DNA of 64,000 nt from an uncultured Actinomycetes bacterium (GTDB taxonomy: Bacteria > Actinomycetota > Acidimicrobiia > IMCC26256 > PALSA-610), in assembly GCA_963706745.1 (NCBI GenBank), contig CAVPMX010000002.1:204936-268935 (forward strand), in the 5' to 3' direction. Numbering within the stretch: the stretch's first letter is position 1; each line of letters opens with the position of its first letter. Positions 1-64,000 of the stretch are shown piece after piece. Under the pieces are notes generated by a model, which saw only the letters and a program-made list of their open reading frames with translations, searched no databases and had not been told where the DNA came from. The translations under genes were made by a program, and so were the position numbers.

Positions 1-888
1 GAGCGACCCGCTCATCTGCCGGGAGTCGGCGAGGAGCCATCGCAGCGGGTCGTCGACAGAGGCGTTCAGCGACTCGACCTTCGTCACCAGATCGAGGTCG
101 CAGACGTACCGCCACAAGCGTGCCCGGACTCGGGGATCCGGGGCGACCATGTCGCGAACGGTCACCCGCTTCGCGGGGTTTCCCTGCTCCCAGGAGCCGT
201 CGACCGCGTAGGCCACGTAGCCGTCGGGCCCACCTGCCGCCGACTCGTGCAGCACGTAGAACCGGGCTCCCGGTACGGCGCCCTCGTCGTGAGGCGGGTC
301 GAAGAACTCCGGTGCCCACCACATTGCCGGGCGCGACAGTGATCCGATCGTCACCAGGCGCGCGCGGTCGTAGACAGCGGGAAGCACCTCGGCGGCCTCG
401 ACCTCGTCGAGAATCCGGAGCCGGCCACCCGTGTCCACGTCGCGAAGGAACGCAGAGCGCGACGCGTCGAGCGACACCTCCATCGCCGAGGTGGCGACGC
501 CGTAGCCGTATCTCCGGTAGATGCCTCCCTCCGCCGCCAGGAGGACCAGCATCGGCTCGCCCCGCTCGATTGCGTCGGCGATCTGTCGCCGCATGATCGC
601 GCTGAGGATCCCGCGTCTGCGGTGCGTGGGCAGGACCCCGATCCACGAGACGCCGCCGACGGGCAGGCGCGCGCCGCCGGGCACGACGAGCTCCAAGGAG
701 TAGACGCGACCCACTCCGACGACGTCAGCGCCGTCGTGTGCCGCCAGGGTCCGGTCGAGCTCGGCCAGGTCCCACGCGCTCGGCTCGCGCCTGCTCTCCG
801 GACGCGGCGGCGAATGGAAAGCCCGGCGGACGGCCTCGGCAAGGCCGAGGACATCTTCGGCGGCTACCGGTCGAAGGTCCCATGACAT
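1..888 (-). CDS. Eis-like GNAT N-acetyltransferase (3' end runs off the window)
   Basis: Absent from the ORF track because it has no stop inside the window. My reverse-strand translation from ATG 888-886 reads MSWDLRPVAAEDVLGLAEAV...GVSWIGVLPTHRRRGILSAIMRRQIADAIERGEPMLVLLAAEGGIYRRYGYG (GNAT acetyl-CoA motif), then an SCP2-like tail as in Eis-family enzymes. The frame stays open to base 1. Confidence 0.7.
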   Translation of the reverse strand, partial: MSWDLRPVAAEDVLGLAEAVRRAFHSPPRPESRREPSAWDLAELDRTLAAHDGADVVGVGRVYSLELVVPGGARLPVGGVSWIGVLPTHRRRGILSAIMRRQIADAIERGEPMLVLLAAEGGIYRRYGYGVATSAMEVSLDASRSAFLRDVDTGGRLRILDEVEAAEVLPAVYDRARLVTIGSLSRPAMWWAPEFFDPPHDEGAVPGARFYVLHESAAGGPDGYVAYAVDGSWEQGNPAKRVTVRDMVAPDPRVRARLWRYVCDLDLVTKVESLNASVDDPLRWLLADSRQMSGSL

Positions 889-945
889 CCTGCATGTCTA
901 GCGCCGATCGGGCTGCGCGCTCACGCGCATTTCTGCCGACTGCCG

Positions 946-2205
946 TCAGGGAAGCGAGCGAGGTGGTGGGTCCGAGCTCCCGCGCCTCCGCTCCCGGCGG
1001 TCACGCCGCAGGTGCGCACGGCGCAGGCGGTCGCGGAGGTCCTCGTGATCGGCCGGAGTGGGGGCCGCCATCCCTGCGTGCCGATCGTCGTGCGTGGGCC
1101 CTCCCGGGCGGTAGACGGCACCCAGGTAGGTGAAGCCCGCGAAGAGCAGCACCAGCGCCACCAGGAAGAGCCCCCAGCGGCCCTCGCTCGGCATCGCGAC
1201 GGCTACGACCGCGCCCGCCACCCAGACGAGCTGGAAGCGGGTCTCGAACCTGGCAAAGGCCCGGCCGCGCGCCGCCTCGTGAGCGTCGCGTTGGACCAGG
1301 CTGTCGAATGCCAGGCGTCCGCACGACGCTCCCGCGGCGACCGCCGCAGCCGCGATGGTCAGTGCCGGCCGCCCGTACCCGCGCGCGGCGAAGACCAGGA
1401 CCCCCGCCGGGACCAGGAGCGACCCGGCCAGGATCCACTCCTCGCGGAGCCTGCGCCTCAGCAGCGGTGCGATCAGGACCCCCAGGCCGTTTCCGACAGC
1501 GCTGGCGGCGATGACGAGGCCGAACACCCAGGCCGGCTCGCCCTGCCGCTTGAGCACGAAGGCCGCGAAGAAGGTCATGAACCCGACTACGCCTCGGAAG
1601 AAGCCCATCGCCGAACCGGCCACGACGATGCTGGGCGCATGCAGTATGCGTCGGTCTGCGTCGGTCTCCTCGCGACCGACGTGCTTGGCCGTAGGGATCG
1701 CGAGGGCGAGGATCGTCGCCATCACGAAGACAGCCGCACCGAATCGCAGCACCCAGTCCCCACCGGCGACCTTGAGGATGAGAGTCGCCGGAACCGCTCC
1801 GACGGCGCCGGCGAGGACCGCTATCAACGCCAGGCGCGAGTTGGCCGAGACCAGCTCCGACTCGTTCTCGACGACCGCTGGAACGAGGGCGCTCTTCGCG
1901 ACGCTCTGTCCCTTCGACGCGACCAGGGCCCCGAAGGTGAGCGGATAGAGAAGGAAGTCGTCGATGTAGGCGGCCATCAGGACGCACAGGATCGCCCTCG
2001 CCGCTGCGGCGAGCGCGATGAGCATCCGCCGTCCGCCCCGCGTCCGGTCGAGGAACGGGCCGAGTACCGGGGCGACAACGGCGAAGGGCGCCATCGTGAA
2101 CACCAGGTAGAGCAGCACCCGCGGACGGGCTGCATCCGCGCCTATCGAGAAGAACAGCGAGTCCGCCAGGGCGATGGTGACGAAGAGATCGCCGCAGATG
2201 CCCAC
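946..2205 (-). CDS. MFS transporter
   Basis: 419-aa track ORF with multiple hydrophobic helices (LLYLVFTMAPFAVVAPVLGPFLDR, GFMTFFAAFVLK) and MFS-like loop motifs. GTG start. Confidence 0.8.
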   Translation of the reverse strand: MGICGDLFVTIALADSLFFSIGADAARPRVLLYLVFTMAPFAVVAPVLGPFLDRTRGGRRMLIALAAAARAILCVLMAAYIDDFLLYPLTFGALVASKGQSVAKSALVPAVVENESELVSANSRLALIAVLAGAVGAVPATLILKVAGGDWVLRFGAAVFVMATILALAIPTAKHVGREETDADRRILHAPSIVVAGSAMGFFRGVVGFMTFFAAFVLKRQGEPAWVFGLVIAASAVGNGLGVLIAPLLRRRLREEWILAGSLLVPAGVLVFAARGYGRPALTIAAAAVAAGASCGRLAFDSLVQRDAHEAARGRAFARFETRFQLVWVAGAVVAVAMPSEGRWGLFLVALVLLFAGFTYLGAVYRPGGPTHDDRHAGMAAPTPADHEDLRDRLRRAHLRRDRRERRRGSSDPPPRSLP

Positions 2206-2343
2206 GGCGTAGGCGAGGGCGAGGCGGGCGAACGGCGACGTGGTCGAGCTGAGCGTCTTCGGGTCCGTGCTCGCAGGTTATCGCCGCGGGAACGGGCAGA
2301 ACGGCCCGGGACGGCACCCCGGCTCCCGCGTACCATTGTCCCG

Positions 2344-4407
2344 ATGAACCCCGACGGCACAGCGGCCAACGGCCTCGGACCCGAAGAGCGGTACCTCGAC
2401 CGTGAGCTCTCGTGGCTCGACTTCAACGCTCGGGTGCTGGCCCTCGCCGAGGACGCAACGCTGCCGCTCCTCGAGAGGGCGAAGTTCTGCGCGATCTTCA
2501 GCCAGAACCTCGACGAGTTCTTCCAGGTGCGCGTATCCGCGCTACGGGAGCAGGTCCTCGCCGGCGTGCGCGGGAGCACTCCGGGCAGCCTCGCCCCGGC
2601 GGAGCAGCTCCGGGCGATTCGGGACCGGGCCGAGGAGCTGGTCACACGTCAGGCGACGGTCTTCACCAAGGAGGTCGTCCCCGCCCTCGACGATGCGGGG
2701 ATCCGCTTCGTCTCCTGGTCGGACCTCGACGCCGCCGGCAAGGCGCACGTCTCCGACGTCTTCGAGGAGCAGATCTTCTCGGTTCTCACGCCCTTGGCCG
2801 TCGACCCGGCACACCCGTTCCCCTACATCTCCAACCTCTCCCTCAACCTCGCAGTCGCCGTGCGCAACGCAGCGAGCGGAGAGGAGCGGTTCGCGCGGGT
2901 GAAGGTCCCCCCGGTGCTCCCGCGCTTCGTCGCACTCCCCGACGGTGTGCGGTTCGTCCCGCTCGAGCAGGTGATCGCCGCGCACCTCGGATCCTTGTTC
3001 CCCGGGATGGAGATACTCGCCCACCATCCGTTCCGGGTCACGCGTGACGCCGACATCGAGCTGACCGACGAGTCGGAAGACCTGTTGGCGGCGATGGAGA
3101 GCGTGCTCCGGCAGCGATCGCGCTTCGGGCTGGAGATCCGCCTCGAGATCGACACCACGATGCCAACGCAGGTGCTGGAGCTGTTGTGCCGAGAGCTCGA
3201 GCTCGCTCCGTCGGACGTCTACGTCATCGACGGGCCCCTCGACCTCGGCGGCCTCTGGGACATCTACTCGCTGCCGCGACCCGAGCTCAAGTACGCCCCG
3301 TGGGCCGGGCGTATCCCCCCGGCCCTGGCCGGCGAGGAACCCGACTTCTTCCGCGCGCTGCGCGCTGGCGACATCTTCGTCCACCATCCGTACGACTCGT
3401 TCGCCAGTACCGTCGAGGCGTTCACGGCTCAGGCGGCCGCCGACCCTCACGTCCTCGCCATCAAGCAGACGCTGTACCGCACCGGGGGAGACGAGGCCGG
3501 CATCGTGCGGTCTCTCGCCAAGGCCGCTCAGGACGGCAAGCAGGTCGTCGCCCTGATCGAGCTGAAGGCCCGCTTCGACGAGCAGGCGAACATCGAGCGT
3601 GCCCGCCTGCTCGAGCAGGCCGGGGTGCACGTCGTGTACGGGTTCGTCGGCCTCAAGACCCACGGCAAGACGCTCCTGGTGGTACGCCAGGACCCCGACG
3701 GGCTCCGCCGGTACTGCCACCTCGGTACGGGCAACTACAACCCGAAGACGGCCACGACGTACGAGGACGTGGGCGTCCTCTCGGCCGACCCCGATCTCGG
3801 CTCCGACCTGACGGAGCTCTTCAACCACCTGACCGGGTACAGCCACCAGTCCGAGTATCGACGGATCATCGTCGCCCCGACACAGCTGAGGCCCGCGCTG
3901 GCCGACCTGATCGCGGGGCAGGCACGCCCCGGGGGCCGGATCACGATGAAGATGAACTCGCTGGTCGACCGGGCCACGATCGACGCCCTGTACGAAGCCT
4001 CTTCCGCCGGCGCCGAGATCGACCTCGTCGTTCGTGGGATCTGCTGCGCGCGCCCCGGCCTGCCGGACACCTCCGAGCGGATCCGGATCCGCTCGATACT
4101 CGGCCGCTACCTCGAGCACTCGCGGATATTCCGGTTCGGCGAGCCCGGCGCGGCCGACTACCTGATCGGGTCGGCGGATCTCATGCCCAGGAACCTCGAT
4201 CGCCGCGTCGAGGTGGCGCTTCGGGTCACCGACCCGCGCCTCCAGTCGCGCCTCGACGAGATCCTCGCCGTCAATCTCGCCGACGACACCCTCGCATGGT
4301 CTCTCGCCCCCGACGGCGTCTGGCACAAGGTGCCCACCGTGGAAGGATCCGACACGCACGACCGCCTCCAGGAGCTCGCTCTGGCTCGGACTGCGAGCGT
4401 GGATTGA
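2344..4407 (+). CDS. ppk: polyphosphate kinase 1
   Basis: Within track ORF 1012..4407, the in-frame ATG at 2344 gives MNPDGTAANG...RYLDRELSWLDFNARVLALAEDATLPLLERAKFCAIFSQNLDEFFQVRV, the PPK1 N-terminal signature, with PLD-like C-domains. The 1012-2343 part is a shadow antisense to the MFS gene. Confidence 0.95.
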   Translation: MNPDGTAANGLGPEERYLDRELSWLDFNARVLALAEDATLPLLERAKFCAIFSQNLDEFFQVRVSALREQVLAGVRGSTPGSLAPAEQLRAIRDRAEELVTRQATVFTKEVVPALDDAGIRFVSWSDLDAAGKAHVSDVFEEQIFSVLTPLAVDPAHPFPYISNLSLNLAVAVRNAASGEERFARVKVPPVLPRFVALPDGVRFVPLEQVIAAHLGSLFPGMEILAHHPFRVTRDADIELTDESEDLLAAMESVLRQRSRFGLEIRLEIDTTMPTQVLELLCRELELAPSDVYVIDGPLDLGGLWDIYSLPRPELKYAPWAGRIPPALAGEEPDFFRALRAGDIFVHHPYDSFASTVEAFTAQAAADPHVLAIKQTLYRTGGDEAGIVRSLAKAAQDGKQVVALIELKARFDEQANIERARLLEQAGVHVVYGFVGLKTHGKTLLVVRQDPDGLRRYCHLGTGNYNPKTATTYEDVGVLSADPDLGSDLTELFNHLTGYSHQSEYRRIIVAPTQLRPALADLIAGQARPGGRITMKMNSLVDRATIDALYEASSAGAEIDLVVRGICCARPGLPDTSERIRIRSILGRYLEHSRIFRFGEPGAADYLIGSADLMPRNLDRRVEVALRVTDPRLQSRLDEILAVNLADDTLAWSLAPDGVWHKVPTVEGSDTHDRLQELALARTASVD

Positions 4408-4823
4408 CGCTCCCGGGAGGTTCCGCCCACGCGACGGTCCTGGCGGCGGGCGGAGTTGTGATCCGAGGCACGGGCGAGGCCGCCGAGGTCCTCCTGGTGC
4501 ACAGACCGCGCTACGACGACTGGAGCCTGCCCAAGGGCAAGGTCGACGACGGCGAGACCGACGAGGAGGCCGCGATTCGTGAGGTGGAGGAGGAGACCGC
4601 CGTGACCGCCGAGCTGATCGACGAGCTCGCGACCATCCGCTACACCGACCACAAGGGACGTCCCAAGAGGGTGCGCTACTGGCGGATGCGCGTCGTCGCC
4701 GAGGGGGACCTGATCCCGACCGAGGAGGTCGACGAGGCTCTCTGGCTGACTCTCGGCGAGGCGGTGTCGCTGCTCACGTACGAACACGACCGCGCCCTTC
4801 TGTCGTCGCTGAGGAGACCGTGA
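4404..4823 (+). CDS. Nudix hydrolase (MutT1 N-domain-like)
   Basis: Tail of track ORF 3186..4823 contains a Nudix box: LPKGKVDDGETDEEAAIREVEEETAV. The TTG at 4404 overlaps the ppk stop; the exact start is uncertain (alternative GTG ~4458). Confidence 0.8.
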   Translation: MTLPGGSAHATVLAAGGVVIRGTGEAAEVLLVHRPRYDDWSLPKGKVDDGETDEEAAIREVEEETAVTAELIDELATIRYTDHKGRPKRVRYWRMRVVAEGDLIPTEEVDEALWLTLGEAVSLLTYEHDRALLSSLRRP

Positions 4824-5284
4824 CCCTCTACCTCCTGCGACACGCGAAGGCCGGGTCCAGGTCGTCGTGGGACGGCGAAGACCGCCTCCGCCCGCTCTCC
4901 GGAACGGGTCGTCGGCAGGCAGCCCGGATCGCCGAGAGCCTGGCGGGACTCCCGTTCGCGCGAGTTCTTAGCAGCCCGTACACGCGGTGCACCGAGACGG
5001 TCGCCCCGGTCGCCGGGTCGCGCGGCCTCGCCGTCGAGGAGACCGACGCTCTCGCCGAGGGTGCCCTGCTCCCCGACGTCCTCGCTCTCGTGGGCGCCGT
5101 CTCCGCCGGTGGAGCCGTCCTATGCAGCCACGGCGACGTGATACCGATGCTCCTCGACCACTTCGCGTCGACCGGCCTCGAGCTCGGTCCCGAACCGGCG
5201 TGCAAGAAGGGCTCGATCTGGGTCATCGACACGGACGTGCCCGAACACCCCATGGCCCGATACCTCGAGCCACCGCTCTCCTGA
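4820..5284 (+). CDS. histidine phosphatase family protein (SixA-like)
   Basis: MTLYLLRHAKAG (RHG-type catalytic motif) and CSHGDVIP. The GTGA overlap with the Nudix stop implies translational coupling. Confidence 0.8.
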   Translation: MTLYLLRHAKAGSRSSWDGEDRLRPLSGTGRRQAARIAESLAGLPFARVLSSPYTRCTETVAPVAGSRGLAVEETDALAEGALLPDVLALVGAVSAGGAVLCSHGDVIPMLLDHFASTGLELGPEPACKKGSIWVIDTDVPEHPMARYLEPPLS

Positions 5285-5402
5285 GCGTTCGACGCCGCCG
5301 TTCGTGGGAGCGTGCTCGTCTTCGTCTCGCCCACGCTCGCCGAGCCCCGCGGTCGTAGACTCGCACCGTCGCGACGCAACCGCGTCCGCCGAGAGGAGGG
5401 GC

Positions 5403-5510
5403 ATGACAATCGAGTCCGGCCGGTTGGCCGCCGACACCCCCTCCTCCGCCTACCTCGAGACACGGCGCGTCACGCACGAGTGCGAAGCCGTGCCCTCCGG
5501 ACTCGCGTGA
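5403..5510 (+). CDS. possible 35-aa small ORF
   Basis: ATG preceded by a strong SD (GAGAGGAGGGG, ~3 nt spacer). No recognisable similarity. Speculative. Confidence 0.2.
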   Translation: MTIESGRLAADTPSSAYLETRRVTHECEAVPSGLA

Positions 5511-5524
5511 AGTGGGAGGCGTCG

Positions 5525-5854
5525 ATGGTGCGGTTCTCCGACCTGATGGGCAACGGCGACGGTCCTGACGACGAGTCGTCTCAAGGCGGGAGCCCCGGTG
5601 CTCCGGCCGTACCGACACCCGTTGCCGAGGTGCCGACCGCCGAGGGGGCCTCACAATCGTCTACGCCGGCACGGCCGCCGGGGCCCGACGAACGACCGGG
5701 AGCTCTCCCGCCCGACTCGGGTGCCCCCACGCCCGCCGCCTCCCCGGCGGCGGACACCCCGCCGGATCGCGAGCGGGACACCGAAGCAGGCCCCGAGAGG
5801 CCGGCTCCGGCGTTCGACGACGACCTGCTCCCCCGGCGGAGGCGCCGGCGGTGA
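5525..5854 (+). CDS. hypothetical Pro/Ala-rich disordered protein (109 aa)
   Basis: ATG 5525 preceded by a GGGAGG SD. Low-complexity sequence ending in RRRRRR. In-frame part of track ORF 5312..5854. Confidence 0.35.
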   Translation: MVRFSDLMGNGDGPDDESSQGGSPGAPAVPTPVAEVPTAEGASQSSTPARPPGPDERPGALPPDSGAPTPAASPAADTPPDRERDTEAGPERPAPAFDDDLLPRRRRRR

Positions 5855-5891
5855 TGCAGTCGCGCGCAAGGTGTCGCCGAATCGTCTGCGC

Positions 5892-6596
5892 CTAGATCGG
5901 CTCGTACCTGTAGCCGACGCCGCGCACGGTCACGATCCGGGCCGGGTTCGCCGGGTCCGGCTCGACCTTCGAGCGGAGCCGCTTGATGTGCACGTCGAGG
6001 GTCTTCGTATCTCCGTAGTAGTTCGGCCCCCACACCCGGTCGATGAGCGCGTCGCGTGTCAGCACCCTGCCCGCGTTGTGGAGAAGCGTCTCGAGCAGCT
6101 CGAACTCCTTGAGCGGCAGCGACACCCCCTCGCCGCGCACGAAGACTTCGTGTCGCGCCGTGTCCATGCGTACGTCGCCCACCTCGATCACTTCACGGCT
6201 CTCTGCGGACGGTCGGCTCGCGGTCGGGGCGCGCCGCAGGGCGGCCCTCACGCGGGCGACCAGCTCCCGCAGGCGGAACGGTTTCGTCACGTAGTCGTCG
6301 GCACCGACCTCGAGGCCCACGACAGCGTCGATCTCACCCGCCCTCGCCGTGACCATGATGATCGGTACACGCGAGCGCGCCCTGATCTCGCGACAGACGT
6401 CGATCCCCGACACGTTCGGGAGCATCACGTCGAGCAGGACCACGGCCGGGTTCACTGCGTCGAAGACCTCTAGCGCCTCGGCACCGTCGGACGCCGTGAC
6501 CACCGCGAAGCCCTCGCTCTCGAGTGCGACGCTCAGAGCGTCGCGGTACGACTGCTCGTCGTCGACAACCAGCACCAGGGGGGGATCCGCCATCAC
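5892..6596 (-). CDS. regX3: OmpR-family response regulator (RegX3/PhoP-type)
   Basis: LVLVVDDE...VVLLDVMLPNVSGIDVCREIRARSRVPIIMVTARAGEIDAVVGLEVGADDYVTKPFRLRELVARVRAALRR plus a winged-helix C-terminus. Closely RegX3-like. 4-nt overlap with the upstream kinase gene. Confidence 0.9.
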   Translation of the reverse strand: MMADPPLVLVVDDEQSYRDALSVALESEGFAVVTASDGAEALEVFDAVNPAVVLLDVMLPNVSGIDVCREIRARSRVPIIMVTARAGEIDAVVGLEVGADDYVTKPFRLRELVARVRAALRRAPTASRPSAESREVIEVGDVRMDTARHEVFVRGEGVSLPLKEFELLETLLHNAGRVLTRDALIDRVWGPNYYGDTKTLDVHIKRLRSKVEPDPANPARIVTVRGVGYRYEPI

Positions 6597-7897
6597 GCTC
6601 CTCCGGGTTCTGTGTCGGCCCCACCCCGGGCAGCCGGCAACTCGTCGTCGCGAGCGCTGCTCGTGGCTGCTCCGTCGGTGTCGAGGGCCGGGAGCACGAC
6701 GCAGAACCTCGAGCCCTCGCCCTCGCGCGACTCGACGGTGACCTCGCCGCCGTGGGCCCGCACCGTGTGCCGCACGATCGAGAGGCCGAGACCCGTCCCC
6801 CCGGTGTCGCGGCTCCGGGCACGGTCCACTCGGTAGAAGCGTTCGAAGATCCGCTCGAGGTGGCGGCTGGGGATCCCGTACCCCTCGTCGCTCACCGCTA
6901 TGGAGACGCTCCCAGCCGAGGCGGAGACCGACACCTCGACCCGCGAGCCCCTCTCCGAGTACTTGACGGCGTTCTCCAGCAGGTTCACCAGGGCGCCGAC
7001 CAGACGGCGGCGGTCCCCCGCGACAGCGGCCCCCGCGGAGCTGTCGGCGACGTCGAGGGAGGTGCCGGCGGCGACCGCCAGGGCCCTGACCCGATCGACG
7101 GCCTCGGCGACGATCTCGCGGACAGGGACCGGGTCTCTCAGCGGCGTCGCGTCGGCCTCGATCGCGCTCAGGTCGAGGAGATCGTCGACAATTCGACCTA
7201 GACGCTCCGCCTCCCGCACTATCCGCTCGGCGAGACGCTCCCTGACAGCCGCCTCCTGCGCCGTCGCTATCGTCTCGCCGAGCAGCACGACGGCTCCGAT
7301 CGGCGTTCGGAGCTCGTGGCTGACGTTGGCGACGAAGTCGCGCCGCACGCTGTCGACCCGCCGGGCGCCCGAGACGTCCTCGACGACGGCGAGCGCGCCG
7401 GCGCCCCCGCCCGCCTGCTGCAGGCGGTGCGCTCGCAGGAAGAGCTCCCGCCTCGGCGGGCCGTAGAGGCTCAGCTCGCGCGCCACTACCTCGCCTCTGC
7501 GCGCCTCGTCGAGTGCCTGCTCGACGGCCTCGTCGACGAGCGCCCCGGACGGCCCGTCGGCGCTCAGAGCATCGGCGGAGCGGTTCCGCAGCACGATCTC
7601 ACCTTCAGCACCCGAGACCACGATCGCCTCGGCCACGCCGTCGAGGGCGGCCCGCAGCAGCGCCGTCACCGTCTCGGCATCTCCGACGCGCTCGAGAACG
7701 GCTGCGGCAGCGCTCTCCAGCTCGGAGAGGACCTCCTCTGAACCTGCCGTGAGCGACACGGGTGCGCCGCTCCGAAGCCGGGCCGCTACCCCGGCCGATC
7801 TCCGCAGGTCCCTCCCGCGCGCCCGGGACACGACGAACGCTCCCGCCGCCACGGCGACCACTGCGACCACGGCGCCCCAGATCATCAGGTTGTTCAC
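6593..7897 (-). CDS. senX3: sensor histidine kinase (SenX3/PhoR-type)
   Basis: N-terminal TM helix, H-box FVANVSHELRTPI, and N/G boxes LVNLLENAVKYS and GGTGLGLSIV. Confidence 0.9.
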   Translation of the reverse strand: MNNLMIWGAVVAVVAVAAGAFVVSRARGRDLRRSAGVAARLRSGAPVSLTAGSEEVLSELESAAAAVLERVGDAETVTALLRAALDGVAEAIVVSGAEGEIVLRNRSADALSADGPSGALVDEAVEQALDEARRGEVVARELSLYGPPRRELFLRAHRLQQAGGGAGALAVVEDVSGARRVDSVRRDFVANVSHELRTPIGAVVLLGETIATAQEAAVRERLAERIVREAERLGRIVDDLLDLSAIEADATPLRDPVPVREIVAEAVDRVRALAVAAGTSLDVADSSAGAAVAGDRRRLVGALVNLLENAVKYSERGSRVEVSVSASAGSVSIAVSDEGYGIPSRHLERIFERFYRVDRARSRDTGGTGLGLSIVRHTVRAHGGEVTVESREGEGSRFCVVLPALDTDGAATSSARDDELPAARGGADTEPGGA

Positions 7898-7995
7898 CGC
7901 TCCGCCCGAGGCGAGGTGCGGCCGGCGGCGGTCCGAGTTGAGTGGCGACGGCGCGTCGGGGAGACTTCCCCGCGCCCGCCAGACTCGGAGGTCCC

Positions 7996-8616
7996 GTGGT
8001 GAGATTCCGGCTGCTCCCCCGCGACGAGGGGTTCTTTCCGCTCTTCGACGCCGCCGCCGAGAACATTGCCGAGTGCGCGCGCAGGCTGAGGACGATCATC
8101 GGCGACCTCACAGACCTCGAGGCCAAGCAGAGACTCGTCGTCGAGTGCGAGAAGCGCGGCGACGAGCTCACCTCGACGATCCTCACGCGCCTCAACTCCT
8201 CTTTCGTGACGCCCTTCGACCGCGAGGACATCCACGCCCTCACCGAGATGCTCGACGACGTCGTCGACGACATGCAGGCTGCCTGCGACCTCCTGTTGCT
8301 CCACAACGTGACGGCACCTCTCCCCGACATGGGTGAGATGGGCGACATCCTCGTGCGGGCGGCAGAGGCGACGGTCTCGCTGATCTCGAAGCTGCCCCGA
8401 CTGCGCGGCCTCGAGAGCGATCTCGCAGCCATAGACGAGCTCGAGAGTGCTGCCGACAGCATCTACCGCCGATCCGTCGCCCATCTGTTCTCCGGCGACT
8501 ACGACGCGTTCGACGTGCTCAAGTGGAAGGACGTGGTCGAGTCGATCGAGGCCGCCGTCAACGCCATAGAGCGCATCTCCGACATCGTCGAGAGCATCGC
8601 GCTCAAGCACGCCTGA
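7996..8616 (+). CDS. DUF47/PhoU-like phosphate transport regulator (Pit accessory protein)
   Basis: VVRFRLLPRDEGFFPLFDAAAENI...FVTPFDREDIHALTEMLDDVVD matches the TIGR00153/DUF47 family. GGAGG SD sits before GTG 7996/7999. Immediately upstream of pit. Confidence 0.85.
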   Translation: MVRFRLLPRDEGFFPLFDAAAENIAECARRLRTIIGDLTDLEAKQRLVVECEKRGDELTSTILTRLNSSFVTPFDREDIHALTEMLDDVVDDMQAACDLLLLHNVTAPLPDMGEMGDILVRAAEATVSLISKLPRLRGLESDLAAIDELESAADSIYRRSVAHLFSGDYDAFDVLKWKDVVESIEAAVNAIERISDIVESIALKHA

Positions 8617-8623
8617 GCTGACG

Positions 8624-9615
<992 letters not shown>

Positions 9616-9616
<1 letters not shown>

Positions 9617-9825
9617 TGGACCACCGCGCGGTCTTCTTCCTCGCGGCCTCGGCTATGTGCGCCGCGCTGTGGCCGCTCGCGCCCACGGATACGCGCTGGG
9701 TGAACGTGTGGCTCGCGGTCGCCTACGTGGTTCTCGCGCTCGCATCGCTCGCCGACTTCGTCTCGCGCCGTCGCCAGACCGGGCGAGAAGCGGCTGAACC
9801 CCCGGACTCCGCCCGCCCCACCTAG
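9616..9825 (+). CDS. small membrane protein (69 aa), coupled to pit
   Basis: ATGA overlap with the pit stop. Two hydrophobic helices (AVFFLAASAMCAALWPLA, VWLAVAYVVLALASLA). In frame with track ORF 9274..9825. Confidence 0.4.
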
Positions 9826-9866
9826 ACGAGCCGTACGCACTGCGGTCGACGGCCGGCGACCGGCCA

Positions 9867-10718
9867 TCAGCCGAAGCGACCGGTGATGTACCCCTCGGTC
9901 CGCGGGTCGGACGGGTTGGTGAAGATCTTCTCCGTTTGATCGAACTCGACGAGACGCCCGACACGGGCCCCGGAATCCTCGACCTCGGTCGTAAGGAAGG
10001 CCGTCATGTCGGAGACCCGCGCCGCCTGCTGCATGTTGTGCGTGACGATCACGATGGTGTAGTCGCGCTTCAGCTCGGTCATGAGATCTTCGATCCGCGC
10101 CGTGGCGATCGGGTCGAGCGCGGAGCACGGTTCGTCCATGAGTATCACGTCGGGCTCCACGGCGAGGCAGCGAGCTATGCAGAGCCGCTGCTGCTGGCCG
10201 CCGGAGAGAGCGAACGCGCTCTTCTTGAGCTTGTCCTTAACCTCGTCCCAGAGGGCCGCGCGCACCAACGCCTCTTCGACCGTCGAGTCGAGATCGCCGC
10301 GATTCCCGTTCACGCGCGGCCCGAACGCGACGTTGTCGTAGATCGACTTGGGGAACGGGTTCGGTTTCTGGAAGACCATCCCGATCCGGCGGCGGACCTC
10401 GACTGCGTCGACGCGCGGGTCGTACAGGTCCTCGCCGTGGTAGCGGACGTCACCGGAGACCTTCGCCCCCGGCACGAGATCGTTCATGCGGTTCAGGCAG
10501 CGCAGGAAGGTGCTCTTGCCGCATCCGGAAGGCCCGATCAGAGCGGTGATGCGCCTCTCCGGGATGTCCAGCGAGATGGCGTCGACCGCCAGGACGGACG
10601 AGTAGGCGACGGCGAGATCGCGCACCTCGAAGACCACGTGGGGCTCGGGCACCTCGGGCGCGTCGGGCGCCTCGTCGTCGTGTGCGAGCGTCGACACGTC
10701 GACGACGGTACTCGTCAT
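9867..10718 (-). CDS. pstB: phosphate ABC transporter ATP-binding protein
   Basis: Walker [13 protein letters not shown] signature [13 protein letters not shown], Walker [12 protein letters not shown], and the PstB tail [10 protein letters not shown]. Start at the MTSTVVDV codon with a GGGAGG SD. Confidence 0.95.
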
Positions 10719-10855
10719 TGACCTCCCGCCACCTCTCGAATGCACAGGGATCTCCTCCGCCACGCGGCCCTCCTCGACCCTGCGATCCGAGGTGAGTACC
10801 GCGAGCCCGCGAGCGTAGGGGGTGATCCTTGCCCGCACACGATGAGAGGGTGGCC

Positions 10856-10892
10856 GGCCCCTGAACGACCGGTGAACACTGGTTCACGGATG
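10856..10892. promoter_or_regulatory. PHO-box-like repeats in the pstB/phoU divergent spacer
   Basis: Minus strand: GTTCACCGGTC + GTTCAGGGGCC, two adjacent 11-nt units (10877-10856). Plus strand: GTTCACGGATG (10882-10892). Together they form GTGAAC-ACTG-GTTCAC. Confidence 0.5.
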
Positions 10893-10960
10893 ACCCGCAC
10901 GTGGCGATCGCGCGCTCGACCTGCGACGATGCGAGTACCGCGCACCCCGGGGAGGCCTTG

Positions 10961-11641
10961 GTGACCGAGACACGCCGCTCGTACGACGAGCAGCTGAACG
11001 AGATCCGCGACGACGTCGTCAGGCTCGCCGCCCGCGTGTGCGAGACCATCGGCGCCGCGACCGAGTCGCTCCTCGCCGGCGACCTTGCGGCCGTCGACAG
11101 GGTCTACCAGGACCGGCGGGAGGTCCTCGAGGCAGGCAGCGCCGTGGAGCAGCGGGCCTATCAGCTGCTGGCCCTTCAGCAGCCGATGGCCGCCGACCTG
11201 CGCACACTCCTCGCCGTGCTGCGGATACTGCACGAGATCGAGCTGACCTCGGGCCTGATGCGAAACGTCGCAAGGGCCACGCGCCGCCTCTACCCGCACG
11301 AGCTCGCCCCACGGATCCGGGGGATCATCGAGCGCATGGGCAACCAGGCGGCCGTCCAGCTCCGCCTCGCCATAGACGCATTCTCCGACCTGAACGTGAA
11401 CGTCTCGGCTGCGCTCCCCGACATGGACGACGTCATGGACGACCTCCAGAAGGAGCTGTTCCGGGCGATCTTCGCGCTCGGCGCTCCCGACGAGGCGGCG
11501 CTGCAGCGTGCCGTCCAGGTCTCGTTCGTCGGACGCGACTACGAACGGGCCGCCGACCACGCGGTTACCATCGGCCGCTGGGTCGGCTTCATGGTCACCG
11601 GGGTCATGCCCGGCAGCGAGTCCGCCGACTCGACGTCGTGA
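10961..11641 (+). CDS. phoU: phosphate signalling complex protein PhoU
   Basis: Two PhoU repeats (DRVYQDRREVLEAGSAVEQRAYQLLALQQPMAADLR; FVGRDYERAADHAVTIGRWV). GTG 10961 has a GGGGAGG SD. The track start at 10901 is possible but less likely. Confidence 0.9.
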   Translation: MTETRRSYDEQLNEIRDDVVRLAARVCETIGAATESLLAGDLAAVDRVYQDRREVLEAGSAVEQRAYQLLALQQPMAADLRTLLAVLRILHEIELTSGLMRNVARATRRLYPHELAPRIRGIIERMGNQAAVQLRLAIDAFSDLNVNVSAALPDMDDVMDDLQKELFRAIFALGAPDEAALQRAVQVSFVGRDYERAADHAVTIGRWVGFMVTGVMPGSESADSTS

Positions 11642-11690
11642 CGCGGTGACGCCGTGACTGCGTGAAGGCCTGATCTCCCCGGCGCGCCGG

Positions 11691-12590
11691 TCACCAACGA
11701 TTCCGGAACCGGTTGCGCACCCATATGGCGAGTCCGTTCATGGTCAGTAGGAGCGCGAGCAGCATCACGATCGCGGCGGCCGCGAGCACGTGGAACTCGT
11801 CCTGCGGGCGACTCACCCAGTTGAAGATCTGAACCGGGAGCACGGTGAACGCGCTGTCGAGGCCCGTGGGATTGAACGTCACGAAGGTGAGCGCGCCCAC
11901 CATGAGGAGCGGTGCGGCCTCGCCCATGGCGCGTGACAGCGCGAGTATCACGCCGGTGGCGATTCCCGGAGTTGCGGCCGGCAGCACCTGGCGACCGACC
12001 GTCTGCAGGGGAGTGGCACCCAGGGCCAACGCTCCGTCGCGTATCGACGAGGGGACCGCGCGCAGCGCCTCACGCGACGCGATGATCACCGTCGGGAGGA
12101 CGAGCAGCGCGAGGATCACGGCGGCGGCAAGGACGACGCGACCGAGCGAGAGCGGACCGCGCACGACGAATGCCAGTCCGAGGATTCCATAGACGATCGA
12201 GGGCACCGCGGCGAGGTTCTGGATGTTGACCTCGATCAGCCGGTTGTACCAGCGGTCCCGGGGGGCGAGCTCCTCCAGGTAGACGGCTGCGGCCACTCCG
12301 ATCGGCACAGTCAGCAGCCCGGTCAGCGTGACGACCCACAGCGTCCCGAAGACCGCCGAGCGCGCACCGGCCAGGAGCGGCCTCGGCGACGGGAAGCGCC
12401 GCCACAGGCCGTCGTCGAGGCGGCCGCGTCCGTCGACGACGACACTGAGCAGGAGCGCCGCCAGAGCGAAGACCGCCACGGCGAGGCAGAGCAGCAGCAA
12501 CACGCGGAAGGCCTGCTCCTTCGCCCTCTTGGCAACGGGAGCCCGCCCGAGCCGCCCTGCGTCGCCCGAGACCGCTGTTCCGACGCTCAC
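11691..12590 (-). CDS. pstA: phosphate ABC transporter permease PstA
   Basis: 299-aa polytopic permease with the EAA-type loop [24 protein letters not shown]. Confidence 0.9.
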
Positions 12591-13598
12591 TCGTAAACCT
12601 CCCGGAATCTGCGCACGATCCGAATGCTGACGAGGTTCATCACGAACGTGGCCACGAAGAGGAGCGAGCCGACGGCGAATATCGTCTTGTACCCCGTGCT
12701 GCCGGTCGGCTGATCGCCGATCCCGGCCGCTCCGATGAACGCCGTCATCGTCTGCATCGCCTCACCGGGGTTGATGGCCAGGTTCGGCTGGCCTCCGGCG
12801 GCGATCAGCACGATCATCGTCTCGCCGACGGCGCGCGAGATCGCCAGCACGAACGACGCCGCGATACCGGACAGGGCCGCCGGCACGACCACGCGGGTCG
12901 CCACCTCGCGCCGCGTCGCTGCCGAGCGCGTAGGCCCCCTCCCGCAGTCCGGCCGGTACCGCCGTCATCGCGTCCTCGGAGAGCGACCCCACGGTGGGGA
13001 CGATCATCACACCCATCACGATGCCTGCCGAGAGAGCGTTGAACGCACCCGGCGGGTCACCGAGCGGCCAGATCGTCTGGACGATCGGGCTCACGACCTC
13101 CAGCGCGAAGTACCCGTACACGACGGTCGGTATGCCCGCCAGGAGCTCCAGCAGCGGCTTCAGGACCTGACGGGTGCGCGGCCGCGCGTACTCGCTCAGG
13201 TAGATGGCCGAGCCGAGCCCTATCGGCACGCAGACCGCGAGAGCGCACACCGTGGTGACGGCGGTACCGGCGACGAGAGGGAGCACGCCGAAGCGGGGGT
13301 TCGCGAAGAGGGGCGACCACTTCGTCCCGGTCAGGAACTCCTTGATGCTCACCTCGCCGAAGAAGTCGATCGTCGGCGGGACCAGCGAGAGCACGATCGC
13401 GACGGTCGTCGCGACCGACAGGGCAGCGCAGAGGAAGAGCAGCCCCACGACCACACGCTCGCCGTATCGCGGGCGCGCGAACCCGAGGCCCCCCCGGAGG
13501 GGGGGCCTCGACGGAACCGCGGTCGCTCCCGTCACCGTCACCGGCGGCGGGGGTCGCGGCCGGGGTGGAGAGCGGGTCTCACGTCCGCCCCTCGGCAA
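12587..13598 (-). pseudogene. pstC: phosphate ABC transporter permease PstC, interrupted by one frameshift near 12920
   Basis: The N-terminal 2/3 lies in track ORF 12762..13598 (sensible up to ...[12 protein letters not shown]). The C-terminal 1/3 lies in ORF 12587..12904 ([31 protein letters not shown]...). Removing one nt at ~12920 yields a continuous PstC. Confidence 0.85.
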
Positions 13599-14550
13599 GG
13601 TCCTGTGCCAGCTCGAGGGACTCCCGGCGCTGCAGGTCGGTCATCGGGACGAAGAGCGCCTCGTCGGCGATGCGGGTGGAGTTCTCGATGAAGTACTCGA
13701 TGAACGCGATTCCTTCGGGGCGGGAGACGAGATCATCGCTCGGGTACACGAACAGCGGTCGGGAGAGCGGCGAGTACTCGCCGGACTGAACGGTCTCGGA
13801 GCTCGGCTCGACGCACCCGTCACCGCCGTCTATCGCGACGCCCTTGACCTTGCCCGAGTTCTCCAGGAGATACGACAGGCCGAAGTAGCCGATGGCACCC
13901 TTGGCTCCCGCGACGCCGGTGACGGTCACGTTGTCGTCCTCGGTTGCGGTGTAGTCGGTACGGCTCGCGCCCTCCTCGCCGACGATCGCCTCGGTGAAGT
14001 AGTCGAACGTCCCGGAGTCGGTCCCGGCGCCGAAGAGCTCGATCGGCTCGTCGGGGAACGACGGGTCCACCTGGCTCCACCTCGTGATCTTGCCCTCCGC
14101 CCCGGGCTCCCAGATCGCCTTCAGCTGGTCCGCCGTGAGGCACTCGGCCCAGTCGTTGTCCGGGTGCACCACGACGGAGATCCCGTCGTTCGCCACCGCC
14201 AGCTCCGCGAAGGCGACACCGTTCTCCTCGCAGATCGCCGCCTCTTCCTCCTTGATCGGCCGGGAGGCGTCGCTCATGTCGGTCTCGCCGACGCAGAACT
14301 TCTCGAAGCCCCCTCCGGTGCCCGAAGTGCCGACCGTCACGCGGACGCCCGTGTTCTCCGACATGAAGTCGGCCGCCGCCGTCTCCGTGAGAGGCGCGAC
14401 CGTGCTGGAGCCGTCGACCGTGATCGACCCCGAGAGCCCACTGTCCCCCGAACCGGACTCGTCGACCTTCTCCTCGCCGCAGGCGACGAGACCCACGACG
14501 GCGAGCGACGCCGACACCAGCACTGACATCCCTCGGGCACTTCGACGCAT
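13579..14550 (-). CDS. pstS: phosphate-binding lipoprotein PstS
   Basis: Lipobox LVACG, then SITVDGSSTVAPL and GTSGTGGGFEKF, typical of PstS. Confidence 0.9.
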   Translation of the reverse strand: MRRSARGMSVLVSASLAVVGLVACGEEKVDESGSGDSGLSGSITVDGSSTVAPLTETAAADFMSENTGVRVTVGTSGTGGGFEKFCVGETDMSDASRPIKEEEAAICEENGVAFAELAVANDGISVVVHPDNDWAECLTADQLKAIWEPGAEGKITRWSQVDPSFPDEPIELFGAGTDSGTFDYFTEAIVGEEGASRTDYTATEDDNVTVTGVAGAKGAIGYFGLSYLLENSGKVKGVAIDGGDGCVEPSSETVQSGEYSPLSRPLFVYPSDDLVSRPEGIAFIEYFIENSTRIADEALFVPMTDLQRRESLELAQDLAEGRT

Positions 14551-14629
14551 CCTGCCTGCTCCTCCTGGTCGGGCTCCGTGTCAGGTGTCCGGCCGTGCGG
14601 CTCGTGGCACCGGAGCTCAACGTAGAGGA

Positions 14630-14673
14630 GGCAGGTGAACCGCCACTCCCGGCGGGGTGTACGGGGGGTAAAC
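14630..14673 (-). promoter_or_regulatory. PHO-box-like array upstream of pstS
   Basis: Four phased 11-nt units on the minus strand: GTTTACCCCCC|GTACACCCCGC|CGGGAGTGGCG|GTTCACCTGCC. Units 1, 2 and 4 resemble the actinobacterial PhoP unit G(G/T)TCAYYYR(G/C)G. Located 80-123 nt upstream of the pstS ATG. Confidence 0.5.
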
Positions 14674-14753
14674 TCATCGAGAAGCAGTGGTGCCGGGGCC
14701 TGCGGCAGGGTCGCCGCGCCCGAGAAGTGCCGCCACCCGACCCGGGTCCGTGC

Positions 14754-15029
14754 CTAGACCGGCGCCTCGACCTCTTCGTAGCCAAGGTCCCACTCGAGGA
14801 TGAGGTGCTCGCGCTCGGCGTCGCGTGCGACCCGCTCCCGGTTGCGCCGGAACTGCGGGTCGTGGGGGGGGAGGAGCTGGAGGCGCGCTATCGCCCGCTG
14901 ACGGAACTCGTCGATCGCCCTCTGGTCGCCGAAGACGCGGTGGACGTCCCAGTGCGGGGAGACGGGGCCGAGGTACACGACCTTCACGTGCCCCTGCGGG
15001 GGGATCTCCTCGAACTCCTCGGTCTCCAT
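14754..15029 (-). CDS. conserved-looking hypothetical protein (91 aa)
   Basis: Non-repetitive, balanced composition (METEEFEEIPPQGHVKVVYLGPVSPHWDVHRVFGDQRAIDEFRQR...). I do not recognise the family. Confidence 0.55.
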   Translation of the reverse strand: METEEFEEIPPQGHVKVVYLGPVSPHWDVHRVFGDQRAIDEFRQRAIARLQLLPPHDPQFRRNRERVARDAEREHLILEWDLGYEEVEAPV

Positions 15030-15124
15030 CTCGGCTCCTCGCCTCCGGGGCGCTCCCGGCAGCGAGAGGTTACCCGCCCGTTCCTCGCCCGGAGAATCTG
15101 ACGTGAGGCAACAGGGCAGACCTG

Positions 15125-16438
15125 CTACATCTGCGTCGGGCGCTCCGCGAGCACCACCGTGAAGGTTCGGACATCGCCGTCGCGCACGACCGCCACCTCG
15201 ACCTCGTCGTCCGGATCGTGGCGCCGGACCTCTCGGGCCACATCCTCCATAGACCGGATCTCGCGGCCACCGATCTCGACCACTACATCGCCGATCTCGA
15301 TCCCTGCCTCGGCTGCGGGCGCACCGTCGGTCGTCTCCACGACGAGCGCTCCGTGCTCCACCCCGAGGTCGCGCGTCGCAGCCTCGTCGGCCGTCAGGGT
15401 CCGGGTCGCGACGCCGAGGAAGGCGATCTGCGCATCGCGACCGGCCCCGAGGTCATCGATTATCGAGGCCGCGCTGGAGATCGCGATGGCGAAGCCCACG
15501 TTGTTCGACACCCCCGGGTTGGCGATCGCCGTGTTGATGCCGACGACGCGCCCGTCGGAATCGACGAGCGGTCCGCCGGAGTTGCCCGGGTTGATCGCTG
15601 CGTCGGTCTGGATCATGTTCGGCAGCAGCGTGTCGGCCTCGGTCGCGATCGACCGCTCCAGTGCGGAGACGATCCCGCTCGTGACGCTCGGCCCACCCTC
15701 GAGCCCGAGGGCTGTGCCTATCGCTACTACTGCGTCGCCAACCTGCAGCGCGTCGGAGTCGCCGAGCTCGACGGTCGGCAGATTGGTACGGTCGATCTTC
15801 ACGACGGCGAGATCGTCGTACTCGTCGACGCCGAGGATCTCGGCGGGCTCCTCGTCGCCGCCGTCGAGTATCACGGTGATGTCCTCGACGCCTTCTACGA
15901 CGTGCGCGTTGGTGACGATGACGCCGTCGCTGCCGACGATGAACCCGCTGCCGGCACCGCTGCCCTGAGCACTACCGATATTGATCCTGACCACCGCGGG
16001 CTGCACCTTGTCGAGGATCGCGCGGATGTCGCCGGGCGCGGAGACGACAGTGGACGCGCGAACGGGCGAGGTCGCGCCCGCGGCACCGACTCCCCGCGCT
16101 GCGTCGCCCGAGCCTCCGCCGTCGTCGTCGAACGCCACGAAGAGGCCACCTGTGACCAGTGAGGCAACGACGGCTCCGGCGATGCCGCCGACGATCGCAG
16201 ACCGCAGGCCGCCACGGACCCGCGGCTCGGCGCCACCCGGCTCCACCGGGTTCGCCGTCCAGGTCACAGCAGCCGGCGGCGCCATCTCCCTCTCGGGCGG
16301 CTGCGGAGGCGGCGTCGCCGGCGGCGCGGTCGTGGGCGGCGGCTGGTGGCGCGGGGGCGCAGTCCGGGCGGCCCACGGCGGGATCCCCGACCAGGGGTCG
16401 CCCGGGGGAACCGCAGCATCGTCTCGTTCGTCGTTCAT
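15125..16438 (-). CDS. htrA: HtrA/DegP-type S1C serine protease with PDZ domain
   Basis: Pro-rich N-terminus plus a TM helix. Catalytic motifs TNAHVV, D, GNSGGPLVD. C-terminal PDZ domain. ATG 16438 has a GGGAGG SD. Confidence 0.9.
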   Translation of the reverse strand: MNDERDDAAVPPGDPWSGIPPWAARTAPPRHQPPPTTAPPATPPPQPPEREMAPPAAVTWTANPVEPGGAEPRVRGGLRSAIVGGIAGAVVASLVTGGLFVAFDDDGGGSGDAARGVGAAGATSPVRASTVVSAPGDIRAILDKVQPAVVRINIGSAQGSGAGSGFIVGSDGVIVTNAHVVEGVEDITVILDGGDEEPAEILGVDEYDDLAVVKIDRTNLPTVELGDSDALQVGDAVVAIGTALGLEGGPSVTSGIVSALERSIATEADTLLPNMIQTDAAINPGNSGGPLVDSDGRVVGINTAIANPGVSNNVGFAIAISSAASIIDDLGAGRDAQIAFLGVATRTLTADEAATRDLGVEHGALVVETTDGAPAAEAGIEIGDVVVEIGGREIRSMEDVAREVRRHDPDDEVEVAVVRDGDVRTFTVVLAERPTQM

Positions 16439-16585
16439 CTGGCCTCCCTGAAGGGTTCTTCGGCTATTGAACGACACGTGCACCCAGCGCGTTCCCAGGG
16501 CGTCTGAGAGAGAACTGAGAGAATCTCACGAAGATCTCGTCCCTGACGGGAAGTCATGGGCGGGGCGGAGAGTTGGAGAGGTGTG

Positions 16586-16879
16586 ATGGACGAGCGCCCC
16601 GAGGAATACGCCTGGATGCTGAGGGCCAAGTGCCGCGGCATCTCACCGACCGAGTTCTTCCCGTCCGACGGCGTCGGCGTGGAGGTCGCGCAGCACATCT
16701 GCGACGGCTGTCCGGTCGTGTCCGAGTGCCTCGAGTACGCGCTCGAGAACCGGATCGAGCACGGCGTGTGGGGCGGGGCGTCAGAGCGGGAGCGTCGGCG
16801 GATCCTTCGCAGGCGCCGCCAGGCGGCGGCTGCGCGCCCGGTCGAGCCCGAGCCGCTGCAGGCCGCCCACCAGGGCTGA
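16586..16879 (+). CDS. WhiB-family transcriptional regulator
   Basis: Four Cys (C-x29-C-x2-C-x5-C), FFP, and GVWGGASERERRRI motifs. ATG 16586 has a GGAGAGG SD. Confidence 0.85.
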   Translation: MDERPEEYAWMLRAKCRGISPTEFFPSDGVGVEVAQHICDGCPVVSECLEYALENRIEHGVWGGASERERRRILRRRRQAAAARPVEPEPLQAAHQG

Positions 16880-16942
16880 GACGGGCAGATCCGGCCCGGC
16901 GGCCCGGCGTCGACAGGCGCGGTGCCCCCGAGCGCGAGGTCG

Positions 16943-17155
16943 TCAGTTCGGGCTCGGGTCCGAGCCGGGATTCGAGGTCGGACCGGGCACGGGGGTCCCG
17001 GACTGCGGTTCGCTCTTGTCCCCCTCGGCGAGGCCCTGCTTGAACTCCTTCTGCGCCTGGCCCATCGAACGGGCGAGCTTGGGGAGCTTGGAGCCGCCGA
17101 AGATCACGAGCACGATCAGCAAGATGATGCCCAGCTCGGGCGCACCTAGGCTCAT
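16943..17155 (-). CDS. tatA: twin-arginine translocase subunit TatA/E
   Basis: MSLGAPELGIILLIVLVIFGGSKLPKLARSMGQAQKEFK is a canonical TatA N-terminus. Confidence 0.9.
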   Translation of the reverse strand: MSLGAPELGIILLIVLVIFGGSKLPKLARSMGQAQKEFKQGLAEGDKSEPQSGTPVPGPTSNPGSDPSPN

Positions 17156-17215
17156 GCGGCCACCTCTCTCTCGTGTGGTTGCCGTCCCTGCCAGGGTACC
17201 AACACCCCGGAGCGA

Positions 17216-18211
17216 TCACGGCACCGACTTCATCGCTTCCGCGAGCGCGATCACGTCGTCGGTGTCGCCCACGTGGAACGGGACGGCCCCGGGGCCGAGT
17301 ATGAGCGTCTCCACGCCGAGCGAGGCCCATTCCTCCGCCTGTTCGACCACCTGATCCGGCGTGCCGACGAGGCGTCCGACGCGCCAGTCCGCCAACGTCG
17401 CACCGTCGAGGACCCCGGGCGGCGACTGCGCCCGCAGGCGCTCGAAGCGCCTCGCGAGGTCTCGCTCGTCGGAGCCGCAGAGCGCGTACAGACCGACCGA
17501 GCGCCAGAGCGTCGAGGGGTCACGTCCTGCTGCGTCGCACTCCCTCTCGAGCACCGCGAGACGTTCGCGATAGGAGTCGTGCGTCCAGACCCAGCAGGTG
17601 TTCCAGCCGTCGGCGCGGCGCGCCGCCAACCGAAGGAGCCTGTCGCCCTTCCCTCCCACGAAGACGGGTGGACGCGGCTTCTGCATCGGTGGTGGATGGA
17701 GTCGGGCGCCGTCGGCCCTGTGATGTGCGCCGTCGAAGGTCACGACCTCCCCTGCGAGGAGCCCCGTGAGGATCTGGACCGCCTCCTCGAGACGGCTCAG
17801 ACGCTCGGCGGGCGGAGGCATCTCGAGGGCGATCGCGGTGTAGTCGGGCTCGTACCAGCCGGCGCCCATCCCCACGTCGAGGCGACCACCGCTGATCCTG
17901 TCGAGGGTCGCGAGCGCATGGGCGAGCACCGCGGCGGGCCGGAGTGCCTCGAGGAGCACCAGTGTTCCGAGCCTGACCCTCGGCACGGCTCGCGCCAGCG
18001 CCGCGAGCGTCACCAGCGGCTCGAACACGCCGTGCGGATCGGGGCCACCTCCGTACTTGTCGAGGTCGAGAACGAGGTGGTCGGAGAGCCAGACGGAGTC
18101 GTACCCGCACCTCTCCGCGAGGAGGGCGTGCTCGGCCACGGTCTCGAACCGCAGCGGGCTCTCGCCCGGGACCGAGTAGTCGTACTGAGGCAGCGCAAGA
18201 CCGAACCGCAT
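17216..18211 (-). CDS. LLM-class (luciferase-like) F420-dependent oxidoreductase
   Basis: MRFGLALPQY...GYDSVWLSDHL...RLGTLVL...GGRLDVGMGAGW, typical of the LLM family. Confidence 0.85.
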   Translation of the reverse strand: MRFGLALPQYDYSVPGESPLRFETVAEHALLAERCGYDSVWLSDHLVLDLDKYGGGPDPHGVFEPLVTLAALARAVPRVRLGTLVLLEALRPAAVLAHALATLDRISGGRLDVGMGAGWYEPDYTAIALEMPPPAERLSRLEEAVQILTGLLAGEVVTFDGAHHRADGARLHPPPMQKPRPPVFVGGKGDRLLRLAARRADGWNTCWVWTHDSYRERLAVLERECDAAGRDPSTLWRSVGLYALCGSDERDLARRFERLRAQSPPGVLDGATLADWRVGRLVGTPDQVVEQAEEWASLGVETLILGPGAVPFHVGDTDDVIALAEAMKSVP

Positions 18212-18252
18212 GCCTCGCAGGCTACCGGCAGGGGTGTCGGTAGCCTGCGGGG

Positions 18253-19137
18253 GTGCTGGAGTGCGTCGCCAACGTCTCGGAGGGCCGGGACGCCCGGGTG
18301 ATCGACGCTCTCGCCGCGGCCTGCCGGCCCTCGCTCCTCGACCTGCACTCCGACCCGGATCACAACCGGAGCGTCTTCACTCTCGCCGGTCCGGGCGAGC
18401 GCGACGCCGGCGCGGCGGCCCGTTCACTCGCCGACTCGGTCGCCCGTCTCGTCAGCATCGTCGGGCACGAGGGTGTGCACCCACGCCTGGGGGCGCTCGA
18501 CGTGGTGCCCTTCGTGGCCCTGGGTGGCCCGGCACCGCGGCGCGACGACGCCGTCGAGGCGGCGCACTCCTTCGCCCGCTGGTGGGCGGAGACGTTCGAG
18601 GTCCCGGTCTTCCTCTACGACGACGCCTCCCCGACCGGCGCGACCCTCCCGGCCGTGCGCCGCGATGCGTTCCGCACGATCCCGCCCGATCTCGGTCCCC
18701 CGTCGCCGCACCCGACCCTCGGCGCCACTGCCGTCGGCGCTCGCACGCCCCTGGTGGCCGTCAACTGCCACCTCGACGTCGGCGACCTCGACGTCGCGAA
18801 GCGCATCGCGTCGGCCGCCAGGGAGGCCGGCGGTGGGCTCCCGGGAGTCCGGGCTCTCGGGCTCTCTCTCGCGTCGGCCCGCTGCGTTCAGGTGTCGATG
18901 AACCTCGTCGATCTCGCAGCGACTGGCCTGGAGGCCGCCGTTGCACGGGTCCGGGAGCTGGCCCGGCTCGACGGGGCCGAGGTGGCCCGTGTCGAGGTCG
19001 TCGGGCTCGTGCCGGAAGCCGAGCTGGCCCGCTGCAGTCGCGGGTTCACCGACTGGGCCCGCATCGGCCCGTCGATCACGATCGAGGCGCGCCTGGTGGC
19101 CCCCACTCCCTGCGGGGACTCCGGCCCAGCCGGTTGA
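18253..19137 (+). CDS. glutamate formimidoyltransferase (FtcD N-domain type)
   Basis: MLECVANVSEGRD start and DPDHNRSVFT motif, characteristic of formiminotransferases. Confidence 0.8.
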   Translation: MLECVANVSEGRDARVIDALAAACRPSLLDLHSDPDHNRSVFTLAGPGERDAGAAARSLADSVARLVSIVGHEGVHPRLGALDVVPFVALGGPAPRRDDAVEAAHSFARWWAETFEVPVFLYDDASPTGATLPAVRRDAFRTIPPDLGPPSPHPTLGATAVGARTPLVAVNCHLDVGDLDVAKRIASAAREAGGGLPGVRALGLSLASARCVQVSMNLVDLAATGLEAAVARVRELARLDGAEVARVEVVGLVPEAELARCSRGFTDWARIGPSITIEARLVAPTPCGDSGPAG

Positions 19138-19240
19138 CGCCGAACGCCGTCAGACGCGCGCGGAACGCGTCGGAGGGCCCGGCGGGCGGGCGTAGGTCGC
19201 CCCGGAGTCGACCGGGACCAAGCGGGGTGGTGCCGGCGGG

Positions 19241-19531
19241 TCAGGCCGAGGAGGCGAGGCCCCTGCGGGCCAACGCACGCTGTCGGCGCAGGCGACGTCT
19301 CTCCCGCTCCGACATGCCTCCCCAGATCCCGAACTTCTCCCCGTTGCGCAGCGCGTACTCCAGGCAGTCGAGGCGCACCTCGCAACCGCCGCAGACGCCC
19401 TTCGCCTCCTTGGTGGAGGCGCCGCGCTCCGGGAAGAACAGGTCGGGGTCGACCCCGAGGCAGTTGGAACGCTCCTGCCACCGCCGGTCCTCGATCTCTT
19501 GCTCCAGTGTCTGCACCAGGCTCTCCCTCAC
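19241..19531 (-). CDS. WhiB-family transcriptional regulator
   Basis: WQERSNCLGVDPDLFFPERGASTKEAKGVCGGCEVRLDCLEYALRNGEKFGIWGGMSERERRRL. GTG start. Confidence 0.9.
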   Translation of the reverse strand: MRESLVQTLEQEIEDRRWQERSNCLGVDPDLFFPERGASTKEAKGVCGGCEVRLDCLEYALRNGEKFGIWGGMSERERRRLRRQRALARRGLASSA

Positions 19532-19554
19532 CGGCCGCCCCCTCTGCCGTCACG

Positions 19555-19602
19555 AAATGCTGCCGGAACCGCTGCCGGAAATGCTGCCGGAAATGCTGCC
19601 GA
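19555..19602 (-). repeat. four tandem 12-bp repeats in the whiB-like gene leader/promoter
   Basis: Plus strand: AAATGCTGCCGG|AACCGCTGCCGG|AAATGCTGCCGG|AAATGCTGCCGA. Located 24-71 nt upstream of GTG 19531. A fifth degenerate CGGCAG follows in phase. Confidence 0.85.
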
Positions 19603-19784
19603 TGGAATTACAACGGTGTCATCTTGACCCGCGCGACGCCCGTCCGCAAGGGGGAGTTCGCTTTTCTGGGGCCCGGAGACGGCCTGCTCAGGCCGCGACG
19701 GGACCTTCGGCCGAGCGTTTCGCGGGGGTTAGCACCTTTACTCCCCCGACCGGCACCCACCCGAGCGCGGCGTCGCCGCCGGGA

Positions 19785-20204
19785 TCACTCCTCCGGCTGA
19801 GGCTCCAGGCGCAGGGAGGCGGAGTTGATGCAGTACCTCAGGCCCGTCGGCTGATCCGGGGCGTCGTCGAAGACGTGGCCCAGGTGGGCATCGCAGTTGC
19901 TGCAGCGCACCTCGGTGCGCACGACCCCGAAGCTCCGGTCCTCGCGCTCCTCCACCGGAGCGCCGTCGGCCGGGCGGAAGAAGCTCGGCCACCCGCACCC
20001 GGAGTCGAACTTCGCCATCGACTCGAACAGGGGCGTGCCGCAGCAGACGCACTCATATGTGCCGGCGTCGTGACAGTTCCAGTACTCGCCGCTGAAGGCC
20101 CGCTCGGTGCCCCCCTCGCGGGTCACGTGGTACTGCTGAGGCGACAGCCGCGCCCGCCACTCCTGCTCATCGGGATTCTGCTCGTCGTCGGGCTTCTCGG
20201 CCAT
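19785..20204 (-). CDS. msrB: peptide-methionine (R)-S-oxide reductase
   Basis: CVCCGTPLF...GCGWPSF...[21 protein letters not shown]. Starts at the MAEKPDD codon of track ORF 19785..20492. Confidence 0.95.
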
Positions 20205-20266
20205 CGAGCGCCGCCTCCATTGATCATCGCCGCCGCCGTGGTGCCGCGAGACGACAAGGCTACGCG

Positions 20267-20683
20267 CTACCGATCGGCAGACGGCGACGGCCTTACCGGC
20301 GCCGGCACACGATCTCGCGCCACGACCTCGTGGGCCGTGCGCGCGACGTACTGCGCGTCGAAGGGCCCGGGAGCGAACGCGTCGGCACCGAGATCGAAGG
20401 CCCGCTGCTGCTCGTCGACCCGAGTAGGAGCGGAGCAGACGACCAGCTTCGGGCGGATCGCTCTCGCCCCCAGCTGCGCGAGGAGCAGCCACCCGTCGAG
20501 CGCGGGCATCCCGAGATCCAGTACCACGGCGTCGGGTGGGTCGGCATCCGCGGCACGCAGCGCAGTCTCACCGTCGGCCGCGACGCGGTGCTCGGACCCC
20601 AGCGCCTCCAGCGCGTTCCCCAGTGCCGCGGCCACTCCGGCGCGTTCGGTGACCACGAGAACCCTGATCGGGCGTCCCTTCAT
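20267..20683 (-). CDS. stand-alone response-regulator receiver domain protein
   Basis: IRVLVVTE...[14 protein letters not shown]...KLVVCSA is a CheY-like fold with no output domain. Starts at the MKGRPIR codon (computed from the track frame). Confidence 0.75.
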
Positions 20684-20831
20684 CGTCGGACCGTCATCGT
20701 GAGAGCTCCTCCGTGAGCTTCTGAGCGTCCTGCGTGCGTTCCGTTCGGCCGGTGACAGGCCCAGTCGAGGGTGCCGCAGCCGAGAGTTACCAACTTCACA
20801 AGTAACGCTCGCCCGCCCCCAAACCCGCTTC

Positions 20832-20870
20832 GGCGTCACTTGGTCACGACTATTGCGAGTAAGTGACGCC
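20832..20870 (-). promoter_or_regulatory. perfect 10-bp inverted repeat (hairpin or operator)
   Basis: GGCGTCACTT-N19-AAGTGACGCC in a locally lower-GC spacer, 24 nt past the VWA gene stop and upstream of the receiver gene. No U-tract. Confidence 0.3.
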
Positions 20871-20893
20871 AAAGCTGCCCTGGGGGGAAGGGC

Positions 20894-22901
20894 CTATGCG
20901 GTGTGCCGGCGCTGGTGGCGCTGCTGGTCGAGGAAGTCGACGAGCACGTAGTCGCCGAGGGTCTCCGGTGTCGTGTAGAACGCCCGTCCTCGGTTCAGCC
21001 GCATCATCCGCTCCACGAACTCGCGCAGGTAGACGCTCTCGTCGAGCATGAACGTGTTGATGCGTATGTCCTCGCGCGTGCAGCGCTGCACCTCGCGGAG
21101 GGTCTGCTCGATCGTGCGCGGATGACGGCGGGTAGTCGAAGAACGCGTCGTCGCCCTCGATGTGGGCGGTCGGCTCGCCGTCGGTGATCATGATGATCTG
21201 CTTCCGGCCCGCCTGCCGGCGAGAGCATCCGGCGAGCGAGCAGCATCGCGTGCTGCATGTTCGTGCCCCACTCGAAGTCCCAGGTCGCCTCGGGCAGGCG
21301 CTCGGGCTTCACCTCGCGCGCCACCCGCCCGAAGCTCGACGAGGCCGAGGTAGTCGCGCGGGAACTGCGTCGTGATCAGCGAGTGCAGCGCCATCGCGAC
21401 CTTCTTCGCCGCGAGGAACCGACCTCGCATCTCCATCGAGAGCGACACGTCGAGCATCAGCGACCGTCGCAGTGACGCGTGTGACCTGCTCGGTCCGCTC
21501 GATCTCGAAGTCGTCGGGCGAGAGCCGCACCGGAGTGCCCGACCCCTGGCGTCGGATCGCGTTGCGGATCGTCTCACCCACGTCGAGGTGGAACGGGTCG
21601 CCGAACTCGTAGGGCTTGTTCTCGTCGGCGCGCTCGTGACCCGCACCGGAGTGCTCGATCTCGTGACGGCCTCCGCGATCCTGCAGGAGCCGTTGGAACA
21701 GGTCGCCGAGCGCGCGCTGGCCGATCGCCCTGATCCCCTTGGGCGTCAGCTCGTAGCGCCCCTCGCGCTGCTCGATCAGGCCGGCCTCCTCGAGCATCCT
21801 CGCGAGCTCGGCGAGGCGCTCGAGCGACTGGGCGGCGTCGTCGCCGAGCAGGTCGCGCGCCTGGTCGAGGTCGACCTCGGCGAGCTGGCCGGGTTGCGTC
21901 GCTCCGCGAAGGAGGCTGCTCGAGGTCGTCGAGGTCGCCGAGCTCGTCGAGGACACCGCTCATCTGGTCGAGCGGCATCGGCTCGTCGCCGCGGAAGCGC
22001 ATCTGCGTGACCACCCGGCGTCGCGGGAACGCCTGCTGGAGGTTGCGGGCGAGCTCCTCCACCTGCCAGCGGAGGTCCATGTCGTCGAGAGGGAGTCCGA
22101 TGAGCTGGCGGAGCTGCGCGCGCTGCTCGGGCGTCATCGAGTTGAGCATCTGCTGCATCTGGGCCATCTGACCGCGCCATCTGCTCGAGCAGCTCGTCGA
22201 GGGTCTGCGGGTTGCCGGGGAAGAAGTCGCCGTAGCGCTCCATGAACCCCTCGAAGTCGGGCTCCTCGCCCCGCTCCCGCTGCTCGAGCATCCTGGTTCA
22301 GCTCGGCGAGCATGTCCTTCATGCGCGCGAGCTGCTCCGGGGTCATCTCCGACATGCCCTGCGTCATCTGGTTGAACATGGAGTCGAGGAGCTGCTTCTG
22401 GAGCTCATCGATCAGCTCGTCGAACGCCCGCCGGGCCTCGTCGTCCATGAAGTCGTACTCCTGGAGCTCGCGGACGCGCCCGGCAAGATCGGGCGGCAGC
22501 TCGTCGAGCTGTTGCCGCCGCTCGCGCGCCAGGCCTTCGAGGAGCTCCTCCCGGCGCCGGTCTCCCGACTGGCGGGCGTCTTCGAGGCGCCGATCAATGC
22601 CGTCCCGCTCCTGCTCGACTATCTCGTCGAGCCGACGGGCGATGTCCTCGAAGGGCCCGCCGAGCTCGTAGCGGTCGAGCGTCTCCCGGCGTCGCTCCCG
22701 CAGCCGCTCGAGCATCTCCCGGAGGCCTTCGACCTCCCGGCCCTCGCGGTCGCGGAAGCCCTGCTGGAGCATCCGGCGCATCGCGGCGTTGAGATCGCCG
22801 TGGTAAAGGAGATCGTCGGTCATCTCGTCGAGTAGTGCGTCGGCGTCGAGGTCGAACCCGACCTGCGTACCGTCCCATCGCGAGTAGCGGAAACCCCTCA
22901 C
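20894..22901 (-). pseudogene. VWA-domain (CoxE-like) protein, broken by seven frameshifts
   Basis: Eight overlapping track ORFs carry consecutive sensible segments: FRYSRWDGTQVGFDLD..., MLEQRERGEEPDFEGFMERYGDFFPGNPQTLDELLEQMA, MAQMQQMLNSMTPEQRAQLRQL..., LLRGATQPGQLAEVDLDQ...DFEIERTEQV, SLMLDVSLSMEMRG (MIDAS DxSxS), AREVKPERLPEATWDFEWGTNMQHA, MITDGEPTAHIEGDDAFFDYPP, QRCTREDIRINTFMLDE. Junctions at ~22292, 22171, 21915, 21482, 21334, 21219, 21122. Confidence 0.85.
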
Positions 22902-22960
22902 CCTCGAACCGTAGCCGCCGTCGCCACGAGCCCGTGCCGCGGCGGGATACCGTCGGGTGC

Positions 22961-24181
22961 ATGAGCTTCCCCGAGACGTTCTGGTGGGGGACGGCCGCGT
23001 CGTCGACCCAGTGCGAGGGCGCAGCGCCCCAGGGCGACTGGCTCGCATGGGAGCGGGCCGGCAGGGCCCCTCCCTCCGGCGACGGCAACGGCTTCGCGAC
23101 CCGCTACGCCGAGGACTTCGCCCTGTACGCGTCGTACGGGCTGACCCACCACCGACTCTCCATCGAGTGGGCGCGCATCGAGCCGCGCGAAGGCAGGCGC
23201 GACGACGCCGCCATCGAGCACTACAGGCAGGTGCTGACCGCTGCGCGCGACGCCGGCGTCCACCCCTGGATCTGTCTCCACCACTTCACCCTCCCCGGTT
23301 GGTTCGCCGACGAGCGCGCGTTCCTCGACGACCGGTCCCGCTCCTACTACTGGGCCCGCCACGTCGCGTTCTGCGCCGAGGCGTTCGGCGACCTCGCGTT
23401 CGGCTGGAAGCCGATCAACGAGCCCTTCGCGTACGCGGCGGCCGCATACCTGCTCGGTGCCAACCCGCCCGGCACGAACGATCTCGACAAGCTCTTCGAG
23501 GCGTACCGCGGGATCCTCCTCGCGCACCGCGACGCCTGGCGCGAGCTGCGGGGCGGCGGCTCACCCGTCGCGACGGTGCACAACCTCTCGCCGCTCTACC
23601 CCGCCGACGACTCCGTTCCTGCCGAGCGCAACGCGCGCGCCGTCGACGACCTCATGTGGGGCGCCTGGATCCGGGCCGACCGCGACGGCGTGCTCGAGCT
23701 CCCAGGGCGTGCAGCGGAGAAGGTCGCCGACATGCGCGAGAGCGCCGACCTGATCGGGTTCAGCTACTACAGCGCGAACGCGGTGAACCGCGACCTCACG
23801 TTCTCCCCGTACCCGGGCGGCGCTCGGGTCGGGCCTCTCGGGTACGCGCCCTGGAGCGAGGGTCTGGGCATCGTGCTGCGCCGCCTCGCGGACGAGCTAC
23901 CCGGGCGTCCGCAGCTGATCTGCGAGCACGGCGTCGGCACCGACGACGACGCCTGGCGCTGCTCCGTGCTCGCCGAGTCGCTCTCGATCGTCGAGGACGC
24001 GATCGCCGACGGTGTCGACGTGCGCGGCTTCTTCCACTGGACCGGCGTCGACAACTACGAGTGGCTCCACGGCAACGACGTCCCGTTCGGCCTCTTCACC
24101 CGCGACCGCGAACCCCGCCCCAGCGCCGACCTGCTCGCCGGCTACGCGCACGCACCTCGCGGTCAGCCGCGCGAGCGGTAG
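22961..24181 (+). CDS. glycoside hydrolase family 1 (beta-glucosidase-like), intact
   Basis: MSFPETFWWGTAASSTQCEG, acid/base KPINEP, nucleophile region ICEHGVG, FHWTGVDNYEW. The 3' end overlaps the ATPase 3' end by ~19 nt (convergent). Confidence 0.85.
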   Translation: MSFPETFWWGTAASSTQCEGAAPQGDWLAWERAGRAPPSGDGNGFATRYAEDFALYASYGLTHHRLSIEWARIEPREGRRDDAAIEHYRQVLTAARDAGVHPWICLHHFTLPGWFADERAFLDDRSRSYYWARHVAFCAEAFGDLAFGWKPINEPFAYAAAAYLLGANPPGTNDLDKLFEAYRGILLAHRDAWRELRGGGSPVATVHNLSPLYPADDSVPAERNARAVDDLMWGAWIRADRDGVLELPGRAAEKVADMRESADLIGFSYYSANAVNRDLTFSPYPGGARVGPLGYAPWSEGLGIVLRRLADELPGRPQLICEHGVGTDDDAWRCSVLAESLSIVEDAIADGVDVRGFFHWTGVDNYEWLHGNDVPFGLFTRDREPRPSADLLAGYAHAPRGQPRER

Positions 24182-25565
24182 GAGGCTCGAGAGCCGAGCG
24201 CGTCCTTGTTGAGACGCTTGGTGAGGTGCAGGCCCTCGAGCACGAGCTCGACGCCCGACGCGATGCCGGCCGGTGACTCGCCGACCTCGAGCTCGGCGAG
24301 CACCGGAGCGAGCGCCGGCACAGCGGCGAGGACCTCCGTGTAGCGCGCCGCCGGAACATCCTCCCCCGTGTCGATCACGAGCCCTTCCTCGAACGACTTC
24401 ACGATCTCGCCGAGGCGCTCCGGGCTCACACGCGAGCGGAAGACCTCGACCACGGCGGTCTTGACGATCCGCTCGAGCACCTGGCCCTCACGCCCGTCGT
24501 CGACGGTCTCGATCTCGACCTTGCCGGCCGTGGAGGCCGCGATCGCGTCGAGGTCGCTGACGCGCGGAACGACTTCGCGCTCGCCACAGGTGCGAGCGCT
24601 GGCGCGTCGCATTGGCTACCAGCGTCTCGTAGTTGGCTATCGACATGCGGGCCGAGACACCGGAGCGCTGGTTGACGTGCGGCGAACGGCGAGCGAGCTG
24701 GCTGATCTCGGCGACGATCTCGGCCATGAAGTCGGGCACCGACACGGCCAGCCCGTCGGCGACCAGCGGCCGCACCTCCTGATCGACGATCGCCATCTCG
24801 TGCTCGACGTCGAGCGGGTAGTGGGTTCGGATCTGAGAACCGAAGCGGTCCTTCAGCGGGGTGATGATGCGTCCACGGTTCGTGTAGTCCTCCGGGTTCG
24901 CCGACGCGACGAGGACCACGTCGAGCGGGAGCTGGATCTTGTAGCCGCGGATCTGGACGTCGCGCTCCTCGAGCACGTTGAGGAGCCCTACCTGGATCCG
25001 CTCCGCGAGGTCCGGTAGCTCGTTGATCGAGAAGATGCCCCTGTTGGTGCGGGGGAGCAGCCCGTAGTGAATCGTGAGCTCGTCGGAGAGGTACCGCCCC
25101 TCGGCAACTTTGATCGGGTCCACCTCGCCGATGAGGTCGGCGATCGACGTGTCGGGCGTCGCGAGCTTCTCGCCGAATCGCCTTTCGCGTGGCACCCACT
25201 CGATCGGTGTCTCCTCGCCGCGCTCCGCTACGAGGTGACGAGCGTGCTTCGAGACCGGGTGATACGGATCGTCGTTGATCTCGCTCCCCGCGACCACGGG
25301 CATCCACTCGTCGAGCAGGTTCGTCATGGAGCGGATGATGCGGGTCTTGGCCTGGCCGCGCTCGCCCAGGAAGATGACGTCGTGCCCGGCGAGGAGCGCG
25401 TTGGCGAGCTGCGGGACGACGGTGCCCTCGTACCCGACGACTCCCGGAACGAGTGATCGCCCCTCGGAGAGCGCGCGCGACGACGTTCGCGCGGAGCTCC
25501 TCCTTGACGGGTCGCGAAACCCAACCGCTGCTTCGAAGCTCGCCGAGCGAGGCTGGACGGGTCAT
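24163..25565 (-). pseudogene. AAA+ ATPase (sigma54-interaction/Mg-chelatase ChlI-like), broken by two frameshifts
   Basis: Three track ORFs (24426..25565, 24488..25327, 24163..24612) give MTRPASLGELRSSGWVSRPVKEELRANVVARAL | EGRSLVPGVVGYEGTVVPQLANALLAGHDVIFLGERGQAKT (Walker A)...IFSINELPDL... | RRASARTCGEREVVPRVSDLDAI... Junctions at ~25466 and ~24610. Confidence 0.8.
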
Positions 25566-25714
25566 CGGTGCGCTCCCTCCTGGACGTCTGCCGAGGCTAG
25601 CCCGGGGCGATCATCGCCGGAGTCGCGGCCATTCGCGGCCGGGACACGTCGCCTCGAGCGTCGGACTGACCGGCCACGTCTCCTCCGACACATCTCACCT
25701 AACCTGCTGCCGAC

Positions 25715-27904
25715 ATGACAGGCGCCCCGCTCCACGACCACGATCTCTCGGGCACCTGGCGCGCCCGTCAGGCCGAGGGCGATCTGGCGAAGATCTTCGC
25801 GGCACCGGAGCTCGACGACAGCGGCTGGACGGACGTAGTGGTACCAGGGCACTGGCGCTCGGCTCCCGCCCTGGTAGCGAGCGACGGACCGGTGCTCCAC
25901 AGGCGCCGATTCTCCTCCGACGACCTGGAGGCCGGACGGCGCCGCTTCCTCGTCCTCGACGGCGTCTTCTACTACGCCGACGTGTGGCTCGACGGGACGT
26001 ACCTCGGCGCGACCGACGGATACTTCACGCCTCACGCCTTCGAGGTGACAGGGGTGCTCGCCGGCGCCGGCGAGCACGTTGTCGCCATCGAGGTGGCGTG
26101 CCCTCCACAGACCGACAAGACGGCCAAGCGACTCGTCACCGGCGTGTTCTCGCAGTGGGACAACCTCGACCCGTTCTGGAACCCCGGAGGGCTGTGGCGA
26201 CGAGTCCACGTCGTGGAGACCGGACCCGTGCGCATGGCCCGGCACCGCGTCGTCTGCACGGAGGCGACTGCCTCGCACGGAAGGCTCGTCGTCGACCTCA
26301 CGCTCGACGCCGGCGGGGACGACGGAGCGGGCACGGGCAACGGGGCGAGCTCCGTCCTGCGCGGGCGGGGTCGCCCGGTGGCGTCGGCTCGGAGCGCCCA
26401 CATCACGATCGCGGTCGTGGGACCCTCCGGCTCGGACCTGGTTCGGACACACAAGGAGGTCACGCTCGCCGCCGGCGAGAACCACTTGTCGCTGCCTGTC
26501 GAGGTCGACGCTCCGCCGCGGTGGTGGCCGCGACGCCTCGGTGACCAGCCGCTGTGCCGAGTGTCGGCGACGGTCGAGGTCGACGGCGAGGTCAGCGACG
26601 GCTTCTCGGCGCGGACCGCCTTCCGTGAGGTGCGCCTCGATCATTGGACCTTCTCCGTGAACGGCGAGCGCCTCTTCGTCATGGGCTCCAACCACGGACC
26701 CACCCGCATGGCCCTCGCAGAGGCCTCACCGGATGAGCTGCGACGCGACGTGGCGCTGGCGGTCGAGGCCAACCTCGACCTGTTGCGTGTCCACGCGCAC
26801 GTGAGCCGGCCCGAGCTCTACGCTGCAGCCGACGAGGCGGGGCTCCTTCTCTGGCAGGACTTCCCGCTCCAATGGGGCTACGCGCGCTCTGTCCGCAAGT
26901 CGGCCCTCCGTCAGGCGCGCGAGATGGTCGACCTGCTCGGCCATCACCCGAGCATCGTCTTGTGGTGTGCGCACAACGAACCCCTCGCAGTCGACATCCA
27001 GCCCGGGGAACGACTGAAGCCGACCAAGGCGATGACGACCGGCGCTCGCGTCGCTGCGTCGATGTTCCTGCCGTCGTGGAACAAGGACATCCTGGATCGA
27101 TCCGTAGCGCGGTCGATCGGCAAGGCAGATCCCTCGCGTCCGGTAGACCGCGCTTCCGGTCTGCTGCCCGGCCCGACGAGCGGCGGCACCGACACCCACC
27201 TGTACTACGGCTGGTACTGGGGCTCCATGGGCGGCCTCGCCGGAGCACTGCGCGCATTCCCCCGCCTCGCCCGTTTCGTCACCGAGTTCGGGGCGCAGGC
27301 CGTCCCCGACACCGCCGACTGGATGGAGCCCGAACGCTGGCCCGACCTCGACTGGGATCGGCTCTTCCGGCGTCACGCCCTCCAGATCGAGTACCTCGAC
27401 AGATTCGTGCCTCGGGACGAGCACCCGACCTTCGACTCCTGGCGCGACGCGACCCAGGAATACCAGGCCGCGCTCGTGCAGCTGCAGATCGAGGACCTGA
27501 GGCGGCTCAAGCACTCCCCCACTGGCGGATTCGCGCACTTCTGCTTCGGCGACGGTCACCCAGCGGTGACCTGGTCGGTGCTGGACCACGAGCGAGTCCC
27601 GAAGCGGGGCTACTACGCGCTGCGCGACGCGTGTCGGCCCGTGCTCGGCATGCTGGACCCCAGAGACGGGCGCGTCCACGTGGTCAACGAGTTGCGGGAG
27701 GCGCTACCGAACGCTCTCGTCAGGGTCGACGTCGACGGTAGCGAGCGCTGCTTCGAGGGTGAGGTCGCGGCCGACGCCGTCACCTACATCGGCAGGGTCG
27801 ACGTCACGGCCGCGCACGAGGCCTCGGTCACCGTCTCCCACCCCTCGCTCACCCCGATCCGCAACACCTACGCACCCACCCTCTTGCGGGAGGGGCGCGG
27901 ATAG
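25715..27904 (+). CDS. glycoside hydrolase family 2 (beta-mannosidase/galactosidase-like)
   Basis: 729 aa. Sugar-binding N-domain (WTDVVVPGHW, LDGVFYYADVWLDG) and TIM-barrel region (LLRVHAHV, WQDFPLQW, VLWCAHNEP). Confidence 0.8.
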   Translation: MTGAPLHDHDLSGTWRARQAEGDLAKIFAAPELDDSGWTDVVVPGHWRSAPALVASDGPVLHRRRFSSDDLEAGRRRFLVLDGVFYYADVWLDGTYLGATDGYFTPHAFEVTGVLAGAGEHVVAIEVACPPQTDKTAKRLVTGVFSQWDNLDPFWNPGGLWRRVHVVETGPVRMARHRVVCTEATASHGRLVVDLTLDAGGDDGAGTGNGASSVLRGRGRPVASARSAHITIAVVGPSGSDLVRTHKEVTLAAGENHLSLPVEVDAPPRWWPRRLGDQPLCRVSATVEVDGEVSDGFSARTAFREVRLDHWTFSVNGERLFVMGSNHGPTRMALAEASPDELRRDVALAVEANLDLLRVHAHVSRPELYAAADEAGLLLWQDFPLQWGYARSVRKSALRQAREMVDLLGHHPSIVLWCAHNEPLAVDIQPGERLKPTKAMTTGARVAASMFLPSWNKDILDRSVARSIGKADPSRPVDRASGLLPGPTSGGTDTHLYYGWYWGSMGGLAGALRAFPRLARFVTEFGAQAVPDTADWMEPERWPDLDWDRLFRRHALQIEYLDRFVPRDEHPTFDSWRDATQEYQAALVQLQIEDLRRLKHSPTGGFAHFCFGDGHPAVTWSVLDHERVPKRGYYALRDACRPVLGMLDPRDGRVHVVNELREALPNALVRVDVDGSERCFEGEVAADAVTYIGRVDVTAAHEASVTVSHPSLTPIRNTYAPTLLREGRG

Positions 27905-28053
27905 GACGAACCCGGTGTGGTCGATCCACGCTCGTGCCACGACGGGCCGATTGCCGGGTGAAGACGGGCTCGAGGGTATGGTGCGCGGGAGAGCAGGAGC
28001 ACGCTCGCACGGGCACGTAGGGCCCTCACGAGCCGTGGATCTCGGGAGACGCG

Positions 28054-28863
28054 ATGGCCCAGGCGACATCGACGAAGCAGCGGCCCACCGCGCGGCAGGT
28101 GCGGAAGCCATCCGAGCGCAGGGGACCATGGCCGGTCGAGTTCTACCGCTCGGCGGTTGGCAAGAAGTGGGTGATGGCCGTCACCGGCCTCATGCTCCTC
28201 GGGTTCGTCCTCGTGCACATGGTCGGCAACCTCAAGCTGTACCTCTCCAAGGAGGACATCAACCTCTACGGCGAGGCGCTGCGTGACCTCGGCGGTCACC
28301 TCGTGCCCCGCACGAGCCTCCTCTGGCTGCTGCGAGGTGGAATTGCCCTTGCGCTCGTTCTGCACGTGCACTCGGCTCTCAGCCTCACCCGCATCAACCG
28401 CAGCGCACGCCCCGACAAGTACCAGGCGCCGCGCGACTACATAGCGGCCAACTACGCGTCACGCACGATGCGCTACTCAGGCGTGCTGATCGCGTTCTAC
28501 CTGCTCTTCCATCTCGCAGATCTCACCTGGGGGAATGCGAACCCCGACTTCGTGCGCGGCGATCCCTACAACAACCTCGTGCACAGCTTTCAGCGCGTGC
28601 CGGTCGCGATCCTGTACGCGGTCGCGAACGTCGCCCTGGGCGTCCACCTCCTACACGGGGTCTGGAGCGTCTTTCAGAGCCTCGGGATCAACAACCCGCG
28701 GTTCAACCAGGCCCGCCGGTGGCTTGCACAGGGAGTAGTCGGGCTGATCGTCATCGGCAACGTGAGCTTCCCCATCGCGGTTCAGGCGGGCATCATCGAC
28801 CTCGAGTGCCCGGGCTCCGAACCGACCGCCCCCTGTGAAGCGTCCGCCGACGCGGCGCTATAG
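28054..28863 (+). CDS. sdhC: succinate dehydrogenase cytochrome b (b558-type) subunit
   Basis: Five-TM protein with conserved His residues ([39 protein letters not shown]), directly upstream of sdhA and sdhB. Confidence 0.8.
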
Positions 28864-28876
28864 CCGAGGACCCGAG

Positions 28877-30795
28877 ATGACACTCGACTCCAAGATCCCC
28901 CCCGGCCCGATCGCCGAGAAGTGGGACAACCACCGCTTCTCCATGAAGCTCGTGAACCCCGCGAACAAGCGGCGGTTCGAGATCATCGTCGTCGGCACCG
29001 GTCTCGCCGGCGCATCCGCCGCCGCGACCTTCGGCGAGCTGGGGTACCGCGTGAAGGTCGTCACCTTCCACGACTCACCGCGGCGCGCGCGACTCGATCG
29101 CCGCGCAGGGCGGCATCAACGCGGCGAAGAACTATCAGAACGACGGCGACAGCATCCGCAGGCTCTTCTACGACACCGTGAAGGGCGGCGACTACCGCGC
29201 GAGGGAGGCCAACGTCTACCGGCTCGCGCAGGTCTCGGTGGACATAATCGACCAGTGCGTCGCACAGGGCGTGCCGTTTGCACGCGAGTACGGCGGGCTC
29301 CTCGACAACCGTTCCTTCGGTGGCGCGCAGGTGTCGCGCACGTTCTACGCCCGGGGCCAGACCGGCCAGCAGCTCCTGATCGGCGCCTACCAGGCGATGG
29401 CGCGACAGGTCGCTCTCGGCAACGTGGAGCTTCACAACCGCACTGAGATGCTCGAGCTCGTGATGAAGGACGGCCGTGCGGCAGGGATCGTCTGCCGCGA
29501 TCTGATCACCGGTGAGGTGTTCTCGCTCTCGGCGCACGCCGTCGTGCTCGCGACCGGCGGGTATGGCAACGTCTTCTTCCTCTCGACCAACGCGAAGAAC
29601 TCGAACGTCACGGCCGCTTGGCGCGCGGCGAAGCAGGGTGCGTACTTCGCCAACCCCTGCTACACGCAGATCCACCCCACATGCATCCCCGCCAGCGACG
29701 ACTTCCAGTCCAAGCTCACTCTGATGTCGGAGTCGCTGCGCAACGACGGGAGGATCTGGGTCCCAGAGCGCGCCGACGACGACCGATCCGCGGGGCAGAT
29801 CCCCGAAGGCGAGCGCGACTACTACCTGGAACGCCGCTACCCGGCGTTCGGCAACCTCGTACCACGCGATGTCGCGTCTCGCGCGATCGAAGCGCGAGGT
29901 CGACGCCGGACGCGGCGTAGGACCGATGAAGAACGGCGTCTTCCTCGACTTCGCCGACGCGATCAACCGCCTCGGCGAGCCCGTCATCGAGGAGCGCTAC
30001 GGGAACCTCTTCCAGATGTACGAACGCATCACCGGCGAGAACCCGTACAAGACGCCGATGCGGATCTACCCGGCCGTCCACTACGCGATGGGCGGGCTCT
30101 GGGTCGACTACAACCTGATGAGCAACGTGCCCGGCCTCTTCGTTCTCGGTGAGGCCAACTTCTCCGACCATGGCGCCAACAGGCTCGGCGCGTCGGCGCT
30201 CATGCAGGGCCTCGCCGACGGCTACTTCGTCATCCCGTACACGATCGGCGACTACCTCGCTCCCATGCTCGGCGAGAAGCCGCTCCCGACCGACGATCCT
30301 GCTTTCACCGCGGCAGAGACGGGCGTCGGGGAGCAGGTGCGGGCGTTGTTGTCGAACGGGGGCACGAAGTCCGTCGATCACTTCCACCGCGTGCTGGGCA
30401 AGGTGCTGTGGGACAACTGCGGCATGGGCCGCACCGAGCAGAGCCTCACCAAGGCGCTGTCGGAGATCCCCGCTATCCGCGAGGAATTCCACAAGGACGT
30501 CCGGGTTCTCGGCGATGGCGACTCGTTCAACCAGTCGCTCGAGAAGGCAGGCCGGGTCGCCGACTACCTCGAGTTCGCGGAGTTGATGTGCCTCGATGCT
30601 CTCCACCGCAAGGAGTCGTGCGGCGGGCACTTCCGCGAGGAGTACCAGACCGAGGAGGGCGAGGCGCTGCGCGACGACGAGAACTTCGCGTACGTCGCGG
30701 CATGGGAGTGGCAGGGCACCGGACAGGCGCCGGAGCTGCACAAGGAGCAGCTGGCCTTCGAGAACGTGCAGCTCGCCACCCGTTCCTACAAGTAG
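28877..30795 (+). pseudogene. sdhA: succinate dehydrogenase flavoprotein subunit, two frameshifts as sequenced
   Basis: Segments lie in track ORFs 28835..29446 ([17 protein letters not shown]...FHDSPRRA), 29178..30152 frame ([21 protein letters not shown]...RDVASRAI) and 29869..30795 ([12 protein letters not shown]...[14 protein letters not shown]). Junctions at ~29091 and ~29889. ATG 28877 has a GAGGA SD. Confidence 0.9.
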
Positions 30796-30818
30796 CGGAC
30801 GAAGCGGAGCCGACCTAG

Positions 30819-31598
30819 ATGTCGAAGAAGATGCACCTCACGCTCAAGGTGTGGCGGCAGGCCGGGCCGGACGAGCCGGGCAAGTTCGTCACCTATGACG
30901 CCCCCGGCGTCAGCCCGGACATGTCGTTCCTCGAAATGCTCGACGTCGTCAATGATCGACTCACCGAAGACGGGCAGGAGCCGATCGCGTTCGACCACGA
31001 CTGCCGCGAGGGGATCTGCGGTTCCTGCGGGCTGATGATCGACGGGAAGGCACACGGGCCCGAGCGCGGTACGGCGACCTGCCAGCTCCACATGCGCAAG
31101 TACTCCGACGGCGACCACGTGACAGTCGAGCCGTGGCGGGCCGCGGCGTTCCCGATCATCAAGGACTGCTCGGTGGATCGCTCGACGCTCGACCGGATCG
31201 TCGAGTCGGGCGGCTACATCACTGCCGCAACGGGCAGCGCGCCCGACGCGAACCTCATCCCGATCCCCAAGCCGGTAGCCGACGCGGCCATGGACGCCGC
31301 GGCCTGCATAGGTTGCGGGGCATGCGTAGCCGCGTGCCCCAACAGCGCGGCGCAGCTCTTCACCGCGGCGAAGCTGCAGCACCTGAACCTCCTTCCCCAA
31401 GGACAGGCCGAGCGCTGGGACCGCACGATCTCCATGGTCGAGAAGATGGAGGACTACTTCGGGTCCTGCACCAACCACGGCGAGTGCCAGGAGGCGTGCC
31501 CGAAGGAGATCAGCATCGACTTCATCGCGCTGCTGAACCGCGACTACGTGCGGGCGCAGCTCAAGCAGCGACGCCTCGCGGGTCAGAAGTTCCCCTAG
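30819..31598 (+). CDS. sdhB: succinate dehydrogenase iron-sulfur subunit
   Basis: 2Fe-2[11 protein letters not shown], and 4Fe-4S/3Fe-4S clusters [12 protein letters not shown] and [12 protein letters not shown]. Confidence 0.9.
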
Positions 31599-31616
31599 CA
31601 GAGCGTCGCGACGAAC

Positions 31617-32997
31617 CTACGTATCGCCCGACGGCGCGCGTGTGCGCAGCCGCCACAGCGCAGCGCCACCGATCAGGGCAACCAATGCGCCACCACCCAC
31701 GACCGGGACCACCGGGAAGTCGTCGTCGCCGTCGCCCCGCTCGGCCTCCTCGGCCCGACGCTCCGCGTTGCGGCCGAGGGCCTCGGCGAGCGTCGTCGGA
31801 CTGGTGCCGGGCGACGTGCTCGTCGTGGTGACAGGGTCGGAGACACGGAACGGCCCCCGGACCTCATAGGTGATGCCGCCCCCGTCGCCTCCCCGCTGCG
31901 ACGAGAAGTAGAGGCGGTCTCCCGCCGGCGAGAAGGCTGCCCCCGCCAGCTCGGAGCCCTCCTGCCCCGTCAGCCGGAGGAGCGGCGCGATCTCACCGCC
32001 GGCTGTGATCAGCACGATCTCCTGCTCGCCCGTGTGGTCCTCGCAGACCAAGAGGTCACCGAACGACGACATCACGATGTTGTCGGGCCCTGTCAACAGG
32101 GGCGGCTCCGGGACGAGGGCCGGCTCGTACAGCACGGAGAGCGTCTCGTCGGCCGTGCTGTACATCCAGACCCTCTGGTCGAGCTTGGTGACGAAGTAGA
32201 CGACGCCTTCCCGGTACCAGATGCCTTCGCCGCCGAGGAACGCCGTGCTCTCGGCCACCTGTGTGCGCGTGGCGGCACCGGTCGCCGACGGGTCGGGTAC
32301 GGGTAGCCAGGTCACCCGCCCCGCGTCTCCGACCCGCGCGACCTCCAGCGCCCCCGAGGTGAGGTCGGGGTACGACGCGGGGGTGAACCGGTACAGACGG
32401 CCGTCGGCAGCATCCTCGGTCAGGTACACCTGCTCGAGGTCGGGGTCGACTGTCGACGCCTCGTGCAGGAAGACGCCGAGCGCGGGGAGGGGGCGCGCGT
32501 CGACCTCCCCCATGGGATCGCACTCCCACACGCTGTCCCTGCTCGTGCTCCTCGCCCGAGAGCCACGTACCCCACGGCGTGGCGCCGCCGGCGCAGTTCA
32601 CCATCGTCCCGCTCAGGATCGAGTAGGCGTCGATGATCTCGCCGCCGCGGTCGAAGCGAATCGCGCCGACGCCGCCCGTCCCCTCTTCGCGAGCCTCGCT
32701 GTTCGAGACGTACACCCATCCGCCGTCGTCTGCCGCGAAGGCCGCTCCGCCGTCGGGGAAGATGTGCCACCGGTACGACGACCGCCCGACCGTCCGGTCG
32801 TAGCGAGCGATCACACGCGACTCGAAGCCCTCGGGGAGCATGAGGCCGAGCGCATCGGGCCCGCGAAGGGGCCCGTAGGGCCCGTCGGTGACGCGCAGTC
32901 CCTTCGCCGAGGCCGCGCCCACGGTGGCAGCGGCGACCGCCGTGGTGGCCCCCGTCGCGAGCACCAGGAACTCCCGTCGACCCAGCGGAGTCGCCAT
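31617..32997 (-). pseudogene. PhoX/DUF839-like secreted beta-propeller phosphatase, one frameshift
   Basis: Tat signal MATPLGRREFLVLATGATTAVAAA, then ...NCAGGATPWGTWLSGEEHEQGQ (ORF 32056..33117), continuing as VWECDPMGE... (ORF 31617..32531). Junction at ~32532. C-terminal acidic stretch plus a TM helix and RLRTR tail. Confidence 0.7.
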
Positions 32998-33145
32998 GGC
33001 CCTCCTCCATCGGGAAACGAAAGGGTACCGCCCGCTACGAACGACAACGGTGTAATCGTCCCACCCGGTCGGTACGTTTCGAATGCGGGCGGGGACGGTG
33101 CGTGGGTGGGGGCGCACCGCCCTGCACCGCGTAGTCTGCGGACCC

Positions 33146-34771
33146 GTGCCGGGCCACTCCTTCGCAAGGTCATGGGCGACGGTCGCCTCCCTCGCACCGA
33201 ATCGTGACGCAATCGTCTGCGGCGATCGGCGCGTCTCCTACGGCGACTTCGACGCCCGCTCGCACCGGCTCGCGAGAGCACTGAGCTCGTCGGGGGTGCG
33301 CTCGGGGGACAAGGTCGCCATCGAGTGCGTCAACTCACCCGAGTACCTCGAGGCCTTCTTCGCCGCACTGAAGCTCGGGGCCGTGCCGGTGAACGTCAAC
33401 TACCGCTACGTCGGTGCGGAGCTGGCATACCTCCTCGACAACTCCGACGCGTCCGCACTCGTCTTCCACGACGAGTTCGCCCCCACCGTCGCCGAGGCCC
33501 TCACGCAGCTCCCGGCCGGCCGCTCCCCCGCTCTCCTCCTGCAGGTCGCGCACCGAGGCGACGGGTCCCTCCTGGAGGGTGCTCGACGATACGAGGAGAT
33601 GCTGGCGGGCGACCCGGAGCCCGGTCTCCCGGAGGTTCACGAGCCATCCGGCGACGACCTGATCTTCATCTACACCGGCGGGACCACCGGCTCTCCGAAG
33701 GCCGTGATGTGGCGCAACGAGGACCTGTACGTGGCGCTCTGGCAGATGGCCCGGCCCGGCACCGAGCCGCCGGACCCGGCCGTGGCGATCGGGCGTGGCA
33801 AGCGCGCCGCGACCGCCCTCCCGGCCTGCCCACTCATGCACGGCACCGGTCTCTTCATAACGCTCTCCACACTCGCCGGCGGTGGCACCGTCGTCCTCCT
33901 CGACACCCCGCGACTCGACGCCGCGTTGCTGTGGCGGGCCGTCGAGACCGAGGCGGTGCAGGTGCTCACGATCGTCGGCGACGCGTTCGCCCGCCCCCTC
34001 CTCGCCGCCCTCGACGCGGAGCCCGGGCGGTGGGATCTGTCGAGCCTCTCGGCCATCACGTCTTCGGGAGTCACCTGGAGCCCCGAGACGAAGCGCGGGC
34101 TGCTGCGCCACGTACCCGACGCGCTCCTGATCGACTCGCTCGGCGCGTCGGAGGGGATCATGACCCGCAGCGAGACGCGCAGCGACGACGAGATCCGCCC
34201 CGGCCGCTTCGTGATGTCGGACCGCATGGTCGTCGTCACCGACGACGACGACCTGGTGCAGCCGGGAGACGGCCGGATCGGGATGCTGGGAGTGGGCGGC
34301 CCGATCCCACTCGGCTACTACAAGGACGACGCGAAGACCGCTGCGACGTTCCGCACCGTTCACGGGCGCCGCTACTCGATACCGGGCGACTACGCGACCG
34401 TCGAGGCCGACGGAACGATCACGCTCCTCGGGCGCGGGTCTGCCTGCATCAACACCGGCGGCGAGAAGGTGTACCCCGAAGAGGTCGAGCTCGCGTTGCA
34501 CTCATGCCCCGGGGTCGTCGACGCCGTGGTCGTCGGCGTGCCCGACGACCGATGGGGTGAGATGGTGGTCGCGCTGGTCCAGGCCCTCACGGGGTCGGAC
34601 CTGGCCGAGGCCGACCTGGCGCTGCACTGTCGGGAGACGCTCGCCGGGTACAAGATCCCCAAGCGCTTCCTCGTTCTCGACACGCTGCAGAGGTCGCCGT
34701 CGGGCAAGGCCGACTACAAGGTCCTGCGCGCACTCGCCGCCGAGGGAGTGCGGGGCGAAGAGCGCACGTAG
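33146..34771 (+). CDS. acyl-CoA synthetase / AMP-dependent ligase (FadD-like)
   Basis: AMP-binding motifs IFIYTGGTTGSPKAVMW, YATVEADGTITLLGRG, GEKVYPEEVE, and the PSGKADYK tail. The start is uncertain (the track ORF begins at 33083). Confidence 0.85.
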   Translation: MPGHSFARSWATVASLAPNRDAIVCGDRRVSYGDFDARSHRLARALSSSGVRSGDKVAIECVNSPEYLEAFFAALKLGAVPVNVNYRYVGAELAYLLDNSDASALVFHDEFAPTVAEALTQLPAGRSPALLLQVAHRGDGSLLEGARRYEEMLAGDPEPGLPEVHEPSGDDLIFIYTGGTTGSPKAVMWRNEDLYVALWQMARPGTEPPDPAVAIGRGKRAATALPACPLMHGTGLFITLSTLAGGGTVVLLDTPRLDAALLWRAVETEAVQVLTIVGDAFARPLLAALDAEPGRWDLSSLSAITSSGVTWSPETKRGLLRHVPDALLIDSLGASEGIMTRSETRSDDEIRPGRFVMSDRMVVVTDDDDLVQPGDGRIGMLGVGGPIPLGYYKDDAKTAATFRTVHGRRYSIPGDYATVEADGTITLLGRGSACINTGGEKVYPEEVELALHSCPGVVDAVVVGVPDDRWGEMVVALVQALTGSDLAEADLALHCRETLAGYKIPKRFLVLDTLQRSPSGKADYKVLRALAAEGVRGEERT

Positions 34772-34822
34772 GGTGCGCCCCGATACCCCTTGGGGTATCA
34801 TCGCTCGGCCGAAGGAGGCGCC

Positions 34823-35092
34823 ATGGAACTGCCCGAAGAGGTCGTCGACGATCTTCTCCGCCGCCTGCGCCGCATCGAGGGGCAGGTGCGCGGCGTCCAG
34901 GGCATGCTCTCCGAGCACCGCGAGTGCCGCGACGTCGTCACCCAGATAGCGGCCGCCACCAAGGCTCTCGAGCAGGTCGGTTTCAAGCTCCTCGCGTCGG
35001 GGCTCACCTCGTGCCTGCAGGATCCCGCCCGGGCGGAGGCCGAGGGCTATCCGGTCGAGGAGGTCGAGCGCCTCTTCCTCAAGCTGACGTGA
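34823..35092 (+). CDS. csoR: CsoR/RcnR-family metal-sensing repressor (DUF156)
   Basis: LLRRLRRIEGQVRGVQGMLSEHRECRDVVTQIAAATKALEQVG, a typical CsoR helix bundle with Cys/His ligand positions. Confidence 0.85.
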   Translation: MELPEEVVDDLLRRLRRIEGQVRGVQGMLSEHRECRDVVTQIAAATKALEQVGFKLLASGLTSCLQDPARAEAEGYPVEEVERLFLKLT

Positions 35093-35102
35093 GCTGACGT
35101 GA

Positions 35103-35286
35103 GCATGAGTGAGGCCGCCGCCGTCCGCTCCGGGCCGACCCAGGCCGGCCGAGCGTGGCCCGAGCGGCCCGGCCCGCAGGGCCAGGAGCGGGAAGCATGA
35201 GTGAGGCCGCCGCCGTCCGCTCCGGGCCGACCCAGGCCGGCCGAGCGTGGCCCGAGCGGCCCGGCCCGCAGGGCCAGGAGCGGGAA
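35103..35286 (+). repeat. two tandem 92-bp MIRU-like units, each a 31-codon mini-ORF with an ATGA stop/start overlap
   Basis: Unit = GC ATGAGTGAGGCCGCCGCCGTCCGCTCCGGGCCGACCCAGGCCGGCCGAGCGTGGCCCGAGCGGCCCGGCCCGCAGGGCCAGGAGCGGGAA. ATGs at 35105, 35197 and 35289 (period 92). Mini-ORFs span 35105-35200 and 35197-35292 (MSEAAAVRSGPTQAGRAWPERPGPQGQERE[A/S]*). The last ATGA is the start of the CoA-transferase gene. Confidence 0.9.
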
Positions 35287-35288
35287 TC

Positions 35289-36527
35289 ATGAGCATGAGC
35301 GGTGGACCGCTGGCCGGGGTCCGCGTGCTCGACTTCTCCAGGGTCCTCGCAGGCCCGTACTGCGGGCGCATGCTCTCCGACCTCGGGGCCGACGTCGTCA
35401 AGATCGAGCCTCCCGAGGGCGACCTGACCCGCTTCGCGGACCCGAAGGTGAACTCGATCTCGCTCTACTACGCGCAGCAGAACACCGGGAAGCGCAACGT
35501 CTCGATCGACCTGCGCCGCGCCGAGGGAGTCGACCTCGCACTCCGCCTCGCCGAGCGCGCCGACGTCGTGCTGGAGAACTCCCGACCCGGCGTGATGGAC
35601 CGGCTCGGCCTCGGGTACGACGCCGTCTCGTCGCGGAACCCGCGGGTCGTATACGCGTCGATCACCGGCTATGGCCAGAGCGGGCCGTGGTCGGGACGCC
35701 GCGGATACGCCGTGCTCGTACACGCCGAGGCCGGCCTCGACGAGGCGGGCGCAAGGCTCCGCCGCGACGCGGGCGACCCCGACGCGACCCCCGTGCAGGA
35801 CGGCACGTCGCACGCCGACGTCTATGCGGGGCTGCACGCCGCGTCGGCGATCCTCGCGTCGCTGTTCGCGCGCGAGCACACCGGTAGCGGACAGCACATC
35901 GACGTCTCGATGGCAGAGGCGATGCTGCACACCAACGACTTCGCGCACTGGGATCTCGTCGGCGCCGAGACGGGCGACAGGTGGGCAGCCCTGGCACCCG
36001 CGTACTCCCCGATCGTGCGCACCGGAGCAGGATGCTCGATCACGATCGCCGGCGACCCGGTCGCCCCGGGCCTCTTCGAGCGCTACCTCGCCGCCCTGGA
36101 TCGTCGCGACCTCGCCGACGACCCGCGCTTCGCCATGGAGCGACGTCGGCTGCACCGACGCGAGCTCCTGCACCTGATCGAGGAGTGGACACTCACCTTC
36201 GACGACGTCGACCGCCTCGAGGCGGTGCTCGACGCTCACGGTCTGCCGGTCGGACGCCTGCGAACCGTCTCCGAGCTGCTGGAGACCGACTGGGCGCGCG
36301 AGCGCGGGGTCGTCGCGCAGGTCCCCGATCGCGGGCAGGGGACCATCCCCGTGCCCCAGGCGCCATGGCGGTTCTCCTCGCTGCCCGTCGGCGTGCGTGG
36401 CGAGCCTGCATACCGCGGCGAGCACAACCGCGAGGTGCTCGGGGAGCAGCTCGGGCTCACCGGCGAGGAGCTCGACGCCCTGGACCACGACGGGGTGATC
36501 TCGAGTCGCCTGCCCCGGGATCGCTGA
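35289..36527 (+). CDS. CaiB/BaiF family III CoA-transferase
   Basis: MSMSGGPLAGVRVLDFSRVLAGPYCGRMLSDLGADVVKIEPPEGD is a canonical family III N-terminus. Confidence 0.9.
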   Translation: MSMSGGPLAGVRVLDFSRVLAGPYCGRMLSDLGADVVKIEPPEGDLTRFADPKVNSISLYYAQQNTGKRNVSIDLRRAEGVDLALRLAERADVVLENSRPGVMDRLGLGYDAVSSRNPRVVYASITGYGQSGPWSGRRGYAVLVHAEAGLDEAGARLRRDAGDPDATPVQDGTSHADVYAGLHAASAILASLFAREHTGSGQHIDVSMAEAMLHTNDFAHWDLVGAETGDRWAALAPAYSPIVRTGAGCSITIAGDPVAPGLFERYLAALDRRDLADDPRFAMERRRLHRRELLHLIEEWTLTFDDVDRLEAVLDAHGLPVGRLRTVSELLETDWARERGVVAQVPDRGQGTIPVPQAPWRFSSLPVGVRGEPAYRGEHNREVLGEQLGLTGEELDALDHDGVISSRLPRDR

Positions 36528-36532
36528 CCCAC

Positions 36533-37039
36533 GTGGAAGAGGCCGCCTTCACCCTGCGCGTCCTGACCGCGTCAGCGTCCGACCTCGACGTCGGCAAGTG
36601 GCTCGTGCGTGAGTACGTGGAGCACACCGCTCGCGAGATGGCGGAGCCCGGCTCCGAGCCCGACCTCGCCGAGATCCTCCCCTACATCCCCGACTACCAC
36701 GACTTCGCCTCGAGGTACCACGCGCCCGGCGCTCTGTTCCTGGTCGCCGAACGCGACGGCGCAGTCGGCGGCGGAGTCGGAGTCTCCCGCTACGACGACC
36801 GATCGTGCGAGATGAACCGGCTCTGGGTCCGACCCGGGCACCGCGGGCTCGGGTTGGGTCGCGCACTTGCCGCCGGGTCGCTCTCGCACGCCCGCAGCCG
36901 CGGCTACGAGCGGATGGTCCTCGACGTCCTGAAGTCGCGCACGGTACCGATCGCCCTATACCGGTCGCTCGGCTTCGTCGACGCCGAACCGATCCACGAG
37001 TACACGTTCGAAGTGGTCCCGCTCGCACTCGGCCTCTGA
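36533..37039 (+). CDS. GNAT family N-acetyltransferase
   Basis: Tail of track ORF 35981..37039: RLWVRPGHRGLGLGRALAAGSLSHARSRGYERMVLDV (acetyl-CoA motif A). GTG 36533. Confidence 0.8.
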   Translation: MEEAAFTLRVLTASASDLDVGKWLVREYVEHTAREMAEPGSEPDLAEILPYIPDYHDFASRYHAPGALFLVAERDGAVGGGVGVSRYDDRSCEMNRLWVRPGHRGLGLGRALAAGSLSHARSRGYERMVLDVLKSRTVPIALYRSLGFVDAEPIHEYTFEVVPLALGL

Positions 37040-37090
37040 GTCCCCGCGCCCGGTGACCGGGGCTGCGCCGCCTACCGGCGGGTAACCTCT

Positions 37091-38737
37091 GTGGCCGTGA
37101 CCCTGCACCGCGCCCAGTCCCTCCGCCGCCTGGCCGACGAGCACTTCGACGTGCTCGTCGTCGGCGCCGGGATCACTGGCGCCGGCGCAGCACTCGACGC
37201 CGCCGCCAGGGGCCTGCGCACCGCGCTCGTCGACAAGGGCGACTTCGCGTCGGGCACCTCCTCGAAGTCGTCGAAGCTCGTCCACGGCGGTCTGCGCTAC
37301 CTGCAGCAGAAGGAGATCCGTCTCGTGTACGAGGCGCTCGCCGAGCGCCAGCTCCTGCGCCACACGGCGCCGCACCTCGTGGAGATCCTGCCGTTCATGA
37401 TCCCGATCTTCTCCAAGGACGGCCTCATTCCGAAGTCGGTGGCGAAGGTCCTCGGTACGGCGATGTGGATGTACGACCTGACCGGCGGCGCCCGCATCGG
37501 CAAGCTCCACAAGCGCATCTCCAAGGATGACGCGCTCGCGCACATGCCGACCCTTCCCGCCGAACGCCTCGCGTCGTCGTACCTGTACTACGACGCCCGC
37601 GCCGACGACGCTCGTCTCACGCTCGCGGTCGCGCGAACCGCCGCCGACTACGGCGCGGCAGTGGCGAACTACGCGACGCTGACCGAGATCGTCAAGGACA
37701 CCGCCGGCCGCGCGTGTGGCGCACTCGTGGTGGCCGACGGCGCCGAGATCCGGGTGAGCGCCGATGCAGTGGTGAACGCGACGGGTGTCTGGGCCGACGA
37801 CGTCAGGGCGATCGACGAGGGCGTGCACCCCGACACGATCCGACCCGCCAAGGGCATCCACATCACGGTTCCGTGGTCGAAGGTGCGCAACGACATCGCC
37901 GTGGTCGTGCCAGTACCCAAGGACAGGCGCTCGGTCTTCGTGGTCCCGTGGGGCGACGACGACGGCGAACCCGCGTTCACCTACATCGGCACGACCGACA
38001 CCGATTACGAGGGCCCCCTCGACGATCCGCAGTGCACGCCAGACGACATCGCGTACCTGCTGCGCGCCATCAACCACTCGGTGACGACCGAGATCACCGA
38101 CTCCGACGTCCTCGGCGCCTGGGCCGGACTCCGTCCCCTGGTTCGCAGCGCCACCACCGAGCGCACCGCGGATCTCTCGCGGCGGCACACGGTGAAGCGG
38201 TCGGCGAGCGGTGTCATCACGGTCACGGGCGGCAAGCTCACCACCTACCGGCGGATGGCGGCGGACGTCATCGACGAGGTCGTCGACCTGCTCGGGCGCG
38301 GAGGTCGGAGCGGGACGAAGCGCATCAGGCTCGCCGGAGCGATCGGATGGGACGCCCCCGGCCTCCCGGCGCACCTGTCGGCGCGCTACGGAGGCGAGGC
38401 GCGTCGGGTACTCGCCCTTGCGGCCGACGATCCGACTCTCGCCGAGCCTCTCGTGCCCGGCCTGCCGTACCTGCGCGCCGAGGCCGTGTTCGCGGTGCGC
38501 CACGAGATGGCGATGGGCCTCGACGATGTGCTCTCCCGCCGCACCCGCGCGCGCATACTCTCCCGCGACTCGACTGCCGCGGCCGCCGGCGAAGTGGCCC
38601 TCCTCCTCGCCCGGGAGCTGGGCTGGTCGGAGGCCGAGGCGGAACGCCGGGCCGCCGAGTACCGCGCGTCGGTAGCCGAGGAACGGTCAGCGGCCCACCT
38701 ACCGGAGACGGCCCTCGACGCCGCACTCGGCTCCTGA
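37091..38737 (+). CDS. glpD: glycerol-3-phosphate dehydrogenase (FAD-dependent)
   Basis: FDVLVVGAGITGAGAALDAAARG...GTSSKSSKLVHGGLRYL. Confidence 0.9.
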   Translation: MAVTLHRAQSLRRLADEHFDVLVVGAGITGAGAALDAAARGLRTALVDKGDFASGTSSKSSKLVHGGLRYLQQKEIRLVYEALAERQLLRHTAPHLVEILPFMIPIFSKDGLIPKSVAKVLGTAMWMYDLTGGARIGKLHKRISKDDALAHMPTLPAERLASSYLYYDARADDARLTLAVARTAADYGAAVANYATLTEIVKDTAGRACGALVVADGAEIRVSADAVVNATGVWADDVRAIDEGVHPDTIRPAKGIHITVPWSKVRNDIAVVVPVPKDRRSVFVVPWGDDDGEPAFTYIGTTDTDYEGPLDDPQCTPDDIAYLLRAINHSVTTEITDSDVLGAWAGLRPLVRSATTERTADLSRRHTVKRSASGVITVTGGKLTTYRRMAADVIDEVVDLLGRGGRSGTKRIRLAGAIGWDAPGLPAHLSARYGGEARRVLALAADDPTLAEPLVPGLPYLRAEAVFAVRHEMAMGLDDVLSRRTRARILSRDSTAAAAGEVALLLARELGWSEAEAERRAAEYRASVAEERSAAHLPETALDAALGS

Positions 38738-38833
38738 GAGCGGATGGCGCCGCCACGCGAGGGTGGTCGCCGGCGGTGACCGCGCCGTAGCCTGCCCGGA
38801 CCGCCGGAGTCCCCTCATGAGGAGGCGCGAAAC

Positions 38834-40339
38834 ATGACCTTCCAGCCCAATCGCGGGATCCCGACTCCGCCGATGGCATTCGACGGCGGGCCCGCCGGGG
38901 TCACCGGACGCATCGCCGCTCGACGCGTCGAAGTGGACGACGCGACTCTCGCGAGCCTGCGCGGCTCCTGCGCCGAGGTGCTCACGTCGGACGACGAAGT
39001 CGTCGAGGCGAGCCGCGACTGGTGGCCTCTCGCGATGATCTGGGCGCTCGACCGGGAGGTCGGCGCCAGGGCGTCGGTCGTCGTGCGCCCGGCCGGTGCC
39101 GAGGAGGTCGCGGCGGTTCTCCGCGTCTGCAACGAGTCCGGCACCCCCGTGACGGTCGCCGCCGGCCGAAGCGGCGTCTGTGGGGGCAGCATCCCGCTGC
39201 ACGGTGGAGTCGTGCTCGATCTCACAGGTATGGCCGGCATCGTCTCGGTCGACGGGTCGTCGATGATCGTCGACGCCCTCGCCGGCACCTTCGGCGACGT
39301 GCTGGAGGACGAGCTGCGCGCCCGGCACGGTGCGACAGTCGGTCACTGGCCGCAGTCGATGGCGCTGTCGACGGTTGGGGGCTGGCTCGCGTGCCGCGGC
39401 GCCGGACAGCTCTCCACCCGCTACGGCAAGATCGAGGACATGGTCGTCGGCCTCGACGTCGTGCTCGCCGACGGCTCCCGGATCTCGACCGGCGGCGCAC
39501 CGCGCGCCGCCGTCGGCCCCGACCTCAACCAGCTCTTCGTCGGCTCGGAAGGGACGCTGGGCGTGATCACGGCCGCTCGCCTGAGGCTGCATCCCGAACC
39601 GGGTTCCGAGCGCCGGGCCGCGTACGCCTTCGAGTCGTTCACCGACGGCCTCGACGCATGTCGTCGAATCCTTCGCCGGGGCGCCACGCCCGCTGTACTG
39701 CGCCTCTACGACGCCATCGAGGCCGACCGCTCCTACCAGACCGGAGATCGGCACGTGCTGCTGGTCCTCGACGAAGGAGACGCACACATCGTCGACGCCG
39801 CGATGGCGATCGTCGACGAGGAGTGCCACGACGCGCAGAACCTCGACGTCGGCCTGGTCGGTAGGTGGATGGAGCACCGAAACGACGTCACCGCCCTGGA
39901 GGCGCTCCTTCGCCGCGGCTTCGTGGTCGACACGATGGAGATCGCAGCCCCGTGGTCGCGCCTGGCGCACATCTACGAGCGCGCCACCGACGCGATCCGC
40001 TCGGTCGAGCACTCCATCGTCGCTTCGGCGCACCAGTCCCACTCGTACACCGACGGCGCATGCCTCTACTTCACCTTCGCGGGCAACCCGCCTGCGGAGG
40101 GCAGGGAGAGCTACTACCGGGCCGCCTGGGATGCCGGCACGAGGGCCGTCCTGGCGGAGGGTGGGGCCCTCTCCCACCACCACGGCATCGGCCTCAATCG
40201 CGCCCGATTCGTGCGCGAGGCACTCGGGCCCGCATTCACGGTCCTGGAGGCGACGAAGCGGGCTCTCGACCCCAACGGCATCCTCAACCCGGGCAAGCTC
40301 GCCCTCGACTCCCCCTTCGGAGCGGTCCCCTGGCCGTAG
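38834..40339 (+). CDS. FAD-linked oxidase (GlcD / alkyl-DHAP synthase-like)
   Basis: FAD-binding PCMH domain (VVRPAGAEEVAAVLRVCNESGTPVTVAAGRSGVCGGS) and C-terminal HHHGIG motif. GAGGAGG SD. Confidence 0.85.
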   Translation: MTFQPNRGIPTPPMAFDGGPAGVTGRIAARRVEVDDATLASLRGSCAEVLTSDDEVVEASRDWWPLAMIWALDREVGARASVVVRPAGAEEVAAVLRVCNESGTPVTVAAGRSGVCGGSIPLHGGVVLDLTGMAGIVSVDGSSMIVDALAGTFGDVLEDELRARHGATVGHWPQSMALSTVGGWLACRGAGQLSTRYGKIEDMVVGLDVVLADGSRISTGGAPRAAVGPDLNQLFVGSEGTLGVITAARLRLHPEPGSERRAAYAFESFTDGLDACRRILRRGATPAVLRLYDAIEADRSYQTGDRHVLLVLDEGDAHIVDAAMAIVDEECHDAQNLDVGLVGRWMEHRNDVTALEALLRRGFVVDTMEIAAPWSRLAHIYERATDAIRSVEHSIVASAHQSHSYTDGACLYFTFAGNPPAEGRESYYRAAWDAGTRAVLAEGGALSHHHGIGLNRARFVREALGPAFTVLEATKRALDPNGILNPGKLALDSPFGAVPWP

Positions 40340-40383
40340 AGCCGCGGCGGGGGCGGTCGGACGACTGAGAGAGCGGTGAGCGA

Positions 40384-41838
40384 ATGAGCGTTCTGGTCAT
40401 CGACGTCGGGACGAGCGGGGTGCGCGTCGCGGTCGTCCGCCCCGACGTGTCGGTCGCCTTCGACCGTCATGTGCAGACCCTTCCGACTTCGCCGTCCCCC
40501 GGAATGGTCGAGCTCGACGCGACCGCTCTCGCCTCCACGGCGCTGCAGATCGCATTCGACGCGCTCGACGCCACCGGTCGGGTGGACGCCGTCGGCATCT
40601 CGAACCAGAGAGCATCGGTGGTCGTCTGGGATCGTGCGACCGGGGTACCCGTCTCCCCCGGCATCGGCTGGCAGGATCTGCGAACCGTCGGCCGATGCCT
40701 CGAGCTGCGCTCCCAAGGTCTGCGAATCGCACCGAACCAGTCGGCTACGAAGCTCGAGCACATCCTCGACGCGGTCGACCCCGACCGTTCCGCCGACCTC
40801 TGCTTCGGCACCGTCGACTCGTGGATCGCGTGGGCCCTGACAGACGGGGCGCTCCACGTGACCGACGCGACCAACGCCGCCGTCACGGGCCTGCTCGCGC
40901 CCGAGGCGATGGCATGGGACGCCACTGTGCTCGAGACTCTCCGGATCCCCGCGTCGATGCTCCCGGCTGTGGTCGACTCGGCCTGCCCGTCGGGTCGGGC
41001 GATCGGCGAGGCGACGGCGCTGCCGGGGGCTCCGCCGATCACCGCGATGCTCGGCGACCAGCAGGCGTCGCTCGCCGGCCAGGCCTGTGTGCGCACCGGC
41101 GACGCGAAGATCACCTTCGGCACCGGCGGCATGCTCGACCTCAACGTCGGGGAGCGCCCCCCTTCGTTCGACCGGCGCGGTCCGGCCGGCACCTTCCCGA
41201 TCGTGGCCTGGCGACACGGCGGCGCCGACACGTGGGGGATCGAGTCGATCATGCTCGCGGCAGGGACGAACGTCGAGTGGCTGCGAGACGACCTCGGCCT
41301 CGTCGAGGCCGCCGCGGAGTCGCACGACGTCGCCTCCCTCTGCGCCGACACCGGCGGCGTCGTGTACGTCCCCGCGCTGCTGGGCCTCGGCACACCCCAC
41401 TGGGATTACGGCGCCCGGGGCGCTCTCCTCGGCATCACACGCGGTACGGGCCGCCCCGAGGTGGTCCGCGCCGTCCTCGAGGGCGTCGCGCACCGTGGGG
41501 CCGACCTCGTCGAGGCGGCCGAGGCCGACTCGGGGACGACGATCCCCGTGCTGCGCGTCGACGGCGGGATGAGCGACAACCCTACGTTCGTACAGGCGCT
41601 CGCCGACGCTTCACAGCGGCCCGTAGAGGTCTCCCCCGTACGGGAAGCGACCGCACTGGGCGCCGGGCTGCTGGCAGGCATCGCCGTGGGTCATCGCGCC
41701 GGCATCGACGACATCGCGTCCACGTGGTCACCGCGGCTGCGCGTCGAGCCCGTTCGAGCGCTGGATCGCGACCGCTGGCGCGAAGCCTGCTCACGCGCGG
41801 GCGGATGGATCGGTGCCCTCTCCGGCATCGACTTCTGA
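40384..41838 (+). CDS. FGGY-family carbohydrate kinase (glycerol kinase-like)
   Basis: VLVIDVGTSGVRVAVV, ISNQRASVVVWD, FGTGGMLD, VDGGMSDNPTFVQALAD. Confidence 0.85.
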   Translation: MSVLVIDVGTSGVRVAVVRPDVSVAFDRHVQTLPTSPSPGMVELDATALASTALQIAFDALDATGRVDAVGISNQRASVVVWDRATGVPVSPGIGWQDLRTVGRCLELRSQGLRIAPNQSATKLEHILDAVDPDRSADLCFGTVDSWIAWALTDGALHVTDATNAAVTGLLAPEAMAWDATVLETLRIPASMLPAVVDSACPSGRAIGEATALPGAPPITAMLGDQQASLAGQACVRTGDAKITFGTGGMLDLNVGERPPSFDRRGPAGTFPIVAWRHGGADTWGIESIMLAAGTNVEWLRDDLGLVEAAAESHDVASLCADTGGVVYVPALLGLGTPHWDYGARGALLGITRGTGRPEVVRAVLEGVAHRGADLVEAAEADSGTTIPVLRVDGGMSDNPTFVQALADASQRPVEVSPVREATALGAGLLAGIAVGHRAGIDDIASTWSPRLRVEPVRALDRDRWREACSRAGGWIGALSGIDF

Positions 41839-41871
41839 GGCGGCCTACCGGCTCGGGATCGAGCCCGGGAA

Positions 41872-42303
41872 TCAGGTCGCGGCGGCCGTGGCGTTCGCCG
41901 CAGCGGCGTCGGCAGCGGTCCGCTCGTCGGCGAGGTCACGCGCGAGCTTCAACCCGAAACCGGCGGAGAGCGCCGCCACGACGCCGACCACGCGCGCGTG
42001 CCAGCCGAGCTTCGGCGAGAAGAGACAGACCGCTGCATCGACGCCGTCGGCGATCGCCGACATGCCGAGCCACTCAGGTCCGTGACTCCCCTCCTTGATC
42101 GCGCTCAACGACCCGATGCCGAGCACGACGTCGCGCGCTCCCATCATTCGGGCGACCGCTCGCGTCGTGGGTCCGGTGGCGCCGGCCCCCAGCCAGGATC
42201 GGGCCGACGTCGCCGGGGCGACGAGCAGAGCGAGCCCTGCGACGGCACGGGTCCGGGTGAAGACGAGCGCTGTGCTTCGGAGGTCCTGCTCCATGGCCGT
42301 CAT
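41872..42303 (-). CDS. small hydrophobic membrane protein
   Basis: Predicted helices (AVAGLALLVAPA, VVLGIGSLSAI, VVGVVAALSAGFGL). Its start overlaps the stop of the upstream gene by 4 nt. The start choice (42303 vs 42294) is uncertain. Confidence 0.5.
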   Translation of the reverse strand: MTAMEQDLRSTALVFTRTRAVAGLALLVAPATSARSWLGAGATGPTTRAVARMMGARDVVLGIGSLSAIKEGSHGPEWLGMSAIADGVDAAVCLFSPKLGWHARVVGVVAALSAGFGLKLARDLADERTAADAAAANATAAAT

Positions 42304-43289
42304 CCTCGCGCGCCGTCCGGCGGTCGCACCCACTCTGCCCAACCGGAGCCTTCTGCGCCTTCTCCCGAGCGGGCACGGCAGAGGCACCGCACGACGTGCC
42401 CTCCCCGCTCGGAGCCACCCGGGGCCCAGAGGTCATCGAGCGACACCGGGAACGCTGCAATTACATCGACGTCGAGGTCGACCGTGTGGTTGACGACGGA
42501 GCGCGCTGCCACGGGGATGCGGTCGGCGTCCCGGTGGACCTCGCCGACCAGCTCGTCGACGGGTCGACCGCCGGCCTCTGCGCTCCACAGGTACCCAGCC
42601 GGCTCACCGCCGGGCGGCGGCAGCATCAGCCCCGTGGCGAGCGACTCCCCCAGTTGGAACGCGGCGCGGCCGTCCCAGCGCGTCCACCACGGAGGCCCGC
42701 CCCACGAGTGCCCCCGCGCGCCGAGCCCCGAGATGGCGAGACTCATCGACGTCCCCAGATGGAGCTCGCCGTGAACCGAGCAGACCTGCTCGTAGAGGCC
42801 CTCCACGAGCTCACCGCCTCCGCGGCCGCGATCTCCGGTCCGGTCGAGCCGGCCCGTGCCGAACGTCATCGGCGGGGCGGTCGACTCGACGTCGAGCTCG
42901 AACGCGATCGGGAGGCGCTCCCCGTACTCGCTCGCCAGCGCCTCGACCGGGTCCTCCACGCGGACCCCGTACGTCTCGAGGCCGACCGTCCAGTAGTGCA
43001 GAGGCTCCTCGGCCACGTGATCGGCCCACATCTGCTCGCCGCGGACGAGGAGGCGTCCCGCGCCCGGCAGCGGTAGGTCGTGGTCGCGGACGGCGACGCG
43101 TGTGCCGTCGGGGAGAACCACGTGCGCCCAGTACCAAGTGCGCGCCCGCGACGGGAATGAGGCGACGCGAACCGCGACGCCGGCGCCGTCGCCCGTCGAG
43201 ACCTCGAACCACCATGCCTCGCACCAAGCCGGACCCGCGTCCGGGCCCGGTTCGTGGGAGTGCTCGTCGTCCGTGGAGACGGTCGGCAT
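42300..43289 (-). CDS. hypothetical protein (329 aa), family not recognised
   Basis: Last 329 codons of track ORF 42300..44495, from MPTVSTDDEH. Trp-rich, non-repetitive (AWCEAWWFEV, HSWGGPPWWTRWDG). The upstream part of that track ORF is an off-frame overlap of the next gene. Confidence 0.6.
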   Translation of the reverse strand: MPTVSTDDEHSHEPGPDAGPAWCEAWWFEVSTGDGAGVAVRVASFPSRARTWYWAHVVLPDGTRVAVRDHDLPLPGAGRLLVRGEQMWADHVAEEPLHYWTVGLETYGVRVEDPVEALASEYGERLPIAFELDVESTAPPMTFGTGRLDRTGDRGRGGGELVEGLYEQVCSVHGELHLGTSMSLAISGLGARGHSWGGPPWWTRWDGRAAFQLGESLATGLMLPPPGGEPAGYLWSAEAGGRPVDELVGEVHRDADRIPVAARSVVNHTVDLDVDVIAAFPVSLDDLWAPGGSERGGHVVRCLCRARSGEGAEGSGWAEWVRPPDGARG

Positions 43290-43333
43290 CGCCCATCCCT
43301 CTGCGCAGCCGCGGCCCGGTCGGACCGCTCGGC

Positions 43334-44467
43334 TCACGGGATCAGAGGGTAGTAGGGACCGTCGCGAGTGATCTCGGGTGTGCTCTCGAAAGCCTCGAGC
43401 ATCGGGTAGAGGTCGAGACTGTCGCGAGGCATGCTCCAGTCGAGATCGCCGGTACATCCCGCGGCGTCGGCGAACGGTCTGATGAACGAGTAGTAGACGT
43501 ATGCCCCCGCGTCGATCTTCTCGCGCCTCTCCATGCCGGCGATCAGCCTGTAGCAGCGCTTCTGGGCGTCCTTCACGGCGGCGGCCAGAGCGTCGGCACC
43601 GGCGGAGTCGATCGGCGCGAGTCGCCCGCCCGACGTGTCGAAGAGGCCGAACGACTGCACGTGCGGCAGGTAGTCCTCCGGCTCGGTCAGCGAGGTGCCC
43701 CAGTCGGTCACCCTCAGGCGGACGCCGTCGAGCACGAACGCCGCGAGCACGTTGTCGTTCGGGAGGTCGCACGCGACCTCGGCACTCCACGGGAAATCGG
43801 AGACACCGAACTTGTTGAACGCCCGCAGCAGCAGCACGCGTCCGTCGGGGAGGACGTACGGGCCGGTGTCCTGGTAGCCCGCACGCGTGTCGAAGTAGAG
43901 GAGGAAGAGGTAGGAGGTGAGGAGCGCATTGAGGCGCTGGATCTTGGAGCGCCGCTCGTCGGTGACGGGTTCGCACCCGGCTACCACCTCGTCGACGTAT
44001 TCGGAGTACGGGCGGTTGACGCCACCGGTGTCCCACGCCTGGTGCGCGGCCCCCGCGTGGTACGCCCGGGCGGCGCGCTCCCAGAACTCGACCATGATCC
44101 CGCAGCGCGCGAGGTCTTCGTCCCAGTCGATCATCCCGGCAGTTGCGAGGACGTTGCGCCCGGTCAAGAAGATGTTGGTGAGCGACCACAGGTGCACCGC
44201 ATCGACCTGGTTGCCGACCGTGCGACCGGTCGCGCCGATCTCCTCGGGCGGCCTCGCCGCCGCGACCACTCGCAGCATCTCCGGGTGGCGTCGATAGCAC
44301 TCGATGCCCGAGATGAGGATGTATGCCGTCACCGGGATGAGGGCCGACTCCAACGCCGTGCGCTGCACGGTGAGCGTGTAGGAGATCTCCCCGTGGTACT
44401 CCAGCCACCGATTGACGGCGGCCTTGTCCCACCCGGCCGGCGGCTCGAGAGCTCCCGCGCCGCTCAC
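43334..44467 (-). CDS. hypothetical protein (377 aa), family not recognised
   Basis: Balanced, globular-looking composition (WLEYHGEISYTLTVQRTALESALIPVTAYILISGIECYRRHPEML...YVYYSFIRPFADAAGCTGDLDW). 4-nt overlap with the upstream gene. Confidence 0.65.
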   Translation of the reverse strand: MSGAGALEPPAGWDKAAVNRWLEYHGEISYTLTVQRTALESALIPVTAYILISGIECYRRHPEMLRVVAAARPPEEIGATGRTVGNQVDAVHLWSLTNIFLTGRNVLATAGMIDWDEDLARCGIMVEFWERAARAYHAGAAHQAWDTGGVNRPYSEYVDEVVAGCEPVTDERRSKIQRLNALLTSYLFLLYFDTRAGYQDTGPYVLPDGRVLLLRAFNKFGVSDFPWSAEVACDLPNDNVLAAFVLDGVRLRVTDWGTSLTEPEDYLPHVQSFGLFDTSGGRLAPIDSAGADALAAAVKDAQKRCYRLIAGMERREKIDAGAYVYYSFIRPFADAAGCTGDLDWSMPRDSLDLYPMLEAFESTPEITRDGPYYPLIP

Positions 44468-44811
44468 GCGGGCCGCCGGACGACGCCCAGCTCACCGCTG
44501 CAGTCGATCTCGACCGTGTCGCCGTTCGCCGGCTCGTCGCCGAGGGTGGTGCCCATGACGCACGGCACCTGGTACTCGCGACTCACGATCCCCACGTGGC
44601 TCTGCGGGGTGCCCGAGAGGCAGACGACGGCCGTGAGCTCGTCGAAGATCGGGGCGAGGAACGTCGCGCCCGCGTCGGCCACGCAGGCCACGACCCCCTC
44701 GGCCGACCCGTCCATCAGATCGAGGACGTCGTCGGGGGAGTCGAGCCGCCGCCACACTCCCTGCACCGGTGCCGCGTCGAAGACCTTTGTTCCGCTTCCG
44801 ATCTCGCTCAT
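44464..44811 (-). CDS. stand-alone PEP-utilising-enzyme mobile (swivel phosphohistidine) domain protein
   Basis: GVVACVADAGATFLAPIFDELTAVVCLSGTPQSHVGIVSREYQVPCVMG resembles the PF00391 swivel domain with the candidate phospho-His. ATG 44811 has a GGAGCGGAG SD. An in-frame 31-codon extension from ATG 44904 is possible. Confidence 0.8.
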   Translation of the reverse strand: MSEIGSGTKVFDAAPVQGVWRRLDSPDDVLDLMDGSAEGVVACVADAGATFLAPIFDELTAVVCLSGTPQSHVGIVSREYQVPCVMGTTLGDEPANGDTVEIDCSGELGVVRRPA

Positions 44812-45055
44812 GATCTCCGCTCCTGGCCCTGCGGGCCGGGCCGCTCGGGCCACGCTCGGCCAGCGCGGGACGCGAGCTCTCTCGTACAGGGCAGCCTCGC
44901 TCATGATCTCCGCTCCTGGCCCTGCGGGCCGGGCCGCTCGGGCCACGCTCGGCCGCGCGGGACGCGAGCTCTCTCGTGCTGGGCAGCCTCGCTCATGATC
45001 TCCGCTCCTGGCCGCGCGGGACGCGAGCTCTCTCGTACAGGGCAGCCTCGCTCAT
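44812..45055 (-). repeat. tandem array of three MIRU-like units (93, 92 and 59 bp) forming uORFs in the operon leader
   Basis: Minus-strand ATGs at 45055, 44996, 44904 and 44811. uORF-C: MSEAALYERARVPRGQERRS* (ATGA overlap). uORF-B: MSEAAQHERARVPRGRAWPERPGPQGQERRS* (ATGA overlap). Unit A (93 bp) reads through in frame into the gene. The 3' ~45 bp are near-identical to the 35.1-kb units. Confidence 0.9.
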
Positions 45056-45166
45056 CGGCGGGGGAGCCTACCGAGGACCGCACGGGGAGGCGAAACGCGC
45101 AGCGCCGGTGACCGAGAGCGGCTCCGGCGTGCCTTCGCGGAGTCCCGCCCCGTACGATCGCAGCCC

Positions 45167-45775
45167 GTGAGCGATCTACCGCCCGACCACGACGCCTGGG
45201 AGCTCCTGCACGACCTCCGTCTGCGGGGCCTGGTCGAGGAGTCCGAGCACGAGCACGCCGACCTCCTGGTCGAGATCGGCTTCGCCGTCCGCAAGCGGAC
45301 CTACCTCGCCGTGACCCCCGAAGGCCGGGAGCGCCACGCCGCATGGGTGCGCGTCGCCGACGACGCACCCGAGTACGACGCCGCTCGCCGCGCCTACGAG
45401 GCCTTCCTGCCGCTCAACGTCGAGCTGATCCGCCTCTGCTCCGACTGGCAGGTCCGTCCGGGCAACGTCGCGAACGACCACACCGATCTCCGCTACGACT
45501 GGGGCGTCGTCGACCGCCTGCGTGCGCTCGACGAACGAGCCGGTGGCGTCATCCGCCGCCTGGCGAGGGCCGTACCCCGATTCGCCTCATACCGACCCCG
45601 CCTGCGCGACTCCCTGCGCCGTGTCGAGGACGGGGACAACGACTGGTTCACCTCACCCCGCATCGACTCGTATCACACGGTCTGGATGCAGATGCACGAG
45701 GACCTGCTGGCGACCCTCGGCCTGTCCCGTGCGGACGAGGACCCCGGGCCAGAGCCTCCTCCGCCGGGCGCCTGA
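45167..45775 (+). CDS. hypothetical protein (202 aa)
   Basis: GTG start. Non-repetitive sequence (…DWQVRPGNVANDHTDLRYDWGVVDRLRALDERAGG…DSYHTVWMQMHEDLLATLG). Divergent from the PEP-domain operon. Family not recognised. Confidence 0.6.
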   Translation: MSDLPPDHDAWELLHDLRLRGLVEESEHEHADLLVEIGFAVRKRTYLAVTPEGRERHAAWVRVADDAPEYDAARRAYEAFLPLNVELIRLCSDWQVRPGNVANDHTDLRYDWGVVDRLRALDERAGGVIRRLARAVPRFASYRPRLRDSLRRVEDGDNDWFTSPRIDSYHTVWMQMHEDLLATLGLSRADEDPGPEPPPPGA

Positions 45776-45841
45776 CCCTCCCCTCGGACTCGCGCGGCGC
45801 CGGAGACGCACCGCGCCGCCCAGGGATGCGAGCATGGTGAG

Positions 45842-47365
45842 GTGTCGGAGGACCTGTTGGGCGAATCGGTGCGCGAGCTCGTGGAGCGGATCCGCCCCGC
45901 CGTGCTCGCCTGGCCCGAGGCCGAGGGCGCCGACTCCGACGGTGTGACGGCCGGCCTGCTGGCGGAGGCACGGCGGATCGCCGCGGCGTTCGTCGCCGCC
46001 GACGGGCGCCTCAACGACCGACAGCTCATCGCAATGCGCCTGGCGTTCGGAGCGAGAGACCCCGAGCTCGCGAATGGACCGCTCACCGCTCTGCGCACGA
46101 CCGACGTCATCACCCGCGACGCCGGCTTCACGTCGCAGCCGTCACCGCTCTTCCTGCAGCTGGCCGAGTACGACCGCTCCCACGGGACCTCCACTGCGTG
46201 GTCGTACTACGAGGCAGCGTTGGGCGTCGCGCACGCTGTCTGCGCCCTCGCCGACATACCGACGCGCGAGGTGCTCGACTCGCTCGACCGCTATCGCGCG
46301 ATGCTCCTCGAGAACCTCAGGGCTTCCTACATCGTGCGCCCGAAGCCCCCGGAGACCACCGGCGCGCGACCCGACGGGTCGAGACAGGGCGACGCCGGCA
46401 AGGCGGAGTCCGACGCCGTGGCCGCGAGATGGCACGACCCGGCCGCTCTCGGCGGACTGCCCGGTGAGGAGCCCGCCGTCGCCCCCACGCTCGACGGCCT
46501 CCTCGACGAGCTCGACGCGTTGGTCGGCCTGACCGACGTGAAGACCGAGGTGCGGCTCATCGTCAACCTGACGCGTGTCGAGAAGATGCGCGGCGACCAC
46601 GGCCTGCCGGTGCCGGATCGCAGCAGGCACCTCGTCTTCGTCGGCAATCCGGGCACCGGCAAGACGACCGTCGCCCGCCTCCTCTCCCGCATCTACGGGG
46701 TCCTCGGCGTGCTCGCGAAGGGCCACCTCGTCGAGACCGATCGCTCGGGCCTCGTGGCCGGTTACGTCGGCCAGACCGCCATTCGGGTGCAGGAGACAGT
46801 GACATCCTCCCTGGGCGGCACGCTCTTCATCGACGAGGCGTACTCGCTCAGCGGCGGAGGAGACCGCGACTTCGGCGCCGAGGCAGTGGCGACGCTCCTC
46901 AAGCTGATGGAGGACCGGCGCGACGAGCTGGTCGTCGTCGCCGCCGGGTACCCGAAGCCCATGCAGCGCTTCCTCGACTCCAACCCGGGGCTGCGCTCCC
47001 GGTTCCCGAAGACGATCCTCTTCCCCGATTACTCGACCGACGACCTCGTGAGGATCTTCGCCTCGATCGGCGAGGGCCAGAAGTACGTCGCTACCTCCGA
47101 TGCACTCGGGGTCGTGCGCGGATTCCTCGACGCGCAGGAGCGCGGCCCGACGTTCGGGAACGCCCGCCTGGCGCGCAACCTCTTCGAGGCCTCGGTCGCC
47201 CACCACGCGAGCAGGGTCGTCGAGCTGGGGGCGCCCGGCGTCGAAGAGCTCAGCACTCTGCGCCCCGAAGACATCCCCGCCGCGGGCGCCCAGCTCGACC
47301 CGGCGCACGACCCCGAACACGACACCGCGCACGGCACCGCGGCTTGCGGAGATGCGCCTTGCTGA
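45842..47365 (+). CDS. AAA+ ATPase of the CbxX/SpoVK/EccA type with an unassigned N-terminal domain
   Basis: LVGLTDVKTEVRLIVN, Walker A GNPGTGKTTVARLL, Walker B TLFIDEAYSL, and VVVAAGYPKPMQRFLDSNPGLRSRF. The N-terminal ~230 aa may be TerB-like (AAFVAADGRLNDRQLIAMRLAF); that assignment is inference only. Confidence 0.85.
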   Translation: MSEDLLGESVRELVERIRPAVLAWPEAEGADSDGVTAGLLAEARRIAAAFVAADGRLNDRQLIAMRLAFGARDPELANGPLTALRTTDVITRDAGFTSQPSPLFLQLAEYDRSHGTSTAWSYYEAALGVAHAVCALADIPTREVLDSLDRYRAMLLENLRASYIVRPKPPETTGARPDGSRQGDAGKAESDAVAARWHDPAALGGLPGEEPAVAPTLDGLLDELDALVGLTDVKTEVRLIVNLTRVEKMRGDHGLPVPDRSRHLVFVGNPGTGKTTVARLLSRIYGVLGVLAKGHLVETDRSGLVAGYVGQTAIRVQETVTSSLGGTLFIDEAYSLSGGGDRDFGAEAVATLLKLMEDRRDELVVVAAGYPKPMQRFLDSNPGLRSRFPKTILFPDYSTDDLVRIFASIGEGQKYVATSDALGVVRGFLDAQERGPTFGNARLARNLFEASVAHHASRVVELGAPGVEELSTLRPEDIPAAGAQLDPAHDPEHDTAHGTAACGDAPC

Positions 47366-47376
47366 CCTCTCCCGGG

Positions 47377-48492
47377 ATGTCTCCGGTCCTCAAGCGCGCT
47401 CTTGCACTCGTCGCCGCCATCGGGATGGTCGGAGCCGCGCTCGTCATCCGATCGGTCGTCTTCGACGACGAGACCGCGGGAACCGATGGCACGGGCGGCG
47501 ACGGAACCGTCATCGGCGCCGCGCGACTCATCTGCGCCACCGAGCTCGAGAGCGCATGCCGCTCCCTGGCCGATCGACTCGGCGACGACATCACGGTCGC
47601 GACAGAGGATGCCGGCGCGACCGCAGCGCGGCTCGTCGACGCCGCACCCGGCGACGACCCCGGTCTCGACGGATGGCTGACCCTCTCGCCATGGCCTCAG
47701 ACGGTCGCGGACTCACGTGCGCGGTCCAACGCCCGACCGGTCCTCGGAGCGGTCTCCGATCCGGTGGCTCGTTCGCCCCTGGTCATGGTGGTGCGCTCCG
47801 ACCGCGCCGAGGTGCTCGCCCCGCGCTGCCCGGACCGCACCCTGGGCTGGCGCTGCATAGGCGATGCTGCCGGCCGCCCGTGGAGCGAACTCGGCGGCGA
47901 GGAGACCTGGGGCAGCGTCAAGCTCGCCCACGAGGACGCGACCGGCTCAGCATCGGGAGCGCTCCTGGTGGGCCAGGCGGTGGGGCACTACCTCGCGACA
48001 CCCGAGATACCCGCGACGGCGATCTCCACGATCGACTGGGAGACGAGCGACGGCTTCGCTGCCTGGTTCCAGCGCCTCGAGGGCGCCGTGCCACGCAACG
48101 GCTTCGACCCTCCCGCCGGGAGCCCGTTCGCCCAGTTCCTCCAGGGGCGCTTCGTCGAGTACGACATCGTCGCCGCGCTCGAGGCCGAGGTCGGCCCTGC
48201 CCTCGCCCGGGCGTCCGGGCTGGGGGACTCGGTGGTGGTGGCTTACCCTGAGCCCGTGGGCACCGCCGACGTCGTCTTCGTACCGCTCCTCCGCAGCGAC
48301 TCCGCAGATCGCCTGCGCGAGTCGGCCACCGGGCCCGAGGCGCGCTCGTCCATCGCTGCGGCGGGCTGGCGCGTCGAGGGCGAAGACCGCGCTGCAGGGG
48401 TCCGCGACTCACCGCCGCTGCCCGACGGGAACGGTCTTCCCTCGGCAGGCGCAATCGACGCGCTGACGTACGCTGTGGGAGGAGGTCACCCG
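47377..48492 (+). CDS. membrane-anchored solute-binding-like protein (no stop codon before the next gene's ATG)
   Basis: First third of the 1045-aa track ORF. N-terminal TM helix (LALVAAIGMVGAALVI). The body is paralogous to the SBP-like part of the following protein. Confidence 0.55.
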
Positions 48493-50481
48493 ATGACCAG
48501 CCGCTCTTCGACCCGGGAGATCAGGGGCGACAACGGGCGCCGCCGCCCACGCCCCGGGATCCGGTTGTTCGGCGCGCTTCTCGCCGTCGCGCTCACTGCC
48601 GCGGCCTGCGGGGGCGACGACTCCGAGGTGTTGGGCGACGACGCCGACCTGCTCGACCCGGGCGACTGCCTCCCAGTCGACATGGCCGTCTCGTCGGAGA
48701 AGATCGCACTGCTCACAGATCTCGCGCAGGAGTTCAACGCCTCCGACGCCGCCGACCTCGGCGATGGCGAGTGTGTGTTCGTCAGGGTCCAGAAGAAGGC
48801 CTCCGGAAAGGCGATGCAGCTGCTCTCCGACGGCTGGTCCGACGAGGCCACCGACGGCCCCCAACCGGTCGTCTGGTCGCCCGCCGCCTCGTCGTGGGGC
48901 GCAATCCTCAACCAGCGCCTCGCCGAGCGCGGTGCCGACCCGATGGTCGGCTCTGCCGAGCCGTTCATGCTCACCCCACTGGTGATCGCGATGCCGGAGC
49001 CGATGGCCGAAGCGCTCGGGTACCCGCAGACGCCTATCGGATACGCCGACATCATCGCCCTCGCCCAGGACCCCGAAGGCTGGGGTGCGTTCGGGCATCC
49101 TGAGTGGGGCCCGTTCCGGCTCGGCAAGACGAACCCCAACTACTCGACCAGCGCACTCTCGGCGACGATCGCGCAGTACTACGCGGCGACGGGCAAGACG
49201 AGGGGGCTCTCGCTCGAAGACCTCGATCGGCCCGCCGTGGTGACCTTCGCGAAGGCGGTGGAGGGTGCCGTCGTCCACTACGGCGACATCACCATGACGT
49301 TCCTCAACAACTGGTTCCGCAACGACGCCCGCGGCACCGCCCTCACGTATGTCTCAGCCGTCGCCGTCGAGGAGAAGTCGGTCATCGACTACAACCTCGG
49401 CAACCCCGACGGCATCCTCGATCCGGGAGAGGACCCGCGCAAGCCGCGGGTCCCTCTCGTCGCGGTCTACCCGAAGGAAGGCACGCTCTACAGCGACAAC
49501 CCCTTCATGGTCCTCGACGCTCCGTGGGTCACCGATCAGGAGGCGGCTGCGGCGGAGCGCTTCGGCGACTACGTCATGCGCCCCGAAGCCCAGGAGCGGG
49601 TCGCGGAGTACGGGTTCCGGCCCGGCAACCCCGAGGTGGCCATCGGGGGCGGTGTCACGACGGCGAACGGCGTGGACCCGGACCAGCCGGAGACCCTCCT
49701 GGAGGTCCCGGAACCGGCAGTGCTGAGCGGCCTGCTCGACAGGTGGGACGGCGTCCGCAAGCGGGCGCGCGTGCTGATCGTCCTCGACGTCTCCGGCTCG
49801 ATGGGCGAGGAGGGCGACACCGTCACGGGAGAGACCAAGCTGGATCTGGCGAAGGACGCCGTGACCGATGCACTCGACCAGTTCCAGACCGACGACGACG
49901 TCGGCCTGCGCGTCTTCACCACCGACCTCGTCGACGAACCGACCGACTACGCCGACCTGGTTCCCGTCGAGGCGATCGGCGGACAGCGCGAAGGGCTGGC
50001 ACGACGCATCGACGACCTCATCCCGATGAACGGCACACCGCTCTACACCGTCACGCAGGGCTCCTACCGCGACATGCTCGACGCGTTCGTCCCCGATCGC
50101 ATCAACGCGATCGTCCTCTTGACCGACGGCCGCAACGAGGATCCGCGCAACGAGGACCTCGAAGCGTTGCTCAAGGAGCTGCGCGCGCAGGCCGAGGGCG
50201 AGAGCGCGAAGCCCGTGCGGATCTTCCCGATCGCCTACGGCGCCGACGCCGACCTCGACACGCTCAGGCGGATCGCGGAGGCTACGAACGCCGCCGTATA
50301 CGACGCATCCGACCCGACGACGATCTCGTCGGTGTTCACGGCGGTGGTCAGCAATTTCCAGGGACGCCCGTGGCCCGCGGTGTCCTCCGGCGGAGATGTC
50401 CGCGGTAGTCGGCGCGCACACGGCGCCCCGATGGGTCGTGTGAGATCAGCATGGCGATCGACCGCCTTCCAGAGCACCTGA
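48493..50481 (+). CDS. lipoprotein with a solute-binding-like domain plus a C-terminal VWA domain
   Basis: Internal ATG 48493 has a GGGAGGAGG SD. Signal/lipobox LFGALLAVALTAAACGG. VWA MIDAS VLIVLDVSGSMGEEG...LLTDGRNED. The C-terminal ~40 aa after VVSNF look non-native. Confidence 0.8.
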   Translation: MTSRSSTREIRGDNGRRRPRPGIRLFGALLAVALTAAACGGDDSEVLGDDADLLDPGDCLPVDMAVSSEKIALLTDLAQEFNASDAADLGDGECVFVRVQKKASGKAMQLLSDGWSDEATDGPQPVVWSPAASSWGAILNQRLAERGADPMVGSAEPFMLTPLVIAMPEPMAEALGYPQTPIGYADIIALAQDPEGWGAFGHPEWGPFRLGKTNPNYSTSALSATIAQYYAATGKTRGLSLEDLDRPAVVTFAKAVEGAVVHYGDITMTFLNNWFRNDARGTALTYVSAVAVEEKSVIDYNLGNPDGILDPGEDPRKPRVPLVAVYPKEGTLYSDNPFMVLDAPWVTDQEAAAAERFGDYVMRPEAQERVAEYGFRPGNPEVAIGGGVTTANGVDPDQPETLLEVPEPAVLSGLLDRWDGVRKRARVLIVLDVSGSMGEEGDTVTGETKLDLAKDAVTDALDQFQTDDDVGLRVFTTDLVDEPTDYADLVPVEAIGGQREGLARRIDDLIPMNGTPLYTVTQGSYRDMLDAFVPDRINAIVLLTDGRNEDPRNEDLEALLKELRAQAEGESAKPVRIFPIAYGADADLDTLRRIAEATNAAVYDASDPTTISSVFTAVVSNFQGRPWPAVSSGGDVRGSRRAHGAPMGRVRSAWRSTAFQST

Positions 50482-51224
50482 AGTCGAGGCGCACAGCCGA
50501 GGCGATCATGGCACCATCGGCAATACTCGCCGGTGGCGCCGGCGCATCAGCCGCAATCCTGGCGGGCGTCGGCCTCCTGCCCGTCGTGGCGGTCGGGCTC
50601 GCCGCGTACGCGGCGCTGGTCGTGTTCCGCCTGCCACGCGGCCCGCGGCCGGCCGCCGGCATCGACCCCAAGACCCTCTCCGAGACGTGGCGGCGCTTCG
50701 TGGCGGAAGCACTGCAGGCTCGTCGCCGGTTCGACGAGGTGCTGCGCACGGCTCGGCCCGGACCCGTCCGCGACCGGCTCGCCGACATCGGCTCGCGCCT
50801 CGACACAGGGGTGCAGGAGTGCTGGCGGATCGCACGGCGAGGCGACGCGCTCGAGGACGGGCTGGCGACCCTCGACATCCAGGAGGTGCGCGCCGACCTC
50901 GCCGAGCTGCAGCGCAGTGGGCTGGATCCCGCAGCGAGCGAGCGCGACGAGTCGGCGTACCTCAGCACGGTCGAGGCGCTCGAGGCGCAGATCGCGACGG
51001 CGGAGCGGATCCGCGCCGTGGCCACCGATGCGCAGGCGCGGCTCCGTCTCCTCGATGCACGGCTGGACGAGGCGGTGGCCAGGGCCGTCGAGCTCGCCCT
51101 ACAGGCCGGGGATGCCGCCGACCTGGCCGGCCTCGGCAGTGACGTCGACGCCCTGGTCGGCGACATGGAGGCCCTGCGCCAAGGTCTCGAGGAGGCCGCC
51201 CACGCCTCCTCCCCCCAGACCTAG
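50451..51224 (+). CDS. membrane protein with a long cytoplasmic coiled-coil, PspA-adjacent
   Basis: Two TM helices (AILAGGAGASAAILAGVGLLPVVAVGLAAYAALVVF), then heptad-rich Ala/Leu/Arg/Asp helices. Confidence 0.6.
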   Translation: MAIDRLPEHLKSRRTAEAIMAPSAILAGGAGASAAILAGVGLLPVVAVGLAAYAALVVFRLPRGPRPAAGIDPKTLSETWRRFVAEALQARRRFDEVLRTARPGPVRDRLADIGSRLDTGVQECWRIARRGDALEDGLATLDIQEVRADLAELQRSGLDPAASERDESAYLSTVEALEAQIATAERIRAVATDAQARLRLLDARLDEAVARAVELALQAGDAADLAGLGSDVDALVGDMEALRQGLEEAAHASSPQT

Positions 51225-51311
51225 GAGCGTCGACAGACCTCACATCGTGTGGTCGGTCGACGCTCCTGGTCACCGGTGCGGGGGAGGCGGTCGCGGGGTT
51301 AGGCTCGGCAC

Positions 51312-52121
51312 ATGCTGAAGCTCCTGCGCCGCTGGTGGAAGTACATGACCGCGAGGCTCTCGGGGAAGTTCGAGGAGTCCGCCGACCCCAAGACCCAGCT
51401 CGAGCAGGCGATCGCCGAGGCGCAGGACCAGCATCGGCGCCTCACCGAGCAGGCCGCCAACGTCATAGCGCACCAGAAGCAGACGCAGATGCGTCTCGAC
51501 AGGGCCCAGCAGGACCTCGACAAGGCAACGGGGTCGGCGCGCCAGGCGCTGCTCCTCACCGACGAGTCGACCCAGAAGGGCGACGCCGCCAAGGCCCTCG
51601 AGTACCAGCAGGCCGCCGAGAGCTTCGCCAACAGGCTCATCGCCCTGGAGCGGGAGGTCGAGGGGCTCAAGCAGATGCTCCTCGACGCAGCCCGGGCAGC
51701 CGACCAGGCGAAGGGCTCCGTCTCGCAGAACGCCCTCGCTCTCCAGAAGAAGCTCTCGGAGCGCCAGAAGCTGCTCAGCCAGCTGGATCAGGCGAAGATG
51801 CAGGAGCAGATGAACAAGGCGATGGCCCAGTTGAGTGCCACCGTCGGCGAAGACGTCCCCACCTTCGACGAGATCCGCGAGAAGATCGAGACGCGCGTCG
51901 CTCGCGCCGAGGGCATGGCGGATCTCACCTCGACCTCGGTGGAGGGCCGGATGGTCGAGGTGGAGCAGGCCCAGATGAACGCCGAGGCGCAGGCTCGCCT
52001 CTCGGAGCTCCGCACTCAGCTCGGCCTGCCCGGCGCCGCTGCTGCTCCTGACTCGGCGGCCGCCGAGTCAGGTGCCGAGTCGGCGACGGAGCAGCCCGGA
52101 GAGGGCGCCTCCCCCGCCTGA
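51312..52121 (+). CDS. pspA: PspA/IM30 family protein
   Basis: KTQLEQAIAEAQDQHRRLTEQAANVIAHQKQTQMRLDRAQQDL... is the typical PspA coiled-coil architecture. Confidence 0.9.
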   Translation: MLKLLRRWWKYMTARLSGKFEESADPKTQLEQAIAEAQDQHRRLTEQAANVIAHQKQTQMRLDRAQQDLDKATGSARQALLLTDESTQKGDAAKALEYQQAAESFANRLIALEREVEGLKQMLLDAARAADQAKGSVSQNALALQKKLSERQKLLSQLDQAKMQEQMNKAMAQLSATVGEDVPTFDEIREKIETRVARAEGMADLTSTSVEGRMVEVEQAQMNAEAQARLSELRTQLGLPGAAAAPDSAAAESGAESATEQPGEGASPA

Positions 52122-52150
52122 CCCTCCCGCCCCACCGTCCGGCGCAGCTC

Positions 52151-53089
52151 TCAGTCGACGATCCCGGGCCCTGCGGTGTCGGTACGGACGTCGAAGAGGT
52201 CCGGCTCGAGGTAGATCACCGCGCTGTGGTCGATGGATGCACGGATGCGCGCCTCGGCCTCGTCGATTCGGTCGGCGAGATCGGGGACGGCAGAGGCGCC
52301 GACGAACTCGACCTTCGCCGCGACGAGCACCTCGTCGGGACCGAGGTGCTCGGTGCGCATGTGAATCACCCGCACCTCGCCATCGTTCTCGAGCGCGGCA
52401 CGGATCGCGTCGTCGTCGGCAGTGCTGACCGCCTCGCCGATGAGGAGGCTCTTCATCTCGATCGCCAGAACCCAGGCAATACCGACGAGCAGCACACCGA
52501 TCACGAGGCTCCCTACGGCATCGAAGCGCGGCTCGTCGGTGATCACCGCTGTCGCGACCCCGGCCAGGGCGAAGCAGAGGCCGAGCAGTGCGCCGAGGTC
52601 CTCGAGCAGGACCACTGGGAGCTCCGGCGACTTGGACTGGCGTACGAAGGCCCACCACGTCCGCCCGCGTCGGAGCGGTCGAGCCTCGTGCACCGCAGTG
52701 CGGAACGAGAACGACTCGAGGAGGATCGCCGTTCCCAGAACGGCGAAGGCCCACACCGGCGACTCGAGCTCGTGCGGGTGCCGGAGCTTCTCGACCGCCT
52801 CGTAGATCGCGAAGAGCCCGCCGAGGCTGAAGAGCACGAGCGCGACGACGAATGCCCAGAAGTAGCGCACCTTCCCGTAGCCGAACGGGTGCTCGGCATC
52901 GGGCGAACGACTCGCGCGCCGACCACCGAGGAGCAGCAGCCCTTGGTTCGCGGTGTCGGCGACCGAGTGGATCGCCTCTGCGAGCAACGAAGCCGCACCA
53001 GTGAACGCGAACCCGATGAACTTCGACACTGCGATGCCCAGGTTCGCCGCGAACGCCGCGACGATCGCCTTCTTGCTGCCTTCGTGCAT
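52151..53089 (-). CDS. cation diffusion facilitator (CDF) family transporter
   Basis: AIVAAFAANLGIAVSKFIGFAFTGAASLLAEAIHSVADTANQ...HPFGYGKVRYFWAF, plus a C-terminal cytoplasmic domain. Confidence 0.9.
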   Translation of the reverse strand: MHEGSKKAIVAAFAANLGIAVSKFIGFAFTGAASLLAEAIHSVADTANQGLLLLGGRRASRSPDAEHPFGYGKVRYFWAFVVALVLFSLGGLFAIYEAVEKLRHPHELESPVWAFAVLGTAILLESFSFRTAVHEARPLRRGRTWWAFVRQSKSPELPVVLLEDLGALLGLCFALAGVATAVITDEPRFDAVGSLVIGVLLVGIAWVLAIEMKSLLIGEAVSTADDDAIRAALENDGEVRVIHMRTEHLGPDEVLVAAKVEFVGASAVPDLADRIDEAEARIRASIDHSAVIYLEPDLFDVRTDTAGPGIVD

Positions 53090-53193
53090 CTCCGTCTACC
53101 TCGCAGTGATCCCGGTGGGGCCCGGATCCGGGACGTTGATCGCGGGCCTCGACCGGCTACGACTGCCGGGTCTGCGCGCGCAACCGTCTTGGT

Positions 53194-53786
53194 TCAGGCG
53201 CTCGCTGCCCGCCAGTGTGATCGCGCGTCGGCGTAGAGATCGCCTCCGTGCGCGTCGTGCACGACCACCGCCGGGAAGTCGCTGACCTCGAGTCGGCGTA
53301 TCGCCTCGGTTCCCAGCTCTCCGAAGGCGACCACCTCCGAGGCCGTGATGGAGCGGGCGAGTATCGCCCCGAGCCCGCCGATCGCGGCGAGCGCCACCGC
53401 TCGATGCTCCCGTAGAGCGGCGCGCACCTCGGCTCCCCGCTCCCCCTTCCCCATGACCGCCTTCACGCCGTGGCGAAGCGTCATCTCGGTGAGCCCGTCC
53501 ATGCGCGACGCAGTCGTAGGGCCGGCCGATCCGATTACCTGCCCCGGCCGGGTGGGCGTGGGACCCGCGTAGTAGAGGATCGCCCCCTCGGCGGGGAACG
53601 GCCACTCCTCGCCCGACTCGTCGAGAGCGGCGAGGCGTGCGTGAGCGGCGTCGCGTGCAGTCCAGATGACGCCGTTGATCCGGACGCGATCCCCCGCCCG
53701 GAGAGCGAGCGCGTCGTCGTCGGCCAGCGGCGCCACGACCCTCACAATCCGGGCGCCGCCTTGGTCTTCGATCACATCGACGGCCA

Positions 53787-53787
<1 letters not shown>
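53194..53787 (-). CDS. Fe-S hydro-lyase beta subunit (class I fumarate hydratase / TtdB-type)
   Basis: INGVIWTARDAAHARL...ILYYAGPTPTRPGQVIGSAGPTTASRMD...VMGKGERG. Confidence 0.85.
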
Positions 53788-55223
<1,436 letters not shown>

Positions 55224-55235
55224 GTCAGGATGTCC

Positions 55236-56087
55236 CTACAGCTCGACCGTGCGAGCGCGATGTGCGTGGCACTCGATGTTGACCGCGACGGGGAGCGACG
55301 CTATGTGCGTCGGAAGCGTCTCGACCTGCACGGCGAATGCCGAGACCGTGCCGCCCATGGCCTGTGGGCCGATGCCGAGCGCCTGGATGTCGGCCAGGAG
55401 GCTCCGCTCGAAGTCGGCGACCTCCGGATCGGGATTCGCCTCCCCCACATGGCGGAGCAGCGCGCGCTTCGCGAGGATCGCCGACCACTCGAAGTTGCCG
55501 CCGACCCCGACGCCGATGATCCCCGGCGGGCAGCAGTCGGCTCCCGCCTTCGTGACCGTCTCGACTACGAACTTCCTCACGCCCTCCGTGCCGTCGGCCG
55601 GGACGAGCATCGCATGTCGGCTCTTGTTCTCCGAGCCGCCGCCCTTCGCGTCGACCGTGATGCGGAGCCGGTCACCCGGGACGATCCGGGTGTGAAGGAA
55701 CGCTGGCGTGTTGTCGCCGGTGTTCTCGCGCCCACCGATGGGGTTCGCTACGATCGACGCCCGCAGATAGCCCTCGGCGTAGCCCTGCCTGACACCTTCG
55801 TCGACTGCCTCGACCACGTCTCCGCCTATGAGGTGCACGTCTTGGCCGACGTCCATGAAGACGACCGCCGAGCCCGTGTCCTGGCAGTAGGGGAAGACGC
55901 CCTCGGCGGCGACGGCTGCGTTCTCCAGCAGGGAGCCCAGGACGTCTCTGCCTACCGGGCTCTCCTCCCGGTCGCGTGCAGCCCCTATGGCTGCGACGAC
56001 GTCGTCGCCGAGCTTGTAGGCGGCGTCCACGCACATCTGGCGGATCGCCGCCGTTATCTCGGCGACGTCGATCTCCCGCAGCGTCAT
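55236..56087 (-). CDS. Fe-S hydro-lyase alpha subunit (class I fumarate hydratase / TtdA-type)
   Basis: FPYCQDTGSAVVFMDVG...GGGSENKS...CPPGIIGVGVGG. Starts at the MTLREIDV codon of track ORF 55236..56216. Confidence 0.85.
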   Translation of the reverse strand: MTLREIDVAEITAAIRQMCVDAAYKLGDDVVAAIGAARDREESPVGRDVLGSLLENAAVAAEGVFPYCQDTGSAVVFMDVGQDVHLIGGDVVEAVDEGVRQGYAEGYLRASIVANPIGGRENTGDNTPAFLHTRIVPGDRLRITVDAKGGGSENKSRHAMLVPADGTEGVRKFVVETVTKAGADCCPPGIIGVGVGGNFEWSAILAKRALLRHVGEANPDPEVADFERSLLADIQALGIGPQAMGGTVSAFAVQVETLPTHIASLPVAVNIECHAHRARTVEL

Positions 56088-56092
56088 TCGGC

Positions 56093-56605
56093 TCAGTCCT
56101 TGGTGGTGACGCCCTCGCGGGACAGGAGTCGGCGCTTGAGCTCTGTGCCGCCACCGTCGGACCAGGCGCCGCCGTAGCCGCCGATGCGGCCCCCGGCGGC
56201 GATGACCCGGTGGCACGGGATCACGAACGGCACCGGGTTGGTCGACATCGCCGTGCCGACGGCGCGGGCGGCCTTCGGACGGCCGGCCATCGCAGCGAGC
56301 TCCCCGTAGCTGACGGTCTCGCCCCAGCCCACCTCGCGGGTGAGCGTCTCGAGCACGGTTCGGCGGAACCCGGTGACGCCTGCGGAGTCGAGGTCCACAG
56401 GGAGGTCGAGCTCGTGCCGCCGCCCGGCGAACCAGTCGTCGAGCTTCGTCGCGACCTCCTCGTCGCGCTCGGGGAGAGCAGCGTCGAGGAGCTCGTCGGT
56501 TCCGTCGCCGCCGGGTAGTGCAACCGCCGTCACCCCGGCATCGGAGACGACGACCGTCACCTCACCGTAGGGCGTCGCCTGTCGCCACCAACGAAGATCC
56601 GCCAT
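56093..56605 (-). CDS. ogt: methylated-DNA--protein-cysteine methyltransferase
   Basis: Active-site IPCHRVI and [19 protein letters not shown]. Confidence 0.9.
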
Positions 56606-56728
56606 GGTCGCTCCTCCTCCGCCACCGGTCCCCCGGGAACCTGTCCCACGCTACCCCGGTGGCGCCGCGACGATCTGCCGGCCAGATCGTGCGCGTCGGC
56701 CGTCTACCGAGCGGCCACCGGTCGCCGA

Positions 56729-57718
56729 TCAGCCGAGCAGCCCCAGATCTGCCACGGCGTCATGCTCCTCGCGCAGCTCCGCCACCGAGGACTCGATCCT
56801 CGCCCGCGAGAAGTCGTCGAGGTCGAGGCCCTGCACTATCGACCACCGCCCGTCGGCGCAGGTGGCGGGGAACGACGAGATGAGGCCGACGTCGGCACCG
56901 TACGAGCCGTCGGAGCAGACGCCCATGCTCACCCAGTCGCCTTCGGGCGTCCCAAGGACCCAGTCGTGCACGTGGCTGATCGCGGCGTTCGCAGCCGACG
57001 CCGCCGACGAGGCGCCGCGCGCCTCGATGATCGCAGCGCCGCGCTGCTGCACGGTCGGGATGAATGTGCTCTCGAGCCACGCTTGATCGCCGACCGCCTC
57101 CGCTGCGTTGCGCCCGCCGACTTCGGCGTGGAAGAGATCTGGATACTGCGTGGCCGAGTGGTTGCCCCAGATCGTCATCTTCTTGACGTCGGCGACGGTG
57201 GCGCCGACCTTGGCCGCGAGCTGCGCCATCGCGCGGTTGTGGTCGAGGCGGGTCATCGCGGTGAACCGGTCGCTCGGCACACCCGCTGCATTGTTCATCG
57301 TGATGAGGGCGTTGGTGTTCGCGGGGTTGCCGACGACGAGCACGCGTACGTCGTCGGCGGCGCCGGCCGCGATCGCCTTGCCCTGCACGGTGAAGATCGC
57401 GCCGTTGGCCTCGAGGAGGTCCTTGCGCTCCATGCCCTTGGTGCGGGGGCGGGCACCGACGAGCAGGCAGACGTTCGCGCCCTCGAAAGCCTTGTGCGCG
57501 TCGTCTGTCTGCACAACGCCTGCGAGCAGCGGGAACGCGCAGTCATCGAGCTCCATGGCGACGCCGCCGAGCGACGGCAGCGCCGGGGTGATCTCCAGCA
57601 TCTGGAGGATCACGGGCTGGTCGGGGCCGAGCATCTGGCCGCTGGCGATCCGGAACAAGAGGCTGTAGCCGATCTGGCCGGCAGCGCCGGTCACGGCGAC
57701 GCGAACTGGGTCCTTCAC
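56729..57718 (-). CDS. mdh: malate dehydrogenase
   Basis: [23 protein letters not shown]...MERKDLL...[12 protein letters not shown]. Confidence 0.95.
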
Positions 57719-57830
57719 CGTCGGGCTCCCTGATAGGTCGGATGGGGCTCCAAGACGCTAGCCCCGACCCATGGGGGCCGCCGAAGCGACCCGTGCGCCT
57801 AGCCGTCCAGCCGGGCGCGCCCGCGACCGC

Positions 57831-58055
57831 TCAGCGGGCGACGATCACGGCGACGACGGTGAGGGCGTAGACGACCGCGAGTAGGGCGACGAGCGCCCAG
57901 AGGCTCGCTGCGGTCAAGGGGTTGGGCCTCTCCGGCCCGGTCGACTGGTGGAGACCGCACGCCGGGCACCGCGCAGCACCGGCGGCGACAGGCGCGCCGC
58001 AGAGCATGCAGGCATCGCCTGCGGTGCCGGGCGAGGGCTCGGACTGAGCGGTCAC
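57831..58055 (-). CDS. small zinc-ribbon membrane protein (74 aa), coupled to folD
   Basis: Last 74 codons of the 657-aa track ORF. GTG in a GTGA overlap with the folD stop. CMLCG...CPACG plus a C-terminal TM helix (LWALVALLAVVYALTVVAVIV). Confidence 0.55.
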   Translation of the reverse strand: MTAQSEPSPGTAGDACMLCGAPVAAGAARCPACGLHQSTGPERPNPLTAASLWALVALLAVVYALTVVAVIVAR

Positions 58056-58097
58056 GATCTCCGCTCCTGGCCCTGCGACCCGGCCCGCCGCTCGGCC
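58052..58097 (-). repeat. partial copy (3' module) of the MIRU-like repeat embedded in the folD 3' end
   Basis: Minus strand: GAGCGGCGGGCCGGGTCGCAGGGCCAGGAGCGGAGATCGTGA, versus GAGCGGCCCGGCCCGCAGGGCCAGGAGCGGAGATCATGA at 44.8 kb. The 22 nt before the start codon are identical. Confidence 0.65.
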
Positions 58098-58936
58098 GCC
58101 TCGACGGTGGACCTGAGGAGCATCGCGATGGTCATCGGGCCGACACCCCCCGGGACCGGCGCGACCCACTCCGCCACCTCCATCACGTCGTCGGCGACGT
58201 CGCCGGCGATCCCCTCGTCGGTGCGCGTGATACCGACGTCGAGAACGGCCGCGCCGGGCTTGACCATGTCGGCCGTGATCAGCCCCGCCCTGCCTGTGGC
58301 CGCGACGAGGATGTCGGCCTGCCGGGTGAACTCCGGGAGGAAGTGCGTCCCCGTGTGGCACTGGGTCACGGTGGCGTTCGCGTTCTCGGCCTTGAGCGAC
58401 AGCAGCATCGAGAGCGGTCTGCCGACGGTCGGACCGCGCCCGACGATGACGACGTGGCGCTCCTCGATCGGCACCTTGTGCCGCACGAGCAGCTCGACGA
58501 TGCCCTGCGGCGTACCGGGCCTCGGGTGGCCGGGCACCCCGAGTGCGAGGTACCCGAGGTTCTGGGGATGGAGACCGTCGACGTCCTTGGTCGGATCGAC
58601 CGCGAGGATCAGCTCCGAGTAGTCGAGGTGGTCGGGGACCGGGTACTGGATCAGGTACCCGTCGACCTGCGGGTTCGCGTTGAGCTGCGCTATCAGGTCG
58701 AGCACCTCTTCTCGCGACGAGTCGGCCGCGAGGTCGTGCCTCCACGAGGCAACCCCCAGCTCCGCGCAGGCCCGGTGCTTGCTGCGGACGTACACGTGCG
58801 AGCCCGGGTCGTCGCCGATCAGGACCGTCGCGAGCCCGGGTGTGACGCCACGCTCGGCGAGGGACTCGACACGAGCCCGGAGCTCGTCCTTGATCACCGC
58901 AGCCTTGGCCCTGCCGTCGAGAATCGTCGCAGTCAC
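58052..58936 (-). CDS. folD: bifunctional methylenetetrahydrofolate dehydrogenase/cyclohydrolase
   Basis: ILDGRAKA...YVRSKHRAC...[14 protein letters not shown]...[15 protein letters not shown]. Confidence 0.95.
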
Positions 58937-58963
58937 CGTCGCCCTCCTCTCTTCGCCCCGTCG

Positions 58964-60481
58964 TCAGTGCAGGAAGTGCCGCTCGCCCGTGAAGACCATC
59001 GCCAGGCCGAGCTCGTCGGCGCGCTCGATCACTGCCTCGTCGCGCACCGAGCCGCCCGGCTGGATCACCGCCGCCACACCCGCCGCGGCCGCCGCCTCCA
59101 CGCCGTCGGGGAAGGGATAGAACGCGTCGGAGGCGCAGGCACCACCTTCCGCCCGCCCCGCCGCCTTCTTGGCCGCGATCTCGCCCGACTCGACACGGTT
59201 CTGCTGCCCCGCCCCGATGCCGACGGCCTGCCCGCCCTTCACCAGCACGATCGCATTCGACTTGACGTGCCCGCAGACGCGCCAGGCGAGCTCGACGTCG
59301 CGCCACTGCGCGTCGGTGGGCGACGCCTTGGTCACCACCTTCCACTGGTCGCGCCCTGCAACGAAGGCGTGTGGCGCCTGAACCAGGAATCCGCCCGAGA
59401 TCTGCCGGAAGTCGAGATCGACGCCACCCGGAGGGGGCGCTTCCAGTAGGCGCGTGTTCTTCCGCTTCGCAGCGAGCGCCTCGATCGCTCCTGGGGCGAA
59501 TCCGGGGGCTATCACGAGGTCTGCCTGCGGGCCGGCGACCATTCGCTCCACGGTCTGCGCATCGACCGTTCGGTTCACCGCGACGATCCCGCCGAATGCA
59601 GAGCGCTCGTCGCACGCGAGCGCCCGGTCGTAGGCGACGGCGAGCGTGGCGTCGAGAGCCACGCCGCAGGGGTTGGCGTGCTTGATGATCGCGCAGGCGG
59701 GCGAGGCGCCGAGATCGTGCACGAGGTGCCAGGCCGCGTCGGCGTCGTAGTAGTTGAGGTACGAGAGGGCGAGGCCACCGTGCTGCGCGACGTAGTCCCA
59801 CCAAGAGGTCGTGCCGCGTCTGCGGTAGCGGGCGGCGCGCTGGTGAGGGTTCTCGCCGTAGCGGAGCTCCTCGTCGGTCCGTTCGAGCGGCACGACGACG
59901 TGGCGCGGCAGGCGCTCACCCTCCTGCAACCACTCGACGATCGCGGCGTCGTATGCGGCGGTGTGCGCGAACGCCTCGAGCGCGAAGTCGCGGCGGGTCT
60001 CGTCGCCGATCGTGCCGTCGTTGGCGCGCAGCTCCGCGATCAGCGGCGCGTACTGGTCCGGTGAGGTGACGATCGTGACCCAGGCGTGGTTCTTCGCCGC
60101 GGCGCGGACCATCGTCGGGCCCCCGATGTCGATCGTCTCCACGTCGGGGCGCTCCAGGAACGGGTACAGGTTCGAGACGACGAGCTCGAACGGCCTGATG
60201 CCCAGTCGGTCGAGGTCGGCCCTGTGGCTCTCCTTGCCGAGGTCGGCGAGGATCCCGCCGTGGATCGCGGGGTGCAGCGTCACCACCCGGTGCTCGAGCA
60301 TCTCGGGGCTGCCGGTCACGTCGGCGACGCGGGTGACGGGGAGCCCGGCGTCCTCGATCGCGGTGGCGGTGCCTCCCGAGGAGACGAGCTCGACCCCCAG
60401 GTCTGCCAGCGCGCGTGCCAGCTCGGAGAGGCCGTCCTTGTCGAAGACCGACAGGAGGGCCCTCGTGATCTTCGTCCTCAT
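58964..60481 (-). CDS. purH: bifunctional AICAR transformylase / IMP cyclohydrolase
   Basis: [12 protein letters not shown]...SSGGTA...GGILA...AFYPFPDG...[10 protein letters not shown]. Confidence 0.95.
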
Positions 60482-60527
60482 TCCTTCACTCTCGTTCCTT
60501 GGTTCTCGCTGCCGCGGCCCGGGCCAT

Positions 60528-61115
60528 TCACCGGGTGGCCTCTTCGCGGACCATGCGCTCCAGGACCTCGGGGTAGAGGCGACGCTCGACCTCCTTGATC
60601 CTCTCGTGAAGGGTCTCGACCGTGTCTCCGGGGAGCACCTCCACCGCCTCCTGAGCGAGGATCGGGCCGTCGTCGACGTCGAGCGTGGCGATGTGGACGG
60701 TGCACCCCGTCACCTTCACACCCGCCGCCACGGCCTCGTGCACTGCGTGCGCTCCCTTGAACGCGGGTAGCAGCGCCGGGTGCGTGTTCGTGATCCGTCC
60801 CCCGTAGGCGTCGAAGAGCGGCCTCTCCAGAATTGTCATGAACCCTGCCATAGCGACCATATCGACCTCACTTCGGCGGAGCACGTCGACCACCCTGTGG
60901 GTGTAACGAACCCTGTCGAAGGAGGGACCGAACTCCGTGCGCTCGACGATCTCGACCGGCACCTCCGCTCCGCGGGCCACCTCGACGGCCCCGCAGTCCC
61001 TGTCGACGACCACCTCCACGACCGGCAGGCCGCGGTCGAGGATCGCCCGCAGGATCGTGCCGCTCCCCGATGCCAGTACCCCGAGTCGCACGCGGCGGAG
61101 GCTAGCGCGAGACAC
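60528..61115 (-). CDS. purN: phosphoribosylglycinamide formyltransferase
   Basis: LGVLASGSGT...MAGFMTIL...ITNTHPALLPAFKG...GCTVHIATLDVDDGPILAQ. Confidence 0.9.
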   Translation of the reverse strand: MSRASLRRVRLGVLASGSGTILRAILDRGLPVVEVVVDRDCGAVEVARGAEVPVEIVERTEFGPSFDRVRYTHRVVDVLRRSEVDMVAMAGFMTILERPLFDAYGGRITNTHPALLPAFKGAHAVHEAVAAGVKVTGCTVHIATLDVDDGPILAQEAVEVLPGDTVETLHERIKEVERRLYPEVLERMVREEATR

Positions 61116-61217
61116 CTCCGCGCGGCCCAGGGGGTCGGAAATCCTCGTCTCGCGCCGCCCGGCATGCTCTACTTGACCGCGACTCTCACGGAGCGCACGC
61201 CCTAATCGGAGGTATCA

Positions 61218-61655
61218 GTGGACAAGCTCAAAGACCTGACCCTAGGCGAGAAGATCGTTGCCGCCGCCGGGGCACTGCTCCTGATCGACAGTTTCCTGCC
61301 GTGGTACAGCGTCGACATCGGCAGCGCGTTCGGGGTCAGCTACTCCTACACCCGCAACGGCTGGCAGAGCCCCGGCGGCCTCTGGTCGATGCTGGCGGTG
61401 CTGCTGGGCGTCGCGATGGCGGCACAGGTGATCGTCTCGAAGCTCGGTCTCGCAGAGCTGCCCGAGAAGCTCGGGAACTTCTCGTGGGGGCAGGTGCACA
61501 TGTTCGCCGGCATCGGCGCGCTGGCTCTCGTCGTGATCAAGTTCCTCGGCGAGAGCGACTACGTCGGATTCGGCATGTGGATCGGCTTCCTCTGCGCCGC
61601 CGGCCTCGCGTTCGGTGGGTTCACCATCAACAAGGAGCGGGCCTCCGCCGTATAG
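61218..61655 (+). CDS. four-TM membrane protein, paralog 1 of 3
   Basis: GTG with a GGAGG SD. LLLIDSFLPWYS...SKLGLAELPEKLGNFSWGQVHMF...GMWIGFLCAAG. Confidence 0.6.
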   Translation: MDKLKDLTLGEKIVAAAGALLLIDSFLPWYSVDIGSAFGVSYSYTRNGWQSPGGLWSMLAVLLGVAMAAQVIVSKLGLAELPEKLGNFSWGQVHMFAGIGALALVVIKFLGESDYVGFGMWIGFLCAAGLAFGGFTINKERASAV

Positions 61656-61889
61656 CAGCACCGGGCTGCACGGCGAAGAACGTCGACGGCTTCGAGGTGC
61701 GCGCCCGACGAGGCGCGCACCTCGAACCGCGACAGCTCGCACCCGGGCTGCGCTGCAGTCACGGCCCCCGCTCCGGCGGGGGCCGTCCAGTTCGTCGCCT
61801 CGTCGCCGTTCGGGTGAGGCGTCGGCATTCGTTGAGGTTCGTTCCACAATGTGTTCTCATGGCCGGGTAGCAGATCACGTCAACGCTTG

Positions 61890-62309
61890 ATGCCCAGCCC
61901 TGATGGAGGCGTCGTGGAGAGACCCAAGCCGACCCCGACCGATCTGATCCTCATCGGCAGCGCCGCCGTGATGTTGGTCGGCTCGTTCCTCGACTTCAGC
62001 GGAGACACCAGCGCCTGGGACTCCCGGGCGCTGCCGATCGTCACCCTGATACCCATCTACGGCCTGCTCATGGCCCTGCCCGTCGTCCTCTCCAAGCTCG
62101 CCGGCGTCAAGCTCCCGGATCTGGTCTTCGGGTTCAGCTGGGTGCAGATGAACGCTGTCCTAGCCGTCTTCGCAGTGCTGATGTCGGCGGCATGGATGAT
62201 CACCACCAACGACCCCGAAGCGGGACTCTGGCTGATGCTCATCGGATCGGCGGGCGCGCTGTACGGGTCCCTTGCGCCCATGATCGGGAGCTCGGAGACA
62301 CCGGCGTGA
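61890..62309 (+). CDS. four-TM membrane protein, paralog 2 of 3
   Basis: VERPKPTPTDLILIGSAAVMLVGSFLDF...LSKLAGVKLPDLVFGFSWVQMN...GLWLMLIGSAG. The start is uncertain (track ORF begins at 61851). Confidence 0.6.
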   Translation: MPSPDGGVVERPKPTPTDLILIGSAAVMLVGSFLDFSGDTSAWDSRALPIVTLIPIYGLLMALPVVLSKLAGVKLPDLVFGFSWVQMNAVLAVFAVLMSAAWMITTNDPEAGLWLMLIGSAGALYGSLAPMIGSSETPA

Positions 62310-62767
62310 ATCTCGACAGCCGAGAAGGGGGCAGTGCCGTGGAGCGCAAGCAGCCGTCGACCATCGACCTCGTCACGCTCGTCGCCGGCGGCATCGTCGT
62401 CGTCGGATCGTTCCTCGACTTCTACGACTACTCCGACTTCGGGGCGAGCATCAGCATGAGCGCTTGGAGCAGCGACCTCTTCTCGCCCGTCACGCTGATA
62501 CCCGTCCTCTGCGCAGCCATAGCGATCGTCCACGTCGCGCTCTCGAGCTTCACCGGCGTGAAGCTGCCGGCGCGCTTCCTCGGGCTCGGTTGGGACCAGA
62601 TACACATCGCCGTCGGGTTCCAGGCGACCGTGATGATGGTCGCCTTCCTCATCCAGGAGAAGGAGCCCTTCGGCATCGCCATCGGGTTCTGGCTGATGCT
62701 CCTCGGCTCCGTCGCCCTGCTCGTCGCAGCCGTCGGCCGTCAACGCGGGTCGACGCTCAGCGCCTAG
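62306..62767 (+). CDS. four-TM membrane protein, paralog 3 of 3
   Basis: GTGA overlap with the paralog 2 stop. VERKQPSTIDLVTLVAGGIVVVGSFLDF...FTGVKLPARFLGLGWDQIH...GFWLMLLGSVA. In frame with track ORF 62192..62767. Confidence 0.6.
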   Translation: MNLDSREGGSAVERKQPSTIDLVTLVAGGIVVVGSFLDFYDYSDFGASISMSAWSSDLFSPVTLIPVLCAAIAIVHVALSSFTGVKLPARFLGLGWDQIHIAVGFQATVMMVAFLIQEKEPFGIAIGFWLMLLGSVALLVAAVGRQRGSTLSA

Positions 62768-62835
62768 CGGCACTCGGAGCGCAGCGGCCGTCCTGGCACC
62801 AGCGAGGGCTGTCGCCGAACACCGACCGCTCGCCG

Positions 62836-63720
62836 TCACAGAGCGAGTACGACCTCGGCCATGAGGGTGCCCACCTCGGTCGGGTTCTGAGCCACGCGCA
62901 CGCCGACCGCCTCGAGAGCCTCGATCTTCGCTGCGGCAGTCCCCTTCGATCCCGAGATGATCGCGCCGGCGTGTCCCATCTTCTTGCCGGGGGGAGCGGT
63001 CACACCCGCCACGTAGGAGACGACGGGCTTGGACATGCTCGCGCCGATGAACTCGGCGGCCTCCTCCTCGGCCGAGCCCCCGATCTCGCCGATCATGATC
63101 ACTGCGGCGGTCTCCTCGTCGGCCTCGAACCTGGAGAGGCAGTCGATGAAGGTCGTCCCTGGAACGGGGTCTCCCCCGATCCCCACGCAGGTCGTCTGAC
63201 CTATCCCCTGCCGGGTCAGCTCGTGGAGCGCCTGGTAGGTGAGGGTGCCCGAGCGGCTCACGATGCCGACGGGCCCTCCGGGCAGGGCGATCTCGCCGGG
63301 AGTGATGCCGATGTTGCACTTGCCGGGCGAGATGACGCCCGGGCAGTTCGGGCCGAGGAGCTGCGTCGCCGGGTAGCGTCGCTTCAGGTCGTTGAAGAAG
63401 AAGGCCTCGTCGTGCGCGGGCACGCCCTCGGTGATGACGACGATCAGCTCCATGCCGGCCTCGGCCGCCTCGGCCACCGCGTCCTTCACCCCGGGCGCCG
63501 GTATGAAGATGCACGACACGTTGGCGCCCGTCGCATCGCGGGCCTCGGCGACACCGGCGAAGATCGGGACCCCTTCGACGTCGGTACCGGCCTTCTTCGG
63601 GTTGGTGCCTGCCACGACCTGTGTCCCGTACGCGCGGTTGCGCATGCCGTGGAAGCGCCCCTGGCTGCCGGTCAGTCCCTGGTACACGACCTTGGTGCTC
63701 TCGTCGACGAAGATGCTCAC
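62836..63720 (-). CDS. sucD: succinate--CoA ligase subunit alpha
   Basis: [14 protein letters not shown]...[11 protein letters not shown]...GIGGDP...[10 protein letters not shown]. Confidence 0.95.
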
Positions 63721-63757
63721 TGGTAAGTCCCTCTATCCGTCATGTGGTCGCGTGCGA

Positions 63758-64000
63758 TCAGCGCGACGCGAGCTCGACGACCTTGCGGGCCGCGTCGAGC
63801 ATGGTGGGCTGGGAGATGAGGCGCTCCGACTCGTGCGACTTGATGATCGCCCGACCGTCGTCGGCGTTGGTGCCGTCGAGTCGGATCACGATGGGCGAGC
63901 GCACCTCGACACGCCCCAGCGCCTCGACGATGCCGCTCGCGACCTCGTCGCACTTGGTGATCCCGCCGAAGATGTTCACGAGTATCGCCTTGACGTTCGG
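63758..64000 (-). CDS. sucC: succinate--CoA ligase subunit beta (C-terminal part; 5' end off window)
   Basis: NIFGGITKCDEVASGIVEALGRVEVRSPIVIRLDGTNADDGRAII. The frame continues open to the window edge. Confidence 0.9.
   Translation of the reverse strand, partial: PNVKAILVNIFGGITKCDEVASGIVEALGRVEVRSPIVIRLDGTNADDGRAIIKSHESERLISQPTMLDAARKVVELASR

Follow-up and report, generated by a model that had tools for sequence, protein, structure and literature searches.

Within the window (the whole 64,000-nucleotide stretch of DNA analyzed here), the minus strand carries purH (58964-60481), folD (58052-58936), an open reading frame (ORF) of 74 amino acids (57831-58055), and mdh (56729-57718), in that order. 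The folD gene was taken from the list of ORFs and identified with Pfam, which found both the catalytic domain (PF00763; E-value of 1.5e-37) and the NAD(P)-binding domain (PF02882; E-value of 3.3e-55) in its product. The match covers residues 6 to 284 of 294, and the last 7 of the 294 amino acids form a repeat-derived tail. The stop codon of folD (TGA, 58054-58052) and the start codon of the small ORF (GTG, 58055-58053) overlap as GTGA (58052-58055, minus strand). The same 294-amino-acid FolD and 74-amino-acid ORF, again with a 4-nt overlap, were called in an independent assembly (Logan ERR12037370), and the arrangement is therefore not an assembly artifact of the window.

The 74-amino-acid ORF (57831-58055, minus strand) opens with the GTG of this overlap and encodes four cysteines (CxxC...CxxC) followed by a C-terminal hydrophobic helix. 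Both the GTGA at the end of the repeat module (58055-58052) and this protein had been described in an earlier note made from the sequence of the window, and the GTGA and the four-cysteine membrane ORF were confirmed. The conservation check proposed there was run, and orthologues of the small ORF were found directly after folD in six related loci. They are 42 to 69% identical and share the hydrophobic C terminus, and all four cysteines are invariant across the seven orthologues. The Pfam zinc-ribbon models scored below their gathering cutoffs for this ORF (20.5 versus 25 bits for PF13240 and 17.9 versus 27.3 bits for PF12773).

Two arrays of repeat units, with periods of 92 to 93 nt, lie elsewhere in the window. 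Array A (35105-35288, plus strand) consists of two 92-nt units between a gene for a CsoR-like repressor (34790-35092) and a CoA-transferase III gene (35289-36527). Array B (44812-45055, minus strand) precedes a PEP-utilizers-domain gene, whose start is at 44811, and consists of three units of 59, 92, and 93 nt. Each unit is laid out as a 5' end (ATGAGCGAGGCC), a variable middle, and a highly conserved 3' module (CGAGCGTGGCCCGAGCGGCCCGGCCCGCAGGGCCAGGAGCGG-N4-C-(A/G)TGA). A full unit is a mini-ORF of 31 codons that reads MSEAA...GRAWPERPGPQGQER(R/E)(S/A) and then stops, with the stop codon overlapping the next ATG as ATGA. The start of a mini-ORF thus overlaps the preceding stop and its stop overlaps the following start, by 4 nt each. 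Translation of the units gave chained mini-ORFs ending in ...ERPGPQGQER(R/E)(S/A), just as the earlier note had stated for the upstream ORFs. By analogy with what has been described for mycobacterial MIRUs, the units may chain genes translationally through these stop/start overlaps.

Some of the units have irregular features. Unit 1 of array B (44997-45055, minus strand) is missing 33 internal nt between two GGCC repeats; the deletion is in frame, and a mini-ORF of 20 codons remains (MSEAALYERARVPRGQERRS, followed by a stop). Unit 3 (44812-44904, minus strand) is 93 nt long due to one extra base (CGCGCTGGCC versus CGCGCGGCC), and its ATG is in frame with the PEP-utilizers-domain gene, giving this gene a possible N-terminal extension of 31 amino acids (146 versus 115 amino acids). 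No co-oriented gene lies directly upstream of array B, which seems to be located in a 5' leader and not inside an operon. Exactly at the boundary between the CsoR-like gene and array A, the 10-bp motif AGCTGACGTG occurs about three times (35082-35113, plus strand); the repeats give successive GTGAGC pieces, resembling slippage at the 5' end of a unit.

The end of folD matches these units closely. The 22-mer CGCAGGGCCAGGAGCGGAGATC, which directly precedes the GTGA overlap at 58056-58077, recurs exactly at 44812-44833 and 44905-44926, with all copies on the minus strand. The identity to the units at 44.8 kb had been pointed out before and is exact; shuffled sequence gave no matches to the 22-mer. 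Three further copies with 2 to 3 mismatches are found at 44997, 35175, and 35267. A family-profile search with nhmmer returned exactly six copies within the window, the folD end among them. A looser pattern gave 7 matches in the window versus 0.1 expected, and the only addition (at 12369) is probably a chance match. Since AGGAG followed by an RTGA overlap is a common gene joint in actinobacteria, a GC-rich genome could in principle produce such a Shine-Dalgarno similarity by chance or convergence, without any repeat history. The exact identity over 22 nt, its absence from the shuffles, and the excess of looser matches all speak against this, as do the full units present at the orthologous junction in two relatives (L001 and L003), and we consider a chance origin practically negligible.

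How much of folD derives from the repeat can be read from its homologues. The earlier note had assigned the last ~13 codons to a diverged copy of the module. The last seven codons (21 nt, 58055-58075, minus strand) and the stop do come from the repeat: they encode QGQERRS in the frame of the unit mini-ORF, lie within the region of 22-mer identity, and have a full unit as their counterpart in L001. The preceding codons, AERRAGS (58076-58096, minus strand), are in contrast native to FolD, because its two closest homologues, both of 287 amino acids, end in AERRASS (P0001, 93% identical) and AERRAGS (P0002, 89% identical); only QGQERRS is extra. The DNA preceding the remnant (GGGCCGGGTCG) is furthermore identical to the native folD end of a related locus (L002). 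Together, the C termini of the orthologues and this DNA identity rule out a repeat origin of all 13 codons. FolD lengths among the 120 nearest homologues are mostly 285 to 289 amino acids (exactly 287 in 48 of them), and none of the 120 has QGQE, GPQG, or QERR close to its C terminus. The QGQERRS tail, found in 0 of the 120, is lineage-specific, which answers the question that the earlier note had raised about FolD orthologues. The seven extra residues are polar and lie beyond the end of the Pfam match, and they are probably neutral for FolD.

To place the remnant in context, we compared the DNA of the folD/small-ORF junction in ten related loci, with intact flanking reading frames. Seven junctions were empty (L031, L111, L112, L113, L114, L115, and L116), meaning that folD and the small ORF overlap directly by 4 nt (ATGA or GTGA) without any repeat. 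The other three were filled. In L001, exactly one 92-nt unit stands between two GTGA overlaps, the first joining the folD TGA to the GTG of the unit and the second joining the TGA of the unit to the GTG of the small ORF. In L003, an ATGA overlap is followed by two or more full units, and L002 carries two short degenerate ones. The L002 units (positions 1880 to 1952 of that locus), each of ~35 nt, keep only the core GGCC(A/G)GGA..GCGG....CATGA between folD and the small ORF. Judging from these cores, a decaying unit seems to lose its Shine-Dalgarno/overlap end last.

In a neighbor-joining tree (drawn without support values), the folD gene of the window is nearest to that of L001, and the filled site L003 sits among empty sites. 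The position of L003 implies either precise losses or repeated insertions at the folD junction, and an insertion shared by the window and L001 is therefore only one possibility. A metagenome scan with FolD returned mostly relatives of 50 to 61% identity, none of which carried the module, and only L031 was useful; folD was absent from all loci recovered by the pattern scan of the genome collection described below.

Given the seven empty and three filled junctions, the window most likely carries a unit that lacks 71 internal nt. Aligned to L001, the window matches up to ...TCG (position 7918) and resumes at CAGGG (position 7990), so that 71 nt are missing, and the remnant is the counterpart of the 3' end of the full L001 unit. 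Since 71 is 2 modulo 3 and the mini-ORF is one base off the folD frame, a deletion of this size brings the final seven mini-ORF codons into frame with folD. The ancestral state would have been a folD gene of 287 amino acids with a direct ATGA or GTGA overlap between it and the small Cys4 membrane ORF. A sublineage to which the window belongs would then have gained at least one unit precisely at this overlap, and the lineage of the window would later have lost 71 internal nt (or 71 + 92n if several units were present). The result would be the 21-nt remnant, with QGQERRS added to FolD, AGGAG placed 8 nt before the GTG, and the GTGA overlap kept. We regard this full route, insertion of a unit or units followed by internal deletion, as probable. 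We infer deletion rather than partial insertion as the source of the remnant; intermediate states were not seen in the window's own lineage, and other damaged units occur in the same window (the 33-nt deletion in unit 1 and the +1 insertion in unit 3 of array B).

Two other histories would produce a similar junction. The 21 nt could have been gained directly, as a gene-conversion or template-switch patch (for example, from array B) into the GGGTCG/TGA junction. Such a patch would account for the 22/22 identity of the remnant to array B units, which extends to the variable N4 (AGAT, where the L001 unit has GAAT), as well as for the TCG that borders the 21-nt insert on both sides; the patchy presence of units at the folD junction on the tree also fits. 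However, full or multiple units are found at precisely that junction in three related loci, internal unit deletions are present in the same window, and we know of no mechanism that copies just the last 21 nt in frame. We therefore view a direct patch as unlikely. The folD/small-ORF junction could alternatively have been the origin of the 3' module, with the folD tail as its source. The module segment immediately before the shared 22-mer bears a loose resemblance to the native folD end (GCCGAGCGGCGGGCCGGGTCG), the nhmmer alignment extends to 44 nt, and MAFFT pairs both segments. This likeness between the ERRAGS and ERPGPQ segments nevertheless amounts to 10 of 13 ungapped positions (counted by hand) in sequence that is nearly all G and C, and it is not clearly more than chance. 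The module is also found at many unrelated loci in ~17 metagenome-assembled genomes (MAGs), the seven related loci with empty junctions have a 287-amino-acid FolD and no module, and the tail is missing in the 120 homologues, all of which makes an origin in folD very improbable, if slightly less so than a chance resemblance.

The remnant provides the stop codon of folD, the GTGA overlap, and an AGGAG (58064-58068, minus strand; read from the sequence) that lies 8 nt before the GTG. It may thus work as a Shine-Dalgarno or coupling signal for the small ORF. Ribosomes that finish folD would reinitiate at the overlapping GTG, presumably as they did at the ancestral repeat-free overlap, and the AGGAG gained with the remnant may also permit independent initiation. 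The predicted duplex with a canonical (assumed) anti-Shine-Dalgarno tail was -7.0 kcal/mol for the remnant and ranged from -2.2 to -8.6 kcal/mol for the repeat-free junctions, with no clear separation between the two.

These results qualify the proposal, made in the earlier note, that the element can be absorbed into a housekeeping gene while acting as a portable stop/start junction. The end of a unit does lie in frame in folD, where it provides the stop, the AGGAG, and the next start. The portable-junction part of the proposal fares less well: the remnant is better read as a decay product than as an intact element in use, and the 4-nt overlap between folD and the small ORF predates the repeat, as seen from the empty sites in relatives. 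The folD junction is a tidy example of repeat decay and not a new kind of system, and on its own, the folD case is probably a small, neutral by-product. Its value lies in the empty, filled, and decayed states at one housekeeping junction, which form an unusually clear series for the insertion and decay of units. The series bears on how pieces of a unit become protein tails or the ribosome-binding sites of neighboring genes.

We also looked at the repeat family across genomes, using a module-anchored pattern (which fixes part of the module) to scan a collection of species-representative genomes. The scan returned 27 genome stretches, 24 of which are family copies, from ~17 MAGs that are mostly labeled Acidimicrobiia. 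L005 and L015 look like chance matches, and L022 is probably another. The window itself derives from an actinobacterium of Acidimicrobiia type. Units occur either as single copies or in tandem. Unit lengths range from ~52 nt (ATGAGCGGAGCGTGGCC...; L006, L025, and L027) to ~95 nt. For the six copies in the window and the family copies in the 24 genome loci, the next feature on the same strand is either another unit or an ORF of at least 70 amino acids that starts in the terminal RTGA. The downstream genes are unrelated housekeeping genes, resembling nuoD, argJ, sufC, aroA, frr, and an ABC ATPase (judged by eye from the first residues).

The genes that follow the last unit (L006 to L030, L117, and the window) nearly always start with RTGAGC. 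Of 26 such genes, 23 have AGC or AGT as their second codon; the search pattern forced just the A, and threonine is the most common second residue in 46 called genes of the related loci. ATGAGYGCG is likewise the sequence at the folD junctions of L111, L112, and L114, which lack the repeat. Units may therefore have a preference for starts similar to their own 5' end, or may be inserted there through homology. Typical units were also found in L008 and L027, on contigs of MAGs labeled Bifidobacteriaceae and Bifidobacterium breve. The L027 copy is close to the copy in L006, which comes from a Lake Baikal Acidimicrobiia MAG, and both contigs may be misbinned. A plasmid-borne element was considered and rejected, as array B had no match in a distant BLAST search against plasmids.

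The earlier note had also called for a search for other genes whose products end in QGQERRS. With a doubled mini-ORF peptide as the query, we recovered two proteins with the module as their C-terminal tail. One (P0132, in L117) is an 85-amino-acid membrane protein that ends in RAWPERPGPQGQERRS; a full unit and a YdjM-like gene come after it, in that order. The other (P0134, in L119), a ferredoxin-type subunit, carries an entire unit as a C-terminal fusion. Unit sequence is fused to the N terminus of a third protein (P0131). In metagenomic arrays (P0121 to P0124), two units are joined in frame (...QERGTVSEAA...), producing one ORF of 62 to 68 amino acids instead of two coupled mini-ORFs of 31 amino acids. 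The fusion of unit pieces to neighboring ORFs thus recurs in the repeat family. For annotation, such fusions account for unusual C-terminal tails (...PGPQGQER..) and N-terminal extensions of proteins in these Acidimicrobiia MAGs.

The constancy of the 47-nt module is a more interesting question than the folD case. When array B of the window (44812-44996) was compared with the orthologous array of MAG FR_1 (L011, positions 2916 to 3125), which has three module copies against the three units of array B, the module was identical at 47 of 47 positions in two units. The unit middles were only 62 to 67% identical, and the adjacent coding sequence, in which 29 of 116 third positions (25%) differ, was 87.6% identical. 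Within each of the two arrays, the middles are nearly alike. Units of one array thus evolve in concert, whereas the module stays constant between species. The FR_1 orthologue of the PEP-utilizers-domain gene (L011, positions 3122 to 3480) is frameshifted relative to the window after ~17 codons, probably because of an indel error in that assembly.

The conservation of the module lies in the nucleotides and not in the peptide, since the third codon positions of the mini-ORFs vary no more than the other two. Variation is greatest at a first codon position, which gives W, G, or R, and these two observations together rule out selection on the mini-ORF peptide. No match to Rfam 15 was found at the gathering score in the window, L001, L011, or L014. 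At E of ≤1, array B had no match and the folD end had a single chance snoRNA match (E = 0.47). The predicted folds of the units had minimum free energies within the range of shuffled sequences (z-scores of +0.81 to -1.43); covariation in the sole candidate hairpin is biased by the search pattern, which held its 3' arm constant. A regulon-specific RNA motif or riboswitch was rejected on the grounds of the missing Rfam matches, the shuffle-level folds, and the functionally unrelated downstream genes.

This conservation raises the possibility that the 3' module is a selected cis-acting element and that the folD remnant has been retained to tune the level of the small membrane protein relative to FolD. 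The full identity of the module between orthologous arrays, set against the diverged middles and coding sequence, favors such selection, as do the invariant third positions and the fact that every copy is oriented like its downstream gene. On the other hand, the folD remnant retains just 21 of the ~47 conserved nt, Rfam matches and folds above shuffle stability are absent, and the apparent conservation is inflated because the search that recovered the copies held part of the module fixed. We hold this explanation to be possible but less likely than not. A more specific and slightly more speculative version is that the module is a nucleotide-selected "translation junction cassette" that spread by homology-guided insertion at RTGAGC starts and is kept for the translation of the downstream gene. 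If so, the folD remnant would be a minimal retained form that raises the output of the Cys4 membrane protein relative to FolD, and the module would be a natural counterpart of synthetic bicistronic designs.

Several known systems share features with this family. REP/BIME, ERIC, Correia, and BOX/RUP elements and MITEs are likewise short and nonautonomous, with many dispersed copies that often lie within operons. They differ in being inverted repeats or hairpins that are not read as chained ORFs, whereas the Acidimicrobiia units do not fold better than shuffled sequences and are defined by their phase-exact stop/start overlap. In synthetic bicistronic designs, as in natural coupling by overlapping stop and start codons, a leader ORF ends with a Shine-Dalgarno sequence and the next start overlaps the leader's own stop (PMC12548453). 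The module and the folD remnant have this same layout of leader ORF, Shine-Dalgarno sequence, and overlap. Translational coupling and bicistronic design are, however, a mechanism and an engineering device and not a repeat family, and coupling at the folD locus is proposed here from the sequence.

The closest likeness is to the mycobacterial MIRUs, which have been described as direct tandem repeats of 40 to 100 bp in one orientation that contain small ORFs (Supply et al. 1997, as summarized in PMC12548453 and PMC5056196). They insert at start codons and couple to the downstream gene through a -4-nt overlap (ATGA or GTGA) (PMC12548453, PMC5056196). The Acidimicrobiia family agrees with them in its unit size (40 to 100 bp), its direct tandem copies, and a copy number that differs between orthologous loci (0, 1, 2, or at least 2 units at the folD junction in relatives). 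Units of both families lie at the starts of genes or between genes of the same orientation, face one way relative to transcription, and have one small ORF each, with a -4-nt overlap with the downstream gene. In both, insertion at start codons is evident from empty and filled sites, and neither has marked palindromes.

The differences from MIRUs begin with the host class, which is Acidimicrobiia MAGs and not Mycobacterium. The Acidimicrobiia family also has a strongly conserved 47-nt 3' module beside a fast-diverging middle, its downstream genes nearly always begin with RTGAGC, and in-frame fusion of units to the upstream gene is documented in it (folD, P0132, and P0134). The pattern scan of the genome collection returned no Mycobacterium record, and the pattern is too specific for this to speak on homology to MIRUs. 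Nor did searches of a paper library turn up a description of MIRU-like or intergenic repetitive elements in Acidimicrobiia. On the basis of architecture, and from published descriptions, the repeat family is best likened to MIRUs and called MIRU-like, not MIRU. Chained mini-ORFs of the MIRU type are described for mycobacteria only in the literature searched, and here the same architecture is seen in uncultured Acidimicrobiia.
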